This document shows, piece by piece, positions 1-64,000 of a stretch of 64,000 bases of DNA (position 1 is the first letter of the stretch; every line of letters begins with the position of its first letter). This stretch comes from Candidatus Bathyarchaeota archaeon. Its GTDB lineage: Archaea > Thermoproteota > Bathyarchaeia > Bathyarchaeales > Bathycorpusculaceae. The notes below the pieces were generated by a model, which ran no database searches, had not been told where the DNA came from, and saw only the letters and a program-made list of their open reading frames with translations. The stretch is taken from contig CALMWK010000125.1 of assembly GCA_937873375.1 (NCBI GenBank), positions 24,870-88,869 of the forward strand, written 5' to 3'. Both the position numbers and the translations under genes were made by a program.

Positions 1-1572
1 TGTGTAGAACATGGGGATTATAACGTATTCCAGCTTGTTGTACAGGTCTTCAACTTCTTTCTGGTAGCCTTCTTGGATGTCTAAGCCTTCGTCGGGGTGG
101 GGACCTATAGACCAGCCAGTGACGCCTTCTATCCAGCCTTCAACCCACCAACCGTCCAACACACTAAAGTTTAGTACGCCATTGTGCGCTGCTTTCATTC
201 CGCTGGTGCCTGAAGCTTCCAAGGGTTTAAGCGGCGTGTTAAGCCACACATCCACGCCAGTGACGAGTTTAGTTGCCATGTTTATGTCGTAGTTCTCTAA
301 GTAGACCATTTTTATGTCAGGCAGGAGTTTTTTTGCATAGCCAAACAGGTCTTCAATGAGTTTTTTGCCCTGTGTGTCTCTGGGGTGGGCTTTTCCTGCG
401 AATATCATTTGGAATTTGCCTTTTTTGTTTATTTTCTTTAGCCGTTCAAGGTCTGAAAATAGCAATCGGGCTCTTTTGTACTCGGTTGCTCGTCGGGCAA
501 ACCCCAAAGTGAACGTGTCATAGGTCATGCCGACGTGGGTTAATTCGTTGACGTAATCTATCAGGGCTTTCTTTTGTTCTTTATGTGCTTGCCAGATTTC
601 TTCATGAGGAATTCCGTCGGCGACTCTCGCAAGTAATTCAGGTTCGTTTGCCCAGCCGGGCAGGTACTTGTCGTAGAGTTTTCGGTAGCTTTCGCCTGTC
701 CACATGTAGGAGTGTATACCATTTGTTACGGCGTGGATTTCGTATCCTGCAAACATGCGCTGAGATACTGCGCGGTGCTGTTTGGCTACACCGTTAACGT
801 AGTTGCTCAGGTTCAGAGCAAGCAGAGTCATGTTCAGGTTGTCGTTGCCCCCGAACTTTTTCAGCTCGTTTATGTCGGCGGTGCCGTCGAGGATCTCCTT
901 AACTAGGTCATAGTTGAACTTGTCATGTCCTGCCTCTACGGGTGTGTGGGTGGTGAAGACGCATAGTTCATGAACTTTATCGGTGTCCATTGCGTGTTTG
1001 TGTAGGAGTTCCAAGGCAAGGAAGCTGCCGTGCCCCTCGTTTATGTGGTATTTTCTGATTTTGAATCCCAAGGCGTCAAGCATTCTCACTCCGCCGATGC
1101 CTAAAACAACTTCTTGCTTTACGCGGTATCTTTGGTCTCCGCCGTAGAGGAAAAAGGTGATTTCTCGGTCTTCGGGCGTGTTTCCTTCCACATCAGTGTC
1201 AAGAAAAAGCACAGGAACAACCCCGCCAGTTACGCTTTGCAACCTGTAAAGCCACGCTTTGACCTTTACGGCTCTACCTTGAATATGTACTGAAACTTCG
1301 GCGGATAACAGTTTCATGTATTTTGATGGATCCCACTCTTGCGGGTGTTCTATTTGTTTTCCGTCAGGAGTCAGTTCCTGTCTGAAGAAGCCCTTTTTGC
1401 TGATTAAGGTGACCGCGACCAGAGGGAGCCTCAAATCGGCGCTGGAGCGTATGGTGTCGCCTGCAAGAATGCCCAGACCACCTGCGTATGTTGGTATATC
1501 GTTTGTTAAGCCAACTTCCATGGAAAAGAACGCTATTTTGTGCCCCTTTAAGAGACCCTCTAAATCATCCAT
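1..1572 (-). CDS. alpha-glucan (glycogen/maltodextrin) phosphorylase; C-terminus lies beyond the window edge
   Basis: Absent from the ORF track because it runs open to the window edge. My reverse-strand translation from the ATG at 1572 reads MDDLEGLLKGHKIAFFSMEVGLTNDIPTYAGGLGILAGDTIRSSADLRLPLVAVTLISKKGFF. The PLP-lysine motif EASGTSGMKA is encoded near 193-222. Confidence 0.85.
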   Translation of the reverse strand, partial: MDDLEGLLKGHKIAFFSMEVGLTNDIPTYAGGLGILAGDTIRSSADLRLPLVAVTLISKKGFFRQELTPDGKQIEHPQEWDPSKYMKLLSAEVSVHIQGRAVKVKAWLYRLQSVTGGVVPVLFLDTDVEGNTPEDREITFFLYGGDQRYRVKQEVVLGIGGVRMLDALGFKIRKYHINEGHGSFLALELLHKHAMDTDKVHELCVFTTHTPVEAGHDKFNYDLVKEILDGTADINELKKFGGNDNLNMTLLALNLSNYVNGVAKQHRAVSQRMFAGYEIHAVTNGIHSYMWTGESYRKLYDKYLPGWANEPELLARVADGIPHEEIWQAHKEQKKALIDYVNELTHVGMTYDTFTLGFARRATEYKRARLLFSDLERLKKINKKGKFQMIFAGKAHPRDTQGKKLIEDLFGYAKKLLPDIKMVYLENYDINMATKLVTGVDVWLNTPLKPLEASGTSGMKAAHNGVLNFSVLDGWWVEGWIEGVTGWSIGPHPDEGLDIQEGYQKEVEDLYNKLEYVIIPMFYT

Positions 1573-1719
1573 TTTATCAGTGTCCTTAAGTCCGCGGTTA
1601 AAGTGTTGACGGAGTTATGCCTTACGCAGTTGTTTTGTCGCGCTTTAATCTGTTTTGATTGGTCCCTTAGAATTCAGATGTTTCTTGGTTTTCACAAAGC
1701 CAAAAAGCTAAAAGAGTTT

Positions 1720-1971
1720 TTAGGTGGTTACCTGCTCCTCAGTTAGTTGTTCCATCAAACCCATTTCAACTGGATCTTCTTCAGCCACATCGTTGTGCTT
1801 TTTGGGAACAACCGTTTTTCTTTGGGGCGTTCTCTTGGTGTTTGCGTGCGACTCTCCAACTATGGACAGAAGCCAACCAACCATGAAAACAAGGGCTAAA
1901 ACTGGAAACAATAAAACTGCTACTATCCGCCGTCGCTTCCGCAAAGATTCTCGCCTTAGAAAACACTTCAC
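1720..1971 (-). CDS. hypothetical small membrane protein
   Basis: 83 aa with a basic N-terminus, one hydrophobic helix (IVAVLLFPVLALVFMVGWLLSIV) and an acidic tail. No family recognised. Confidence 0.35.
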   Translation of the reverse strand: MKCFLRRESLRKRRRIVAVLLFPVLALVFMVGWLLSIVGESHANTKRTPQRKTVVPKKHNDVAEEDPVEMGLMEQLTEEQVTT

Positions 1972-2047
1972 ACGAATCTATTTAAGGAATATGGATTATC
2001 AATACATCATAATGATTTTGTTCGGATACAGCAACGCCATCAGAATA

Positions 2048-2803
2048 TTAACTGGTTGTAATTCTGGCGAGGTTTCTGCAGATTTCTTCCAAATCTTCTG
2101 CAATGATGTCTGGTTTTTGTCCGCTTGCATGCAAGTCCTTTAGAGAATTAAACTGTGAGAGAACAAACACGGTTTTGAATCCTGCGTCTGCTGCACCTTT
2201 GATGTCTTCTATGGGGCTGTCGCCGATGTAAACTGCTTCGTCAGGTTTCACTTGCAGCCGTTCCAAAGTGTCTGTGAAGATTTTTTTGTGTGGTTTTCGC
2301 CAGCCGTTTTCCTCCGAAACTACAACGGTGTTGAAGAAGTGGTTGATGCCTAACTGCCGCAAACTCGCGTGAACCACAGGTGCGTAGGTGAAGTTTGAGA
2401 TTAAGCCCAGTTTGAATTTGTCAGAAGCTTTCTTTAGCAGTTTTTCCGCGCAAGGTCTTAGCACAAGGGAATCAATGAAGTCTTGGAAGAACACGTTCAA
2501 CGCTGCCTTCATGCCCAAATCATCCACGTTGACCTCGTAGCCTAAGCTGCAGAGCGTTTCCGAAACCCACACTGCGTTCGTTATCTCTTTAAACTCTCCA
2601 TAGCGAACCAAACGGTACTTCTCGTGCGCTTTGGTGTACGCATCAAAAAACTTTTGCCGCTCAGTTTCAAAACCCACATCTGCCAGCGCACTGTGAAGTT
2701 TCGCTATAGAAGCCTCTAGCGTGTACCTGCGTGGACTCGCAAGGGTGCCAATGTAATCTGTGATTACAGCTTTAACCTGAGGCATCGTGCTCGCTTGTAA
2801 CAT
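2048..2803 (-). CDS. HAD-superfamily hydrolase
   Basis: Motif I-like VITDYIGTL near the N-terminus and motif IV YIGDSPIEDI. The second Asp of the canonical DxD is not present. The start could instead be the MPQVK methionine. Confidence 0.7.
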   Translation of the reverse strand: MLQASTMPQVKAVITDYIGTLASPRRYTLEASIAKLHSALADVGFETERQKFFDAYTKAHEKYRLVRYGEFKEITNAVWVSETLCSLGYEVNVDDLGMKAALNVFFQDFIDSLVLRPCAEKLLKKASDKFKLGLISNFTYAPVVHASLRQLGINHFFNTVVVSEENGWRKPHKKIFTDTLERLQVKPDEAVYIGDSPIEDIKGAADAGFKTVFVLSQFNSLKDLHASGQKPDIIAEDLEEICRNLARITTS

Positions 2804-2815
2804 GGAAAATGTCGG

Positions 2816-3538
2816 TTATACTGTTTGCGCTATCGCCTTGACTTTACGAGCTACCTCAGTTTTGAGAAGATTTTCTGCGTCGCCTATCGCGGCTTCAACT
2901 TTCGGGTCATAGGGAATTCCAGCAAGAAACTTCAAACCCAACGCTTCAGTTTGCTGTTGAAGATTTGTCGATTCTGTCATCTTCATGTTCTCCACCACGC
3001 CCAAAACAGGCACTCCCAATTCTTGCAGCAGACCGCCAAGTTTCTTGACGGTTTCAAACGCCAACTGAGAAGAAGTTGTCACAACCAAAAACTCAATGCG
3101 TTTCACAAACCGAATCAGGTCAAGCACTGCGTCGCCGATTCCAGGCGGCATGTCAATCACCAGATAATCCAAGTCGCTCCACAACGTAACCGCGAGCAAC
3201 TCGATTAGGGCGTTTGAGGTGTCTGCTCCGCGTAGTGGTGCTGCGTGGTTCCCTGAATAGTATACAAGGGACATGTATTCTAAGCCGTGGACAACTGGTG
3301 GAATCAACCCCTTCTCCTCACATGGCTGCACGCCTTCGGCGCCTAGGATAATGTGTGTTGATGGGCTGGTGAAGTCCAAGTCGAAAAGTCCAACTTTGCA
3401 ACCCCGCTTTACCAGCGACAGCGCCAGTGTGGTTGCCACCATGCTTTTGCCGACCCCGCCCTTCCCGCTGGAAACCGCAATGATTCTTCTGATGTTTTTT
3501 AGTCGTTTGTCTATGATGTTTACTCGGGGGTCAGCCAC
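2816..3538 (-). CDS. Mrp/MinD-family P-loop ATPase, probable ATPase-type HypB (nickel insertion partner of HypA)
   Basis: Deviant Walker A SSGKGGVGKS and a length of 240 aa. It lies 3 nt downstream of hypA on the same strand. I saw no CxxC Fe-S scaffold motif. Confidence 0.65.
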   Translation of the reverse strand: MADPRVNIIDKRLKNIRRIIAVSSGKGGVGKSMVATTLALSLVKRGCKVGLFDLDFTSPSTHIILGAEGVQPCEEKGLIPPVVHGLEYMSLVYYSGNHAAPLRGADTSNALIELLAVTLWSDLDYLVIDMPPGIGDAVLDLIRFVKRIEFLVVTTSSQLAFETVKKLGGLLQELGVPVLGVVENMKMTESTNLQQQTEALGLKFLAGIPYDPKVEAAIGDAENLLKTEVARKVKAIAQTV

Positions 3539-3540
3539 GG

Positions 3541-3939
3541 TTACTTTGCTCCTTTGATGCTTTCAAGCCAAACTCCGCGGCCTTCTAAAATTTCAAAATC
3601 TGGGCTGCCACATTTTGGGCATTTGATGTATGTGTGTGCCACTTCTGGAACGAAGTGTATGGCTTCCGCTGTTTCCTTGTCCAGTTTGGTTTTCTTGAAA
3701 AGCCACGTGTTCCCGCAGATTCTGCACTTAAAAGAGGCTTTAGATTTGGTTAAAAGGAATTTGGTGTTCCTAAAGTTCTCTGGTTTAAGCTGTGTCAATG
3801 CAAAACGGAAAATGCCGCGTTCCACATCCTGCATCTCCCCAATTTTCACAGTCACTTCCGTAACCTGTTTCAGCCCTTCTTGCTCAGCAATTTTGGTGGC
3901 TGTGGCGATTACGGCTTCAGCTAATGCCCACTCATGCAT
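3541..3939 (-). CDS. hypA: hydrogenase nickel-incorporation protein HypA
   Basis: Typical MHEWALAEAV N-terminus and a zinc site CRICG...CPKCG. The ORF-track start at 3984 adds 15 implausible residues. Confidence 0.8.
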   Translation of the reverse strand: MHEWALAEAVIATATKIAEQEGLKQVTEVTVKIGEMQDVERGIFRFALTQLKPENFRNTKFLLTKSKASFKCRICGNTWLFKKTKLDKETAEAIHFVPEVAHTYIKCPKCGSPDFEILEGRGVWLESIKGAK

Positions 3940-4035
3940 GAAAAAGCAGAAGCACGCTGCGTCAATTAAACATATTGCAGGCAACTGGATTTAGCTTTGA
4001 AACTTGCGCTGAACGGTGCAGTTTCTGGAAGGCGG

Positions 4036-4377
4036 TTATTTTTTTCCGAACGTTGCAGGGTCGATTTGCCTGCGTTTTCCATCTTTGTCAACAACGTAAA
4101 AGTGGAAGTCGTATTCGTCGCAGTAGTTCTTTACTTCTATGTAACCCTCTTTGTCGCCTGCAAACATTTCCTCGGTGGCAACTTCACAGATGCGGCGCAA
4201 ACAACCTTTCTTTTTTGCTTCGACGTCGGGAAGATATGTTCCTATTTTTGCAGGTTTTGCCCAGCCTTCCAAATTTGCTTTAACTTCCCATTTATCCTTC
4301 TTCAACTCGTCAGCAATTGACCTGACGCATTCATCGTGGCTGTTTTGTTCTGATGCCTTTTTCTTATTCGTTTTCAC
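4036..4377 (-). CDS. hypothetical protein, possible PD-(D/E)xK-like nuclease fold
   Basis: The ORF is open to 4449 (GTG). The GTG at 4377 is preceded by GGAGG and gives MKTNKKK... The motif YLPDVEAKKKG resembles PD..ExK. Weak call. Confidence 0.4.
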   Translation of the reverse strand: MKTNKKKASEQNSHDECVRSIADELKKDKWEVKANLEGWAKPAKIGTYLPDVEAKKKGCLRRICEVATEEMFAGDKEGYIEVKNYCDEYDFHFYVVDKDGKRRQIDPATFGKK

Positions 4378-4448
4378 ACCTCCAAAAAAGTAGTGCTTGA
4401 CGTGTTTATTTAGGGATTTGAAGAAGAAATAACTGCTGGTTTTTGACA

Positions 4449-4566
4449 CTTAGTAGGCACCCTACGTTTTGGTCTACCCCTTCCCCTCTACCCTTTTTTG
4501 CGGTTCTGACTTACCCCCTATAGGTAACGGTAACTGCATAGAATCTCTAATAGGCACCAAATAGGA
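4449..4566 (+). repeat. intergenic repeat family, copy A
   Basis: Aligns over about 115 nt with the reverse complement of 62945-63055, and more loosely with 51961-52155. Shared modules are cttagtagg..accctacgttt..ctacccc..cccct..taccctttttt, ccccctataggtaactgcata and ctaatag..ccaaata. Confidence 0.85.
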
Positions 4567-4703
4567 ACAGCCAAACGCAGCTGCTCAACAAATCAAAAGG
4601 CAGAACCATTTTGAAGTGAACTGGTTATTCACTGGAGGAGGGTTTGCTGGAGCTCTGGCGGAGGAGAGATTTTAGGAGAGAGAAAATGAAAACCCTTTGC
4701 TGC

Positions 4704-5054
4704 CTACCGCTTTAGTAGTGGAACCGCCAGAGCCCTCTCAGCCCATTTTTGCCTCTGCAGCTTTGGTTTGCTTGCGTTTGCGAACTTTTGGTGCTGCATC
4801 TGTGGCTTGTACTTCAGGATGGAAACGTCGTAGTCGTCAGCGTTGGATTTGCCGTTGGAGAGCCAAACTTCAAGGGTGTTCTTTTGGAATAGCTCGTGGA
4901 GGGTTTGAGTTTCCTGTTCTGTTGCCAGTGGTTGAAGGACGGTCTTTCCTTTTTCTTCGTAGACGAGTACAGTAATGCATTTGGTTTTAAGATCGGGTGT
5001 TGCAGCGGGTACACTTGTGAGTCTGCATTTTTGCCGTCTCGCAGAGCCTTTCAT
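4704..5054 (-). CDS. hypothetical protein
   Basis: 116-aa ORF with a plausible central segment (ITVLVYEEKGKTVLQPLATEQETQTLHELFQKNTLEVWLSNGK). No family recognised. Confidence 0.35.
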   Translation of the reverse strand: MKGSARRQKCRLTSVPAATPDLKTKCITVLVYEEKGKTVLQPLATEQETQTLHELFQKNTLEVWLSNGKSNADDYDVSILKYKPQMQHQKFANASKPKLQRQKWAERALAVPLLKR

Positions 5055-5114
5055 TTTTAAGCCTCAGACATACCGTTGTGTGTCAATTTTTGGATAAAAC
5101 AGTTTTTGTAAAGA

Positions 5115-5131
5115 TTTCTTGTCACAAGAAA
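5115..5131. promoter_or_regulatory. perfect palindrome tttcttgt-c-acaagaaa upstream of the ArsR-type gene (candidate operator)
   Basis: 8-bp arms with a 1-nt spacer, about 90 nt upstream of the 5220 start. It abuts the 11-mer tttgtaaagat (5105-5115), which recurs inverted at 6617-6627. Confidence 0.3.
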
Positions 5132-5219
5132 AATATACCATATACGCATGGTACAGATTTCTTATCTTGAAGGGTGATTCTTCACAGATAAATTCTAATG
5201 CACCAAGTTACAATGTTGG

Positions 5220-6554
5220 ATGGTGGCTTGGATGTCTGGTTCAGAAGAAGAAACATACTCGCTCATGTTTAGTTCCCTGAGACATCCGGCACGCCGCAAA
5301 ATCCTCCGAATGCTGTCAGAAAAAGCAATGACGTTCTCGCAGATGCTGGAGGAACTTGCAATTCCCAGCTCCCACCTAACATATCACCTTGAAAACCTCG
5401 GAGACTTGTTGGTTAAGGAGAAGGATGGAAAATACAAGTTATCTAGTTTTGGCAGGGCGTCGGTGTCTATGATGAAGGGCGCTGAAGAAGTGCCGAATAT
5501 CCACACGAAGCGTTTCTCGGAGTTGCCCCTGAGGTGGAAGTCACTTTACGCTGTTTTCATCATAGGTATACTGCTGTTGTCGACCTTTGCCTTTGTTCAG
5601 CAGACATCCATCAACCAATTGTCCAGTAACTATGACCTACTGAAAGCGGATTTTGACAAAATACAAACGCAAAACCAGCAACTGCTCTCATGGAGCACTT
5701 CGGCGAGCAAAGCAATGTCCATCATTAGAGACGTCGTCCAAATCGATGTTGAGAAGTATCAAGCAACCCTCCTCAGCAACACAGTGGAAGACCGCGCAGA
5801 CCTAGGCGGTGTCATCGAGGAGGTAATCAGGTATTCGTTCGTTAATTCCGCGAGCAGAATAGAGTTGACTTTGAGGTTTAGAAACAACCACTTATCGCTC
5901 TTTCAACTGAACCAGCTGGAAGGATTCCCAAACTATCCGCCACTCTACACGAAAGCACAGCCAAGAGACGCACTTCAGGCGGGGACAGAGCTTCTTGGGA
6001 GATACCAGTCCATAATGGGTGAACCTTACCTTCAAGAAATGAACCAACTTTTGACGTTGGTCAATCAAACAACCGAAGACCAGACGTTGGGAAATACTAG
6101 ATTGAGAATGGCAGCTTTTGGGGGAAACGCAGAAATCTGGCTGTTTTACACCGAGAACGGAACTGACTTCGCGGCTAAACGTGTGCATATAGTCTCTCAG
6201 AACCACGTAATAACAGAGCTGAGTGACGATTGGAATCTCTACAAAATTGGAACCGCAGAAGTTAACGTCTCCGGCGAGCAAGCGATTCAGATTGCGAAAA
6301 ACGCTGCCAGAAGCTACAGTTGGAATTCAGGCGGAGTGCAAGTGTCTGATTTTGAGATTCTGGATTCGCCCATTTCAGCGGAATTTTATCCTCATACTAG
6401 GACTTCATACTTGACGTTGGTGCCTTACTGGTATGTGACCTTGCATCTGGACAAGACGTATCCTGGAGGAGTCAACGTCCTAGCCGTCGGAGTTTGGGCG
6501 GACACTGGAGAAGTAGCAAACATCCAAGCTCTTGGGGACCAAACAGCGCCATAG
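5220..6554 (+). CDS. membrane-anchored ArsR-family winged-helix regulator with a large extracytoplasmic C-terminal domain
   Basis: N-terminal wHTH (LRHPARRKILRMLSEKAMTFSQMLEELAIPSSHLTYHLENLGDLLV). One TM helix (LYAVFIIGILLLSTFAFV) is followed by about 310 aa with no recognised family. Confidence 0.7.
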   Translation: MVAWMSGSEEETYSLMFSSLRHPARRKILRMLSEKAMTFSQMLEELAIPSSHLTYHLENLGDLLVKEKDGKYKLSSFGRASVSMMKGAEEVPNIHTKRFSELPLRWKSLYAVFIIGILLLSTFAFVQQTSINQLSSNYDLLKADFDKIQTQNQQLLSWSTSASKAMSIIRDVVQIDVEKYQATLLSNTVEDRADLGGVIEEVIRYSFVNSASRIELTLRFRNNHLSLFQLNQLEGFPNYPPLYTKAQPRDALQAGTELLGRYQSIMGEPYLQEMNQLLTLVNQTTEDQTLGNTRLRMAAFGGNAEIWLFYTENGTDFAAKRVHIVSQNHVITELSDDWNLYKIGTAEVNVSGEQAIQIAKNAARSYSWNSGGVQVSDFEILDSPISAEFYPHTRTSYLTLVPYWYVTLHLDKTYPGGVNVLAVGVWADTGEVANIQALGDQTAP

Positions 6555-6606
6555 CGTACCCCCAAACCAAGCGGCATCGTATCTGAGACTTATTTTGCAG
6601 TTTTGT

Positions 6607-6627
6607 TTTGTAAAAAATCTTTACAAA
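6607..6627. promoter_or_regulatory. 21-nt near-perfect palindrome tttgtaaaaaatctttacaaa between two convergent genes
   Basis: 9 of 10 arm positions pair. It sits in a T-rich stretch between the stops of the 5220 gene and Alba, so it could be a terminator or an operator. Confidence 0.3.
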
Positions 6628-6806
6628 CACCCGCATCGCCAGCTCAACTCAGGGTTGACATAATTACTAAAGCGGAAGATATTACATAATCACGAACAAA
6701 AAACGGGCAGTGTAAAAAGTGTTTGCGCGAAAGACAATGGAGTATTAATATCAAAAAATGGAAGAAAATTTGAAGATGGTTTTGGTTTCTGTTTGCTCTG
6801 TTTGGC

Positions 6807-7091
6807 TTACTTTTTCATTGTTATTTCCATCGTAGAAACCATTCTGGACTTTGTCTCGCCCTCTCGTGGTGGCATCTCAACTGTTCCTATGGCTATCTTG
6901 GTGACTTTGAGGTCTTTTACGAATCGGTTTCGGGCTATTTCAGCCACGTCGACTGCGGTGGTTATCGCTTGACCTCGGGCTTTCAGTGTTATTTCTTTTG
7001 GAGTGCCTGAAGAGAGAGCCGTGATTATGGCCAGAACATAACTCATTGGTGGTTTGTTTCCGATGAAGATAACGTCTGCATTTTCTGTCAT
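6807..7091 (-). CDS. albA: DNA/RNA-binding protein Alba
   Basis: 94 aa. IFIGNKPPMSYVLAIITAL...KARGQAITTAVDVAEIARNRF is a typical Alba fold signature. Confidence 0.9.
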   Translation of the reverse strand: MTENADVIFIGNKPPMSYVLAIITALSSGTPKEITLKARGQAITTAVDVAEIARNRFVKDLKVTKIAIGTVEMPPREGETKSRMVSTMEITMKK

Positions 7092-7393
7092 TTTCTTTTA
7101 CTCCTTTGTTTTTTGTGTAACGTTGCCGCTTATGCGCGTATCTGTCCGCGACGGAACATTACTAGTTCATAGTAGTCGATAATCTTCCTTATAAGTTATA
7201 TGTGCAAAATACCGACCACTCAAATTAATAATTAAATTTTAGGTTAATTATGTTCCTTTTGAACCAAACATCACTTAAAAACAATCACGCCACCAATAAC
7301 TCGCGCAGCAAAAAATTACGCGCATAGCACACAACCTGAGCAACAGCCCAACTTTAATAACAAGCATCAACATACAAAACTAAGAATTCGCCT

Positions 7394-8005
7394 ATGCTAA
7401 CCAAACTGAAAAAGAAAGTCCAAGAAATGCTGTCTGCAGAAGCCAAAGCAGCACACAAGATAGGCTTAACACCTAACATCGTATCCGCCATAGGCTTTAT
7501 TTTGGCGTTTCTTTCAGCCACAGCCTATGCCCTATCACAGGAACACCCGCTTATGCTTATCTTAGGTTTGGTTTTACTTATGTCCTCAGGTTTCTGCGAC
7601 ACATTAGATGGCGTATTAGCTCGGACTTTCCAGCAAGCAAGCGTGTTCGGCGGCTTCCTCGATTCGCTACTGGACAGATACGCAGACGCAGCAGTGTATG
7701 CGGGCATAATAATTGGTGGGCTCTGCAACCCAATCATAGGGTTAATTGCTTTAGCAGGTTCCTTCATGGTGAGCTACAGCCGCGCAAGAGCTGAAGCGGC
7801 AGGCATAAAAATGGAGTCCATAGGCATAGCTGAGAGACCTGAGCGCATCATAATTTTGGCTGCTGCAACAATAGCCGAGGTTTTCTTGCCGACCGCTTTA
7901 AACATAGGAATAATAGTGTTAGCGGTTCTCTCGAACTTTACAGTGTTACAAAGAGGACTACATGTTTATAAAACGCTGAAAAAGGGAAATAGACCTGAAA
8001 ATTAG
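7394..8005 (+). CDS. CDP-alcohol phosphatidyltransferase family protein (candidate archaetidylinositol-phosphate synthase)
   Basis: Signature DTLDGVLAR...GGFLDSLLDRYAD (DGxxAR..G..D..D) in a polytopic membrane protein. Confidence 0.8.
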   Translation: MLTKLKKKVQEMLSAEAKAAHKIGLTPNIVSAIGFILAFLSATAYALSQEHPLMLILGLVLLMSSGFCDTLDGVLARTFQQASVFGGFLDSLLDRYADAAVYAGIIIGGLCNPIIGLIALAGSFMVSYSRARAEAAGIKMESIGIAERPERIIILAAATIAEVFLPTALNIGIIVLAVLSNFTVLQRGLHVYKTLKKGNRPEN

Positions 8006-8292
8006 TATCTGCGTTTTGCACGTGAGTGGCGTTCGTTTTCGGCTCGGACCTTCACGATACCTCGGTGAACCGCGCAGGATATGCAGTACCACTTTGTGTC
8101 AACCCACGAAGCTATGTATGTTCCCTTTTGCCGCAGCTCTTTGGCTAGTTGTGGTTCTACAAAGGATACTCGGCGTGTTGATCTCTTAGCTTTGTCTCTT
8201 GGTACCTGTTGTCCGCAGTTGGCGCATTGTACTAGGGTACTGCTTCCTTTGCTTCCTTTTGATCTTCCTCGGCTTTTTCGTTTAGATGGCAA
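8002..8292 (-). CDS. rps26e: 30S ribosomal protein eS26
   Basis: KRKSRGRSKG...VQCANCGQQVPRDKA...YCISCAVH is the characteristic S26e zinc-binding pattern. Confidence 0.85.
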   Translation of the reverse strand: MPSKRKSRGRSKGSKGSSTLVQCANCGQQVPRDKAKRSTRRVSFVEPQLAKELRQKGTYIASWVDTKWYCISCAVHRGIVKVRAENERHSRAKRRY

Positions 8293-8507
8293 TTTTTGGG
8301 AACCCCTTTTGGTTCATCATCAAATAGTCAATCTACTGCCTTATATATCTGCTCTTGGGTTAAAAAGAAAAGCAAAGGTTTACTTCTAAACAAAAAAACC
8401 AGCAAAGCAGGATGTCTCAAGTGGTGTGGCAAACTCTTAAATTGCGCGTTCTTATTTGTTGACTGTGGACGCCAAAGTTCAGCTAAAGTGTTGAGCGTGT
8501 TGTAAGC

Positions 8508-9092
8508 ATGTCAGAAATCGGTTTAAGAACAAGAATGCTCGTCAAAGACGCCATGAGTAGCCCCGTTGTAACCACAGATGAACAGGTGCCCACGGACAAA
8601 ATCGCCAAACTAATGGACAAAAACAGCTTGGGATGCGTCATAGTTACCAACAAAGAAGGGAAGGCGCTTGGCATAATAACCGAACGCGACCTAGTGATGC
8701 GTGTTCTGGCTAAGAACCTTCAACCTGCCGCTGTAAAAGCCAAAGAGGCTATGACCGCGCCGTTAGCCACCATAGAGCCTGAAGCAACCATAAGTGATGC
8801 TGCGAGACGCATGAGCAGGTTAGACATCAGAAGACTGGGCGTAATCTACAAAGGTGACTTGGTGGGGCTAATTTCAAGCAAAGACATACTTGGCGTAATG
8901 CCTGAACTCATCGAAATAATACAAGAGAAGTCCCGAATCGAAGGTGCAAACGCATCCGAAGAAACCACAGAAGAAGAAACCCCTCTTTCTGGTTACTGCG
9001 ACCGCTGCGGAATCTACTCAGAGGACCTAAAAGACGAAAACGGACAGTTCCTGTGCGAGGACTGCCGCATCGAAGTAGAAGGCGAAAAATAA
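8508..9092 (+). CDS. CBS-domain pair protein with C-terminal zinc ribbon
   Basis: Two CBS-like repeats (VKDAMSSPVVT..., AKEAMTAPLATI...) and a C-terminal CDRCG...CEDC. Confidence 0.75.
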   Translation: MSEIGLRTRMLVKDAMSSPVVTTDEQVPTDKIAKLMDKNSLGCVIVTNKEGKALGIITERDLVMRVLAKNLQPAAVKAKEAMTAPLATIEPEATISDAARRMSRLDIRRLGVIYKGDLVGLISSKDILGVMPELIEIIQEKSRIEGANASEETTEEETPLSGYCDRCGIYSEDLKDENGQFLCEDCRIEVEGEK

Positions 9093-9182
9093 CAGCCAGT
9101 CTTCATCCGGTGCAGCGGGTTTCCTGCTTGCATAAGCAAATAAACTACTTCTTCCCTTATTCACCAAAAGAGCGCGTTCAAC

Positions 9183-10529
9183 TTGATTGCTGACTTTGTA
9201 CTGAACAACGCCAAAGCATACCTCAAACAGGGCATAGTTGACTGCAGCATCGCAGTGGAAGATGGCAAAATCTTCAAAATCGGCAAAGAAACCCACATGT
9301 CCAAAGCCGAAGAAAAAACTGACCTGCACAACCTCTTGGTTTTGCCCGGCGTGATTGATTCTCATGTGCATCTTCGCGACGAAGAAAAAGCCTACAAAGA
9401 AACTTTTCTCACTGGAACTGCAGCGGCAGCCGCAGGTGGAGTAACCACTGTTTTGGACATGCCAAACAATACGCCTGTGACTATGAGCGCCCAGACCCTG
9501 CGGAACCGTTTGCAGCTTGCTAAACGGCTGGTCCTTGTTAATGTTGGTTTTTACTCCGAGTTCCCCAAAAACTTGAACGAACCCAAAGAAATAGTTGCTG
9601 AGGGCGCGGTCGGCTTCAAACTTTTCATGGCAGAACAAGTCGGCGGACTAAACATCGACGACGATGAAGCTTTGAAAGAAGCTTTCAAGAAAACCGCTGA
9701 GTTAAACGTTCCCGTTGCGGTTCACGCAGAAGACCACAGGCTGCTGAAAAAAGCCATAGAAAAACTCAAGTTGGCTAAACGCCACGACTTAACTGCTTTC
9801 CTTAAGGCGCACAACGAAAACGTGGAATATGCAGCCGTCAAACGTTTGCTTGACATAAACGCGCAAGTTGGCAATCACCTGCATTTCTGTCACCTCAGCA
9901 CTGAAAAAGGCTTGGACGCGGTGGCTGAAGCAAAAAAAGCTGACCAAAAAGTGACGTGTGAGGTGACGCCGCATCATCTCCTGCTGACAAAAGAGGCCTA
10001 TGAAAGTTTAGGTGTGAAAGCTGTGACTATGCCGCCGTTGCGCAGCAGAGAAAACGTGGAGGCACTCTGGAGAGGCGTAACCGAAGAAACAGTTGACCTC
10101 ATAGGCTCTGACCATGCGCCGCACACTTTGGAAGAAAAGGATGCAAACAGCATCTGGGACGTCAAAGTTGGCGTACCAGGTCTAGAAACTACGCTTCCTC
10201 TCATGTTAACCATGGTGCATAAGAAACGCCTGTCCCTTGACCGCGCTGTTCAGTTGCTTACAGAGAAACCCGCAGAAATCTTCAACTTAAATGACAGAGG
10301 ATGTTTGGAGCAGGGGAAAAACGCGGATTTTGTGGTTGTAGATTTTAACCAGCGATTCAAAATAGACGCCTCAAAATTCCAGTCGAAAGCGAAGTTTTCT
10401 CCTTTTAACGGTTGGGAAGCGCAAGGCAAACCCGTGAAAACTTTTGTGAACGGGCAGTTAGTTATGGATGAGCAGCGCATTGTGGCGAAACCTGGAAGCG
10501 GCAGCGTTGTTCGGAGAGCGCAAACGTGA
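9183..10529 (+). CDS. pyrC: dihydroorotase
   Basis: Amidohydrolase metal motif GVIDSHVHLRD, plus GGVTTVLDMPNT and the later GSDHAPH. TTG start in the track. Confidence 0.85.
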   Translation: MIADFVLNNAKAYLKQGIVDCSIAVEDGKIFKIGKETHMSKAEEKTDLHNLLVLPGVIDSHVHLRDEEKAYKETFLTGTAAAAAGGVTTVLDMPNNTPVTMSAQTLRNRLQLAKRLVLVNVGFYSEFPKNLNEPKEIVAEGAVGFKLFMAEQVGGLNIDDDEALKEAFKKTAELNVPVAVHAEDHRLLKKAIEKLKLAKRHDLTAFLKAHNENVEYAAVKRLLDINAQVGNHLHFCHLSTEKGLDAVAEAKKADQKVTCEVTPHHLLLTKEAYESLGVKAVTMPPLRSRENVEALWRGVTEETVDLIGSDHAPHTLEEKDANSIWDVKVGVPGLETTLPLMLTMVHKKRLSLDRAVQLLTEKPAEIFNLNDRGCLEQGKNADFVVVDFNQRFKIDASKFQSKAKFSPFNGWEAQGKPVKTFVNGQLVMDEQRIVAKPGSGSVVRRAQT

Positions 10530-11011
10530 ATTTCATCGTGGACGGCATGCTGGGGACACTTGTCCGATGGCTCCGCATGATGGGGCACGACGTCAAATAC
10601 TCCACGGAACTGAAGGACATAGAGCTACTTTTAATTGCCAAAACAGAGAAGCGTGTTCTTCTCACAAGAGACCTGGCGCTGTTCCAGCAGGCTACTGTCA
10701 AGGGCGTTGAAGCGTACTACGTGGAAGGAACCAACGAACCGGAAAGACTCTCTGAATTAGCAAAACGATTCAACATTGCTCTGACGATTGACTTGGAAAA
10801 CTCGCGATGCCCAAAATGCAACACAAAACTATCGGCTGTGCCCAAACAAGAAATCGCTGATAAAGTGGAAAAGAACACTCTCAAGCATTATGATGATTTT
10901 TGGTTGTGCCCCAACTGTGGGCATGTGTATTGGCAGGGTGCACACTGGGCAAAAATCCGTACCACTCTCAAAGAAGCAGAAGAAAAACTAGAAAAGAAAG
11001 TTGAAGTTTAG
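10526..11011 (+). CDS. Mut7-C/DUF82 PIN-like RNase domain protein with zinc ribbon
   Basis: [22 protein letters not shown]-terminus and CPKCN...CPNCG. Its start overlaps the pyrC stop (GTGA). Confidence 0.75.
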
Positions 11012-11262
11012 ACTGCAAGCCATTTGAGCGGAATATCTTGGAAGGTTCCGTCAGGCAACGTTCTCCTGATGGTAATCGGTAAGATGCCTGCTTCAAGCTC
11101 AGCCATTGCAATGTCAATTGGGCTGGAAAGGCGTTCGTCGACTTCAATCAGGATTGGCGCACCCATGCTGATTTGCAAACTTCGAGCGCCGACGATTCTG
11201 GCTCTTTCAAAGCGTGTAGTTTTTGGGGGACCAACAACGATTTTTTCTTGTGCTGCTGCCAT
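11008..11262 (-). CDS. rpoK: DNA-directed RNA polymerase subunit K (Rpo6)
   Basis: [21 protein letters not shown] is the conserved Rpo6/RpoK core. Confidence 0.9.
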
Positions 11263-11264
11263 GT

Positions 11265-12932
11265 TTAGAATCCTCCCATTCCGCCCATGCCGCCGCCCAT
11301 ACCTGGGGGCATACCGCCGCCTGGTGGCATTGGGGGTGACCTCATCTTTTCAGATGCGATTACGTCGTCGATTTTAATTATAAGCATAGCTGCTTCAGAT
11401 GCGGATTTTATGATTTGCTTTTTGACGGTTATGGGTTCGAAGACGCCAGCTTTGGACATGTCTTGAACTTTGCCAGATAAGACTTCTATTCCAGCCCAAG
11501 TTTCGCCTTTTTCATGTCTGGACCGTAATTCGGAGAGGATGTCGATGGGGTCTAAGCCTGCGTTCTCGGTGAGCGTTATGGCGATTGCTTCCAGTCCTTC
11601 AGCGAAGGCTTTTACTGCGAGTTGTTCTCTTCCAGGCAAGGTTTCAGCGTATTGCTTGAGTACCTTGGACATTTCGAGCTCGGGGGCGCTGCCGCCAGCA
11701 ACAATCTTTGGTTCTTGAATTATATCTCGAATTACGCATAGGGCATCGTGGATTGAGCGTTCGGTCTCGGCGTTCATGCGCGGGGTTCCGCCTCGGATGA
11801 GGATGGTGACTGCTTTGGGGTTTTTGCATCCTTCAATGAATGTCATTTTGTCTTCGGCGATTTTGCGTTCTTCAACCAGCGCCGCATATCCTAAGTCCGC
11901 CGAGGTGATATCGTCTAAGTTGGTGATTATTTTTGCGCCTGTAGCTTTGGCGAGTTTCTCAATATCTGACTTTTTAGCTCTGCGAATCGCAACTATATTC
12001 TTCCTCGCGAGGAAATGTTGCACCATGTCATCGATGCCTTTTTGGCAGATAACAACATTTGCGCCTGACGCAACTATCTTGTCAACCATGCTTTTGAGCA
12101 TACTTTCTTCTTGCTGGAGAAACGCCTCTATCTGGTCAGGGCTGTCTATGTTGATTTTTGCGTCAAACTCGGTTTTCTCAATCTCTAAAGAAGTGTCAAG
12201 TAAAGCGATTTTGGCTTTCTCCACCCGCTTGGACATACCTGAGTGAACGAGTTCTTTGTCAAGAACTATGCCGTTTATGAGGCTGGTGTCTCTGAGGGAT
12301 TCGCCTGTTTTCTTTTCCACTCGTACATCGTCAACGTCTGCTTTGTAGGAGCCGTTTTCTTTTTCGGCAACTGCAAGCATTGCTTTGACAACTATGTCAG
12401 CAAGGTATTCTTTGTGTTCTGCTACGAGTTTGCTTGCCATGGATGTAACGGCAACTTTTTTGAGTTGTTCCTTGTTTTTCAGATCTATGGGCATGGCTAT
12501 TTTCTCAAGGGTTTCCAAGGCTTTGGTTTGAGCTAAGGAGTAGCCGTCGATTATGACGTTTGGGTGAATGTTTTTCTCTATGAGTTCTTCGGCTTTGCTG
12601 AGAAGTTCGCCTGCGATTACGACGGCGGATGTGGTTCCGTCGCCTGCCTCGTTATCCTGAGTCTTGGCAACTTCGACCAGCATCTTAGCCGCAGGATTTT
12701 GAACGTCCATTTCGTCTAGAATTGTGCGTCCGTCGCTGGTTACGGTTACGTCGCCGAAGCTGTCAACAAGCATTTTATCCATGCCTTTTGGACCTAAGGC
12801 GCTTCTGACGCTTTCAGCTACGATTTTAGCGGCGGTTATGTTTGTGTGTTGAGCTTCTCGTCCGCGAGAACGATTGGAGCCTTCTTTCAATATGAGAACT
12901 GGCACACCGCCAGCTTGTGTATTTGATGACAA
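11265..12932 (-). CDS. ths: thermosome subunit (group II chaperonin)
   Basis: [35 protein letters not shown]-type motifs and a GGM-rich C-terminal tail. TTG start. Confidence 0.95.
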
Positions 12933-13085
12933 ATCCTATAAACCCCTTAGTGCGAACTTACAACAAAACGTCCTTGGCATATAAGTTTTTCTAAAAAATG
13001 TTATGCCTGCTTATGCTGAAAATAGGCATTTCTATGTGGTTTGCTATGTTAATGTGTAATGGCGTTTGGGAGGTTGTTGTGGGGG

Positions 13086-13589
13086 CTAGTAAACGGCAAC
13101 TTTGGCTACACCGTCAATTTTTAGCAGCTCATTTATGAGGTCGCCCGGGATTTTTTTCTCCACAATCAAAGTGAGTTTGGGTTCGGGTGAAAGTTCAGGG
13201 TCGTCTACGATTGCTTGCCGTATGCTTAAGCCGCCGTTGGTGAGGACCATGGCTGAGTTTGCGAGGATACCGTGGGCTTTTGCGTCAACAGGGGTGATTT
13301 CGACTACGCCGAGGTTGAGGTGCTTGGCAATTTCCTTTAGCGAGTGCCCTGCGGGTCGTATGTCCTCGAATATTATTCTGAGGTCACGGTTGGCTTTTAT
13401 GATGTTGACGGTTTCGTTTACGGTGCGGCGGTCTACGTTGGCAACACGAGCGATGCGTACGGGCGGGATTTCGATTTGGTTAAGGCAGATTTTTCCGTTT
13501 TTGACGTTTAGTCCGTTTTCTACGAGTACGCGGGCTACTTTTAGCCGTTCAGGGTAGTCTTGTAGTTGTTTTTTGATTGTGTTCCACAT
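13086..13589 (-). CDS. ACT-domain regulator of amino acid metabolism (COG2150-like)
   Basis: N-terminal HTH-like region and C-terminal ACT-like region. Divergent from trpB2. The start is probably the MWNT methionine rather than the track start at 13664. Confidence 0.55.
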   Translation of the reverse strand: MWNTIKKQLQDYPERLKVARVLVENGLNVKNGKICLNQIEIPPVRIARVANVDRRTVNETVNIIKANRDLRIIFEDIRPAGHSLKEIAKHLNLGVVEITPVDAKAHGILANSAMVLTNGGLSIRQAIVDDPELSPEPKLTLIVEKKIPGDLINELLKIDGVAKVAVY

Positions 13590-13703
13590 GCAAGGGTTTC
13601 CTTGTGTGTATGTTTTTGTACAGTAACGCATAAATATGTTCCCGTATGTGTTGGTATTCAACACGTAATAATTGCATATACTCTGTAAAGGTGTAAAAAA
13701 AAC

Positions 13704-15116
13704 ATGCCAATCAGAAAAATACTTTTACCCGAGGACGACCTGCCAAAACAATGGTACAACATAGCTCCAGACCTACCAAAACCAATGCCCCCATTCATTG
13801 ACCCAGTGACCCATGAGCCAGGCGTCGGAATTGTCCCCAGAATATTCCCCAAAGCAATCATCGGTCAAGAACTAAGCCAAGAACGATGGATTGACATACC
13901 TGAAGAAGTAAGGGAAGTCTACAAACTTTGGAGACCCAGCCCACTCTACCGAGCAGTCAACTTGGAGAAGGCGCTGAAGACACCGGCAAAAATCTACTAC
14001 AAATACGAAGGTGTGAGCCCAGCAGGCAGTCACAAACCCAACACCGCCGTACCTCAAGCATACTACAACATGAAAGAAGGCACCAAGCGTTTGACCACGG
14101 AAACAGGCGCAGGCCAATGGGGTTCCGCTTTGTCATTTGCCGCCGCAATGTTTGGGCTGAAAGCAACCGTTTACATGGTCCGCGCAAGCTACGACCAGAA
14201 ACCGTACCGTAAAATGATGATGCACGCGTTTGGAGGAGAATGCTATGCAAGCCCCAGCAATAAGACCGAGGCAGGCAGAAAAATCCTCGCAGAAGACCCA
14301 AACAGCACAGGCAGCTTAGGTATCGCCATCAGCGAAGCAGTAGAAGATGCACTGGTTAACGAAGAGGAAGCCAACTACGCCATAGGCAGCGTCTTCAACC
14401 ATGTTCTCATACACCAAACTGTTGAAGGCTTAGAAACCAAGAAACAGCTTGAGTTGGTTGATGACTACCCCGATGTTATTTACGGCTGCATAGGCGGAGG
14501 AAGCAGCTACTCTGGACTCATCTGGCCATTCTACTACGACAAAGTTTCCAAGAAAGCACCAAAAGAAACGAAGTTCATCGCCACCGAAGCTACAGCTTGT
14601 CCAAAAGTCACCAAAGGCCAATACATCTACGACCACGGAGACACCGCAGGGATAACGCCTCTAGTTCCAATGCACACACTAGGCCACGATTTCATACCCG
14701 CACCAATTCACGCAGGTGGACTCCGCTATCACGGAATCGCCCCAACCATAAGTATACTAACTCAAGCAAATCAAATGACAACCGAAGCCTACAACCAGAT
14801 AGACGTCTTCGACGCAGCGAAACTGTTCATACAAACCGAAGGCATAATACCAGCCCCTGAACCGTCACACGCAATCAAAGGCGCCATCGACGAAGCCCTA
14901 AGATGCAAACAAACAGGCGAGGCAAAAACCATACTCTTTGTGCTTTGCGGTCACGGCCACTTTGACATGGCAGCCTACGACGAATACTTCAACGGCAACC
15001 TTAAGCCATATGAGTACCCAACAGAGAAAGTCGCGGAATCTATGGATAAACTCCACAAACTGTATCCGTGGCTGGACACTGTCAACAAGAAGTACATCAG
15101 CTGCGAACCATACTAA
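13704..15116 (+). CDS. trpB2: TrpB2-type tryptophan synthase beta-like PLP enzyme
   Basis: N-terminal extension [13 protein letters not shown] is typical of TrpB2. PLP-lysine region [11 protein letters not shown] and CIGGGSS are present. Confidence 0.85.
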
Positions 15117-15214
15117 GCGCAAAAAATTGACCACGTCTTGTGGTCTACCCTTTCCATTTTGTTTCATTTTTTTACTGTTTTATTTTTATGATTCAAACCT
15201 TATAGTATTAGCGA

Positions 15215-16390
15215 GTGGAACTGACGCTCCCTATGAACCCAGAAAAAAAGCCAACATCGAGCCCTGCAAGTGAGATTCCAGTAAAAACAGTTGGGTTAAT
15301 TGTGAACCCAATAGCTGGTATGGGAGGCGCTGTTGGACTCAAAGGAACCGACGGAAAAACAATCCTAAACCAAGCCCGCTCTCTGGGAGCAAAGCCAATT
15401 GCCCCTGCCAGAGCAGAAGCCTTTTTGTCCGGGTTAAGCCCTGCTAAAAATCACCTGAAACTGGTGGTTGGCGCGGGAGCCATGGGAGAAGACCAAGCTG
15501 AACGCTGCGGCTTCGCCTACAAGGTTGTTGGGGAAAGAAAAAAGGAAACCAGTGCAAAGGACACGCAGGCAACTGCCAAAAAAATCAAGGAATCGGGTGT
15601 TGACTTGCTGGTTTTCTGTGGTGGAGATGGCACAGCCAGAGACGTATTCACAGCCGCGGATATGGAGCTTCCAGTGTTGGGTGTTCCCACAGGGGTTAAG
15701 ATGCACAGCGCCGTTTTCGCGGTTACGCCTGCAGCCGCCGCCAGAGCAACCCTGCGTTTCTTGTGGGCTGCGTTGCCCCTGAGGGAGGCTGAGGTGATGG
15801 ATATTGATGAAGTTGCCTTCAGAGAAGGGCATGTTTCAGCGAAACTTTATGGTTATGTTTTGACGCCTTATGAACCGCATTTGATTCAAGCGAATAAGGT
15901 GGCAAGCCCGATGACTGAAGATGAAGTGCGCAATCAAGCAGCCATAGCAATCTACATTATCGAAAACATGAAACCCGAAGTATTGTACATTGTTGGTCCG
16001 GGAACGTCGACTCGCACAGTTGGGGACCTTTTAGACGAGAAGAAGACCCTGTTGGGTGTAGACCTCTTCTACAACAAAAAAATAGTTGCCAGAGACGTGA
16101 ACGAGAAACAAATACTGGAGTACATACAAGGGAAAACCGCCAGAATCATCGTGACGCCCATTGGTGGCCAAGGCTTCATTTTTGGAAGAGGAAACCAGCA
16201 GATAAGCGCCAAAGTTATTCGGCAAGTGGGCTTAGACAACATACGCGTCATTGCGACGGAGAGTAAACTGCGGAGCCTGAGAAACCTGAAAGTGGACACG
16301 GGCGACCCAAATATGGATAACACGCTCAGAGCACACACTTTCAGAGTCCTTTCAGACTACAAAACCGAGCGCCCCATACAAGTTGAATAA
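15215..16390 (+). CDS. ATP-NAD kinase-like protein (COG3199 family)
   Basis: NPIAGMGG and the diacylglycerol/NAD kinase motif FCGGDGTARD. Confidence 0.65.
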   Translation: MELTLPMNPEKKPTSSPASEIPVKTVGLIVNPIAGMGGAVGLKGTDGKTILNQARSLGAKPIAPARAEAFLSGLSPAKNHLKLVVGAGAMGEDQAERCGFAYKVVGERKKETSAKDTQATAKKIKESGVDLLVFCGGDGTARDVFTAADMELPVLGVPTGVKMHSAVFAVTPAAAARATLRFLWAALPLREAEVMDIDEVAFREGHVSAKLYGYVLTPYEPHLIQANKVASPMTEDEVRNQAAIAIYIIENMKPEVLYIVGPGTSTRTVGDLLDEKKTLLGVDLFYNKKIVARDVNEKQILEYIQGKTARIIVTPIGGQGFIFGRGNQQISAKVIRQVGLDNIRVIATESKLRSLRNLKVDTGDPNMDNTLRAHTFRVLSDYKTERPIQVE

Positions 16391-16484
16391 GGAAGCTTCC
16401 GCTTACGTGGCTCTGCGTTGGCGGTAGCTAAATTGAAATATAGCAGTTCACGAATCTACTCTGAAACAAGCTGAGGCGCAAAAA

Positions 16485-17588
16485 GTGATTCCGATTAACC
16501 TGCCCAAAATTGGGGAAGAAGAAGTTGAAGCCGTCGTCAAAGTCCTGCGAAGCGGCATAGTCACAAGTGCACTGGGCGCAGGACCCATGGTCACAACTTT
16601 TGAGAAAAACTACGCCAAATTTGCAGGCGTAAAACATGCAATAGCAGTTAACACGGGTACAGCAGCGTTGCACATGGCTGTTGTGGCAGCGGGCGTGAAG
16701 GCAGGGGATGAGGTGATTTTGCCAAGTTTCACTTTTGTAGCCACCGCAGAAGCGGTTGTCATGGCGGGCGGTAAACCCGTGTTCACCGACATCGACCCTG
16801 AAACATACTGTCTCTCTCCAGCTGCCGTAGAAAAAGCAGTAACCAAAAAAACAAAGGTTATCTTACCTGTGGATCTATACGGCTGGCCAGCTGACATCAA
16901 GCCGCTGAGGGAAATTGCCGCCAAACACAACTTAGCCATTGTCGAAGACGCAGCACAAGCTCATGGGGCAACCCGAAGCGGGAAACCCGCGGGTGCTTTT
17001 GCGGATATGGCGTGTTGGAGTCTTTACGCAAGCAAAAACATGACCACTGGTGAAGGCGGTGTTGTAACTACTGATAGCGATGAGTTGGCTGAAAAGTTGC
17101 ATATGTTGCGGACGCATGGGGAGAAAGCGAAGTATTCCTCGGAGATGCTTGGTTATAATTATCGCATGCCTGAAATTGAAGCTGCCATAGGGTTGGTTCA
17201 GTTGGAGAAATTGCCCAGCTTTGTGGCTTCGCGTCGTGCACACGCCAAAAGACTCAGCGAGATCCTTTCAAAAAATGAGCGCCTAAAGCGGCCTGTGGAG
17301 CCGCAAGGTGGATTGCATAGCTGGTACCTTTACACGGTTAGGCTCATGAACAGTGATGCGAAGGAGAGAAACCGAATCTTGGATGAAATGAAGAAGAAGG
17401 GCATCGGCGCAGAAGCCTACTACGTGAACCCTGTGCACCTTATGCCTTATTACCTGAACAGTTTTGGCGCGCGCAAGCTTCCTGAAACCGAAAAGGCATC
17501 TGAGCAAGTGTTCTCTTTGCCAGTTCACCCAAGAGTCACCGAAGAACAAGTGGTCGACATAGGTAAAACGCTACTTCAGCTCTTGTAG
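16485..17588 (+). CDS. DegT/DnrJ/EryC1/StrS-family PLP-dependent sugar aminotransferase
   Basis: Family-typical GTAALHMA, PSFTFVATA, AQAHGA and SLYASKNMTTGEGG (PLP lysine). Confidence 0.85.
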   Translation: MIPINLPKIGEEEVEAVVKVLRSGIVTSALGAGPMVTTFEKNYAKFAGVKHAIAVNTGTAALHMAVVAAGVKAGDEVILPSFTFVATAEAVVMAGGKPVFTDIDPETYCLSPAAVEKAVTKKTKVILPVDLYGWPADIKPLREIAAKHNLAIVEDAAQAHGATRSGKPAGAFADMACWSLYASKNMTTGEGGVVTTDSDELAEKLHMLRTHGEKAKYSSEMLGYNYRMPEIEAAIGLVQLEKLPSFVASRRAHAKRLSEILSKNERLKRPVEPQGGLHSWYLYTVRLMNSDAKERNRILDEMKKKGIGAEAYYVNPVHLMPYYLNSFGARKLPETEKASEQVFSLPVHPRVTEEQVVDIGKTLLQLL

Positions 17589-17740
17589 TGATTCAACCGT
17601 TGCACACTATGCCTCTGGCTGATATCTAAAAAGATGCAGATGGGCAAGTTTAGTGTAAGAGTTAAATACAGACTCGCATACTATGACTGCCTGTCCTGAA
17701 AAGTCGGGACGAATTTCTCGAAAACAGGAGAAGAAAAACT

Positions 17741-18127
17741 GTGAGTACCGAAGAAAACGTCTCCCGTATAAAAATAAAGTTTCTGATAGAGGGTTTAGGT
17801 GAAGCCGAAGGCGAATTTATGCGTTTCTTGGCGCCTCGAACAATAGAAACGTTAACCAGAAAACTGCCGTTAGAAGGTCGTGCAGCCCTCTATAAAGAAG
17901 AAATCTATTTTGAGATTCCAGTGAAAATGGGTGAAGAAAAAGCCAAACCAACTGTAGAAGTGGGCACTATAGCGTTTTGGCCTATGGGGGGCGCTTTATG
18001 CGTATTTTATGGACCGTCGCAACCCTACAGTCCCGTAAGTATCTTGGGCAAAATCACAAAGAACCTAGAGATTTTCAAACAGGTAAAAAGCGGAACCAGA
18101 ATCCGCGTTGAGGCTCTAGAAAGATAG
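17741..18127 (+). CDS. cyclophilin-like superfamily protein (COG2164-like)
   Basis: The pattern LAPRTIETLTRKLPLEG....GTIAFWPMGGALCVFYG resembles the TM1367-type cyclophilin-like family. GTG start. Confidence 0.5.
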   Translation: MSTEENVSRIKIKFLIEGLGEAEGEFMRFLAPRTIETLTRKLPLEGRAALYKEEIYFEIPVKMGEEKAKPTVEVGTIAFWPMGGALCVFYGPSQPYSPVSILGKITKNLEIFKQVKSGTRIRVEALER

Positions 18128-18595
18128 GGAGCTTTCGCGCCACATTTCCAAGAGCCGCGCGCACTCTTCTTTGACGCTTGCGTCTTGGCTCTTTTCTTTT
18201 AATTCTTCCAAGAAATCTATGCGCTTTTGTACTGTGCGCTTTTCTGAGTTGCCGCCGTAGTAGAGTTCTCCATCCAAATACTCTTTCATATGGTGCATCT
18301 TCTGCACGAGGAGGCTGGCGAAGTCAACAGGGTTTTCAACTGCGAATTTGTTGGCCCAGATGACCACTTCGGTTTCTCGGAGCTGGGTTAAGCCGTCAAT
18401 CTCCATTATCTGGCGGATGTAGGTTCGCAGAAGCTCGTAGGCTCCAGCGGTTTTTAGGAGTTCGAGGGCTTGGTTAACTTTCTCTACGAAAGCGGGGTTA
18501 CCCTTCACTGTTAGGTTGTGTTTGTAGCCTGCGTCTACGAGTTGCTTGGCTTGTTTAACTTCTTCTTCAGTGTAGACTCTTTCTGGAAACTCCAA
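18116..18595 (-). CDS. hypothetical protein
   Basis: 159-aa helical-looking ORF with no recognised family. Its 3' end overlaps the convergent 17741 gene by 12 nt. Confidence 0.45.
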   Translation of the reverse strand: MEFPERVYTEEEVKQAKQLVDAGYKHNLTVKGNPAFVEKVNQALELLKTAGAYELLRTYIRQIMEIDGLTQLRETEVVIWANKFAVENPVDFASLLVQKMHHMKEYLDGELYYGGNSEKRTVQKRIDFLEELKEKSQDASVKEECARLLEMWRESSLSF

Positions 18596-18650
18596 ACAGA
18601 ATTAACTCCTGCTTAGTAAAATGAAAAAACGGATTGAAATATGTTGGGAA

Positions 18651-18977
18651 TTACTCGCAGGGCTTGTAAACTTTGAGGCTGTGGCTTCCTGAAACCAGTT
18701 GCACGGCACCGTTTTGTTCTAGCTGTTTTAGGAATTCTTTGGCTGCGCTTATGCGGATGTTGAATTTTGTGGCTACGGCGTAAGGTGTCAGAACGGGCAT
18801 TCTCTTTATTTCGGCGACGTTTTTGTCGTTTTTTGCGTCAGGAGCAATTACGCCTATGGTTGTGCGTTTTTCCTTTGGTGCTCCTTTCTTCTCTTTCTTA
18901 TCTTTCGATGCGGCTTCGTCAGTTTTTTCTTGCTGCTTTTCCATCTGTTTCAAGCCGATTTTCTTTTTTCCACCCAT
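18651..18977 (-). CDS. rps25e: 30S ribosomal protein eS25
   Basis: Lys-rich N-terminus followed by a winged-helix part (VLTPYAVATKFNIRISAAKEFLKQLEQNGAV). Confidence 0.8.
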   Translation of the reverse strand: MGGKKKIGLKQMEKQQEKTDEAASKDKKEKKGAPKEKRTTIGVIAPDAKNDKNVAEIKRMPVLTPYAVATKFNIRISAAKEFLKQLEQNGAVQLVSGSHSLKVYKPCE

Positions 18978-18998
18978 GACTAGTCACTTTCCGCTAAT

Positions 18999-20501
18999 CT
19001 AGAAAGGCTGAGTTATTTCAACCTTATGCTTGCTCTGCCACTCTTTAATTGGCATGCCCAGTTTCTTTTCCACATCGGCGCGGTGGATGCTGTTCATGGT
19101 GCAGAAGGGTATTATGCGCCCGTCAGGCACCGCATAGTGGATAACGCATCGTTGGACGCGTTCTAGGTCGAAGTTGTAGGGGTCCATGAAGTGCATCGAA
19201 GACAGCAAAATGGATTGGCGCTGCAGGTCTCCAAGAGCTTGGTAGCTGCCTTCGGTCAGCACGCTCCATATGTATTTTCGCATGAAACCTAGTTTCACGT
19301 TTTTTATGGCTGGACCAAGCAGGCTGCGTTTTGAAACTTTTTTGCCTTCTTTCATGGCTTTCTCGTAAGCTTTCTTGACGGAGGCGGAGAATTTTTCCAC
19401 GTTTGCGTATCGTGTGATGGGCGTGATTTTGCCGTCCTCCACGAAGAGGTATGTTGCCATGCCGCAGTGGGGGTGAGCTGTGAATTCTACGTATCGTTTG
19501 TCTTGCATGGCGCCGACGGCTTTGGAGATAGGCACGACGGTGGGTACGGGGAAGAAGTCTGAAACTTTGATGGCGCCTTTTGTTTGTTCTTCAGTGAGGC
19601 GCATGAAGTCTGGGATGGTGATGCGCATTTTTTCCCGTTCTTGTTGGGGCAGTCTGCCGCAGAGGGAAACGGGTTGGACGTTTATGCATCGGACTATGTC
19701 GAAGTTTTTAACGGCGAAGTCTATGATGTCGCCGAGTTGGTTGTCGTTGACGCCTTTCACTAAGGTAACGACGAGAACGACGCTTTTGATGCCTGCTTCG
19801 CGCATGTTCTGCAGAGCTTTCATTTTTATGTCCAGCAGGTCTATGCCGCGGATGAATTTGTAAACGTCGGAGGTTAAGCCGTCGAATTGGAGGTAAAATG
19901 TGCTGACGCCTGCTTCTTTGAGTTTTTTCGCGTACTCTACATCTTGCGAGATGCGAACGCCGTTGGTGTTGACTTCTACGTGGCGGAAACCGAGTTCTTT
20001 GGCTTTGTGAACAAAATCAATTAGCTCGTTGCGGATGGTGGGTTCGCCGCCTGAGAACTGCAACGCCGTGGCTGGGACAGGTTTGGTTGCGCGCAGGTTC
20101 TCTAGCATGCCTGTGACTTGTTCTTTGGTGGGTTCGTATACGTATCCTGCGGCTGAGGCGTTGGCGAAGCAGACTGGGCATTTGAGGTTGCATCTGTTGG
20201 TGATGTCGATTATGGCAAGCGCGGTGTGTGATTTGTGTTCGGGGCAGATGCCGCAGTCAAGCGGGCAACCGTTAACTTTCTGGGTACGAGGGTTTTCTAT
20301 CCCGTCGCCGTCGCATCGGAATTTCTCCGCCCTCATGTATTGGTCATAGTCGGACCAGTAAAGTTCTTGGTAAGCTCCGTGCTCGGGACATTCTTTTTTG
20401 ATGAAAACTTTGCCCTCGTCCTCGTATATGGTGGCGTCTAAAGCTTTGAGGCATTCGGGGCAGATACTTCTTGTGTTTTTAATTACTTTCATGATTATCA
20501 C
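18999..20501 (-). CDS. radical SAM enzyme, COG1964 family; candidate tetraether lipid synthase (Tes/GDGT-MAS-like)
   Basis: Radical SAM motif CNLKCPVC, N-terminal rubredoxin-like CPEC...CPEHG, and extra Cys cluster GCPLDCGICPEH. The 500-aa size fits the family. Confidence 0.6.
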   Translation of the reverse strand: MIIMKVIKNTRSICPECLKALDATIYEDEGKVFIKKECPEHGAYQELYWSDYDQYMRAEKFRCDGDGIENPRTQKVNGCPLDCGICPEHKSHTALAIIDITNRCNLKCPVCFANASAAGYVYEPTKEQVTGMLENLRATKPVPATALQFSGGEPTIRNELIDFVHKAKELGFRHVEVNTNGVRISQDVEYAKKLKEAGVSTFYLQFDGLTSDVYKFIRGIDLLDIKMKALQNMREAGIKSVVLVVTLVKGVNDNQLGDIIDFAVKNFDIVRCINVQPVSLCGRLPQQEREKMRITIPDFMRLTEEQTKGAIKVSDFFPVPTVVPISKAVGAMQDKRYVEFTAHPHCGMATYLFVEDGKITPITRYANVEKFSASVKKAYEKAMKEGKKVSKRSLLGPAIKNVKLGFMRKYIWSVLTEGSYQALGDLQRQSILLSSMHFMDPYNFDLERVQRCVIHYAVPDGRIIPFCTMNSIHRADVEKKLGMPIKEWQSKHKVEITQPF

Positions 20502-20512
20502 TAGGTGATGTT

Positions 20513-20563
20513 AACGTTTGATAGAAGGAGCAAATGTATTAAATAATAAGGTTTCCAAACGTT
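20513..20563. promoter_or_regulatory. two AACGTT-core palindromic sites in the divergent radical-SAM/trmB promoter region
   Basis: aacgtttg at 20513-20520 and caaacgtt at 20556-20563 form 8-bp inverted arms. An AT-rich TATA-like stretch lies between them. Confidence 0.3.
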
Positions 20564-20590
20564 TACTACGGTGAATCAGGGGGAACGTGT

Positions 20591-21340
20591 TTGTCGATAA
20601 ATGAGAGCACTAGGGAAATGCTGCGCGAGATGGGTTTGAACGCGTACGAAGTTGACGCTTATGTGGTGTTGCTTGAGACTGGGCAGATAACTGCTATGGA
20701 GATAAGCCGTGAAGCGAAAGTGCCGTACAGCAAAATTTACGAGGTTTTGAATTCGCTTAAAGAGAAAGGCTGGGTTAAGAGTTCTGAGAGTCGTCCTTTC
20801 AAGTATTATCCTGTTTCTCCGCTTGAGGCGTCGGCGTTTACGAAGCATCGGCTTGAGGATAAGTTTTTGGGTTGGGAGCAGATGGTGAGTGAAGCGTTGC
20901 AGCCGCTTTATGAGAAGCGGGAGTTGGTTGAGCGTCCTGACATTTTGATTTTGCATGGTCAGCAGGCGGTTGTGGCGAAGTTGGAGGAGGTTCTTAAGAA
21001 GGCTAACAAGGAGATTATGATTGCCGCGCCTATCTTTGCCAGACCCATAATTGCGTCTGCGGACCAGATGCTTTCGGGTTTGAAGAAGACTGTGACGATT
21101 AAGCTTATGGTGGCGGGTAAAAGTGACGAGTGGCAGTTTCTCAAAAAAGTTGCAGGCGTAAACGAGTTACGAGCAAGAGAACATATGTTCGGCGGCGGAG
21201 TCATCGCGGATGGGAAAGAGGCTATGCTGTTTTTGGGCGAAGAAAAACCCAGCTTGGTTATTTGGAGTAATCATGTGGGTTTGGTTGGGTTTGCCCGTGA
21301 GTACTTCCAGTTTCTGTGGGATTCCTCTACGAAGGCTTAA
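20591..21340 (+). CDS. TrmB-family transcriptional regulator
   Basis: LREMGLNAYEVDAYVVLLETGQITAMEISREAKVPYSKIYEVLNSLKEKGWV is a TrmB-type wHTH. The ATG at 20618 is the more likely start. Confidence 0.8.
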   Translation: MSINESTREMLREMGLNAYEVDAYVVLLETGQITAMEISREAKVPYSKIYEVLNSLKEKGWVKSSESRPFKYYPVSPLEASAFTKHRLEDKFLGWEQMVSEALQPLYEKRELVERPDILILHGQQAVVAKLEEVLKKANKEIMIAAPIFARPIIASADQMLSGLKKTVTIKLMVAGKSDEWQFLKKVAGVNELRAREHMFGGGVIADGKEAMLFLGEEKPSLVIWSNHVGLVGFAREYFQFLWDSSTKA

Positions 21341-21416
21341 CGCTGCTGTGGCGGTTGAGGGTAATTCTTAAATTATCTTCCAGCGCCTACATAGTTATCT
21401 TTTAAGAGGCAGTTTT

Positions 21417-22667
21417 ATGGCACCCGAACATACTCCGTTAACGGTGGCGCAGGCGCAGCTTAAGCTTGCAGCCAAAAAGTTGAATTTGGATTCTGGGATT
21501 CACAAGATTTTGAGCCAGCCTAAACGCTCCATACTAGTCAGCGTGGACATCAGGATGGATAACTGTACGGTGGGTGTTTTTAGGGGTATACGGGTGCAGC
21601 ATTGGGATGTGCGTGGTCCCTTCAAAGGCGGCATTCGGTTTTACCCGAACATTACTATGGATGAGGTGACGGCGCTTGCCATGCTTATGACGTGGAAGTG
21701 CTCCATAGCGGATATTCCTTATGGTGGAGCTAAAGGCGGCATTTGTGTTGACTCGAAAAAGTTGAGCAAAGGCGAACTGGAACGTTTAACCCGTCGATAC
21801 GTCAGCCTCATCGTGGAGTACCTTGGTCCTCACCGCGACATACCCGCGCCCGACATGTACACTGACGCGCAGACCATGGCGTGGATAATGGACACCTACA
21901 GCCAACTCAAAGGCTACAGCATACCCGAATGCGTCACAGGCAAACCAGTGGAAATAGGCGGCTCCGAAGGCAGAACCGAAGCTACAGGCAAAGGCGTAAT
22001 TCACTGCGTAAAAGAAGCCGCGGCAAACATTGATTTGAAGCTCAAGAACGCAGAGGTCGCAATTCAGGGTTTTGGCAATGTGGGTTTTCACGCGGCGCAG
22101 GCAGCGCATGGGTTAGGCTGCAAAGTCGTTGCCGTCAGCGACTCCTCAGGCGGAATCTACTGCCAGAAAGGTTTGAATCCTGATGCCGTTTTAGCTCACA
22201 AAGAAAAAACGGGGTCCGTGCAGAACTTTAAAGGCTGCAAAAACATAACCAACGAAGAACTCATCGAAGCCAAATGCGACATACTCATCCCCGCCGCCCT
22301 ACAAAACCAGATAACCCAGAAAAACGCCGACAAAATCCAAGCCCGCATGGTCGCCGAAGCCGCCAACGGACCCACCACACCCGAAGCCGACAGAATCCTC
22401 CACGAGAAAAACATCTGCCTGATTCCTGACATACTTGCCAACTGCGGTGGCGTAACCGTGAGCTATTTTGAGTGGGTGCAAAACCTGACCCGTGAGCACT
22501 GGACGCTGGAGAAGGTGAATGGGAAGCTGGAAACGAAGATGACTAAGGCGTTCAACGACGTGTACTCGTTGTCACAGGAAGAAGAGAGCGACATGCGAAC
22601 CGCCGCGCTCATGCTGGGTGTGGGGAGAGTTGCTAGCGCCATAAAAACCCTGGGACTATGGCCATAA
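21417..22667 (+). CDS. gdhA: glutamate dehydrogenase
   Basis: Glu/Leu/Phe/Val dehydrogenase catalytic region PYGGAKGG and Rossmann motif IQGFGNVG. Confidence 0.92.
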   Translation: MAPEHTPLTVAQAQLKLAAKKLNLDSGIHKILSQPKRSILVSVDIRMDNCTVGVFRGIRVQHWDVRGPFKGGIRFYPNITMDEVTALAMLMTWKCSIADIPYGGAKGGICVDSKKLSKGELERLTRRYVSLIVEYLGPHRDIPAPDMYTDAQTMAWIMDTYSQLKGYSIPECVTGKPVEIGGSEGRTEATGKGVIHCVKEAAANIDLKLKNAEVAIQGFGNVGFHAAQAAHGLGCKVVAVSDSSGGIYCQKGLNPDAVLAHKEKTGSVQNFKGCKNITNEELIEAKCDILIPAALQNQITQKNADKIQARMVAEAANGPTTPEADRILHEKNICLIPDILANCGGVTVSYFEWVQNLTREHWTLEKVNGKLETKMTKAFNDVYSLSQEEESDMRTAALMLGVGRVASAIKTLGLWP

Positions 22668-22790
22668 CAACTCTAATTTCTCATTCAAATGACGCCCCTT
22701 TCAGTTGTATTTGGCAAATTAATACACATAACATAGGTAAAAATTTTTCACGGTTAAACTTTAAAAAGAAAAGCGTATAATAATTAATGG

Positions 22791-23426
22791 ATGACTTCGA
22801 TGAATCCACTTGAAAAGGAAACTTTGAAGTACGAAAAGAGAGGCTACAAAGTTGAACAGAAAAGAACCTTAAAGTACGGTCTCAGAACCTTCATCAACAA
22901 AAAGGGCGGTTTTTTTGGGATTGATGAAGGTGTATACATATACTATGTTGATGGAGATGCAACTACCGATGACCTTCGTGAGTGCTTTAAGGATTACGTG
23001 AAATTCTATGAAGAAAAGAATTTTGATAGTAGCGACAAGGGTTTGTTCCTTTGTACTGGAAAAGTGGATGAAAAATTGTTTCGAGATTTGCGAAAAGCGA
23101 TTATTCGTGACGATGATATTCGCAACAGTATTAAATTAGTAAAAAGCGGCCAATCTACACAGAAAACATCTGTAGAAAAGACAGCGAAAAAAGAAGCCTC
23201 TTGTGTAAAAGCCTCACCTTTGTCGCATGATGAAACAGAAAGAATTATTCATAGAGTTGGAACGATTTGTTGTTACCCCAATTGTAAAGAAAACATCGCA
23301 TTAGATGTTCATCATATTGTTCCAAGAGAAGACGGAGGAACAAATAGAGACGATAATTTAATTGTTTTATGCCCTGTTCATCACCGTCTAGCAGACAGAG
23401 GAGCCATTCCAAAAAAAAAGACTTGA
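22791..23426 (+). CDS. HNH endonuclease with an uncharacterised N-terminal domain
   Basis: C-terminal HNH motif CCYPNCKENIALDVHHIVPREDGGTNRDDNLIVLCPVHHRLAD. A/T-ending codon usage differs from the neighbouring genes. Confidence 0.8.
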   Translation: MTSMNPLEKETLKYEKRGYKVEQKRTLKYGLRTFINKKGGFFGIDEGVYIYYVDGDATTDDLRECFKDYVKFYEEKNFDSSDKGLFLCTGKVDEKLFRDLRKAIIRDDDIRNSIKLVKSGQSTQKTSVEKTAKKEASCVKASPLSHDETERIIHRVGTICCYPNCKENIALDVHHIVPREDGGTNRDDNLIVLCPVHHRLADRGAIPKKKT

Positions 23427-23848
23427 GATGAACAATGTAAGAAGAATGGAAGACAAAGGACTCTGACCAAATTTTTGACTGACTGCAAAAAATCGCTTTT
23501 GACAGGAAAAAAATCATCTACACAGGCTGCAATAACCCTAAACTGGAAGCTCTCATGAAATCGTGCAAACGAGTTCTTTAGGTTGTTCTGTACCCCTAAA
23601 ATAGCATCGCGAACGTATCTACTTGTTACTGTCTGCACAACCAAGGCACAACCAAACAGCGCCCAAACCAAACCCCAAAAACAAAACCCAACCCCCCGCT
23701 CAAAGCCTAAGAAGTAGATGTGTATAGCAACCAAACTACAACTACATCTAAACAAAAAAAACAAACACCATACAGAACCCATAGATTCTACATATAATGG
23801 GGGATTAGCCAAAAAACAGCACAAAAGACACACCGCTACACCACAGTT

Positions 23849-24496
23849 TTGCGCTATTTTTTTTATCCAAATACTTTTAACCGTTCCGCCTATACTGTTC
23901 AACCTCACAAGCTAACGTTTACTGAGGGAAGAGAAGTGCCGCCAAAACTGGAAAACATAGATTTTCGCTTCGAAAACACACCAGCAAAAATCGTAGCCAA
24001 CAGAAACCACCCCCAAATCAAACTCGCAGGCTTAAACATTGGACCCCTCGAAGAAGGCAACGAATACGAAATCTACTACTGGATAGCCAAAGAACTCACC
24101 GAAGCAGGAATGGCACACTTCCGCGAAGACGACATCCTAGACGCCACCAAACTCTACAAAGTCCAATGGAAAGAACGCGTCCAAGCAGCAGGACAAATCA
24201 GCGAACTCCCAGAAGACTTCTACCCCAAACTCCGCAGATACCTCAAAGACGCAAAAAACCAAATCACCAAACAACCCGAACCAACCAAAGTCCAAGACTA
24301 CCAAAAAATAAAACACCTCACAGGCGACATCGTAAACTCCAGACTCAAAAAAATCGTCACTCTCGCCTCAGGACCAACCCAAAGCGACCAAACAGTAAAA
24401 AAACTCACCTACGAAGAAAGACTCATCTTTGACCAACTCGCAAAAATAATCCACAACTGGAGAAACCGCATCCTCCAACATGACAACGAAGAGTGA
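23849..24496 (+). CDS. gins23: GINS subunit Gins23
   Basis: GINS A-domain-like helices (ELPEDFYPKLRRYLKD...IVNSRLKKIVTLA...LTYEERLIFDQL). It lies immediately upstream of mcm and overlaps it. The true start is probably the GTG at 23936. Confidence 0.7.
   Translation: MRYFFYPNTFNRSAYTVQPHKLTFTEGREVPPKLENIDFRFENTPAKIVANRNHPQIKLAGLNIGPLEEGNEYEIYYWIAKELTEAGMAHFREDDILDATKLYKVQWKERVQAAGQISELPEDFYPKLRRYLKDAKNQITKQPEPTKVQDYQKIKHLTGDIVNSRLKKIVTLASGPTQSDQTVKKLTYEERLIFDQLAKIIHNWRNRILQHDNEE
23857..23880 (+). promoter_or_regulatory. TATA-like element upstream of gins23-mcm
   Basis: ttttttttatccaaatactttta lies about 60 nt upstream of the probable GTG start at 23936, which is preceded by gaggga. Confidence 0.3.
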
Positions 24497-26538
24497 AAAA
24501 CATGGCCCGAACCCAAGAAACCATAGACCCACAAGAACGCTTCTTAGAATTCTTCAAAAAAGAGAAGTACCGCCAAAAAATCAGCCAAATGGCCATCCAA
24601 GGCAAAGAATCCATAACTGTGGACTTCGAAGAACTCTTCGGCTTCGACCAAAAACTAGCCGAAATCCTCCTAGACAAACCCGAACAATACCTCCAACACG
24701 CCAACAACGCAGCATACGCACAACTAGGCATCGAAGACAACGAATACGCCCAAAAAATAGAAAAAATCACCGTCCGCATCACCCACCTCCTAGGCCACGA
24801 ACAACTCCGCAAACTAGGCAGCAAACAAATGGGTAAACTAGTCCTCATAGAAGCCATAGTCGTACGAGCCACACCCGTCAGACCCATGGTCATGAACGCC
24901 ACCTTCAAATGCAAAAGATGCGGAACCCAAAACCAAGTCGAACAAAAAGGCCAATTTCTCAAAGCACCCCAAGTCTGCGCAGGACCAGACTGCGGAAAAG
25001 ATGGCCCATTCGAATTCATACAAGAAGAATCCACCTTCATAGACTCACAAGACCTGCGGCTACAAGAACGCCCTGAAGATCTGCCACCAGGACAACTCCC
25101 AAGAACCCTAGCCGCAAAACTCATCGGCGACGAAGTAGTCGACGTCGCCAGACCAGGAGACCACGTCTCCATCGTAGGCATAGTGCAAGCTTTTGCGCCC
25201 TCCCGACCAGGCATCGGAAAACTCCGCACCTTCATACTTCAACTAGACGCCAACAGCATCGAAGTTTTAGGCAAAGAACCCGAAAGCTCACCCCCCACAC
25301 CCGAAGAAGAAGAAAAAATCTTTGCCCTCGCAAAAGACCCACAAGTCCACCGCAAACTCGTAAGCTCCATCGCACCCTCCATCTACGGTTACGACCACAT
25401 CAAAGAAGCCATCCTGTACCTGCTCTTTGGAGGAGTCTCCAAAACCCTCCCAGACGTCAACGTCAGAGGCGAAATGAACGCCCTCATCATCGGAGACCCA
25501 GGCACAGCCAAATCACAACTCCTACAGTACGTAGCAAGAATCGCACCAAGAGGCCTTTACACCTCAGGCAGAGGAACAACCGCCGCAGGCCTCACAGCAG
25601 CAGTCATCCGCGAAAAAGGCGGCTCCATGAGCCTCGAAGCAGGCGCACTTGTCCTCGCAGACAAAGGCATAGCATGCATCGACGAAATGGACAAAATGCG
25701 CCCCGAAGACCGCGTTGCCATCCACGAAGCCATGGAACAACACACAGTCTCCGTCGCCAAAGGAGGCATAGTCGCCACCCTGAACGCACGCACAGCTGTT
25801 CTAGCCGCAGCCAACCCTGCCTTGGGCAGATATGAACCCCACCGAACCGTTGCAGAAAACATCAGCCTACCCGTAACCATCCTCTCCAGATTCGACATCA
25901 TCTTCGTGCTGCGCGATGTCCCCAACAAAGAAGCAGACAGCAAAATGTCCCAGCACATCCTAGAAATCCACCGAAAAGGCAGAAGCCCAGTTGAAGCCCC
26001 AGTAGATGCTGAACTTCTGCGCAAATACATAAGCTACGCCAAAACCTTCAAACCTGAACTGAACGACGAGGCACTAAATCGTCTGCGCGAATTCTACCTA
26101 GCCATGCGTGCGGCAAGCGAATCCGAAGGTTCCCCTGTTGCGATTACAGCACGTCAACTTGAATCTCTAGTCCGTATAGCTGAAGCCCGAGCACGCGCAG
26201 CTCTAAGAAAAGAAGTCACAGGCGAAGACGCAGAAGCCGCCATCACCATCATGAAACGGTCACTGGAGGAAGTGGGCATCGACATGTCCTCCTACAAGAT
26301 GGACATCGACCTCATCATGACGGGCAGACCAAAAAGCGTGCGAGACAAACTCCAAGTAGTGCTCTCAACAGTAATAGAGATGGAGAAGGAAACCGGCACT
26401 GTTGAAAGAGATGCCCTTGTGTCCGAGCTGGAGTCAAAGCATAAGCTGTCGCGGTCTGAAATTGAACGGATGATTGGGCAACTGCTGAAAGAAGGCACAT
26501 TGTACGAGCCTGGTGAAGGGCGCTTAAAGAAAACCTAA
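24493..26538 (+). CDS. mcm: MCM replicative helicase
   Basis: Zinc motif CKRCG...CAGPDC, Walker A GDPGTAKS, Walker B CIDEMDKM and arginine finger SRFDIIF. The ATG at 24502 is the likely start. Confidence 0.97.
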   Translation: MKNMARTQETIDPQERFLEFFKKEKYRQKISQMAIQGKESITVDFEELFGFDQKLAEILLDKPEQYLQHANNAAYAQLGIEDNEYAQKIEKITVRITHLLGHEQLRKLGSKQMGKLVLIEAIVVRATPVRPMVMNATFKCKRCGTQNQVEQKGQFLKAPQVCAGPDCGKDGPFEFIQEESTFIDSQDLRLQERPEDLPPGQLPRTLAAKLIGDEVVDVARPGDHVSIVGIVQAFAPSRPGIGKLRTFILQLDANSIEVLGKEPESSPPTPEEEEKIFALAKDPQVHRKLVSSIAPSIYGYDHIKEAILYLLFGGVSKTLPDVNVRGEMNALIIGDPGTAKSQLLQYVARIAPRGLYTSGRGTTAAGLTAAVIREKGGSMSLEAGALVLADKGIACIDEMDKMRPEDRVAIHEAMEQHTVSVAKGGIVATLNARTAVLAAANPALGRYEPHRTVAENISLPVTILSRFDIIFVLRDVPNKEADSKMSQHILEIHRKGRSPVEAPVDAELLRKYISYAKTFKPELNDEALNRLREFYLAMRAASESEGSPVAITARQLESLVRIAEARARAALRKEVTGEDAEAAITIMKRSLEEVGIDMSSYKMDIDLIMTGRPKSVRDKLQVVLSTVIEMEKETGTVERDALVSELESKHKLSRSEIERMIGQLLKEGTLYEPGEGRLKKT

Positions 26539-26581
26539 ACCATAAAGGTAAAGCACAATCACCTACTGGAGAAACATACAC

Positions 26582-27676
26582 ATGAAACCCGTAATGGTGG
26601 TTACAGGCACCAGACCTGAAATCATAAAAATGGCGCCCGTCCTCAGGGCGCTGCGCAAACGCAAACTCCCAACTTTCTTTGTTCACTGCGGGCAACACTA
26701 CGACTATGATATGGCGCAGAAATTTATCGAAGACCTTGAACTTCCAGCGCCAGATTTCTCGTTCAAACTCAAAGGGGCATCACCCAACACGCAGATGGCA
26801 CGTATCATCACCCACATGGATAAACTGGTAAAAGAAAAACAGCCCTCAATTGTTCTGGTGGAAGGTGACACGAACACGGTTTTGGCATCCGCCATAGCAG
26901 CGAACAAGCGTGGAGTTCCAGTGGGGCATGTTGAGGCGGGTTTGAGAAGTTTTGACCTACGGATGCCTGAGGAACATAACAGGCGCTTAACAGACCACGT
27001 TTCCACGTTTCTGTTTGCTCCAACCAAGACGGCAGAGGCAAATTTGAAGCGAGAGAGTGTTTGGGGCAAAATCTTCGTCACAGGCAACACCGTTATAGAC
27101 GCAGTAAACCAGCACCTGCCAATAGCAGAAAAGAAATCAAAGATACTAAAAGAAATCCGGTTTGACAGGTTTGTTTTGGCTACAGCACACAGGGCAGAAA
27201 ACGTGGATGACCTTGCAGTCCTGAAGAATTTCATAGAGGCGTTTGCTGAGTCGCCTGTGCCTGTGGTTTACCCGATGCATCCGCGCACCAAAAAACGGCT
27301 ACGCCAAAACGGACTTTACACCCAAATCAAGAAGTGCAAAAAAGTTCAGGTTCTTCCACCATTAGGCTACTTGGACTTTTTGGTTCTGATGAAAAAATGC
27401 GAGTTGCTGGTGACTGATTCTGGTGGAATCCAAGAGGAAGCTACTGCGCCAGCAATACGGAAACCTGTTTTGGTGATTCGGCTCTCAACTGAGAGGCAGG
27501 AAGCGGTTGAAGCAGGATTCGCGAAAGTTGTAGGAACGGGAAAGCAGGAAATCTTAGCCGCTATAAAGGCGGCTGTGGAAAACAAAAAAGAATTGCCTAA
27601 TGAGTCGCCTTTTGGAGACGGAAAAGCCGCAGAGAAAACAGTGAAAAGAATAGAGGAAGAATTCGTTAGGGCTTAA
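26582..27676 (+). CDS. wecB: UDP-N-acetylglucosamine 2-epimerase (non-hydrolysing)
   Basis: VTGTRPEIIKMAPV, VEGDTNTVLA, HVEAGLRS and DSGGIQEE motifs. Confidence 0.9.
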   Translation: MKPVMVVTGTRPEIIKMAPVLRALRKRKLPTFFVHCGQHYDYDMAQKFIEDLELPAPDFSFKLKGASPNTQMARIITHMDKLVKEKQPSIVLVEGDTNTVLASAIAANKRGVPVGHVEAGLRSFDLRMPEEHNRRLTDHVSTFLFAPTKTAEANLKRESVWGKIFVTGNTVIDAVNQHLPIAEKKSKILKEIRFDRFVLATAHRAENVDDLAVLKNFIEAFAESPVPVVYPMHPRTKKRLRQNGLYTQIKKCKKVQVLPPLGYLDFLVLMKKCELLVTDSGGIQEEATAPAIRKPVLVIRLSTERQEAVEAGFAKVVGTGKQEILAAIKAAVENKKELPNESPFGDGKAAEKTVKRIEEEFVRA

Positions 27677-28446
27677 GAGATGTAAGTAGTTTTTTTATCT
27701 TCTTCTTTGCGGGTTTCTTCAGCCTGCAAAACTCTGGTCTCTTCAATCTTCTGCAGTCGCGTCACCATCTTATCCGCTTTTACGATGTCTTCGTCTAAGC
27801 CGGCAAGGTCAAGGTTGAAGCTGAACATGTTTTTTAGAACTTCCAGAACGCTTCTTGAAGCTAATGGGTCAGGTAGGTAACCGCGTGTTTCACCTAAAAG
27901 GCAGAGGGCGTTGATTTTTTGGAAGCGGGCTAAGCCGAGGATTAAGCCTGCGGTGCCGACTATGGGGCTTCCTGAGGGGCTCACGGTTGAGCCTGCGTTG
28001 AGGGCTTGGTTGAGGATTTCTTGGTTTGTGCCTGCGACGATGACTTTGGGTTTGTCTTTGGCTTCCATGCGGTATCCGCCGATGGTTACGATGGTTTTTA
28101 CTTTGTGTTTTTTGCTAAAGTCTATCATGCAGTCGGCGATTTCGTATTGTCCTTCAATGGTTTGAGATTGGCTGTCGCCGGTGAAGAAGATGAGGTCGTT
28201 GGGTCCAGCGGTGTTTTTCACGTAGTAGAATGCTCCGCGCAGGAGCCTAACGTTGCCTTTTTTGTTAACAAGAACAAAGTAAGGAAAGTGCGGTGAGTAT
28301 AGGTAGGCGAATTTTTGGGCTTTCAGTTGTTTGATGAGGTAGCGGATGGCGATTTTGCCGACTAGTCCCAAACCGGGTAATCCTTCGATGAGGACTGGGT
28401 TGTTTGCTTCGATTTTGGCGATTTCTTTGATGTAGGTGGCTTTCAT
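27673..28446 (-). CDS. PAC2-family proteasome assembly chaperone (COG1938)
   Basis: LIEGLPGLGLVGKIA N-terminal signature. Its ATG overlaps the Nop10 stop (ATGA). Confidence 0.7.
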   Translation of the reverse strand: MKATYIKEIAKIEANNPVLIEGLPGLGLVGKIAIRYLIKQLKAQKFAYLYSPHFPYFVLVNKKGNVRLLRGAFYYVKNTAGPNDLIFFTGDSQSQTIEGQYEIADCMIDFSKKHKVKTIVTIGGYRMEAKDKPKVIVAGTNQEILNQALNAGSTVSPSGSPIVGTAGLILGLARFQKINALCLLGETRGYLPDPLASRSVLEVLKNMFSFNLDLAGLDEDIVKADKMVTRLQKIEETRVLQAEETRKEEDKKTTYIS

Positions 28447-28625
28447 TTTGTTAATTGTTCCTTTCTTTGGGCTAATCGGTATTTCATGTATTTGTCGTCA
28501 GGGGAATACTTTGCGGGGTGAGGGCTGTGGACGGGTCCGCCGCAGTGTGGGCAGGTGTCTGTTTTTAATGTGTAGTTGTTGCATTTTTCGCATTGGCGTA
28601 ATAACCAAACCAGTGTTTTTCCCTT
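28443..28625 (-). CDS. nop10: H/ACA RNP protein Nop10, with no canonical start codon
   Basis: Not in the ORF track. My translation reads KGKTLVWLLRQCEKCNNYTLKTDTCPHCGGPVHSPHPAKYSPDDKYMKYRLAQRKEQLTK. There is no ATG, GTG or TTG between the upstream in-frame TAG (28626-28628) and the first Cys. The only candidate start is CTG at 28613. Confidence 0.8.
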   Translation of the reverse strand, partial: KGKTLVWLLRQCEKCNNYTLKTDTCPHCGGPVHSPHPAKYSPDDKYMKYRLAQRKEQLTK

Positions 28626-28754
28626 CTAAAAGAGTGAGGTTTTGGAGGTGTGGAGTAAGCCTTGTTTGGTGTAGGTGCCATAGTTGGTGACGGGTTCTAT
28701 TGTGGCAATTACTAAGTCGCCGACTTCTGGCTGTTGGGGCTTGCTTTCCGCCAT
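28626..28754 (-). pseudogene. aIF2-alpha-like N-terminal (S1/OB) relic, 42 codons ending in TAG
   Basis: The ATG at 28754 lies 18 nt after the S27e stop. MAESKPQQPEVGDLVIATIEPVTNYGTYTKQGLLHTSKTSLF matches the aIF2alpha N-terminal pattern (PxxGE.V.ATV....YGAF...H.SE). It sits exactly where aIF2alpha is found in the conserved cluster. Confidence 0.6.
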
Positions 28755-28772
28755 TACTTTTGCGCTTCCCGC

Positions 28773-28970
28773 TTATTCCAAGACTGCTTGTATGTCGCCT
28801 TTTATTTTTGCTTTTCCGCCACTTGGTTCGGCGAGGACGACGCTGCACACGTTGCAGGTAACGATGTTCACTGCGTTGCTGAAGACGAGTTGTTCGTTAC
28901 CGCATTTTGGGCATTTTACCCGTAGGAAAGTGCTGCTTGGTTTGGGGACGAGTTTGTTCCATTCGCTCAT
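28773..28970 (-). CDS. rps27e: 30S ribosomal protein eS27
   Basis: MSEWNKLVPKPSSTFLRVKCPKCGNEQLVFSNAVNIVTCNVCS is a C4 zinc ribbon. The track ORF starts 30 codons too early. Confidence 0.9.
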   Translation of the reverse strand: MSEWNKLVPKPSSTFLRVKCPKCGNEQLVFSNAVNIVTCNVCSVVLAEPSGGKAKIKGDIQAVLE

Positions 28971-28993
28971 GTTTCTTTTTTCTCCTGTTAGTT

Positions 28994-29269
28994 TTATCCG
29001 ATTACTAGTTTTCGCAGGCGTATACCGTCTTTGTGTCTCATGTAGTTGCAGGTTTTGCATTTGAGGCGGAGGGTTTGTTTTTTGGTGGTTTTGGCGAATT
29101 CTTTTTGCAGAGGGAAGCCTTGTCCGCCGTAGCCTTCTTTTTCGCGTGCGTGGTGGCGTTCGCCTTTGGCTAGGGCTCTGCGTTTTCCTGCTTTGTATAG
29201 GGAGACTGCGTGAGCTTTGTGAGTTTTACATTTTGGACAGTACGTAGTTACTTCTTTGGGAACGTTCAC
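28994..29269 (-). CDS. rpl44e: 50S ribosomal protein eL44 (L44e)
   Basis: (M)NVPKEVTTYCPKCKTHKAHAVSLYKAGKRR...LKCKTCN. No in-frame ATG is nearby. The GTG at 29269 (or 29278) is the likely start. Confidence 0.85.
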   Translation of the reverse strand: MNVPKEVTTYCPKCKTHKAHAVSLYKAGKRRALAKGERHHAREKEGYGGQGFPLQKEFAKTTKKQTLRLKCKTCNYMRHKDGIRLRKLVIG

Positions 29270-29592
29270 GTTTATCACTACCAGACTCCATAATGAAAAC
29301 AAGCACCCTCTTATACTTTTTTCGCTTTTCAAGCAAAATGTACTTGCGGGTGGCATATTTTTGGGTGTGCTCTGCTGCTCTCTGCAGACTATACCCCCCT
29401 CTATAAATAGAAACAACTACCAATTAAACTACTGCTTCACTAATTCTTCACTGCCCGCAAACCTCGCGCTCTTGCGGGTACCCCCTCCCTTAGATAAAGG
29501 GACAAAATGCTGTTCTAAATATTCTAGTGTGTGCACACCTGAGAACGTTGCTTCGAAGATAAAAAATAAGAAGAAAAGAAGAGGAAGTGTTT

Positions 29593-30954
29593 TTAGCGTA
29601 GTCTCATGAGAACCATTTCTGCTGCCAGAACCATCGGGTCCCATGTCTCGTTCAGCGGCGGCGCATATGCGGTGTCTGCTTTGGCTAAGTCGCGCACGGT
29701 CATTTGTTTTTGGATGGCGAAGGATAGGGCGTTTATGCGTTGGGTGACTTCTTCTCCGCCAACTACTTGTGCGCCAACTATGCGTTGCGATTCCTTTTCC
29801 ACAACAAGCTTGACTTTTATGGGCTTCGCTGTTGGGTAGTAATCCGCTTTGGTCTTGGAGCTGATGGCGCCAACCACAACTTCAACGCGGTTCTTCGCTG
29901 CGGATGCTTCGGTTAAGCCTGTTACGCCTGCCTCTATCTCAAACAGCCTAGTGACCGCTGAAGCTAAGATGCCTGTGAACTGTGCGTAGTCGCCTGCAGC
30001 GTTTGCCCCAGCCACTTTACCCATGCGCACCGCGATGGTTCCCAACTGCGGACACATCGGCTTGTGAGTAATCAGGTTAGGACCTTCAGCGCAGTCGCCA
30101 ACCGCGTAAACATCCTTCACGTCAGTTTCCATGCGCCCATTAGTCTTTATGGCGCGTGTCTCACCGAGGGGTATGCCAGCGTCAACCGCAAGCTTCGTGT
30201 TCGCCCTCACACCGAAAGCGCTGATGAACAGGTCAGCTTCAATTTTTTCTCCGCCAGCCATAATCGCCGTAACCTTGTCTTCGCCCAAGAATTCTTCGAC
30301 GCCTTTGCCTGTGAGTATGGTCATGCCTTTTTCCTGCAGGTGCTCCTGAACCAGCTTCGCCATGTCAGCATCAAGCATCGCGGGCAAAATCTGAGGCAAC
30401 ATTTCAACTATGGTAACTTTCAAGCCCTTCTCAATTAAAGCAACGCCTACTTCAAGCCCAATCAAACCCGCACCCATGATGACAGCGGATTTGGCGCCAC
30501 TCTGGACTGCTTGGCGGATTTTTTCGCCGTCTTCGATGGAGCGGAGACTGAGGATGCCCTGCTTTTCCCTGCCTTTGATGGGCGGCATGAACGCGTCAGC
30601 ACCCGTCGCCAGCACAAGGCTGTCATACTGCAGCGTTTCAGCAACACCTGCCTTATCGACCGCCGTGACCGTTTTCTCTTTGGTGTTTACAGCCGTAACT
30701 TTTGTCTCAGTCTTCAACGTCAACTTGAGCATCTGGAAGTAAGCGGGTGGGTAAACAATCAGATTCTTGAAGTCCGCTATGTGTCCGCCTATAACGAAGG
30801 GCAACCCACAACGCGAATAACCTGAGTTCGTCTCTTGATTTATCAGGGTAATTTCAGCCGTGCGGTCCTTTTTACGCGCAGCCGAAGCAGCTTCTACACC
30901 TGAAGCGTTAGCTCCAACAACAATTATGCGCCTAACCATTACGGTTGCCTTCAT
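29593..30954 (-). CDS. Nox/CoADR-type pyridine nucleotide-disulfide oxidoreductase (NADH oxidase or CoA-disulfide reductase)
   Basis: FAD motif VVGANASG, single redox Cys context YSRCGLPFV, and a second Rossmann motif IMGAGLIGLE. Confidence 0.8.
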   Translation of the reverse strand: MKATVMVRRIIVVGANASGVEAASAARKKDRTAEITLINQETNSGYSRCGLPFVIGGHIADFKNLIVYPPAYFQMLKLTLKTETKVTAVNTKEKTVTAVDKAGVAETLQYDSLVLATGADAFMPPIKGREKQGILSLRSIEDGEKIRQAVQSGAKSAVIMGAGLIGLEVGVALIEKGLKVTIVEMLPQILPAMLDADMAKLVQEHLQEKGMTILTGKGVEEFLGEDKVTAIMAGGEKIEADLFISAFGVRANTKLAVDAGIPLGETRAIKTNGRMETDVKDVYAVGDCAEGPNLITHKPMCPQLGTIAVRMGKVAGANAAGDYAQFTGILASAVTRLFEIEAGVTGLTEASAAKNRVEVVVGAISSKTKADYYPTAKPIKVKLVVEKESQRIVGAQVVGGEEVTQRINALSFAIQKQMTVRDLAKADTAYAPPLNETWDPMVLAAEMVLMRLR

Positions 30955-31367
30955 TTAGATTGCGCTTGAGCTTTGTGCCACTCAACAGCCGCATCGAAGT
31001 CCATAAGGTTAGCAAGTTCTGCTTGCAAGTTTGCGGGTTTCACCACAAGCACCCAGCCATTCACGAAGGGAGCCTCGTTGAGCAACTCTGGCTTGGACGA
31101 AACTTCAGCGTTGACTTCCTCGATGGTTCCGCTAATCGGGGCGATGAGGTCAGAAACAGCTTTAACAGACTCCACAGTCCCATACGGATCATTCTGTTTG
31201 ACTTCGCCGCCAGCGCTCGGTAGTTCTGCGTAGACAATCTCGCGCAGGGATTTCTGGGCGTAGTCGGTTAAGCCTATGCGTACTTTGTCGCCTTCAACTT
31301 TAACCCATTCAAAATCTTTTGAGTAGTAAAGTCCTTCAGGCACATCATATCCTTCTACTTGTACCAT
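30951..31367 (-). CDS. gcvH: glycine-cleavage H-type lipoyl carrier protein
   Basis: Lipoyl-lysine motif VESVKAVSDLIAPISG and YSKDFEWV. Its stop overlaps the ATG of the downstream oxidoreductase (ATGA). Confidence 0.85.
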   Translation of the reverse strand: MVQVEGYDVPEGLYYSKDFEWVKVEGDKVRIGLTDYAQKSLREIVYAELPSAGGEVKQNDPYGTVESVKAVSDLIAPISGTIEEVNAEVSSKPELLNEAPFVNGWVLVVKPANLQAELANLMDFDAAVEWHKAQAQSK

Positions 31368-31386
31368 TTTTTGTGCACCTTTTTAC

Positions 31387-31398
31387 TAGTAAATACTC
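31387..31398 (-). promoter_or_regulatory. TATA-like 12-mer (GAGTATTTACTA on the gene strand) 20-31 nt upstream of the gcvH ATG
   Basis: An identical 12-mer lies 16-27 nt upstream of the 60540 start. The spacing implies a leaderless or near-leaderless transcript. Confidence 0.35.
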
Positions 31399-31448
31399 TG
31401 GAAGGCTTCGGCTCTTAAAAGTCTTCACGAAAAGAAGAGGAAAACGGC

Positions 31449-32534
31449 TTAGCGTTCTCGTTTGCCTGCGATGAACTCTTCGGTCCACTGTTTTGCCTGT
31501 GAATCAGGCACTTGGATGGGCGGGTGTTTGAATGCGTATGAGGACATGCTCAGCAGGGCACCAGATATTTTGCGGTCCAAAGCAATCTTGGCACAACGTA
31601 TCAAATCTATGACGACGCCTGCACTGTTCGGTGAATCTTCTACTTCGAGTTTGACGCTTATGTTTATGGGGCGGTCGCCAAATTTACGGGCTTTTAGGGA
31701 GATGTAGCAGATTTTCTTGTTCTTCAAAAACGGCACATAATCCGACGGCCCAATCCTAGTCGGCAAATCGTACGGAACCAAGCTTGTGACAGCTTCAGTT
31801 TTGCTGATGCGCTTGGATGTGAGTCTGTTTTCCACGGTCATGTTCTGAAAGTCTGTGTCTCCGCCAAGATTCAACTGGTAAGTTTCATCTACGATGACGC
31901 CTCGGTCTAGGCATAGCCGCACGAGGTTGCGGTGCAGAATTGTGGCGCCCACTTGACTTTTGATGTCGTCGCCAAGCACTGGAAGACCTGCGGCTTCAAA
32001 CTTTTTACTCCACGCCTGCGTTTTGTCTGAAGCGATGAATTCAGGCATGCAGTTTACGAAGGCGCATCCAGCGTCTATGGCAGCTTGAGCGTAAAAACGT
32101 GTGGCGTCGTGGCTTCCAACAGGCAAATAATTAACCAGAACCTGAGCTTTTGCTGCTTTGAGAACTTTCACCACGTTTGCTTGGTCATATTTGCTGTCAT
32201 CGTAAACGTTAAAGGTCTCTCGCATGTGCGGCGCCACACCATCCAAAATCGGTGCAGGAGAAACCTTCACGCCTAAGTTGGGGACTTCAGCGAATTTTTC
32301 GCAGCAGTTGGGCGCGGTGAAGATGGCTTCGGAGAGGTCTTTGCCGATTTTGTCTTTGTTAACCTCAAACGCAGCAACAAATCTTATGTCGCGTATGTGG
32401 TACCCGCCAAAGTTCACATGCATGAGCCCTGGCACGGTGGTGTCTTCTTTGGCGTTCTTGTAGTATTGTGTTCCTTGTGTGAGGGCAGATGCGCTGTTGC
32501 CCACGCCTACGAGTGCTACGCGGATTTCAGGCAA
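31449..32534 (-). CDS. myo-inositol-1-phosphate synthase (archaeal type)
   Basis: N-terminal IRVALVGVGNSASALTQG and the overall short archaeal MIPS pattern (LGGDTDF, SKRISK). Confidence 0.8.
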   Translation of the reverse strand: MPEIRVALVGVGNSASALTQGTQYYKNAKEDTTVPGLMHVNFGGYHIRDIRFVAAFEVNKDKIGKDLSEAIFTAPNCCEKFAEVPNLGVKVSPAPILDGVAPHMRETFNVYDDSKYDQANVVKVLKAAKAQVLVNYLPVGSHDATRFYAQAAIDAGCAFVNCMPEFIASDKTQAWSKKFEAAGLPVLGDDIKSQVGATILHRNLVRLCLDRGVIVDETYQLNLGGDTDFQNMTVENRLTSKRISKTEAVTSLVPYDLPTRIGPSDYVPFLKNKKICYISLKARKFGDRPINISVKLEVEDSPNSAGVVIDLIRCAKIALDRKISGALLSMSSYAFKHPPIQVPDSQAKQWTEEFIAGKRER

Positions 32535-32667
32535 TATGTTAACCTTCTGTTGCTGATGGCTTACGTTTGTCTGTGCTATAACTTTTTCCTTGTTAGAAAC
32601 TCGGCTACATACTGAATTACAGTGTTCGCAGCAGTGCTTTCCGACGATTAACGCTTGAGACAGAATA

Positions 32668-33090
32668 CTAAATGGTTCTTTTTATGGGGGCGGTGTCGAA
32701 GTCTTTGTCGTTTGAAATTATTTCTTGTGCGTCCACTCTCATTGCAACGGCTAAGTGCAATGCGTCTTCATAATCAATTTTGTAGTTGTTCATCAAGTCT
32801 GCTGCACAGGTGAAGTCTTCAGGTTTGAGGGGTTCAATTGTTAAACCTTTCATGCGCATTAAGGAGTTAACGACCATTTCCACGAAAGTTTTGTCTTTAA
32901 GGTTTTTACCTGCCAACCCCGCCATTATCACTAAAGTCTCGTATACTGTCAAGCTTGAAGTAACATACTCCTTACGTGTGGTCTTTTCAATTTTCTGCAC
33001 CCATTCGTATGCGGTTTCACCGAATTTCGGATGCTTGCCCAGCCAGTACACGAATATGTTGACATCTACGTACCGCGGTGGCTCCACCAT
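32668..33090 (-). CDS. vapC: PIN-domain toxin VapC
   Basis: YVDVNIFVYWL N-terminal acidic site and C-terminal ISNDKDFD. Overlaps the upstream antitoxin gene. Confidence 0.8.
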   Translation of the reverse strand: MVEPPRYVDVNIFVYWLGKHPKFGETAYEWVQKIEKTTRKEYVTSSLTVYETLVIMAGLAGKNLKDKTFVEMVVNSLMRMKGLTIEPLKPEDFTCAADLMNNYKIDYEDALHLAVAMRVDAQEIISNDKDFDTAPIKRTI

Positions 33091-33317
33091 TTCTGCATTA
33101 CCTCCCCAATGAACTCATCCATGTCCTCGGGCCATTTGTCAACTTTGAAGGCGCCATAGTACTTGTCAGCTACGGGTTCAGCAGGTTCAATGATTATGGT
33201 TTTTCCTCTTGCTTTGATGTTGACGTAGCTTCCTCCTTTGAGCTTGGCGGCTTCTCTAATGCGCTTTGGAATTCTGACGCGCCCTTTATCATCTAATTTC
33301 GCAGTGGTCTCACTCAT
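33066..33317 (-). CDS. vapB: AbrB/SpoVT-family antitoxin VapB
   Basis: MSETTAKLDDKGRVRIPKRIREAAKL swapped-hairpin motif. The track start at 33464 is too far upstream. Confidence 0.75.
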   Translation of the reverse strand: MSETTAKLDDKGRVRIPKRIREAAKLKGGSYVNIKARGKTIIIEPAEPVADKYYGAFKVDKWPEDMDEFIGEVMQKWWSHRGT

Positions 33318-33439
33318 CGCTTTTCCCACTTTAGATAGAGTGCCCCACACATTTAACTTTTTTCCCACAATTTCGAAGTGCCCCACCAATAGGTAACTCT
33401 CTTGCAGAACAGCGGTAAAGATTTTGTTAGGAGTGACAC

Positions 33440-33862
33440 ATGGCAAAGTTAAAAGGGAGCACACTCCAAATTAGCCTAGAAGGCGATGAGTGTATGAGCA
33501 AAAGCGACGTATCCATAAAATATGAACCTTTCAAAGAAATCGTCATCATGGAACAAACCCGCTTCCCAACACCCGACGACATGGCACGGTTCACCTCCGT
33601 CATCGCAGGCGGCAAACTGGCAGGCTTGTACTGGGCTGAAGGCGTAGTTTTCCTGTATTTCCCCCTGCCCCCGTCAAACGCGGCGGTTGCCCGGATGCTT
33701 ATAGAGAGTGGCAAGGTCTTCTGGACCTTCGTAGGCTACGCGCTCATGCCAAAATATGAAACCACCATAGAGACAAAAGAGAGGATGATTGTTCCAGTCA
33801 TCGACATATCCGCTAATGATATGCTACGAAAAGTTGCCCAGTGGCTCAAAGAACAAAAATAG
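33440..33862 (+). CDS. conserved-looking hypothetical protein
   Basis: 140-aa ORF immediately upstream of ribK (an alternative start is MSKSD at 33494). No family recognised. Confidence 0.45.
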   Translation: MAKLKGSTLQISLEGDECMSKSDVSIKYEPFKEIVIMEQTRFPTPDDMARFTSVIAGGKLAGLYWAEGVVFLYFPLPPSNAAVARMLIESGKVFWTFVGYALMPKYETTIETKERMIVPVIDISANDMLRKVAQWLKEQK

Positions 33863-33872
33863 TGCCCACGGC

Positions 33873-34259
33873 ATGTCAAACACCCTGACGCTGGACGGCA
33901 AAATCATTTCTGGCCAAGGCAACGGCAAAAAATACCTCGCGCTCCCGTGGGTCAAGCAGCAAATTGAGGAAAAACTTGGCTTCACCCCGTATTTGGGAAC
34001 TTTGAACCTGAAGCTTTCAGGTGAAAGCGTAAAACACAGAAAACTTTTAGAGACAACAGGCGCGAAGATTCGGCCTGCTGAAGGCTACTGCATCGGATTA
34101 CTTTTCAGGGCAGCCATAGGCGAAACAGAATGCAGCATCGTCATACCCCAAATTGAGGATTACCCAAAAAATCTCTTAGAAATCATCGCCGCTGTGGATT
34201 TGCGCGAGTTTCTCCACCTCAACGATGGAGACGCAGTCGCAGTCACCGTATACTTTTAG
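33873..34259 (+). CDS. ribK: CTP-dependent riboflavin kinase (archaeal RibK)
   Basis: GKIISGQGNGKKYLALPWVKQQIEEKLGFTPYLGTLNL matches the MJ0056-type RibK pattern. The true start is the MSNTL methionine. Confidence 0.8.
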   Translation: MSNTLTLDGKIISGQGNGKKYLALPWVKQQIEEKLGFTPYLGTLNLKLSGESVKHRKLLETTGAKIRPAEGYCIGLLFRAAIGETECSIVIPQIEDYPKNLLEIIAAVDLREFLHLNDGDAVAVTVYF

Positions 34260-34265
34260 GTACAG

Positions 34266-35762
34266 CTACGCTTTACGTGTATTGCGCAGGAAATCTTCAA
34301 TATACTGCTCCAAACAGCCGTTCTTCTGCAAATACGCCCCATAAGCAACAAGGGCTCTCATGGACCGCGCGGCATCTTCAGGAGAAGAATACGAGGGGAT
34401 GCCTAACTTGTCGAATCTGCTACGGGTGTACAGCGCCATTTCCGTTTCGCCGATGTCACACATAACTATAGGCTTACGATATTTCTTGGAAATTTCCACA
34501 ACGCCGTCTATGTACCTTTCACGCAACCCAGGCATGTGATGCAGCCCCAGCAGGATTATGCCGCAGATATCTTTGTCTTGGAACATGATGTCCGCAGCGA
34601 TTTCAAACATTTCATCAGTAACTGAACCCGTAAGATCCACAGGGTTAGAGGTGGCAGCGATTTTGAGTATGGTGCCTTGTTCTTTGAGTTTCTGGAACTT
34701 TTGGCTGGTTTCTTCAGAAAAATGCTCCACAGTAAGCCCTTGAATTTCACACTCATCCACAGTCATGACCCCAGGTCCACCAGCGTCCGTGAGTATGCCA
34801 ATGTTCTTTCCCAAGGCAGGCGGCTGCATCGCTAAGGCTTTGCCTACGTCGAAGAACTCTTCCATGTCTCGGGCTCTTATTACCCCTGCCTGCTCGAACG
34901 CGGCATCGTAGATTTTGTCGGACCCCGCAATGGCGCCCGTGTGCGAGGCTGCTGCTCTGGCGCCTGCTGAGCTTTTGCCCGATTTTATTACGACAACGGG
35001 TTTTTTCATGGTTACTTTTCGGGTTATTTTGACGAATTCTCGCCCGTATTTGATGTCTTCTAGATAGGCGAGAATAACTTTGGTTTCTTTGTCATGCAGA
35101 AGATAGTGTATGATGTCTGATTCGGTCACGTCGCATTTGTTGCCGAAGCTGACGAATTTGCTGATGCCCATTTGGCGTCCAGTCAAGTAGTCCAAGGCTG
35201 CAACGCCGAAGGCGCCACTTTGCGTAATCATAGCTATATTTCCAGCCAAAGGTCGGGGCGTAGCAACAACCTCGTCGCCTGTGGTGAGAACTTTGGTTTC
35301 TGGAAGAAATAGTGTATCAACGCCTGTTTTCGCGTAGAAAACGCCTAGGCAGTTGGGTCCAAGCAGACGGATGTTGCCTTGTTTGGCTATGTTCACCACT
35401 TGTTCTTCAAGCTCAGAGTTTCCCACTTCTCGGAAGCCAGAGCTAATTATAATGGCGGTTTTGACCTTTTTTGCGACGGCTTCCTGCATGATTTCGGGCA
35501 CGATCTTTGCTGGAACAATAATCACTATAAGGTCTACTGGTTCAGGGATGCCCGTTATGGAATGGTAACATTTGAAGCCTAAAATGGAGTCTTCATTCGG
35601 GTTAACTGGGTACAGTTCACCTTTGAAAACGCGGCGCATCTTGTTGGCAGCAAAGTTCTTGAAGATAACGTGCCCTGCCTTGTCTACTTTTTTGGTGGCA
35701 CCTATAACCGCGACAGAGCGCGGATTGAAGAACACGTCTAACTTCTTTATGTTTGCTTCCAT
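34266..35762 (-). CDS. ADP-forming acetyl-CoA synthetase, alpha (CoA-binding/ligase-CoA) subunit
   Basis: FFNPRSVAVIGATKK, LGPNCLGV and catalytic His region ASHTGAIAGS. Confidence 0.85.
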   Translation of the reverse strand: MEANIKKLDVFFNPRSVAVIGATKKVDKAGHVIFKNFAANKMRRVFKGELYPVNPNEDSILGFKCYHSITGIPEPVDLIVIIVPAKIVPEIMQEAVAKKVKTAIIISSGFREVGNSELEEQVVNIAKQGNIRLLGPNCLGVFYAKTGVDTLFLPETKVLTTGDEVVATPRPLAGNIAMITQSGAFGVAALDYLTGRQMGISKFVSFGNKCDVTESDIIHYLLHDKETKVILAYLEDIKYGREFVKITRKVTMKKPVVVIKSGKSSAGARAAASHTGAIAGSDKIYDAAFEQAGVIRARDMEEFFDVGKALAMQPPALGKNIGILTDAGGPGVMTVDECEIQGLTVEHFSEETSQKFQKLKEQGTILKIAATSNPVDLTGSVTDEMFEIAADIMFQDKDICGIILLGLHHMPGLRERYIDGVVEISKKYRKPIVMCDIGETEMALYTRSRFDKLGIPSYSSPEDAARSMRALVAYGAYLQKNGCLEQYIEDFLRNTRKA

Positions 35763-35856
35763 AGTCTATAACCCCTGCGTTTTCGGTTAGAATTAATCTA
35801 CTATATTTTATGTTTTACTGTTTAAAAAACCCCTATAATAACGCTGTGCAGTAATT

Positions 35857-36732
35857 CTAACGATTACGTTGTGTTTGTGTTTCTCCGAAAACATGTGCCC
35901 TTCGCACAATAACTACGGGTTTATGTTTGACTTGGGCAAGCATGCTCCAGCTTACTTCGGTTGTGGAAACTTTGAAGCGCGCAGCCATATCCCACACCGT
36001 AGCACCTGACCCTGGACCTCTTGCCCTGTCTGCAATGTTGGCAATTGTTAAAGCTGCCTCGGCAGCCAGTTGGCTTCCAGCAACCGCAAGCGGAGTAGGT
36101 CTCCGTCGAAGGTTAAACAGTTTACCCAACACGTATGATATGACTCCTCCATGGGAACGGATGCCCTTCAGGGGTTTGGGTCGGGGCGTGAAATGAAAAT
36201 TCCGAAAACTATAGGTTTTGTCCGTGTCCACAATCAACACCGTAACCTTCTTGCCTATCCTGTTCTGGATGTGCAGGCGAATTTGCTCAGCGACTGCTTG
36301 CGCGTTACTCAAAGGCAAGCTCATGTAAGAGTAGGGCAAGTTTGACCCGTCTATGCCGCCTTCGGAGCCAAACATCAAAGCCTGCAACAACCCCGCATAC
36401 TGTAAGGAGGCTTGTTTGTGGCGGCTTCCCGCTTCAACAGGGTACTCTCTGAGCCTACGCAAAAGCCTCTGCCCGAAATGACAAAGCACCCCCAGAAAAT
36501 ACCCCCACACATAGTGCATCCAAAACGTGGCGAGGAACTTTGCGTTGGCGCTGGGGCTGAAGTTGTTTTCGTCGATTATGTTGTTGCGTGCGGTTGAAAT
36601 TGCCTTCTCGGAAACCACCACGAAATCGCCGTCTTTAACCCTGTTTTTCGCTGCGTAAACGATTTCGTTTAGGTAGTCTGTTTGGGGTTTCCAGTATTTT
36701 GTGGTTACCGCCAACGCGTAGTACTTGGTCAT
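35857..36732 (-). CDS. F420-0:gamma-glutamyl ligase (CofE)-like protein
   Basis: GDFVVVSEKAIS and SEGGIDGSN resemble CofE-family motifs. The assignment is tentative. Confidence 0.5.
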   Translation of the reverse strand: MTKYYALAVTTKYWKPQTDYLNEIVYAAKNRVKDGDFVVVSEKAISTARNNIIDENNFSPSANAKFLATFWMHYVWGYFLGVLCHFGQRLLRRLREYPVEAGSRHKQASLQYAGLLQALMFGSEGGIDGSNLPYSYMSLPLSNAQAVAEQIRLHIQNRIGKKVTVLIVDTDKTYSFRNFHFTPRPKPLKGIRSHGGVISYVLGKLFNLRRRPTPLAVAGSQLAAEAALTIANIADRARGPGSGATVWDMAARFKVSTTEVSWSMLAQVKHKPVVIVRRAHVFGETQTQRNR

Positions 36733-36765
36733 TGACTGTATGTTCTGGTGAAGGCGCTTTTTTGT

Positions 36766-37578
36766 TTATCCTTCAAAAAGAAGCTTGGCGGGGGATATTG
36801 AGATTTTGTCTCCAACTTTTGTTTGGAATGTGGCGGCTGCGCTGCCTTGGTTGAGGGCTATTTCAAGGTAGTTGTGGCTTCCGATGAGTGCTAAAGGTTC
36901 CTTTGGTTTGGCTTCCGCGTAGGTTTTGGCAAGCTTCAGGTGCAGTTTTGCGTTTGGCAGCTCTGCTTGCATTGTGCGTTCTTTGATGTGTTCTAGGTCT
37001 TTTGTGCGGATGTTCGTGATTATGTTTCCGAAGCCATCCACATGCAGAACCTCGCCAACCAAGTCGTCTTTGTTTCGGGTAACCTTGGCGAACGAGGGTT
37101 CTATAACATCGGTAACTTCGGGACCAAACTCTTCCAAAGCCACACCGTTTGCAATGTGGGCTGCGACAGGAGCAAAAACGTCTCGCCCATGGAAGGTGCT
37201 GGAAACGTGAGGCAACATAAACTTTCGGCTCTCTATTTTGTACATGCGTTTAATGCCTTGCGCTTCAGCTGCCAAAAGTAACACGCCATTGTCGGGTCCA
37301 ACAAAAACGCTACGTTCGGTTTGCACTATTATGGGGCGTCTTTGGGTGCCAACGCTAGGGTCCACGACAGCCACGTGAACAGTGCCTTGGGGGAAGTAGG
37401 GTGCTGCTGAAGCCAGCATGTACGCGCCCATTCGTATGCTGAATTTTTCCACGTTGTGGGTTACGTCAACTATTTGGGCGTTTGGGCAAATGCCAAGGAT
37501 TGTGCCTTTCATTTCTGCGACGTACGGATCGGTTAACCCAAAATCGGTGGTCAGAGTCACTATTTTAGCTGGTGGCAA
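36766..37578 (-). CDS. SAM hydroxide adenosyltransferase (DUF62, fluorinase/chlorinase-like SAM hydrolase)
   Basis: IVTLTTDFGLTDPYVAEMKG N-terminal signature and DGFGNIITN. Confidence 0.8.
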   Translation of the reverse strand: MPPAKIVTLTTDFGLTDPYVAEMKGTILGICPNAQIVDVTHNVEKFSIRMGAYMLASAAPYFPQGTVHVAVVDPSVGTQRRPIIVQTERSVFVGPDNGVLLLAAEAQGIKRMYKIESRKFMLPHVSSTFHGRDVFAPVAAHIANGVALEEFGPEVTDVIEPSFAKVTRNKDDLVGEVLHVDGFGNIITNIRTKDLEHIKERTMQAELPNAKLHLKLAKTYAEAKPKEPLALIGSHNYLEIALNQGSAAATFQTKVGDKISISPAKLLFEG

Positions 37579-37593
37579 GAGTGTTTCGCTTCT

Positions 37594-38133
37594 CTATTTT
37601 TGGTGGTCTGCTCTTTCAGCGTTTTGTAAGTAGTTTTCTGTGAGGTTTGCTATGCGTTGTTTCTCACGTTTGTTGCTGTTTCTGGTTTTTAAGTCAAGTG
37701 AAAACATCAAGACGTAGGGTATCGTTAAGTAGAGTACCGCTAATATGGGATTATCAAGTAAATATGCAAAACTGAACAACTGGTCAATAACAGTTCCAAA
37801 GGAGCTCTTCAAGATATCTAAGAGTAAGAACGCGGAAAGAGTCAAAGATAAGCAGACTACAAACTGAACAAGGACACTGCGTTCTTTACCCAGAATTTTT
37901 GAAGGGATAACTGATGACAAAACAAAAACCCATGCAAAAGCGTAGACGAAAATAATCACGCCTTGTTTGTCTACTAACCATATACCTAATGAAGGCGCTA
38001 TCGATTTGATGCTTGTCAATACAGTAGTAACTGCTGATTCAGTAAAGAGTTGATAGCTAATCATTAAAGCCCAAGCAATCGACAGGTACACTGGAGTTAC
38101 CAGAACTGCTTTGCTCAATCTAATCCCCAACAT
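37594..38133 (-). CDS. hypothetical polytopic membrane protein
   Basis: 179 aa with about 5 hydrophobic segments and a basic C-terminal tail. Confidence 0.5.
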   Translation of the reverse strand: MLGIRLSKAVLVTPVYLSIAWALMISYQLFTESAVTTVLTSIKSIAPSLGIWLVDKQGVIIFVYAFAWVFVLSSVIPSKILGKERSVLVQFVVCLSLTLSAFLLLDILKSSFGTVIDQLFSFAYLLDNPILAVLYLTIPYVLMFSLDLKTRNSNKREKQRIANLTENYLQNAERADHQK

Positions 38134-38204
38134 ACATTGCTTTAATAGCGGTATTAAGTTTTACGACGTTGATAGATTTTCATTTGGGAAATTAGCCAGC
38201 AGAT

Positions 38205-38489
38205 TTAGCCACCATGCACAACTGGAATGAAAACTACTTCGTCGCCGTCCTTCACTTTAGTCTCTAACCCGTTCAGCACGCTAATTTCTCTACCGTTAAC
38301 AAGTATCAACGCATTCGGCTTGGGCTGCTCAAGCTGCTCGTCAAGCAGACTTCTCCTGAGCACGGGCGCTTCTTTGGTAAGTTCATTCACCAATTCCATT
38401 AAGGAAAAGCCTTTTTTGCAGGTCAGGGCAAGCGTTTCCGCACCTGAAGCATGCCGCAGTGCACCAATGAACTTTAAAGTCACAGCCAT
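38205..38489 (-). CDS. MoaD/ThiS-family ubiquitin-like protein (SAMP-like)
   Basis: 94 aa ending in the diglycine VHGG. Beta-grasp-like pattern. Confidence 0.75.
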   Translation of the reverse strand: MAVTLKFIGALRHASGAETLALTCKKGFSLMELVNELTKEAPVLRRSLLDEQLEQPKPNALILVNGREISVLNGLETKVKDGDEVVFIPVVHGG

Positions 38490-38507
38490 TTGCGTCTCGC
38501 TCAGAAA

Positions 38508-39884
38508 TTATAAAACCACAATCACAGATATATCGTTAACATTTGTGCCCGTTTGCCCCGTAAAAATCAAGTCACCCAGCTTTGAAAAAAACCGATAAGA
38601 ATTGTTTTCGGCCAAAAACTTGTCAGCATCCAGCCCCAACTGCGCAGCCCGCTCCAAAGTGTCTCCGTCGACAATTGCGCCTGCAGCATCAGTGGGTCCA
38701 TCCACCCCATCAGTGCTCAAAGAAGCAAGAACACAAGCTCCAGCGCCTTTGAGTTTTAAGGCGGCAGCTAGAGCCAATTCCTGATTTCGTCCACCCAAGC
38801 CTGCTCCTGTGACTGTGACCGTTGTTTCTCCACCTGCGACTATACCCGCGGGTCTGGGAACAGGATTACCCGAAGACACAACTTTGCTAGCCAAAGACGC
38901 AAACACTGCGCCCACATTTTTCGCTTCTCCTTCCAAAGCTGCGGTAAGTAAAAGCGCATTTAACCCTTCAGACTTCAAGTATGCAACTGCGGCATTGCTG
39001 GCGGAGCGGTTGTTTCCGATAATTACGTTGTACACTTTCTCGAAGGCTGGGTCGCCCGCTTTCGGCGTTTCCTCAATTATGCCCTTTATGCCTTCGGATA
39101 AGACTTTGCGAACAGAAGACGCTGTCTTCTCCCATAAGTCGTATTTTTCCAAAACTCTTTGTGCGTCGGCAAAGGTTGAGGGGTCAGGAACTGTTGGACC
39201 AGACGCGATGGAAGCCAAGGGGTCACCTACAACATCCGAAAGAACAAGGTTTAGAACGGTGGCGGGGTAAGCTTTTTTGGCGAGCCATCCGCCCTTGAAA
39301 CCTGAAACATGCTTCCGCACAATGTTTACTTCGTTTATTTTGGCACCACTCTTGAGCAAGGCGCTTGTGAGTTGGCGTTTGTCTTCGAGGGAAATGGTGT
39401 CGCGAGGTAAGGGCATGAGGCTGGAGCCACCACCAGAAATCAAGCAAATAACCAAATCGTCCTCCTCGGCGTGCTGTGCAGTTCCGATTATCTGTTGGGT
39501 TCCTTCTACGCCTGCTTGGTCGGGCACTGGGTGACTTGCCTCGTGAAGCTTGACGACGCGGGTTTTATGTTTGCTGCCGTAGGGCACATTGACGAATCCT
39601 GTCCTGATGCGCTTGCCCAACAGTTCTTCGAGTGCTTCAGCCATTGAACCGCTGGCTTTCCCGCCGCCAACAACGTAAATATTCCTGAATTTTTCCAAGT
39701 CAAAAGAAAAATTGCCAACCTGTAAACGTGACTTTTCCAAAACAAGTTTAGAGTGCAGCAACCGTTTGGGGTCAACAGCGTTTACGGCGGCTTCGAGGCT
39801 CTGTAAAGCTAACTTTCTTGTTTTTTTGGTGAGTTCTGTTTTGCCGTTCTCGACTAAAAGGGGCTTGTTTTTTATTTGGTTCAT
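38508..39884 (-). CDS. glycerate 2-kinase (MOFRL/DUF4147 family)
   Basis: VVGGGKASGSMA, CLISGGGSSL and a C-terminal MOFRL-like TDGVDGPTDAAGA. Confidence 0.8.
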   Translation of the reverse strand: MNQIKNKPLLVENGKTELTKKTRKLALQSLEAAVNAVDPKRLLHSKLVLEKSRLQVGNFSFDLEKFRNIYVVGGGKASGSMAEALEELLGKRIRTGFVNVPYGSKHKTRVVKLHEASHPVPDQAGVEGTQQIIGTAQHAEEDDLVICLISGGGSSLMPLPRDTISLEDKRQLTSALLKSGAKINEVNIVRKHVSGFKGGWLAKKAYPATVLNLVLSDVVGDPLASIASGPTVPDPSTFADAQRVLEKYDLWEKTASSVRKVLSEGIKGIIEETPKAGDPAFEKVYNVIIGNNRSASNAAVAYLKSEGLNALLLTAALEGEAKNVGAVFASLASKVVSSGNPVPRPAGIVAGGETTVTVTGAGLGGRNQELALAAALKLKGAGACVLASLSTDGVDGPTDAAGAIVDGDTLERAAQLGLDADKFLAENNSYRFFSKLGDLIFTGQTGTNVNDISVIVVL

Positions 39885-39972
39885 GGGGCTGGCTCTTTAG
39901 CGCTGCTAAAGTCTGTAAGGATTAAGAGCTAATAAAACTCGCTGTGAAAAACAGAGCTCAACGAAGGAATTT

Positions 39973-40347
39973 TTAGTTTTCCAGTTTTTCCTCGGTGAGG
40001 GTTTCAACAAACTCAGAAGCCACTTGAACAAACGTATCTGCCTGCTTCATCATGGCATCACCATTAACTTCTTCAAGCTGCGCAAGCTGCTGCACGGTTT
40101 CTTCGATTTCTATTAGAAAACGCAGTATAACGTCGTTCGCGGGTTTAGGTTTGCCTATTTCTTCGCGGACAAGGATTTCAATAAAAGCAGGTTCGCCTAT
40201 GCTGTAATAGATGGCGTTTCGGGCTTTGCGGATGGCTTCTATCATGAGGCTTGGCGCCATGTAAGGTATCTTTTGTGCTGCTTCCAGCTCAGCTTTGGCT
40301 TCACGAAGGTACCGTAGCGCCCATCCGCGCCTGTACTCGTCCATCAT
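39973..40347 (-). CDS. hypothetical helical protein
   Basis: 124-aa all-helical-looking ORF. I did not see an Rx4-6H HEPN motif. Confidence 0.4.
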   Translation of the reverse strand: MMDEYRRGWALRYLREAKAELEAAQKIPYMAPSLMIEAIRKARNAIYYSIGEPAFIEILVREEIGKPKPANDVILRFLIEIEETVQQLAQLEEVNGDAMMKQADTFVQVASEFVETLTEEKLEN

Positions 40348-40369
40348 ATCGCTGGTTCCAGTTTAGAGT

Positions 40370-40612
40370 TTATTCTTCGTCGGTTTCTTCGTCCAGAACA
40401 TCATCATCATCAACTATGGTGCCGTGTTGATTTAGCGCAACAGTTCGGGTTATGTAACCTGCTGTTTGGTTGCGCACTCTGGTCGTTGTACCTTCTGTGA
40501 CCTCGTCCACCATGTGTTTGTTGTCGTCGAAGTTGGTTGAGAATTTGCTTGGATACCGCTTGATGAGTTCTTTGGCTAGGCGTTTTACCTGTTCAGTCTT
40601 TACTTTTCCCAA
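40370..40612 (-). CDS. rps17e: 30S ribosomal protein eS17
   Basis: MGKVKTEQVKRLAKELIKRYPSKFSTNFDDNK is typical of S17e. GGAGG lies upstream. Confidence 0.9.
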   Translation of the reverse strand: MGKVKTEQVKRLAKELIKRYPSKFSTNFDDNKHMVDEVTEGTTTRVRNQTAGYITRTVALNQHGTIVDDDDVLDEETDEE

Positions 40613-40689
40613 CTATTATTCCTCCATTTACATAGGACTTGTTTGTTCTTTAACGCTTGAAAAGCGCAAAAGCATCTTTCAATAGAAGC

Positions 40690-40714
40690 GAGGCGTAATT
40701 TAAGGTTACGCCTC
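40690..40714 (-). terminator. 9-bp stem hairpin followed by T-tracts downstream of tatD
   Basis: gaggcgtaa-tttaagg-ttacgcctc. On the minus strand it is followed by ttttgcgctttt. Confidence 0.35.
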
Positions 40715-40744
40715 ATAAAAGCCAATACAGTTAGAACGGCAAGG

Positions 40745-41536
40745 TTAGGCGGTGGGTGTTGTGAATTTTATGTTGAAGAAGGTCTCAAAGTTTTTCACAA
40801 TTTGTTCGGCAACTTCTTCAGCAGGCATTTTTTTGATGTCTGCGATTGCGTGTACAACTTCACCTATGAAGGATGGTTTTGTCATTTGCCCGTTGAAAGG
40901 CGCTTTTCTGAACAGCACGGGACCGTCAGTTTCTGTTAGCAGGTTTGTCAGGGGGGTTTGAGTGACGACTTCGCGGATGCCAGTTGAATACACGACGGGC
41001 GGACCTTCGGTGATGTAGTAGCCGTAGTCCATTGCTTTGTGGAGGGCATTCATGGGGTGGCTGAACCAGTGCAGCAGAACACGTTTCAGGTTGTATGAAG
41101 GAAGCATATCCACGATGAATTCGGTGGTTCCTCGGGAATGTATAATGACGGGTAAATCGATTTTTTCTGCCGCGCGCAACATTTTGTCGAAGACCATCAG
41201 CTGTTTTTCCCATATAGATTCATATTTGCAGTCTAAACCGATTTCGCCTATGGCGACGACGGATTTTTTCTGGTGCTGCTCGCTGATTAGGTTCAGGGTG
41301 TCTTCCAACTCATTGGGTTTGAGTACGTTCACGTTCCACGGGTGAACACCCAACGCCACATAAACCAAGTCAAGATGCTTCTCTGACAGCCTTAGCGCTT
41401 CGATGCTTGTTTCAAAGTCCATCGCGTTTGAAACCAACGCGACGACGTTTGCGTTTTTTGCGTCTTCCACTAACTCATCGGTATGTCCACTGTATCCCCG
41501 ATCTGAAAGGTGAATGTGCGCGTCTACCAACCTCAT
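40745..41536 (-). CDS. tatD: TatD-family metal-dependent hydrolase
   Basis: MRLVDAHIHL and an internal IGEIGLD. Confidence 0.85.
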   Translation of the reverse strand: MRLVDAHIHLSDRGYSGHTDELVEDAKNANVVALVSNAMDFETSIEALRLSEKHLDLVYVALGVHPWNVNVLKPNELEDTLNLISEQHQKKSVVAIGEIGLDCKYESIWEKQLMVFDKMLRAAEKIDLPVIIHSRGTTEFIVDMLPSYNLKRVLLHWFSHPMNALHKAMDYGYYITEGPPVVYSTGIREVVTQTPLTNLLTETDGPVLFRKAPFNGQMTKPSFIGEVVHAIADIKKMPAEEVAEQIVKNFETFFNIKFTTPTA

Positions 41537-41692
41537 TCCAAAGACACCTAAACCGCCAATATATCCAACAGAGTGCTTTAAAATTTTCTTTTTTTCCCCG
41601 TCAAAAACACGTTAGTCGGTAATTTAAAGAAGTAGACGACAATAAAGGTTAAATACAGCTTTAAAAAGAAAAAGAAGCTAAAGAGGGTCTCT

Positions 41693-41914
41693 ATGGCTGA
41701 TTTGGAAATAGCAGTAGCGCCCATGCATAGGCTGTGCAAGAAAGCAGGTGCGGACAGAGTAAGTGAAGCAGCGGCAAAAGAACTAGCTAAGGCTTTAGAA
41801 GAAATTGGTGTTAAAATCGCCAAGGAAGCCTTAGACTTTGCGATGCACGCTGGAAGAAAAACCATAAAATCCGAAGACATCGAAATCGCAGCCAAAAAAG
41901 TCATGGGTAAATAA
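41693..41914 (+). CDS. archaeal histone (HMf family)
   Basis: 73-aa histone fold: [61 protein letters not shown]. Confidence 0.9.
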
Positions 41915-42039
41915 CAATTTAGTTTCCCTTTCTCTCTTTTTTGTTAAGTAAACGAAAACGCCAAGTTTTGAGCGGGATACAGAGTCTTTTTTAGACAGCG
42001 GCTAACCGTTATATTTCCATCAACAAAGGCGCCGTTGCT

Positions 42040-43086
42040 GTGATGCGAAACATTCTGCAGGTAATCAAGGAACATAAGAGTTTGCTGTTGAAGCTTGTGC
42101 CGTTAGTGTCTTTTGCGGTTCCGTTGTTGTGGCTTTATTTTTTGGATGCGGCGTCGTTTGAGTTGATGTGGAAGGGCAGAACGTTCCAGTTGTTCTTCAT
42201 CTGGCTTGTGGGTTTGGAGTTGATTTTGGGCTGGGAAAACCTGCAGGCAGACAAAATCAAGAAGCTGTTTTCAGCCAGAACGTTTGCGTTCATCGCCGCT
42301 ATGGCGCTTCCCACAATCTACGTTGCCGCGTCCTTTTACTGGGGCTTAAACGTAGCCATCACGAACTGGGCAACCCAGAGCCACATCCAGTGGGCAAGCT
42401 CGATGCCTCTGTCAACAGAGTACCTTGTCTTCACTGTTCTGTTCTGCCTCATAGTTTACTTGTCATCAGGCTTCAAAGGCTTGAAAGACTACTCGGTTCC
42501 AGCGTTTTTCCTCGCCATCGTCGGCTTCCTATACACAGTTGACAACGTATTCCCCTACGGGCAATTCACGCCATTCCAGATTTTCGTCCCCACAACCACC
42601 GCCCTCGCATCTGCCATCCTCAACTTCATGGGGTACCCCACCAGCATAGCCTACGCGCAGAACAGCTTAGCAGGCAACATGCCCTACCTAACCGCCATAA
42701 ACCCACATGTAACAGGGAACCCATCAACAACCTTCGCCATTGCTTGGCCCTGCGCAGGCATCGAAAGCTTCCTCATATTCACCGTGGTTGCCCTACTATT
42801 CCTCAAACGTATGAATTTCTCGTGGAAGGCAAAGATAGGCTACTTTGTGTTCGGCGCAGCCATCACGTATCTCATTAACGCCCTAAGAATAGTCAACATA
42901 TTTTTGATTGGGATGAGTCAAGGGGCGAACTCGTTAGAAGTTGACTTGTTCCACTTCTACTATGGTCCACTGTACGCGGTTACGTGGATAGTCGCATATC
43001 CGCTCATTATTATGCTGAGCCAAAACTTGTGGCACAGAATCAAAAAAACAAAACAACCAGAAACTACGAAAGCTCAACCTGTTTAG
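42040..43086 (+). CDS. archaeosortase-family transpeptidase
   Basis: Polytopic membrane protein with the exosortase/archaeosortase active-site context IAWPCAGIESFLIF and a later conserved Arg region (NALRIVN). Confidence 0.75.
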   Translation: MMRNILQVIKEHKSLLLKLVPLVSFAVPLLWLYFLDAASFELMWKGRTFQLFFIWLVGLELILGWENLQADKIKKLFSARTFAFIAAMALPTIYVAASFYWGLNVAITNWATQSHIQWASSMPLSTEYLVFTVLFCLIVYLSSGFKGLKDYSVPAFFLAIVGFLYTVDNVFPYGQFTPFQIFVPTTTALASAILNFMGYPTSIAYAQNSLAGNMPYLTAINPHVTGNPSTTFAIAWPCAGIESFLIFTVVALLFLKRMNFSWKAKIGYFVFGAAITYLINALRIVNIFLIGMSQGANSLEVDLFHFYYGPLYAVTWIVAYPLIIMLSQNLWHRIKKTKQPETTKAQPV

Positions 43087-43618
43087 CTAAGCCCTGCTTC
43101 ACCAAAATTTTCGCGTTCTCAACCGGCACCGAAGCCACATCCTCAACCATAAACGGACCATAACTCTTCATGTCTGCGCCTATTATTGAGGGCACTGCCT
43201 TCAAAAACCGCAGCGTCACCCGCTTATGCACCGCAGTTTCCACTTCAACTTTAAGGGATGCTTGCCCCAGCAAAAGACCCTGCATGAACCTATCGTACGC
43301 GTCAGTTGAAGGCACCACGCCGTTGTACAGTTGTGCTTCCTCAGCCACCAAAAACTCCACAGGCACCTTCTTACCATCAACCATTCTTTTGACGATTTTC
43401 CTGTACCGCGCCTGCAACAACTCCCGAACCATGCGTTGCACATTCGCCTGTTCATGCTCCAGCAGGGTGGCTCTCACGGTTTTCTTGTCAACCAGTTGGT
43501 TCTCTTCTTTGAGCTTCTTCAGGTAGTCTGCAACCCGCGCGTAAAAGTCGGACGGTAAACTGCTCAGCTCAGCATATTCAATTTCCCATCGCCACGCAGC
43601 GTACAGTTCATCATACAT
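43064..43618 (-). CDS. gins51: GINS subunit Gins51 (Gins15)
   Basis: LPSDFYARVADYLKKL...VQRMVRELLQARYRKIV A-domain followed by a C-terminal B-domain. It lies directly downstream of priS. Confidence 0.75.
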   Translation of the reverse strand: MYDELYAAWRWEIEYAELSSLPSDFYARVADYLKKLKEENQLVDKKTVRATLLEHEQANVQRMVRELLQARYRKIVKRMVDGKKVPVEFLVAEEAQLYNGVVPSTDAYDRFMQGLLLGQASLKVEVETAVHKRVTLRFLKAVPSIIGADMKSYGPFMVEDVASVPVENAKILVKQGLAKQVELS

Positions 43619-43620
43619 TT

Positions 43621-44868
43621 TTACGTCACCAACTCCGCTCTGCCCTTGCAGATAAGCAGCACAGCCGCAGCCGTCGGCAACTCCACCGCCTTGTTCTTGA
43701 AGGGACCAAACGTTTCCCCGCCTAACCTAAACTCAGGCGCATCCGAGACGAGAACTTTCGCTGAACCCTCTTTAAAAGCTACTGCTTCCTTAAACACATC
43801 AACTTCGTCCAGCTGTGAAACGGGAAACTCCACCTTCAACAACCCCGTTTTGCCGTGCAGTGTGCCTTCTGCTCGGATTAAACGGTGAATGTCGGTAGTG
43901 ACTACGGTGTCAATTTGTGCAGACTCCAAATCCCTCACATGCTCAGCTACCTTCAGCCAAGTTTCAACGCCAACCCCTTTCACGTTACTCCATCGGTTCT
44001 CTTCTACGCATTCCTTCAGAATTCGGTCTTTATTCTGAAGGATAACCTCAGTTCTTCCTTTGATGCCAATTTCCTTTAAGTCATCTTTGGTTGCGTTGAG
44101 GATAAATTTACGCATACCATTCTTCAGACGCCTGTTCCAGCCGTAATCATTCAAACTAAAAACCTTTGCGCCCTTCTTCTGTTTGGGCAAGTCTTTTCTG
44201 CTTTTTCGAAACATGGCCAAACCTGTGCCCATAACGTAGTCCACAACTTCTCTGCGCCCCATAGCATCCAAGCTCCGAATTGCCTCGTGTTCAACGTGAA
44301 CGTGAAAACCGCGGTGACCAGAAAAAAACGTGCGAATCTCATGAGATGCAAAACCAAAATCGTTCTCCAGCATATCCACAAGTTTGCGCGCCTCAGCCCT
44401 AGTCGTATCTATACAGACATCACAGGGCCAACTTTTAACTTCAAACTTTACGCCGCCACAAATTGGGCAGGTTTCAGGCGTGATTCCCTTACCGTTAAAG
44501 CCGCCGCTGAACTGGCACTCAGAATTGGTGCACCGCCACTCATCATGGATTTTGTTACAGCTAGTCGGAATGTGGTCAGCGTCAATGTCAAAAACCAAGT
44601 CTGCGCCCGACCAGCCTTTCTTGTCCATGTCAGCCTCAGGATTCTCGTAGTAAGCACAAGAATAGTAAACATCCGAAGGAATCCGCTCCTTCAAAAAAGC
44701 GCTCAGGGTTTTTGGGTTGGCAAAGCCTTTGTGCCGCGCCATAACCCGTTCCCTAAAAAGGAGGAAGGCAAATTCGCGCTGCGCAAAACCCACAGGAGTC
44801 GGAACTGCAAGGGAGGGGTTATTGTAGAAGCCACGGAATTTTTCGTACACAAACTCTCGAGAAGACAC
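43621..44868 (-). CDS. priS: DNA primase small (catalytic) subunit PriS
   Basis: Catalytic DLVFDIDADH, zinc knuckle CTNSEC...CPICGG and SGHRGFHVHV. Confidence 0.9.
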   Translation of the reverse strand: MSSREFVYEKFRGFYNNPSLAVPTPVGFAQREFAFLLFRERVMARHKGFANPKTLSAFLKERIPSDVYYSCAYYENPEADMDKKGWSGADLVFDIDADHIPTSCNKIHDEWRCTNSECQFSGGFNGKGITPETCPICGGVKFEVKSWPCDVCIDTTRAEARKLVDMLENDFGFASHEIRTFFSGHRGFHVHVEHEAIRSLDAMGRREVVDYVMGTGLAMFRKSRKDLPKQKKGAKVFSLNDYGWNRRLKNGMRKFILNATKDDLKEIGIKGRTEVILQNKDRILKECVEENRWSNVKGVGVETWLKVAEHVRDLESAQIDTVVTTDIHRLIRAEGTLHGKTGLLKVEFPVSQLDEVDVFKEAVAFKEGSAKVLVSDAPEFRLGGETFGPFKNKAVELPTAAAVLLICKGRAELVT

Positions 44869-44975
44869 ACCAACCCTCCTCTACGTTAAACCATTGTAAG
44901 AGTGAATGTTACTTGGGCGGATTTAACAGTTAAGCATTTTGAGTCAGCAGACACAAAGACCAATGCAGCATACGG

Positions 44976-46748
44976 TCAAATGCCCAGTAGTCTACGGATG
45001 CTGTCCAGCAGTTGCATTGGGTTATAAGAGAGACCACCAAACGAAAGCATCAACGTCATAAACACCACCCATATCACCGAAACTTCCAATGCACGCTTTT
45101 CCTTTGGAAAGAACAGATACACAAAGAAAAACGGCAGATACCACGACTGAAAATATGGCATAGTGAAACAAGGCAACAACGAAAAAAACATAAATAAAGA
45201 AACAATCCTGCTTCGGTTCAGCAAATAAACTGCACAAACCAACGTCACCCCAAGCGTCAACAAAACAGCGAAAGCCTGTAGCATCCACGATATTTGTGCA
45301 TGGGGGCTAAACGCGCTCACGCCATTCATTATGAACTCGGGTTTTGCGCTGGCAAAAAATGGAAAACTCAAATAGGCGGTGAACAGGTTAATCGCAGTCA
45401 AACCAGTGGCAGCCAAAACAGTCTTGTTTTTGATTATCGTTGAAAGTTTGTTTTGTTGCAACAGCCTAACTATGCTCACCAGTACGAGGGGAAACAGGAA
45501 AATGCCTGCTTGATACTTGAAAGTTAACGAAACCGCCCCAAGCAGCAAGAACAAGTCAAAGCGCTTCTCCAAGAACATCGCTACAGCCGCTAATGTGAAG
45601 AGGAACGCAACCGTGTCAAACATGCCGTTTGCAGAGTAAACCACAAGCACAATGTACAGCATATACACGGCCACAGTTTTCAACACTAAACTGGTGTCTT
45701 TTTTCAATGGACGTTTGAGAAAATCAAAATTGATTTTGTTAGACCAGAACCGCTTGAGAAAATAATACATACAAACATGGGAGACCACCAAGAAAAGTGC
45801 AATCTCCAACTTGAAAACAAGTGTTTGCGCAATGCCGTTCTCCAGCAACCAGCCGAAGGGCAAAAACAGGAAAACACTGCCCAGCGGGTAAAGGTGCGGC
45901 ATCTCAGCCCATGTCACAAACTTGAAGAAAGAAAAGTCGTTGCTTGATAGCTTGCCAAGTGGGGTATCAAAAATGGAGAAGCCCACCTTTGTGAATAACT
46001 CTGCCGAATACGGGTTTCTGGCGTGGTCCGTGTACCAGTTCTCAAAAGTCGCAAACGGATACGTATTCACAGCCAAAAGCACAAACCAAAACACCAAAGA
46101 CACCACAAGAATAGCTTGTAGTCTTCGTCGGTCTTTTTGGCTCAGAACAGGCACGGCGGGAAGGGAGTTTGTGGGTGAAAATGTGTTACCCCCATGGGTA
46201 AGCACCAAAAGAGCCACAATTGCTCCAGTGCTTGAGAAAAACAGTACCTTCGCAGGGGTAGCTATCCAAGAAAAGGGGTAAACTACTGCTGCTTTCTGAA
46301 CGGAAACCTTAAACTGGATATTGGTGGTGGTTGTTGCGTTTGCCTCAAAGATTGCTTCGTAGTAGTCAGCTCCTGTCGTAAAATTGTAGCTTATGCCCGT
46401 GTTTGTACTGTTGATGTATCGTGGTCCACCGTAAGTCAGCAGTGTAAAATTGAAAGCGCCAGACCCGTTGCTACTGATTGCTATGGAAATGTTTTCTCCT
46501 CCATGAAAAGAACCTAAACCTTGCCGGTATGTCTCGTTTGGCGTCAACGCGAAAGAGTCATCAATGATAAAACTGCTCTGCGTGCCAGTGTCATCTACAG
46601 GAAAAAAACTCACAGTTGCAAGAATTATGCTCAGTGTGAGCAGCAGCAAAGACCCATAAAGAAACAACTTGCCCATATTCGCGCCGTTTAGATGTCCTAG
46701 TTTTCCCACCTGAAGCTTCAATGCCTTGACCTCAATGGTTTCGCCCAA
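44976..46748 (-). CDS. polytopic membrane protein, putative GT-C-type (Dol-P-sugar dependent) glycosyltransferase
   Basis: An N-terminal anchored, sequon-rich extracytoplasmic domain is followed by about 11 TM segments. It overlaps the upstream Dol-P-Man synthase-like gene. Confidence 0.5.
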   Translation of the reverse strand: MGETIEVKALKLQVGKLGHLNGANMGKLFLYGSLLLLTLSIILATVSFFPVDDTGTQSSFIIDDSFALTPNETYRQGLGSFHGGENISIAISSNGSGAFNFTLLTYGGPRYINSTNTGISYNFTTGADYYEAIFEANATTTTNIQFKVSVQKAAVVYPFSWIATPAKVLFFSSTGAIVALLVLTHGGNTFSPTNSLPAVPVLSQKDRRRLQAILVVSLVFWFVLLAVNTYPFATFENWYTDHARNPYSAELFTKVGFSIFDTPLGKLSSNDFSFFKFVTWAEMPHLYPLGSVFLFLPFGWLLENGIAQTLVFKLEIALFLVVSHVCMYYFLKRFWSNKINFDFLKRPLKKDTSLVLKTVAVYMLYIVLVVYSANGMFDTVAFLFTLAAVAMFLEKRFDLFLLLGAVSLTFKYQAGIFLFPLVLVSIVRLLQQNKLSTIIKNKTVLAATGLTAINLFTAYLSFPFFASAKPEFIMNGVSAFSPHAQISWMLQAFAVLLTLGVTLVCAVYLLNRSRIVSLFMFFSLLPCFTMPYFQSWYLPFFFVYLFFPKEKRALEVSVIWVVFMTLMLSFGGLSYNPMQLLDSIRRLLGI

Positions 46749-47481
46749 GCGCCATTGTTTTAAAAATGTAGGACAGATAATTCTGGATTTCCACTAGAGA
46801 CAGCTTTGATTTTCCGCGTTTCCTGTTAACAAATAATATGGGGGTTTCTTTGACTTTGAAGCCTTTTGTGTGTGCTTGGTTTATGGTTTCGATTTGTATG
46901 TCATAGGTGTGGCTGTGTAAGTAGCTTATGATGTTTTTTAGGAAACTTGCCGAGTAGCAACGGAAACCACTTGTGCAATCGTGCGGCTGTAAACCCAACA
47001 AAGAACGAGCAAGCATATTGGCTCCTCGGCTGATTACCTTTCGGGTGTATGACCAGCCTGCGGTTTTACCTCCTTTGCAGTACCTGCTACCGATAATTAA
47101 GTCACAGGTGTTACTCATTTTTGAGACCAGTTGGGGTAGTTCTTTGGGGTTATGTGAATAGTCGGCGTCCATTGTGACTACGTATTCTGGAACGTTTCTC
47201 AGTGACAGAAAAATTTTGAAGCCATCAGTTATGGCTGTTCCCAGCCCAGATTTTTGGGGTCTGACAAAGAGAAGCAAATTACGGTATTTTTTCTGCAGTT
47301 TTTCCACGATTTGGGCTGTTCCGTCAGGGCTATAGTCATCTATAACCAGAATTGACTTGTTCAGGGGGAGGCTTTCGATTTCTGTAATCAGTTTTTCGAT
47401 GTTTTGGGCTTCACAGTACGTTGGGAGAATCACGCCGACTTTTGAGTTGGCTTCTAAGTTGCCCGTTAACTGGTTGAACAT
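46732..47481 (-). CDS. GT2-family polyprenol/dolichol-phosphate mannosyltransferase
   Basis: ILPTYCEAQNI, VIDDYSPDGT and MDADYSH (DxD) motifs. Confidence 0.8.
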   Translation of the reverse strand: MFNQLTGNLEANSKVGVILPTYCEAQNIEKLITEIESLPLNKSILVIDDYSPDGTAQIVEKLQKKYRNLLLFVRPQKSGLGTAITDGFKIFLSLRNVPEYVVTMDADYSHNPKELPQLVSKMSNTCDLIIGSRYCKGGKTAGWSYTRKVISRGANMLARSLLGLQPHDCTSGFRCYSASFLKNIISYLHSHTYDIQIETINQAHTKGFKVKETPILFVNRKRGKSKLSLVEIQNYLSYIFKTMALGRNH

Positions 47482-47554
47482 CGAAACGCCTTATCCATTA
47501 GCAGTCTTGGTGGGTTAATAAATATTTTATAAAATAAGACAAAAGCCCGCGGGT

Positions 47555-48616
47555 TTATGTTTTCTCTGGGGCTTGTGGCGGGGTGGGCATTGTTTTTTGT
47601 TTGCGCTTGTAGTAAGCCAACGGATGCCGAATCCATCGACACAACTCATCATTGTTCACACAAACGCCATGAGTTTGAAGCGTGGAGCAACTTGGCGGCG
47701 TGTACGCAGTTCCAGAGCCTTTCTCTCCAGCTATATGTTCAACTTGGTACAGTGTTAGCCGTGCATTATAGTCGGAGAACGTCTTGAAAACTTCCGCAAC
47801 TTTTTCCGGAGGCATCCCAATAGTGACCAAAAACGAAGTTAGCGTGAACCTGCCAACATGGGAAAGGTGCCGACCTTTTGATGCTTCTTCGTAAAGCGCC
47901 ACAATGCAGGGTGGAAAAGCGGATTGGGAAACAACTTTGGGGAAACCGCCCATTTCCGCTTCACCAATTTTGTCCTTGGCTAAGACGTTTAGCTGCTCAG
48001 CGATTTCCACCACTTTCTGCGGAAACGGCGGAAGCTCTTTTGTATCTAATCTTTTGTCTATGCGTCTTTGAACTTCTTCCTGCAGCAACCGTGCAACGTC
48101 GTGCTGGTTGAGGTAAACCTTGCCGTCAACCAAAAAACGGTTGATGAGTTTCCATTTTTCATCCCGCAAGTGCGTGACGTTACGCAAGTAGTCAGCAAAA
48201 CCCAAAACAAACTCCAAAGGAATCGAAGAATCGCGGTTTAGCTCTATGTCCCAGTCAAAATTTCGGGCAAGAGCCAGCAACTTCTCGCTGGACTCAAATT
48301 GAAAATCACTATGAGCTTGTTTTGCCTCGGCGAGGGCGTAGCGTTTTTTTATGAAACTGTTTTTGGTTGCTAACGCCAATATAATGGCTACGGGAAAAGA
48401 AGGAATCTCCACGGGATTTTCGCGTCTTTGACCAGTGGAAACGTACAAAATTGCGTGGTTGACCCGCTCTTCGGCTCGGCTTAGAATGCTGCCCAATTCA
48501 GGGCTGGTTAATTCTTCGATGTCTAAGCCTATTTTTCCCATGTATTCAGCAGTTTCTTTCAGGAACGGGTATTTCGCCAAATCGTTTGGTGTGAACTTCA
48601 CCGGTTCCAATTGCAT
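47555..48616 (-). CDS. priL: DNA primase large subunit PriL
   Basis: FPPCI...HVGRFTLTSFL...Fe-S cysteines (PPSCSTLQTHGVC). Confidence 0.85.
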   Translation of the reverse strand: MQLEPVKFTPNDLAKYPFLKETAEYMGKIGLDIEELTSPELGSILSRAEERVNHAILYVSTGQRRENPVEIPSFPVAIILALATKNSFIKKRYALAEAKQAHSDFQFESSEKLLALARNFDWDIELNRDSSIPLEFVLGFADYLRNVTHLRDEKWKLINRFLVDGKVYLNQHDVARLLQEEVQRRIDKRLDTKELPPFPQKVVEIAEQLNVLAKDKIGEAEMGGFPKVVSQSAFPPCIVALYEEASKGRHLSHVGRFTLTSFLVTIGMPPEKVAEVFKTFSDYNARLTLYQVEHIAGEKGSGTAYTPPSCSTLQTHGVCVNNDELCRWIRHPLAYYKRKQKTMPTPPQAPEKT

Positions 48617-48629
48617 AGCGTGTTTCTCA

Positions 48630-49385
48630 TCAATCTGTTTCGATTCGCGGTGCCAAGAAGAAGGTCAACTTGCCCTCTTTCTGTTGCTGAAAGTCTATTC
48701 GTATGGGCATGTCTGTGGAAAACTCAAGCGTGGCAATATCTGAGGTGGCTGAAGCAGCCTTAATTATCTCAGCCAAGTAGCTCAGGCTGAAAGTTGCTTT
48801 TGACCCTTCTTTAGCCTCCAGTTCCAACAGTGCGTCGTTTCCTTTTTGCAGAGTAATTGTTGCACCCATCAAGTCGCCTGCAGCGTTAAGAACCAGCTTC
48901 TCAGGGTCAGCTTCAATTCGGACGTGGTCACTTACTAGTTGAGCATCTTCTATTGCTTGGCTCAAGCCCTGAGTTGTGGTTTTAGCTTTAACGTTGAAAG
49001 CTATTTTTGGTGTGGGCACTTCCTCTTCAGAAGCTTCCAACGTGGGCATTGTGAAGTCTCGGCTGTACTTGCCAGTTATTTTAACCTGTAAACGTCCAGT
49101 TTTGTCGTCAAGAGATAACTCGACAGCTTCGTCTTTGCTGGCGCGTTTGAGAAGTTTGAGCAGTTCACTGATGTTTATGCACATCTTTGTGGGTTCGTTG
49201 CAGACATACTCTTCGAAGATTGTTTTTGGCCATTCAAAATCAATCATGGCAACGCGTGAAGGATCCATTGCCCGCAGTTTTAACCCATCGGGTTCAATTT
49301 TGAAGGTTGCTTCGTCTACTAGAATTGAGATTGCTGTTGCCATGTCTCTTAGGAGTTTGGCGTCTGTAACTTTGAGCTTAAACAT
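48630..49385 (-). CDS. pcn: DNA polymerase sliding clamp PCNA
   Basis: 251 aa. FKIEPDGLKLRAMDPSRVAMIDF and the two-domain clamp pattern. Confidence 0.9.
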   Translation of the reverse strand: MFKLKVTDAKLLRDMATAISILVDEATFKIEPDGLKLRAMDPSRVAMIDFEWPKTIFEEYVCNEPTKMCINISELLKLLKRASKDEAVELSLDDKTGRLQVKITGKYSRDFTMPTLEASEEEVPTPKIAFNVKAKTTTQGLSQAIEDAQLVSDHVRIEADPEKLVLNAAGDLMGATITLQKGNDALLELEAKEGSKATFSLSYLAEIIKAASATSDIATLEFSTDMPIRIDFQQQKEGKLTFFLAPRIETD

Positions 49386-49675
49386 TACTGCTTCCTCTCT
49401 TAATGCATATACGGTTATGCTTTAAAGACTTACGCACTTAAGCATGATTCTTATAGATAAAAGTATTCTTGAAAGAAGCTAAAGGTTTCTCAGCTAAATA
49501 GTTTCGGAAAAGAGCATCTGCGCGTGGAAATAATTGTGAAGATTTACAGAAGCATCGGAAACCATTTTGAAAAGTTACAATGTAGCTTTGCTCGCATGCG
49601 GCTGTTGATAACTTAAAAGTGGCAAAGTCGAAGCTCTTAAAATAAAAAAAGGAAACGGGTTTGGGTTGGAACTTG

Positions 49676-50059
49676 TTAGACGTATTTCTTGCAGTTGTAG
49701 CAATACCATCTCTGATACTGCTGGATGTAATTCAGCGGGTTCCTACATGTTGGGCACACTGGCTGTTGAGTTTGCTGAGCCTGCTGAACGGGCTGAGCAG
49801 TTTGAACCGTGGACATTGTTTCAGCTGCACGCGCGGCAACTGGCTTAAGAACCACAAAGTCTACTGCGCCCTGAATGTTGTCCCAAGCGATATCCTGAAG
49901 GTCTCCGTTTTCGTCTTCTACACTTAACGAGATTCCCGCTTTCCCAACGGTGAAGCCGACATCTTTGACTGTTCCAACAAGTTTTCCGTCTGCACTAACA
50001 ACTTTCATGTCTATGAGTTTGTCTTTGGTTACACTCTTTTCTTTCTGCTGTTTCGACAT
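49676..50059 (-). CDS. PRC-barrel domain protein with Q-rich linker and C-terminal zinc ribbon
   Basis: VVSADGKLVGTVKDVGF...DIAWDNI PRC-barrel pattern followed by CPTCRN...CYNCKK. The start is at the MSKQQ methionine. Confidence 0.7.
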   Translation of the reverse strand: MSKQQKEKSVTKDKLIDMKVVSADGKLVGTVKDVGFTVGKAGISLSVEDENGDLQDIAWDNIQGAVDFVVLKPVAARAAETMSTVQTAQPVQQAQQTQQPVCPTCRNPLNYIQQYQRWYCYNCKKYV

Positions 50060-50179
50060 GGAAACACCTAGAAAACAGTATTCGACAGCTATGGCTATAA
50101 AGCTTTCATATGCTTCCCTTGGGAGAAAATCATAAATAGCGAACGCACGCAGAGATAACATTCGGAGAAATGAAGAAAA

Positions 50180-50695
50180 ATGGCATCACAAAGTTCTGAA
50201 TTTGACGTGAATCATTGGATCTACCGCTTTCTGGCGCTAGTCGTTGACTACATAATTGTTGGGATACTAGGGTGGGTTATCTTCAATTACGCTGTGGCAC
50301 CACTCCTCTGGACCATAAACTTTGGATATGGAATTACAGCCTTAGCAGTACCATGGTGGGGTAGCGTATTTGTTTACCCTTTAATCAGTGGCATAATTTG
50401 GCTAATTTACTCTGCTGTTCTGGATGTTTCATGGGGTGCAACAATTGGCAAAAGAGTCTTAGGCTTACAAGTACAGATGCTCAACGGCGGCAAAGTAGAC
50501 TTCGGCAAAGCCTTCATGCGCAACATAAGCAAAATTCATCCGCTTTTCCTCCTACTAGACTGGATAATAGGAATCGCTACTCCCGGAGCTGACCGCCGAC
50601 AGAAATACACCGACCGCATGGCAGGAACCACAGTTGTTTCCATAAAGCAACCCTTTGCAACGGGTGTACCGCCGCCACCACCGCCACCAACCTGA
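50180..50695 (+). CDS. RDD-family membrane protein
   Basis: RFLALVVDYIIVG plus three TM segments, a late DR..GT pattern and a poly-Pro tail. Confidence 0.65.
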   Translation: MASQSSEFDVNHWIYRFLALVVDYIIVGILGWVIFNYAVAPLLWTINFGYGITALAVPWWGSVFVYPLISGIIWLIYSAVLDVSWGATIGKRVLGLQVQMLNGGKVDFGKAFMRNISKIHPLFLLLDWIIGIATPGADRRQKYTDRMAGTTVVSIKQPFATGVPPPPPPPT

Positions 50696-50863
50696 CAGAG
50701 TTAGATTTTAAACTAAATTTTCCCCCTTTCTCTTTTCCAATAGAGTTGTTGTAGTTTGGTTTTTGTGAACAGACAGTGCTATGCCTGTTTCGCCTGATTA
50801 AAAGTTTGAAAATAGGAAATGAAAGTTGAGGTGTGTGCTTCTTTTTAGGAGATGAGACGAAGG

Positions 50864-51223
50864 CTAGCTGTATTCTCGGAACGTGTAGTTGCATTTTGTG
50901 CATCGCAGGAACTGTGTGGAGGATTCGTCTGCGCCTCGGGTCTGTACTTGCCAGACGTATGCGGTGTTGTTGCTGCATTTTGGGCACTCTATTCTGACGG
51001 TGGGAAGCGTGTTTAGTTTCTGTTCTTCTTTTCCGATGACGGCAACAAACTGTTGGGGCGTGTGTTGTATGACTTTGCGGATTTTAGGTTCAATTTTTTT
51101 GCCTACTTCTGCTTTTTTGTATCCGCATTTTGGACAGACAAGCGCTAAAGAAGCTTCTTTTCCGTTCTTGGCTTTCTTCGGTTCAAGACGGGACCCACAC
51201 TTCGGACAAAACTCCATATTCAA
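50864..51223 (-). CDS. tfs: transcription factor S (TFS; RpoM-like)
   Basis: N-terminal ribbon MEFCPKCG...CPKCG and C-terminal TFIIS ribbon CPKCSNNTAYVWQVQTRGADESSTQFLRCTKCN. Confidence 0.9.
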   Translation of the reverse strand: MNMEFCPKCGSRLEPKKAKNGKEASLALVCPKCGYKKAEVGKKIEPKIRKVIQHTPQQFVAVIGKEEQKLNTLPTVRIECPKCSNNTAYVWQVQTRGADESSTQFLRCTKCNYTFREYS

Positions 51224-51283
51224 CTACTCCGTTTTTGTTTTCCCTTTGCATGATGCTTCTTAACTTTTTCATAGTGTAAGTGG

Positions 51284-51880
51284 CTACGTTGTATATAGGC
51301 TTATTCCAGATGCGATCAGGTGGGCTACGCGGAGGGCTTCGGGGATGTTGCTTCTTGTGGAGGTTAGCCGTATGATTTCTTGGGCGGTTTCTTTGGGGAT
51401 GCCTGCGGTTTCGATGTGTATTGTTTGTTTTCCGCTTCGGGCTTTGATGGGGTAGATTTCGCCTGCGTTGAGGACTACTTGCCAGCGTTCTTGGCTGTTG
51501 GGTAAGTTTTCCAGTGCTTTTTTGACTTTGTCGAGGTCTGGTTTTTTGTTGGTTACAGCTATAACGGGAAGCTGGGTTGCTGTGTTGAGGGCTTGGATGT
51601 CTACCACGTTGAAGCCTGCGAAGGTTATGCCGTTGAGCAGTACTACGCGGAGTTGTTTGTAGTGGGGCGAGTTAGTTATCATTTGGGCAATTTTGGCTGT
51701 AGCATCAAAATCATCCACTCTAACTCGGGTGTGCATGATGCCGTCGAACCAGTAGCCACCTCGGAAAACAACGCCGACGATGAGAACGTGGTCTTTTGTG
51801 TGGGGGATGAATTTGCCGTCGTCGACTCCTAAAACGCGGATTTCAGGTTTAATTATGTGCAGGGGTCTATGGCGGTTCAA
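51284..51880 (-). CDS. DUF99/UPF0215 family protein (endonuclease V-like fold)
   Basis: IRVLGVDDGKF N-terminal signature. 198 aa. Confidence 0.7.
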   Translation of the reverse strand: MNRHRPLHIIKPEIRVLGVDDGKFIPHTKDHVLIVGVVFRGGYWFDGIMHTRVRVDDFDATAKIAQMITNSPHYKQLRVVLLNGITFAGFNVVDIQALNTATQLPVIAVTNKKPDLDKVKKALENLPNSQERWQVVLNAGEIYPIKARSGKQTIHIETAGIPKETAQEIIRLTSTRSNIPEALRVAHLIASGISLYTT

Positions 51881-51960
51881 AATTCTGCCTCGGTGCTTGA
51901 GAGAGGCTATTGTTTGTTTGTGTTTTTAAGTTTAGCGAGTGCGTTTTTTGTGCTCGGTGT

Positions 51961-52155
51961 AGTCTATAGCCCCCTTATTTATAGAATCCAACATGCTTCT
52001 GGTAGGGTCGCTATGGTTTTGCTCTGCCCTTAATCTCCTACCCGTTTCCCACAACCAACACTAACAAAAATTGACCTCTGATAGGTCCCTATCGTTTTCA
52101 CCTACCCCCCCTCTATCGTTTCTGCATCGATTGACTAATAGGCTCCAAATACGAT
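51961..52155 (+). repeat. intergenic repeat family, copy B (composite; 5' module duplicated)
   Basis: ggtagggtcgctatggttttgctctgccc..cctaccc and taggtccctatcgttttcacctacccccc both resemble the 5' module of copies A and C. The 3' module ctctatcgtttctgcatcgattgactaataggctccaaatacg matches A and C. Confidence 0.7.
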
Positions 52156-52273
52156 GGCGTTAACTATGCACGGAACAGACAGCAGAACATCTTGTCCTAA
52201 GAACTGGCACGTTTTGTTCTAAGGCATGGCGCTATAAACTGCCTCCGCAATAAGTGTGAAACGGTGAAAACAC

Positions 52274-52729
52274 ATGAAGCACCCCAAATTAGTCTCCCTC
52301 ATAGTCATGCTAATTGTTTTCAGCAGCGTCGCAGGCGTATGCTGGGCACTAAGCACCGCACATGAACCCGATGAGCAATCAGGCAACCCGATGCCGCAGT
52401 TTAGGTTTCACGAGCAAATACGCGACGCCGCCATAGCTTACATCAGCGACAATCATCCTGAAACCGGGCAGTTCACGGATAGCTTTGCTTGGGCAGGCGG
52501 AAGAGCAACCCCCGAGGGTCTCCTAGGCGCAGAAACCTACATCTACCAAAGCCAAGGCTGGAATGTAACAATACACTACACGGTAGTTGCAAATCCAGTC
52601 TACAGCATAACCGCAGACTACTCAGCCCAAACATCACCAGAAGAGTTCGGGATTCCCTACAGGATACTCTGGGAAGGCACTTGGAAAAACGGCTGCATCA
52701 TAGAGACAAGCTACTGCTTTGCCCAATAA
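52274..52729 (+). CDS. secreted or membrane-anchored protein with one copy of an uncharacterised ~105-aa domain
   Basis: N-terminal signal/anchor (LVSLIVMLIVFSSVAGVCWA). The domain reads IRDAAIAYISDNHPETGQF..WAGGRATPEGLLGAETYIY...NPVYSI..WEGTWKNGCIIETSY. Confidence 0.7.
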   Translation: MKHPKLVSLIVMLIVFSSVAGVCWALSTAHEPDEQSGNPMPQFRFHEQIRDAAIAYISDNHPETGQFTDSFAWAGGRATPEGLLGAETYIYQSQGWNVTIHYTVVANPVYSITADYSAQTSPEEFGIPYRILWEGTWKNGCIIETSYCFAQ

Positions 52730-52849
52730 ACACCACACAGCATAAGCAACCCGCCAGTTCACCCTTTGTAAGCTAAGAAATTTGAGCTTAGCCCCGAAGA
52801 AAGGTGTTATATAGCGATTCCTAATATTCTATAAAGATAGGCGAGAAAC

Positions 52850-53704
52850 ATGAAACAGCAAACCCTTTTAATAATCCTAGCTGTAGCAGCCATCGTCATC
52901 ATAGCTGGCGGATTCGGCGCTTGGACACTTCTTAACTCCAATCAACCCAGCAGCTCTACTGCTACACCTTCACCCACTGCCACAACCACACCAGAGCCTT
53001 CTTCCTCACCAGAGGATACTGTTCAGCAACAGGTTCGTGACGCATCCATGACTTACATCAAAACCAATCATCCTGAAACCGAGCAGCTCATGACAGACCT
53101 TTCTTGGACTGGAGGCAGACAAGAAACGGGTTTGATAGGAGCAGAAACATACGTTTACGAAACCGTACACGGCATGATTGGCGGTCAATGGTGGACAGTT
53201 AACCTTGCGTATCCCGTGGTTCCTAACCCAGTGTATACGGTAGCGGTAAATTACACGCAATCAGGTGTAGCGTCACCCGTTAATATCGTTTGGCAGGGAA
53301 CATACCAAGACGGAACTATAACCGAAACCAGCTATAGCTCAAACATAAACAGCCTACCTGCCCCGTTATCCACTCAGGAACAGGTCCGAGACGACATCAT
53401 GGTCTACATAGAAGCAAACCACAACCAGACCGCACAGTACATGCAAAGCCTCAACTGGACAGGTGGAAGAGCAACCGCTGAAGGGCTTGTAGGCGCAGAA
53501 ACATATGTTTACGAAACCGTTCACGGTATGCTTGGGGGACAATGGTGGACTGTTGACCTTGCGTATCCTGTGGTTCTAAACCCAGTGTATACGGTGTCAG
53601 CAAACTACACGCAATCAGGCTTGTTATCACCCGTAGCTATTGCTTGGCAAGGAACATGGCAAAACGGAACCATAACAGAAACAAGCTACACCTTCACCCC
53701 TTAG
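52850..53704 (+). CDS. secreted or membrane-anchored protein with two tandem copies of the same ~105-aa domain
   Basis: Signal/anchor, then a Ser/Thr/Pro linker, then repeats at about 53021-53338 and 53372-53701. The repeats share long identical peptide runs (GAETYVYETVHGM.GGQWWTV.LAYPVV.NPVYTV). Confidence 0.8.
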   Translation: MKQQTLLIILAVAAIVIIAGGFGAWTLLNSNQPSSSTATPSPTATTTPEPSSSPEDTVQQQVRDASMTYIKTNHPETEQLMTDLSWTGGRQETGLIGAETYVYETVHGMIGGQWWTVNLAYPVVPNPVYTVAVNYTQSGVASPVNIVWQGTYQDGTITETSYSSNINSLPAPLSTQEQVRDDIMVYIEANHNQTAQYMQSLNWTGGRATAEGLVGAETYVYETVHGMLGGQWWTVDLAYPVVLNPVYTVSANYTQSGLLSPVAIAWQGTWQNGTITETSYTFTP

Positions 53705-53850
53705 CACATTGATAAGGCTCTCAGACCGCAAAAGTCCCACTTTCTTCTTTTTTCTTTTGCTTTAGCGGATTCGTGATAAGTTTTTAAGCCAAACCAGCAT
53801 ACTACGAGCAACACACAAAAGCCAAGACCCACTAATACCTCAGGGAGGAG

Positions 53851-55149
53851 ATGCAAATCCGAGTAATCGCCGACCTACACATCCACAGCCGTTATAGCCG
53901 AGCCACCAGCCAACAGCTGAGCATAAAAGAAATCGCGCGTTACGCAAAAATTAAAGGCTTGCAGCTTGTGGGCACAGGCGATTTTACGCATCCCCTCTGG
54001 CTCAGAGAAATACGCGAAACCCTCACCTCTGACGCAGACTCTGGGCTCTACAAACTAATCGGCAATCCTGAAGTGCCTATGCGTTTCATGTTAACTACAG
54101 AAGCCTGCACAATCTTCAACTACAATAACCAATCAAAAAAGGTCCACCACGTCATCTTCACTCCAAGCATAGACCACGCCGTCCAAATCAACGATAAACT
54201 CTGCAAATACGGCAGCCTCAGCGCAGACGGCAGACCCATTCTAAACATGACCGCCCCACAACTGGTCGAGGAAGTGATGCAGGTCTCAACTGAAAACATG
54301 ATTTTCCCCGCTCACGCTTGGACGCCTTGGTTCAGCGTTTTCGGAGCTTTCAGCGGCTTTGACAGCATTGACGACTGCTACCAAGACATGACCAAACACA
54401 TCTACGCATTGGAAACGGGTCTCTCCTCAGACCCGCCTATGAATTGGCGCCTCAGTAAGCTGGACAGGTTCACGTTGGTTTCGAACAGCGATAGCCACAG
54501 TTTTTGGCCGTGGCGCATGGGCAGAGAAGCCAACGTCTTCGAACTGGAACGTGTAACCTACGGGGAAGTCACAGACGCTATCCGCACCAAAGATACCAAA
54601 CGCTTCAAATTCACAATCGAAACTGACCCTGCCTACGGGAAATACCATTGGACGGGGCACCGCAACTGCAACGTGTCCCTCTCGCCTGCGGAAGCACGCA
54701 AATTCAGCAACATCTGCCCTGTCTGCCGCCGAAAACTCACCGAAGGCGTTGAGCAAAGAGTGGAAGACTTGGCAGACCGCCCAGCAGAATTCAAAGACTC
54801 CAACGCGCCTGGGTTCATGCGTTTAATGCCTCTTTCAGAGATTATAGCCGCTGTTTTGAATGTTGAGTCTCCTTCAACTCAGGCGGTTTGGAAAATCTAC
54901 AATTCCCTTGTGGACAACTTCGGCGACGAGTACACGGTGCTCATTGACGCGCCAAAAGAGACATTGAACCAAGTGGTAGACCAACCCGTAGCAGCCGCAA
55001 TAATCAGTGTCCGAGAAGGCTCCGTTAAGGTGGTTCCTGGCTACGACGGGGTTTACGGCAAACTTGTCCTCAGCCCCCCTGCTGGCGCTTCGGCTCCTAA
55101 TCTTTTGCGGGGAAGTGTACAACAAAAGAACCTTGCCGACTTTTGGTAA
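53851..55149 (+). CDS. endoQ: endonuclease Q (PHP-domain deaminated-base endonuclease)
   Basis: ADLHIHSRYSRATS PHP motif, GTGDFTHPLW and C-terminal zinc finger CNVS...CPVCRRKL. Confidence 0.75.
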   Translation: MQIRVIADLHIHSRYSRATSQQLSIKEIARYAKIKGLQLVGTGDFTHPLWLREIRETLTSDADSGLYKLIGNPEVPMRFMLTTEACTIFNYNNQSKKVHHVIFTPSIDHAVQINDKLCKYGSLSADGRPILNMTAPQLVEEVMQVSTENMIFPAHAWTPWFSVFGAFSGFDSIDDCYQDMTKHIYALETGLSSDPPMNWRLSKLDRFTLVSNSDSHSFWPWRMGREANVFELERVTYGEVTDAIRTKDTKRFKFTIETDPAYGKYHWTGHRNCNVSLSPAEARKFSNICPVCRRKLTEGVEQRVEDLADRPAEFKDSNAPGFMRLMPLSEIIAAVLNVESPSTQAVWKIYNSLVDNFGDEYTVLIDAPKETLNQVVDQPVAAAIISVREGSVKVVPGYDGVYGKLVLSPPAGASAPNLLRGSVQQKNLADFW

Positions 55150-55151
55150 CC

Positions 55152-55586
55152 ATGGAGACGCATGGTGTTTTGTCTGTTCCTCTGTTTAACAGCTTAAAGA
55201 CAATGCTTATTAAATCGCAGAAAGTCGATGAAGGCGTTGGAATCTGGTGGTTTATGAGCAACTTGAACGCCGACGGGGCAGAGCAGGTTTTCAGAGCAGT
55301 AGATAACGTTCTGAGGCAAGTGATAGGCGAAAAAGCTACCCTGCTGGTTTACAAGTATTTGGAAAGTCGCTTCTCTTTGCGAACAAGCGAGTTTTCAACA
55401 AAAGCTGAAGTGCTCGCGGAAGGGCTCAGATGTTTTCTGTGCTCAGGCGCGCCCCTTGTCGAACGCAAAATCCTCAATGACCTATACTCCAGCTGCGGTA
55501 TTTGCAACAAGATGGCCATTGCAAAAGCAGAAGCTCCATACGATTTTGCCAGCCAAGTTAGATTCGCCCTGCAGAACGCCAACTAA
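55152..55586 (+). CDS. hypothetical protein
   Basis: ORF immediately after endoQ (the track start is TTG at 55143). No family recognised. Confidence 0.4.
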   Translation: METHGVLSVPLFNSLKTMLIKSQKVDEGVGIWWFMSNLNADGAEQVFRAVDNVLRQVIGEKATLLVYKYLESRFSLRTSEFSTKAEVLAEGLRCFLCSGAPLVERKILNDLYSSCGICNKMAIAKAEAPYDFASQVRFALQNAN

Positions 55587-55695
55587 CTATTTTTTCTGAA
55601 AACCTGGCTGCCCAATTTTATCCCTTCAAGCCTAAACAAAACCATTTTATCCTCTGTACCCATCTGTTTTAGGCAATGTACGGAGCAACTGCTAC

Positions 55696-57081
55696 TTGAA
55701 AGACCTTCTAACCAAACTAACCAACACAGCAACAGGCAAGTTCGGCGCTGAATACGCAGAAATCCGAGCGCAAAACCTCTCCAAAACCATGTTCACCATG
55801 AAAGAAGGCCGCGTGGAAGCCGCCAAACAGGGCGTCGAAAGCGGCGTTGCACTGCGTGTGCTTGTGAAGGGCGCTTGGGGTTTCGCCTCGGTCGGTGCAA
55901 TGGACAGTGAGACGTTGATGGATGCTCTTTCGGACGCTTGCTCTATGGCGAAAGCAGCGAGTGCCCATATGAAAAGTCCGATTAAGCTTGCTGCAACGAA
56001 AGCCGTGGAAGACCACGTTCAAATTAAACCAAAGAGGAATCCTGCGGAGATAAGCATCGAAGAAAAAATAAAAACCGTTTCCGCGATAAACAAAGTTGCC
56101 TTAACCTTTGATAAACGCGTGAAGAGCTGCACCATAGACTACTTGGACCTGACTGGAACCAGCTTCTTCGCCAACAGCGACGGCTCCTACATAGAACAAG
56201 ACAAACTCTATGTCTGGTCAAAACTGGCTGCAACTGCCCAGCAAAGCGGTGTTTTCACTCACAGTCGAGACGAATTAGGCTCCACCGCAGGATACGAACT
56301 CTTCGACACAGAAACCCCCGAAGCCTTAGGCGAAAAGTTGGCGAAACGGGCAGTTAACCAGTTAAAAGCGAAGCCTCCTAAAGGCGGCGCGTTCCCTGTG
56401 GTGCTTGGACCTAACGTGGTGGGCGTTTTTGTTCATGAGGCTTTTGGTCACTTGGCAGAGGCTGATTTGGCTCTTTCAGGTGGCGTGTTGGCGAGCAATT
56501 TGGGGAAGAAGATAGCTTCTGACTTGGTTACTTTCTACGATGACGGAACAGTGAACGGCGCTTTTGGCTCTTTCAAATACGACGACGAAGGCGTACCCGC
56601 CAAGAAAAGCCTACTCATAAAAGACGGCGTCGTAACTGGCTTGATGCATAACCGTGAAACCGCGCAGAAATTCAACGCTGAACCAACAGGCAACGCAAGG
56701 GCAGAAGATTTTAAGGTCGAACCCATCATCCGCATGCGCAACACATACTTTGCGCCCCGAGACTGCGCCTTCGAAGAACTAATTGAAGACGTGAAGGCGG
56801 GTTATTACTTTAAGAGTTTCCGCGGAGGACAAGCCAGCCTTGACGGAGGCTTCCAAGTTGGCATCCAAGAAGCCTGCGAAATAGTCAACGGGGAACTCGG
56901 AGAACCTGTCCGTGACGCCTCCATCAGCGGCAACACACTGGAGACCTTGTTTAAGGTTGACGCGGTTGGAAAAGACTTTGAACTCCACTCAGGACGATGC
57001 GGGAAAGGTCAAACCGCCTTTATAGGCGACGGCGGACCACACATCAGAGTTAACGAGGTGACTGTCGGTGGTAGCGCTTGA
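55696..57081 (+). CDS. tldD: TldD-family metalloprotease
   Basis: HExxxH motif [10 protein letters not shown] and C-terminal GxC..G (SGRCGKGQ). Confidence 0.85.
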
Positions 57082-58435
57082 AAAAGACGCAATGTTGAGT
57101 CTGGCAGAGAAAACCGTCAAAGCTGCCCTGCAAAAGGGGGCTGCAGAAGCTGAAGTTTTCGTTTATGATGGCAAAGCCACAAGCGTTGGCATAGAGCGGG
57201 GGCAAATCACCAAAAGCGACAGGATAATCGACCGAGGTATCGGCGTTAGGGTTCAACTTAACAAAGCCATAGGGTTCGCTTACACAAACATTGTAGACAA
57301 CCAAACCGCCGTCGAAAACACAATTCTGAACGCTTTGGGCGCAGCACGAGCCAGCAAACCCGACCCAGACTGGAAAGGACTCCCAGAAAGACGACCGTAT
57401 CCTGCGGCGCTGGAGAAAACCTTTGACAAAAAAATTTTTGATTTACGCTCCGAAGACTTGGTTGATGTGGCTTCCCGTCTGCTAGATGCCTCCACAGAAG
57501 CCGACAAGCGTGTTTTTCCCATTGAAGGGGGCGCGGGTGCGGCATACGGGGCTAACGTCATAGTTAACTCAAACGGCATCTCAGCTTTTGACCAAGGAAC
57601 CGTGGTGGAATGCAGTTTAGCCGCCATAGCCAAAGAAGGCAACACTGTGACGCCCGTGTGTTTCGAATTCAGCGCCGAAAGAAACTACAAAATCAATCCT
57701 GAATGGGTCGGCAAAGAAGCGGCGCGCCTCGCGGTTTCCGCGTTGAAAACCAAGCGCATCGAAACCAAAACCTACAAACTCATCTTCACCCAGTTCGCGC
57801 TGCAGGAGTTGCTCTATTACACGTTAATTAACGCGGTTAAAGCCGACAACGTCCAGCGGAACCAGTCAGCCTTCAAAGACAAACTCGGCACCAAAGTCGG
57901 CTCAGACACACTTACCATATACGATGATGGTTTGCTTGTGGGCGGGTTGCGCACAGGAATCTTTGACGGAGAAGGTTCTCCGCGGCAAAAAACCACCGTT
58001 ATGGAAAAGGGTGTTCTGCGCAGTTTCCTCTATGACAACTACACCGCCAAGAAAGAGGGCAAAGAGAGCACGGGAAACGCTTCAAGGGCAGGGTACTTGT
58101 CAACGCCCAGTGTTGAAACCACAAACTTCCACATACTCCCAGGCGACAAGACACCCTACGAGATGCTCAGCGAAGTGGATGACGGCTTAATCGTTTACTA
58201 CCTGCAGGGCGCCCACAGCAGCAACCCTGTGAGTGGCGAGTTCTCGGTTGTGGCGACGCCAGCGTGGAGAATCAAAAAAGGCAAAATAGAACACGCCACC
58301 CGCGGCGTCATGCTCGCAGGCAACATCTTCGAGCTGCTCAAAAATGTCAGCGCCGCAGCCGATAACGAGAGGAAAATGGGGCAACTGGTTGCGCCGTGGC
58401 TTATGGTAGAAAACGTTCGCGTCATTGGAAAATAA
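57068..58435 (+). CDS. pmbA: PmbA/TldE-family protein (TldD partner)
   Basis: TldD/PmbA-fold paralog without HExxxH, directly downstream of tldD. An alternative ATG start is at 57092. Confidence 0.8.
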
Positions 58436-58442
58436 GCGGGCG

Positions 58443-59651
58443 TTATGCCCAGAAGCTTTTGGAGTATTCGCCTATTACACCTTCGTAAGTTTGCCGTGTT
58501 TGCTGGGCGATTTTGTCCCAGTCATACTTCTCCAGAATCTTCTTGTAGGCGTTTTCTCTGATGCTGTTTCGGAAGTTGTTATCCAGCAAAATTTTGGTTA
58601 TGCCCCAAGCCAGAGAATCCGTGTTGTTGGAGTAAGCTTTCACGCCTGTTTTTTCGTGGTCTACAATTTCGGATAAGCCGCCAGTGTCTGAAACGACCAC
58701 TGGGCTTTTGGCTGCCATGGCTTCTAAGGCTACGATGCCGAAGGGCTCAAACAGAGAGGGCACAACGCACACGTCCGCGCACTTCTGCAGCTTCAGCAGA
58801 TTTCCCTCATCCACGAAGCCTTCAAAGAGGACTTTATGCTCTAGCCCCATGCTTTTGACTATATTGCTAAGCTGGTCTCTCATGTAGCCTGTGCCTACGA
58901 TGACAAATTTTGCGTTGACTTTCTCCAGCACTTTTGGTACAGCGTTGATGAGTATGTGAATACCTTTCTCGTAGACTAAGCGTCCCACGTAGAGGACGAT
59001 TTTTTCTTCAGGCAACGCAAACTTGCGTCTAAACGCTGCCAGATCTTGGTTTTCTAAGCCATCGTAGATACGGGGGTTGACGCCGTTGGGCACCATAACC
59101 AGCTTGTCGCTGGGTAACCCAAACGCCCATTTTACGTGTTGGACCATGTAGTCGCTGCAACATATGACTCGCCAAGCTTCGTAGGTTAGCCACGCTTCAG
59201 TTTCATGAATCATTTTTTCGGTGCTGGTGTGCAAACCGTCTCTACGTCCAATCTCGGTAGAATGCATGGTGACTAGGAGGGGTTTGCGGAAGACATGTTT
59301 TAAGCCTATGCCTGCGGTTGCGACCAGCCAGTCGTGTGCGTGGAACACGTCAATTGGTTCTGGAAGTTTAGCTACTATGGAGGCGGCTTCTTTTTGCATG
59401 TTGAGGTTCATGAGGTAAACCCAAGTGGCGAAGTCTGGCGAGGGGTTCTTGTAGGAGTCTATCCGGTAAACTTCTACGCCGTCGATGACCTCGTGGGCTG
59501 GGGCGCCTGGGAAGTCGCAGGTGACTATGTGGACTTTGACGCCGTTTTTAGCCAAACTCTTAGATAAGAAGTACATGTGAGGGGAGATGCCGCCTATGAC
59601 TCTGGGGGGGAACTCCCAGCTGAGCATCATAACGTTGAGAGGGCGATTCAT
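58443..59651 (-). CDS. GT4-family glycosyltransferase (glycogen-synthase-like)
   Basis: MMLSWEFPPRVIGGIS N-terminus and the C-terminal E-x7-E region PSLFEPFGIVALEAMA. The probable ATG at 59651 overlaps the upstream stop (ATGA). Confidence 0.8.
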   Translation of the reverse strand: MNRPLNVMMLSWEFPPRVIGGISPHMYFLSKSLAKNGVKVHIVTCDFPGAPAHEVIDGVEVYRIDSYKNPSPDFATWVYLMNLNMQKEAASIVAKLPEPIDVFHAHDWLVATAGIGLKHVFRKPLLVTMHSTEIGRRDGLHTSTEKMIHETEAWLTYEAWRVICCSDYMVQHVKWAFGLPSDKLVMVPNGVNPRIYDGLENQDLAAFRRKFALPEEKIVLYVGRLVYEKGIHILINAVPKVLEKVNAKFVIVGTGYMRDQLSNIVKSMGLEHKVLFEGFVDEGNLLKLQKCADVCVVPSLFEPFGIVALEAMAAKSPVVVSDTGGLSEIVDHEKTGVKAYSNNTDSLAWGITKILLDNNFRNSIRENAYKKILEKYDWDKIAQQTRQTYEGVIGEYSKSFWA

Positions 59652-60283
59652 GTGTTGTTTGAGCCTCCCTTGATGGCGGTTTTGTAGGTTGCTATGATAT
59701 TTTTTACCCAAGAGTTTGTGTCTGGAGTGATAACTTTGATTTTTTCTTTAGGCACCTGATATATTCGGTTTATTTCGGATTGCATCCACTCGGTTTTCGC
59801 AGTGACTGTTTGTGCCTCGTAGAAGCCCAGCCACTCTATGCCTCTAATTGCCATGTTGAAGGGCAGGTTGGCTTCTGGGGAGCGGTGGTCTTCGAGGCTA
59901 TCCACCGAGTAGACAAAAGGTATGCCTAACGCGTGTTTCAGCGTGACAGCGGCTGGGATGAAGTGCCAGTCGTACACATCTATGAGGTCAACGTGTTTTG
60001 TTTGGTAGAATATGTTTGCTGCGGCGCGTTCCACTTCTTGGTTAAGCGTTAAAACCCATGTTAAGAGGCTGATGTGGGTCTGCACGGGGTTTGCCACCCT
60101 GACAACTTTTACGCCGCTGGGTTCTTGGGTTGTGCCTGTCATGGATTCGTGGTAGGTGACAACGTGAGTTTCCACTTTGTCTTTTACGAGTTGCATGGCT
60201 AAGGTGCTCACGTACTCGGCGAGTTTACCCACTATCCTTGGAGGATATTCCCATGAGAAAATTATGACGCGCATTCCTGTCAC
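59648..60283 (-). CDS. half-size GT4 paralog (N-terminal Rossmann domain only)
   Basis: MRVIIFSWEYPPRIVGKLAEYV parallels the N-terminus of the downstream GT4. The protein ends after about 210 aa, before any nucleotide-sugar-binding C-domain. Confidence 0.7.
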   Translation of the reverse strand: MTGMRVIIFSWEYPPRIVGKLAEYVSTLAMQLVKDKVETHVVTYHESMTGTTQEPSGVKVVRVANPVQTHISLLTWVLTLNQEVERAAANIFYQTKHVDLIDVYDWHFIPAAVTLKHALGIPFVYSVDSLEDHRSPEANLPFNMAIRGIEWLGFYEAQTVTAKTEWMQSEINRIYQVPKEKIKVITPDTNSWVKNIIATYKTAIKGGSNNT

Positions 60284-60540
60284 TAAGTGAAGATTGAACA
60301 GACTTTAATTATGCCTTTTCCTGTGAGGTAGTAGCGTTTTTTGCCTTCGTTATCGTAGAAGTTTTCGGCGAAACCTTCAGACTTGTACTTGTCCAGTATG
60401 GTTTCAATTTCGCTTGAGTCTTTCTGCAAAATCCTCGCCACTTCTTCGCCTCTTCTTGCCAGGTCCGCGGCGGTGGCACACAGGTTGTGAAGGGTTTGCA
60501 GGACTTTGTCGGGAAACGGTAGCTCTTCTCTCAATGTCAT
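60283..60540 (-). CDS. small winged-helix DNA-binding protein
   Basis: 85 aa. LARRGEEVARILQKDSSEIETILDKYKSEGFA...YYLTGKG is wHTH-like. It lies in the GH57/GT4 cluster. Confidence 0.5.
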   Translation of the reverse strand: MTLREELPFPDKVLQTLHNLCATAADLARRGEEVARILQKDSSEIETILDKYKSEGFAENFYDNEGKKRYYLTGKGIIKVCSIFT

Positions 60541-60555
60541 TTGCCTCTTTTCTGT

Positions 60556-60567
60556 TAGTAAATACTC
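60556..60567 (-). promoter_or_regulatory. TATA-like 12-mer identical to the one at 31387-31398
   Basis: GAGTATTTACTA on the gene strand, 16-27 nt upstream of the ATG at 60540. Confidence 0.35.
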
Positions 60568-60605
60568 GGGGTTTTGTACTTATAAACTCATGCACAATAC
60601 TTTTT

Positions 60606-62153
60606 CTACAGCAGTTTGGTGGCTGCTTGCACTTGCTGGCTGGCTTCGGTGTATCTTTCCTGAGTTGCAGTAAGGAGTCTTTTTCTGAGGTCTTCTCCTT
60701 TCACTTTGGATGTTTTAATTGCCTCCAGCTGAGCTTTCAGGATTTCATCTTTCAAGGAGTGTTCTGCCCAGCTTGCAAAGTCGCCTCGCCGATTATGAAA
60801 CTCCAACGCTTTCACGTCCACATTCTCTAACGCTTTGGCGAAGCCTTTGAGGCTCCACGCCATCGTGCCAGTGTAGTTTTCGTCGCCTGCAGCGCTGCAG
60901 AAGAGGAAGGGTTCATTTGCCGTTAAGATTGCCAAGCGCACACGGGTCTCAAAGTCTATAAGGGCCGTTTCTGCTGCTACGAAGGCGTTTGCGGGGGTTT
61001 CGTAGGGGCTAAAGTATGAGTGGACTTCTCCCGGTCCTCCGCCTGCGCTGAACATGTAGTAGAGGTGGTCGCTGGTTTGGAAATACCGCCACAGCTTCAG
61101 CAATTCAGGGTCGTCTGCTTCGTGAATTAAAGGTTCTATTCTGCGCAGGTTCGTGTAGTACGCCCACTGCATGGCGTTGCCCAGCCAGCCGCTACTGTCT
61201 CGTTCAAGGTCTGCCCACGACACGGTTTTGCCTGTTTCAGGAACATCCACTTCTCCCGCTGGCTGGTATTTGTCTATAACTTCGGAGGGTGTTGCCATGT
61301 TGAGGTGGGGCCACTTGAGGATTTCTTCGGGTAGGTGCTGCAGGAAACCGTGGATGCCTGTTTCGGGCCACTGGTGTTCGCCGAAGGTTTCGTAGTCTGG
61401 GAAAATGCTTATGCAGTCCCCTTGGGTGTCGGCTAGCCAGTGAGCATACTTGCTTGCTGTGAGGGGCCACTCATTCCACCATCGGGCTGAGAAGCGGAAG
61501 CCAACGTCATCAGTTAACTTGTAATTTCGCAGGAGGAGGCGGATTTTTTTGCTGCCATGCGGCGTGTAGAGGTAGTTAGGGGATTTTTCGCCCAAGATTT
61601 TTTCGATGCCTTCAGTGAAGATGCCCTTGTATCCGAGGCTCTCGATGATTTTTGCGATGGCGTTGTTATAGAGCAACTCTGTGTTCTCAAAAACGGTTGG
61701 CGTGTAACCTAAGGTGGCTTTGATGATGTCGCGGTGCATCTTCACCTGTGCGATGAACTCGTCTTTTTCAGGGTACAAACTCGCAATCGAATGGTAGTAT
61801 GTTTGGTCTAGGAATTCTACGCAGCCCGATTTCGAAAGCTGCTTGAAGGTTTCCAGCAGGTCGGGGCTGTACATTTCGCATTGTTCCAAGTAGACGCCTG
61901 AGAGGCTGAAGGCGACTTTGACTTTGCGCTTCTCCTTTTTGTGTGCGTCAATCTGGTCAAGCAGAATCTGGTTGGATGGGAAGTAGCATTTTTTGGCGGC
62001 TCGCTGGAAAATCGCGCGGTCGGTTTCTCTGTCAAAATAGTAATTGAAAAGTTCCTCTTTTCGGGTGCGTTTGAAGACTTTGTTCTCCCAGAACAGGTTC
62101 TTGCGCAGCCTATGCGGTTGGTGAACTTCGAACACAAACACAATATCCGTCAA
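60606..62153 (-). CDS. glycoside hydrolase family 57 protein (alpha-amylase/branching-enzyme-like)
   Basis: N-terminal FVFEVHQPHRL, the FPDYETFGEH region with catalytic Glu, and WADLE. Confidence 0.8.
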   Translation of the reverse strand: MTDIVFVFEVHQPHRLRKNLFWENKVFKRTRKEELFNYYFDRETDRAIFQRAAKKCYFPSNQILLDQIDAHKKEKRKVKVAFSLSGVYLEQCEMYSPDLLETFKQLSKSGCVEFLDQTYYHSIASLYPEKDEFIAQVKMHRDIIKATLGYTPTVFENTELLYNNAIAKIIESLGYKGIFTEGIEKILGEKSPNYLYTPHGSKKIRLLLRNYKLTDDVGFRFSARWWNEWPLTASKYAHWLADTQGDCISIFPDYETFGEHQWPETGIHGFLQHLPEEILKWPHLNMATPSEVIDKYQPAGEVDVPETGKTVSWADLERDSSGWLGNAMQWAYYTNLRRIEPLIHEADDPELLKLWRYFQTSDHLYYMFSAGGGPGEVHSYFSPYETPANAFVAAETALIDFETRVRLAILTANEPFLFCSAAGDENYTGTMAWSLKGFAKALENVDVKALEFHNRRGDFASWAEHSLKDEILKAQLEAIKTSKVKGEDLRKRLLTATQERYTEASQQVQAATKLL

Positions 62154-62208
62154 CGGGGCGTGCCTCTACACATGCAATATCGTGGTAACGTTTATTTCTA
62201 GTTTGCCA

Positions 62209-62391
62209 TTATTGACGCTTCTCGGCGCCAAACCACTTAACAAACCATGCAAAACTGCCGCACTCATCCTTAGACGGACAAGACAAACATGGGAACTCTT
62301 TACCCGCAGCAGCTAACATCTGAATTATTTTGTCTTTAGTTGCCGTATCTAAAGCTAATTGGTTAACTTGTTTCTCAAATTCAGTAACCAT
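62209..62391 (-). CDS. hypothetical small Cys-containing protein
   Basis: 60 aa with CLSCPSKDEC. No family recognised. Confidence 0.35.
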   Translation of the reverse strand: MVTEFEKQVNQLALDTATKDKIIQMLAAAGKEFPCLSCPSKDECGSFAWFVKWFGAEKRQ

Positions 62392-62431
62392 TCACTTGAC
62401 CCTTCTGCTGAGCGTGTAGTGTTTTTGTTGC

Positions 62432-62878
62432 TTATAGTCCGGGTTGGGTGAACGGGTTTGTCATGCCGACCAGCAGTTTCCCGAAGGTGTCTATGTGTTT
62501 TTCTTCTTCGCTTAGAATTTCTTCAAGTAAGCGTCGGGTGGCAAAGTCGCCTTCTTCGCCTGCAAGTTGTATGCCGCGCTTGTAAATTTCAATGGCTGAT
62601 TCCTCGTCCTGTTCGTCTTGCTTGAGCATTTCAAGTAGGCTGCCGCCTACAAAAATCGGCTCAGGCTTCGTTACAGGCACCCCATCCAAGTAGTCCAGCC
62701 TTTCGGCGAGAGCTTCTGCATGCTTCATTTCGGCTATGGCAATTTTCTTGAAGATGCCACTCACTAAGGCTCCGTCGAGTCCAGTCACTTGGACATGCTG
62801 CCACATATACTGAACGCTAACTTGGAGTTCACGGGCTATGGCTTTATTCAAAAGCTCCAACAATTTCTCAGAAACCAT
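62432..62878 (-). CDS. ferritin-like (bacterioferritin family) protein
   Basis: Di-iron ligand pattern ARELQVSVQYMW...EMKHAEAL...EESAIE...EEEKHID. The ATG at 62878 is preferred over the TTG at 62893. Confidence 0.75.
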   Translation of the reverse strand: MVSEKLLELLNKAIARELQVSVQYMWQHVQVTGLDGALVSGIFKKIAIAEMKHAEALAERLDYLDGVPVTKPEPIFVGGSLLEMLKQDEQDEESAIEIYKRGIQLAGEEGDFATRRLLEEILSEEEKHIDTFGKLLVGMTNPFTQPGL

Positions 62879-62944
62879 AACAAACACCAACAACCTATAC
62901 AGAAAAATCTGGTGGACTCAATATTTAAACCGTCCCCCAACCGT

Positions 62945-63055
62945 CATATTTGGAGTCTATTAGTAATTGTATGCAGTTACCTATAGGGGGCAGGTTGAAA
63001 ATAGAAAAAAAGGGTAGGGGGAGGGGGTAGCAGAAACGTAGGGTACCCTACTAAG
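62945..63055 (-). repeat. intergenic repeat family, copy C (inverted relative to copy A)
   Basis: Its reverse complement aligns with 4449-4566 along its full length. It contains the perfect 14-nt palindrome gtagggtaccctac and the G-runs GGG/GGGGG/GGGGG/GGG at 63012-63043. Confidence 0.85.
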
Positions 63056-63263
63056 GGTCAGACAGCACAAAAATGCAAAACCAACCACACCAAACAACGC
63101 AAAACAAACAAAAAACACCCAAAACCCAAAGCAAACCACCATACAACACCCAAACAAACCATTAAAAACAAACACCAAACCCACACCACAACCTATTTAT
63201 TGCAAGATAAAAACACTTAGTGAAGCCTAATAAAAACTAGAAACTAAGGAGCGAAACGTTAGC

Positions 63264-63542
63264 ATGGCCGAAAACAATGCAGTGCTCATCGGACGCAAAC
63301 CAGTAATGAACTACGTGCTAGCCTGCATAACCCTCTTCCACGCCGGAGCAAAAGAGGTTAACGTTAAAGCACGTGGAAAAGCCATATGTCGCGCCATAGA
63401 CGTCGTCGAAGTTGTCAGACGCCGATTCTTACCCGACGTAAAAGTCACGAAAATCGGCATCGGAACCGACAAATTTACACCTCAAGACGAAACCGACGGT
63501 CAGACTAACGTAAGCACCATAGAAATAACAATAGCACGTTAA
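63264..63542 (+). CDS. albA: DNA/RNA-binding protein Alba (second paralog)
   Basis: [19 protein letters not shown]...[21 protein letters not shown]. Confidence 0.9.
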
Positions 63543-63608
63543 CTCAAAATTTCAAGCTGGAGCGTAGCTCCGACGCTCCTCCGTTGAATTTACGGGAGGG
63601 CGTATTCC

Positions 63609-64000
63609 ATGAAAACTGAACTATGTAGTTTCTGTCTAAAAAGTGGCATGCTATGCCAAAAATGTGCAGCCAAAGTTAAAACTGGCGAAATCAGCGACCT
63701 AGACCTAAGAATCGCCCGTCAACTTCTTCTTCTAGAAGAAAAATACCCGTCCCTGCAAAACGTCTGCTTCTACAAAGCCGTCGACGCCAACAGAACCCTA
63801 GCATTAATCGTTGGACACGGTGACGTGCCCAGATTGCTAGGCTACGGTGGCAAAATCATCAAAGCCCTGAGCGAAGAAACAGGCAAATCCATCCGTATCT
63901 TAGAAAACGGTGTCGACGACCGCAAATTCCTCGAAGACCTGTTCATGCCGCTAAGCATACTCACCATCAACACCATCTGGCTACCCGACGGCACAACCGA
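63609..64000 (+). CDS. KH-domain RNA-binding protein with N-terminal zinc ribbon (NusA-like); 3' end beyond the window
   Basis: My translation from the ATG at 63609 reads MKTELCSFCLKSGMLCQKCAAKV...LLGYGGKIIKALSEETGKSIRILE (GxxG KH motif). Open to the window edge. Confidence 0.5.
   Translation, partial: MKTELCSFCLKSGMLCQKCAAKVKTGEISDLDLRIARQLLLLEEKYPSLQNVCFYKAVDANRTLALIVGHGDVPRLLGYGGKIIKALSEETGKSIRILENGVDDRKFLEDLFMPLSILTINTIWLPDGTT

What the first reader, a model, noticed from the sequence alone, without database searches (positions are those of the whole stretch)
28443..28754. Broken L44e-S27e-aIF2alpha-Nop10 cluster: a 42-codon aIF2alpha relic, one in-frame TAG, then a Nop10 with no canonical start
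On the minus strand an ATG at 28754, 18 nt after the S27e stop, opens MAESKPQQPEVGDLVIATIEPVTNYGTYTKQGLLHTSKTSLF. This reads like the first strands of the S1/OB domain of aIF2alpha. A TAG follows at 28628-28626. The same frame then continues as KGKTLVWLLRQCEKCNNYTLKTDTCPHCGGPVHSPHPAKYSPDDKYMKYRLAQRKEQLTK, a clear Nop10 with a double CxxC ribbon and SPDDKY. The whole span 28443-28754 is 104 codons in a single frame. There is no ATG, GTG or TTG between the TAG and the first zinc-ribbon Cys; the only candidate start is CTG at 28613. The Nop10 TGA overlaps the ATG of the PAC2 gene. In most archaea a full aIF2alpha of about 260 aa sits at exactly this position. Several explanations are possible. 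An in-frame deletion may have removed most of an essential gene and the Nop10 start. Nop10 may be made by TAG readthrough, reinitiation or a CTG start. Alternatively the assembly may have collapsed here. Genome-wide TAG reassignment is unlikely, because TAG ends at least four ordinary genes in this window (6552, 17586, 34257, 53702).
Basis: partly seen in the sequence, partly recalled or inferred. Interest (0 to 1): 0.72.

Follow-up and report, generated by a model that had tools for sequence, protein, structure and literature searches.

The report
Decayed aIF2-alpha gene before CTG-start Nop10
In this soil archaeon (Bathyarchaeia), the translation-factor gene that normally sits before the small RNA-modification gene Nop10 has been reduced to a dead stump, and Nop10 now starts on a rare CTG codon but is still kept working. 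This is a real and old change, not an assembly error or a recoded stop codon.

Summary
Its most striking parts, however, have ordinary explanations.

- **The relic.** The 42-codon ORF is a true remnant of aIF2alpha. It keeps residues 1-46 minus 6 codons, plus the last 6 codons in another frame. A 629-nt deletion and a later 18-nt deletion produced it.
- **The in-frame TAG.** It is the Phe-Arg pair (TTT AGA) of the old aIF2alpha C-terminus read in the Nop10 frame. 51 of 98 related loci carry it inside intact genes.
- **The Nop10 start.** It was not deleted. The CTG lies exactly where relatives have ATG (47), GTG (38) or TTG (12). One G-to-C change converted ATAGTG to ACACTG.
- **Not an artefact.** An independent assembly about 8% diverged (L066) has the same junction and the same CTG. 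Nop10 is under purifying selection (dN/dS about 0.13).
- **Translation.** The relic ORF stops 12 nt before the CTG, within the range measured for termination-reinitiation in Haloferax.
- **Wider pattern.** Five other Bathyarchaeia species carry differently broken relics at this locus, interleaved with intact relatives.
- **Where the working gene may be.** A large single clade of aIF2alpha genes sits at a different locus. It probably supplies the working gene, but I could not show this for this genome.

Moderately interesting.

The parts
28994..29269 (-). Ribosomal protein L44e gene (GTG start), first gene of the conserved cluster
   Evidence: Pfam PF00935, E=1.3e-25. 99% identical to L001.
28773..28970 (-). 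Ribosomal protein S27e gene. Its TAA is 18 nt upstream of the relic ATG.
   Evidence: Pfam PF01667, E=1.3e-22. The identical protein occurs on the independent contig L066.
28626..28754 (-). Relic mini-ORF: 42 codons plus TAG. It begins at the original aIF2alpha ATG with the original upstream spacer and ends 12 nt before the Nop10 CTG.
   Evidence: The spacer is conserved with L001 and L066.
28635..28754 (-). Piece homologous to aIF2alpha residues 1-46. A secondary 18-nt (6-codon) in-frame deletion lies between 28668 and 28667.
   Evidence: tblastn against L001 aIF2alpha: 65% identity, E=4e-13. Clade HMM positions 1-46, E=1.8e-11. L066 lacks the 18-nt deletion. dN/dS 0.51 against L066.
28631..28637 (-). 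Junction of the 629-nt deletion, which removed about codons 47-256 of aIF2alpha. Position is good to a few nt.
   Evidence: DNA alignment of window, L066 and both ends of the L001 gene. ATG-to-start distance is 788 nt in L001, 159 nt in L066 and 141 nt in the window.
28613..28633 (-). 3' remnant of aIF2alpha in its own frame: TCT TTT AGA AGG GAA AAA CAC = S F R R E K H. The old TAG stop is now CAC.
   Evidence: TAG occupies -15..-13 in 51 of 98 related loci.
28616..28627 (-). Purine-rich AGAAGGGAAAAA element upstream of the Nop10 start. It is kept in every relic locus and is a possible weak Shine-Dalgarno sequence (inferred).
   Evidence: Conserved as TTTAGAAGGGA(G/A)AA in relatives. All six relic types keep it.
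28611..28613 (-). CTG at the conserved Nop10 start position
   Evidence: Aligns with Pfam profile position 1. Relatives have ATG 47, GTG 38, TTG 12 here, and CTG only in L066. ACACTG replaces ATAGTG.
28443..28613 (-). Nop10 coding sequence: 56 codons plus TGA, with a double CxxC zinc ribbon and SPDDKY.
   Evidence: PF04135, E=4.4e-24. dN/dS is 0.13-0.14 against L066 and 0.08 against L001.
27673..28446 (-). PAC2-family (proteasome assembly chaperone-like) gene. Its ATG overlaps the Nop10 TGA as ATGA.
   Evidence: PF09754, E=1.2e-42. Used to fetch 58 related loci.

Best explanation
The window comes from a Bathyarchaeia (Bathy-6-like) genome in which the aIF2alpha gene of the conserved L44e-S27e-aIF2alpha-Nop10-PAC2 operon is a dead relic.

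**How the relic arose.** A 629-nt deletion removed codons of about 47-256 and shifted the frame. An 18-nt deletion and near-neutral substitutions followed. This much is shown.

**The TAG.** The frameshifted relic ORF now runs into a TAG that was always there as the out-of-frame TTT AGA of the aIF2alpha C-terminus. No recoding is involved.

**The Nop10 start.** In relatives, the aIF2alpha stop overlaps the Nop10 start by one base (TAGTG, TAATG or TGATG), which is the classic layout for translational coupling. Once the old stop was no longer read, one G-to-C change turned ATAGTG into ACACTG. The Nop10 start position therefore now carries CTG.

**Nop10 is still made.** Purifying selection persisted while the two CTG-bearing lineages diverged, so the protein is still produced (inferred).

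**How Nop10 is translated (inferred).** Initiation is at CTG 28613. I think it most likely uses ribosomes that translate the 42-codon relic ORF from the intact aIF2alpha start signals, terminate at the TAG 12 nt upstream, and reinitiate. The conserved purine-rich element may help.

**Where aIF2alpha function comes from (inferred, not shown for this genome).** It is most likely supplied from another locus. The best candidate is the relocated 'ALT' aIF2alpha lineage that is common in close relatives.
For: **Organism and synteny**
- 58 related GTDB loci are all Bathyarchaeia or are binned with them.
- Most have a 262-aa aIF2alpha between S27e and Nop10.

**Relic homology**
-.

**Deletion size, junction and the CTG**
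-.

**Not an artefact**
- L066 is a Logan contig from run SRR18595300 with an identical S27e protein. It is 92% identical in DNA over 1147 nt.
- It has the same junction, the same TAG and the same ACACTG, but lacks the 18-nt deletion.
- Between window and L066, dS is 0.13-0.33, so the state is old.

**The TAG is incidental**
- 51 of 98 related loci have TAG at -15..-13 inside the intact gene.
- TAG ends 20 of 62 long ORFs in the window.

**Start position**
- Pfam profile position 1 falls on the CTG.
- All three other NTG codons occur there in relatives, and 71 of 98 loci have a 1-nt stop/start overlap.

**Nop10 is functional**
- 3 nonsynonymous against 5 synonymous changes versus L066; binomial P=0.012 against neutrality.
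- Omega is 0.08-0.13, within the range of 0.05-0.12 seen for other Nop10 pairs.
- The relic has omega 0.51, not distinguishable from neutral (P=0.18).

**Reinitiation range**
- In Haloferax volcanii, 13 of 14 overlapping gene pairs tested (in H. volcanii and E. coli) are strictly coupled (PMC6728339).
- Stop-to-start gaps of 13-14 nt substantially lowered reinitiation but did not abolish it; 22-23 nt abolished it (PMC10666635).
- The gap here is 12 nt.
- Either of the other two frames would carry ribosomes past the Nop10 start.

**A working aIF2alpha elsewhere**
- Intact syntenic copies in the same clades have dN/dS of 0.04-0.07, so the gene is not generally dispensable.
- 42 of the best 80 metagenomic aIF2alpha genes lack S27e and Nop10 as neighbours. 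They form one clade nested next to the L005/L008 group, have their own conserved neighbours, and have dN/dS of 0.03-0.07.
- No long contig carries both types in the lists examined.
Against: - No expression data exist. CTG initiation and reinitiation are inferred from anatomy and from Haloferax experiments, not from Bathyarchaeia.
- The purine-rich element matches the anti-Shine-Dalgarno sequence poorly (my own reading of the sequence).
- The selection test on Nop10 rests on only 8 substitutions.
- I could not place an ALT-type or any other aIF2alpha in the genome of the window or in any relic-bearing MAG.
- The relics are recent and independent, whereas the ALT clade is old (as low as 73% identity within it). 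L026's relic is closer to the L008 syntenic gene than to ALT. A simple 'one duplication, then decay' history therefore does not fit. Long coexistence of two copies or horizontal transfer must be invoked.
- In two relic loci, no ORF that starts at the aIF2alpha ATG ends next to the Nop10 start. L006 has no upstream relic ORF at all. In L026 that ORF stops after 8 codons, although a 90-aa ORF from an internal ATG still ends at the native overlap. An ORF from the original ATG is therefore not strictly required where the start codon is GTG.
Confidence: 0.62

Rival explanations
1. True loss. The window lineage, and the other relic-bearing species, have no aIF2alpha at all and run initiation with aIF2 beta-gamma only.
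For: - No aIF2alpha lies elsewhere in the 64 kb.
- No full-length protein between 88% and 100% identical to the sister species' aIF2alpha exists in the 5.8-billion-cluster database.
- None of the top hits sits on the contigs that carry relics.
- There are at least five independent decay events.
- In Haloferax volcanii the aIF2alpha gene could be deleted, though with a severe growth defect (PMC3828320).
Against: - The window's genome is itself absent from the databases, so absence of hits says little.
- Intact copies in sister genomes are under strong purifying selection, with omega 0.04-0.07.
- A large relocated aIF2alpha clade exists in close relatives.
- aIF2alpha is regarded as a universal archaeal gene (general knowledge).
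Confidence: 0.1
2. Nop10 initiates at the CTG on its own, by Shine-Dalgarno-guided de novo initiation. The relic ORF is irrelevant debris that has not yet been lost.
For: - L006 has no upstream relic ORF at all. L026's ORF from the aIF2alpha ATG stops about 330 nt upstream, although an internal-ATG ORF still ends at the native overlap.
- The AGAAGGGA element is conserved in every locus.
- The in-frame retention of relic ORFs is not statistically significant: 3 of 5, P=0.21.
Against: - L006 and L026 have GTG, not CTG.
- CTG is a very weak initiator in the bacteria tested (my own knowledge) and was not seen in 97 other loci.
- The CTG lineage has kept the relic ATG, the frame (the second deletion is 18 nt) and a stop 12 nt upstream through dS of about 0.2.
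- The SD match is weak.
Confidence: 0.2
3. Nop10 is itself a pseudogene, or is barely expressed, in this lineage. The start-codon mutation killed it.
For: - There is no canonical start.
- Nop10 DNA diverges unusually from L001: 83.5% identity against 94-96% for L44e and S27e, and dS of 1.0.
Against: - The ORF is intact in both CTG lineages with all zinc-ribbon Cys and the SPDDKY motif.
- Omega is 0.08-0.14, as in relatives; P=0.012 against neutrality.
- Its TGA still overlaps the PAC2 ATG.
Confidence: 0.06
4. TAG readthrough or recoding (for example pyrrolysine) produces a 103-aa relic-Nop10 fusion.
For: The relic ORF and Nop10 are in one frame separated by a single TAG, in both the window and L066.
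Against: - The TAG pre-exists in 51 of 98 relatives inside intact aIF2alpha, in another frame.
- TAG is the stop of 20 of 62 long ORFs here.
- The relic part evolves nearly neutrally and lost 6 codons.
- In all relatives Nop10 starts at this NTG.
Confidence: 0.02
5. Assembly collapse or a chimeric contig created the short interval.
For: The window is probably from a MAG. Four of the five relic-bearing reference loci are long-read MAGs from one project.
Against: - The same junction occurs in an independent assembly from another sequencing run that is 8% diverged.
- The relic shows secondary decay.
- Other relics have different breakpoints in different species, and one is in a MEGAHIT-named (k127) assembly.
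- Flanking genes are intact and the window is 83% coding.
Confidence: 0.02

Closest known systems
Canonical archaeal L44e-S27e-aIF2alpha-Nop10-PAC2 gene cluster
   Same: Gene order, orientation, the S27e-to-ATG spacer, the aIF2alpha 3' end with the Nop10 initiation region, and the Nop10/PAC2 ATGA overlap are all retained.
   Different: The aIF2alpha body (about codons 47-256) is deleted and the rest is decaying. The stop/start overlap ATAGTG has become ACACTG.
Translational coupling by termination-reinitiation at overlapping or closely spaced gene pairs (Huber et al. 2019, 2023; Haloferax volcanii and E. coli)
   Same: An upstream ORF terminates within the experimentally defined reinitiation range of the downstream start: 12 nt here. 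Reinitiation was reduced but not lost at 13-14 nt and gone at 22-23 nt. Relatives have the classic -1 overlap in 71 of 98 loci.
   Different: The upstream ORF is a non-functional remnant, not a partner gene, and the restart codon is CTG. Nothing has been tested in Bathyarchaeia.
Non-AUG initiation in prokaryotes (GTG and TTG common, CTG rare)
   Same: The start position of this gene tolerates A, G or T at its first base across species. GUG and UUG initiation is accepted for archaea and bacteria (PMC4705826).
   Different: CTG at a conserved start of a conserved archaeal gene, kept through speciation, is unusual: 1 lineage among 98 loci.
Gene relocation or paralogous displacement followed by in-situ decay of the ancestral copy (unitary pseudogene relics)
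   Same: Different breakpoints in at least five lineages, relaxed selection on the relic, and a functional-looking homologue lineage at another locus.
   Different: Co-occurrence of a relic and the relocated copy in one genome was not demonstrated. The relocated clade looks older than the relics.
Haloferax volcanii aIF2alpha deletion mutant (Gabel et al. 2013)
   Same: It shows an archaeon can live without aIF2alpha.
   Different: That was a laboratory deletion with a severe growth defect. Here the losses are natural, recurrent and probably compensated.

Membership tests
Nop10 (PF04135, H/ACA RNP subunit) | Sequence match to the family profile over its full length | tested here: met
   E=4.4e-24, 84.8 bits against a cutoff of 27.2, profile positions 2-51 of 52.
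Nop10 (PF04135, H/ACA RNP subunit) | Zinc ribbon (CxxC...CxxC) and the conserved C-terminal SP(D/E)DKY segment | tested here: met
   CEKC...CPHC and SPDDKY are present in the window and in L066.
Nop10 (PF04135, H/ACA RNP subunit) | A translatable gene with an ATG, GTG or TTG start | tested here: not met
   Only CTG is found at the conserved start position. Purifying selection argues that it is nevertheless expressed.
Nop10 (PF04135, H/ACA RNP subunit) | Assembly with Cbf5, L7Ae, Gar1 and guide RNA | not testable with these tools
   The partners are not in the window and no biochemistry is available.
aIF2alpha (S1 domain plus PF07541) | Full three-domain protein of about 260 aa | tested here: not met
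   Only residues 1-29 and 36-46, plus the last 6 codons in another frame, remain. Pfam finds no domain.
aIF2alpha (S1 domain plus PF07541) | Homology of the remnant to the family | tested here: met
   E=4e-13 against L001. Clade HMM E=1.8e-11, the only hit in the window.
Stop-codon recoding (pyrrolysine or TAG readthrough) | TAG depleted as a stop or used in-frame in conserved genes | tested here: not met
   TAG ends 20 of 62 long ORFs. This TAG is an out-of-frame TTT AGA shared with 51 of 98 relatives.
Stop-codon recoding (pyrrolysine or TAG readthrough) | Presence of pylTSBCD | not testable with these tools
   Only 64 kb of the genome is available. No tRNA is present in the window.
Termination-reinitiation coupled gene pair | Upstream stop within about 15 nt of, or overlapping, the downstream start | tested here: met
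   TAG 28628-28626 and CTG 28613-28611 leave a 12-nt gap. Range taken from PMC10666635.
Termination-reinitiation coupled gene pair | Downstream translation depends on upstream translation | not testable with these tools
   Needs reporter assays or ribosome profiling.
Termination-reinitiation coupled gene pair | [quoted passage not shown] | tested here: not met
   The fold of 28570-28690 has a z-score of -1.08, not different from shuffles.

The most novel reading that the evidence does not exclude
aIF2alpha has been lost outright, repeatedly and independently, in several Bathyarchaeia lineages including this one. These archaea would then initiate translation with an aIF2 that lacks its alpha subunit, and the relaxed start-codon use (a CTG-start Nop10) would be a visible consequence. 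A weaker but more likely version: a relocated aIF2alpha cassette spreads among related Bathyarchaeia and repeatedly displaces the ancestral operon copy.
Probability: 0.1. Interest if true: 0.85.

Novelty: new member of a known kind. Interest (0 to 1): 0.42.

Why it matters
For annotation, this is a concrete case in which gene callers limited to ATG, GTG and TTG miss a conserved, selected gene (Nop10). The missing aIF2alpha would also lower a MAG's apparent completeness, because aIF2alpha is, as I recall, in the standard archaeal marker-gene sets.

For biology, it offers a natural experiment on start-codon stringency and ribosome reinitiation in archaea. A dead upstream ORF may be kept only to deliver ribosomes to a CTG.

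The wider pattern is new as far as I could find. The universal initiation-factor gene has decayed independently at least five times in its ancestral operon, next to a large clade of relocated copies. If the relic genomes turn out to lack aIF2alpha altogether, that would overturn the view of it as indispensable in nature. If they carry the relocated copy, it is a tidy example of displacement of a core translation gene.

Tried and rejected
- **Finding the window's genome in the public collections.** Exact look-ups of PAC2, the 42-aa ORF and the epimerase all failed. Only S27e matched, giving L066.
- **Blind look-ups of aIF2alpha homologues for a non-syntenic copy.** P0109, P0012, P0007, P0006 and P0021 were all ordinary syntenic loci.
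- **Matching 'longest contig' lengths of aIF2alpha hits to the relic contigs** (576444, 758421, 423026, 72515, 64898). No match in three searches.
- **Identifying the MAGs that hold ALT copies.**
  - P0200 and P0258 return only ENA analysis ids.
  - P0151 is in GCA_053537635.1 (JAIYTC01), which is not a relic MAG.
  - Cluster member lists gave no accessions.
- **Looking for shared flanking genes.** I compared ALT loci with the window and the PAC2 loci to tie lineages together. Nothing useful emerged.
- **C-terminal sequence as a marker of non-syntenic copies.** It was uninformative.
- **RNA structure around the Nop10 start.** Not significant.
- **tRNA scan of the window.** None found.
- **Literature on aIF2alpha in Bathyarchaeia.** Nothing found.
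- **Rejected readings.**
  - TAG recoding.
  - Assembly collapse.
  - Deletion of the Nop10 start.
Full report
**1. What is in the sequence**

On the minus strand the order is:
- L44e (28994-29269)
- S27e (28773-28970)
- a 42-codon ORF from ATG 28754 to TAG 28628-28626
- 12 nt of spacer
- a Nop10 reading frame from CTG 28613 to TGA 28445-28443
- PAC2 from ATG 28446

Pfam recognises Nop10 (PF04135, E=4e-24). Its alignment starts at profile position 2 on the Val that follows the CTG, so the CTG occupies the family's position 1. No ATG, GTG or TTG lies in frame between the TAG and the zinc ribbon.

**2. Organism and normal state of the locus**

A scan of one genome per GTDB species with the PAC2 protein returned 58 loci. 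All are Bathyarchaeia or contigs binned with them.
- In 52 of the 57 loci that span the interval, a 262-aa aIF2alpha fills the roughly 800 nt between S27e and Nop10.
- In 71 of 98 loci examined, its stop overlaps the Nop10 start by one base, as TAGTG, TAATG or TGATG.
- The Nop10 start codon at that fixed position is ATG in 47 loci, GTG in 38 and TTG in 12.
- The closest relatives of the window use GTG.

**3. What the 42 codons are**

- They align to residues 1-46 of the aIF2alpha of the sister genome L001, with 65% identity and one 6-codon gap, E=4e-13.
- An HMM built from 141 Bathyarchaeia aIF2alpha sequences was run without filters on all 1491 six-frame segments of the window. It hits only this segment (E=1.8e-11; the next best hit is E=1.2).
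- Downstream, in a different frame, the sequence TCT TTT AGA AGG GAA AAA CAC encodes S-F-R-R-E-K-H. This is the conserved aIF2alpha C-terminus (..GSFRREK*) with its stop mutated.
- The distance from the ATG to the Nop10 start is 788 nt in L001 and 141 nt in the window. The difference is a 629-nt deletion plus an 18-nt deletion.
- Because 629 is not a multiple of three, the N-terminal stump now reads in the Nop10 frame.

**4. The TAG**

In that frame the codons TTT AGA of the old C-terminus read as ..T TAG A... The same TAG sits at -15..-13 from the Nop10 start in 51 of 98 related loci, inside intact aIF2alpha genes. TAG terminates 20 of 62 long ORFs in the window. Nothing calls for readthrough or reassignment.

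**5. The CTG**

Relatives read ATAGTG, where TAG is the aIF2alpha stop and GTG is the Nop10 start. The window reads ACACTG. The G-to-C change at 28613 removes the obsolete stop and turns GTG into CTG in one step.

**6. Not an artefact, and old**

The exact S27e protein also occurs on L066, a 1391-bp Logan contig from run SRR18595300.
- L066 is 92% identical to the window over 1147 nt.
- It has the same deletion junction, the same TAG and the same ACACTG.
- It lacks the 18-nt deletion, so its relic is 48 codons.
- Synonymous divergence between window and L066 is 0.13-0.33. This is about as large as either one's distance to L001, which has the intact gene.

The deletion and the CTG therefore arose soon after the split from L001 and have persisted since.

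**7. Selection**

| Gene or segment | dN/dS, window vs L066 | Note |
|---|---|---|
| L44e | 0.04 | |
| S27e | 0 | |
| PAC2 (first 78 codons) | 0.07 | |
| Nop10 | 0.13-0.14 | 3 nonsynonymous, 5 synonymous; P=0.012 against neutrality |
| Relic | 0.51 | 11 nonsynonymous, 6 synonymous; not different from neutral, P=0.18 |

Against L001, Nop10 has omega 0.08, within the 0.05-0.12 of other Nop10 pairs. Nop10 is thus still a selected, and therefore expressed, gene in the CTG lineage. The sample is small.

**8. How Nop10 is probably translated (inference)**

- The relic ORF keeps the original aIF2alpha ATG and upstream spacer. It ends 12 nt before the CTG.
- In Haloferax volcanii, translation of overlapping pairs is strictly coupled (PMC6728339).
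- In that organism, gaps of 13-14 nt substantially lowered reinitiation without abolishing it, and reinitiation is gone at 22-23 nt (PMC10666635).
- Only the present frame stops near the start. The other two frames run 40 to more than 100 nt into Nop10.
- The second deletion (18 nt) preserved that frame.
- The purine-rich AGAAGGGA(A/G)AA element is kept in all relic loci and all relatives. It may act as a weak Shine-Dalgarno sequence.
- No significant RNA structure surrounds the start.

I therefore favour reinitiation at CTG after termination of the relic ORF. Independent SD-guided initiation at CTG is the main alternative.

**9. A wider pattern**

Five other species have no intact aIF2alpha at this locus, and each is broken differently.

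| Locus | What remains |
|---|---|
| L007 | 50-aa in-frame mini-ORF |
| L010 | 53-aa in-frame mini-ORF (residues 1-27 plus 237-262) |
| L030 | 35-aa in-frame mini-ORF |
| L026 | MAERKPEW*, then domain 3 (about 95 aa) in another frame |
| L006 | Only the last 13 codons |

- In a tree of MCM, PAC2, L44e, S27e and Nop10, these loci are interleaved with intact genomes. The window is sister to L001, L007 is sister to L005, L006 groups with L026, and L030 stands apart.
- There were therefore at least five independent decay events.
- All relics keep the last 15-40 nt of aIF2alpha, which is the Nop10 initiation region.
- Intact syntenic copies in the same clades are under strong purifying selection, with omega 0.04-0.07. 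The gene is therefore not generally dispensable.

**10. A relocated aIF2alpha lineage**

A metagenome scan with the L008 aIF2alpha kept the best 80 loci.
- 42 of them have neither S27e upstream nor Nop10 downstream.
- These 42 form one clade nested within the syntenic genes, next to L089, L071 and the L005/L008 group.
- They are 73-100% identical to each other and have omega 0.03-0.07.
- They sit in their own conserved micro-context. A roughly 100-aa ORF often lies upstream, and a roughly 111-aa ORF lies 12-13 nt downstream. Neither has a Pfam match.
- Such 'ALT' copies occur on long public contigs: a 3.05-Mb contig, contigs of 475 kb and 387 kb, and GCA_053537635.1.
- In the hit lists examined, no long contig carries both a syntenic and an ALT copy.

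The natural reading is that genomes with a relic rely on an ALT-type gene.

I could not prove this. The window's genome is not in the collections.

A difficulty remains. The relics look recent (L026's is about 80% identical to L008's gene, by my count from the sequences), whereas the ALT clade is old. Either two copies coexisted for a long time or the ALT cassette moved horizontally.

**11. Verdict**

- It is right that this is a relic, that TAG is not recoded, and that a CTG start or reinitiation is likely.
- It is wrong that the deletion was in frame, that the Nop10 start was removed, that the TAG is significant, and that the assembly may have collapsed.

The feature is a real, old pseudogene scar with a non-canonical but conserved start on a still-selected Nop10. 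It belongs to known kinds: a pseudogene relic after probable gene displacement, non-AUG initiation, and translational coupling. The recurrent decay of aIF2alpha in Bathyarchaeia and the relocated clade are worth a follow-up on whole genomes. I put true loss of aIF2alpha at about 10%.

Noticed in passing
L070-L149 (e.g. L134:2151-3637, L092:2003-3640), L150-L152: About half of the closest metagenomic aIF2alpha genes form a single relocated clade. A conserved ORF of about 111 aa lies 12-13 nt downstream, and an ORF of about 100 aa often lies upstream. Neither has a Pfam match. The outer flanks differ between subclades (TyrRS/TrpRS, CorA, Zip, NosD).
   Followed up: partly
L006, L010, L026, L030 versus the other loci: Four of the five relic-bearing reference loci come from Microflora Danica long-read MAGs, against 9 of 53 intact loci (Fisher P=0.007). 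ALT-type genes on long contigs also appear to come largely from that project. This may reflect habitat or lineage sampling and fits a relic-ALT link.
   Followed up: partly
window 28443-28613 versus L001: Nop10 DNA is only 83.5% identical to L001, whereas S27e is 96% and L44e is 94%. Its dS is 1.0 against 0.19-0.46 for the neighbours. This could be local acceleration after the deletion or a recombination boundary. No closer donor was found among the loci.
   Followed up: partly
L026:5474-6001: This relic keeps a 90-aa ORF (MKMVKVRGT...REK*) equal to aIF2alpha domain 3, the gamma-binding domain. It still ends at the native TAG/GTG overlap, but it has changes at conserved positions (VIAAPKY to VRDAPQY).
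   Followed up: no
L059, L061-L065, L067 (gene tables): Nop10 is frequently not called by the gene finders used for public contigs, which leave a 170-nt 'gap' between aIF2alpha and PAC2. S27e is sometimes missed or replaced by a spurious opposite-strand ORF.
   Followed up: no
L019 (DASPPK010000033.1); P0276 (HUK85525.1): Archaeal Bathyarchaeia loci or proteins are filed under bacterial names (Candidatus Acidiferrales bacterium, Candidatus Acidoferrum sp.). These are probably mis-binned contigs.
   Followed up: no
window 28436-28690 (+), 28498-28848 (-), 28565-28681 (-): Long alternative-frame ORFs of 84, 116 and 38 aa overlap the relic and Nop10 region. The 38-aa one contains the SFRREK remnant. 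They are by-products of the composition and the deletion, not genes.
   Followed up: yes
window 1-64000: There are no tRNA genes in 64 kb. The window holds 62 long ORFs covering 83% of the sequence, with stops TAA 30, TAG 20 and TGA 12. Many genes are preceded by GGTG- or GGAGG-like motifs. There is no sign of general gene decay.
   Followed up: partly
L009, L018 (Nop10 3' ends): In these relatives Nop10 ends several codons earlier, so its stop no longer overlaps the PAC2 ATG. The Nop10/PAC2 overlap is therefore not universal.
   Followed up: no
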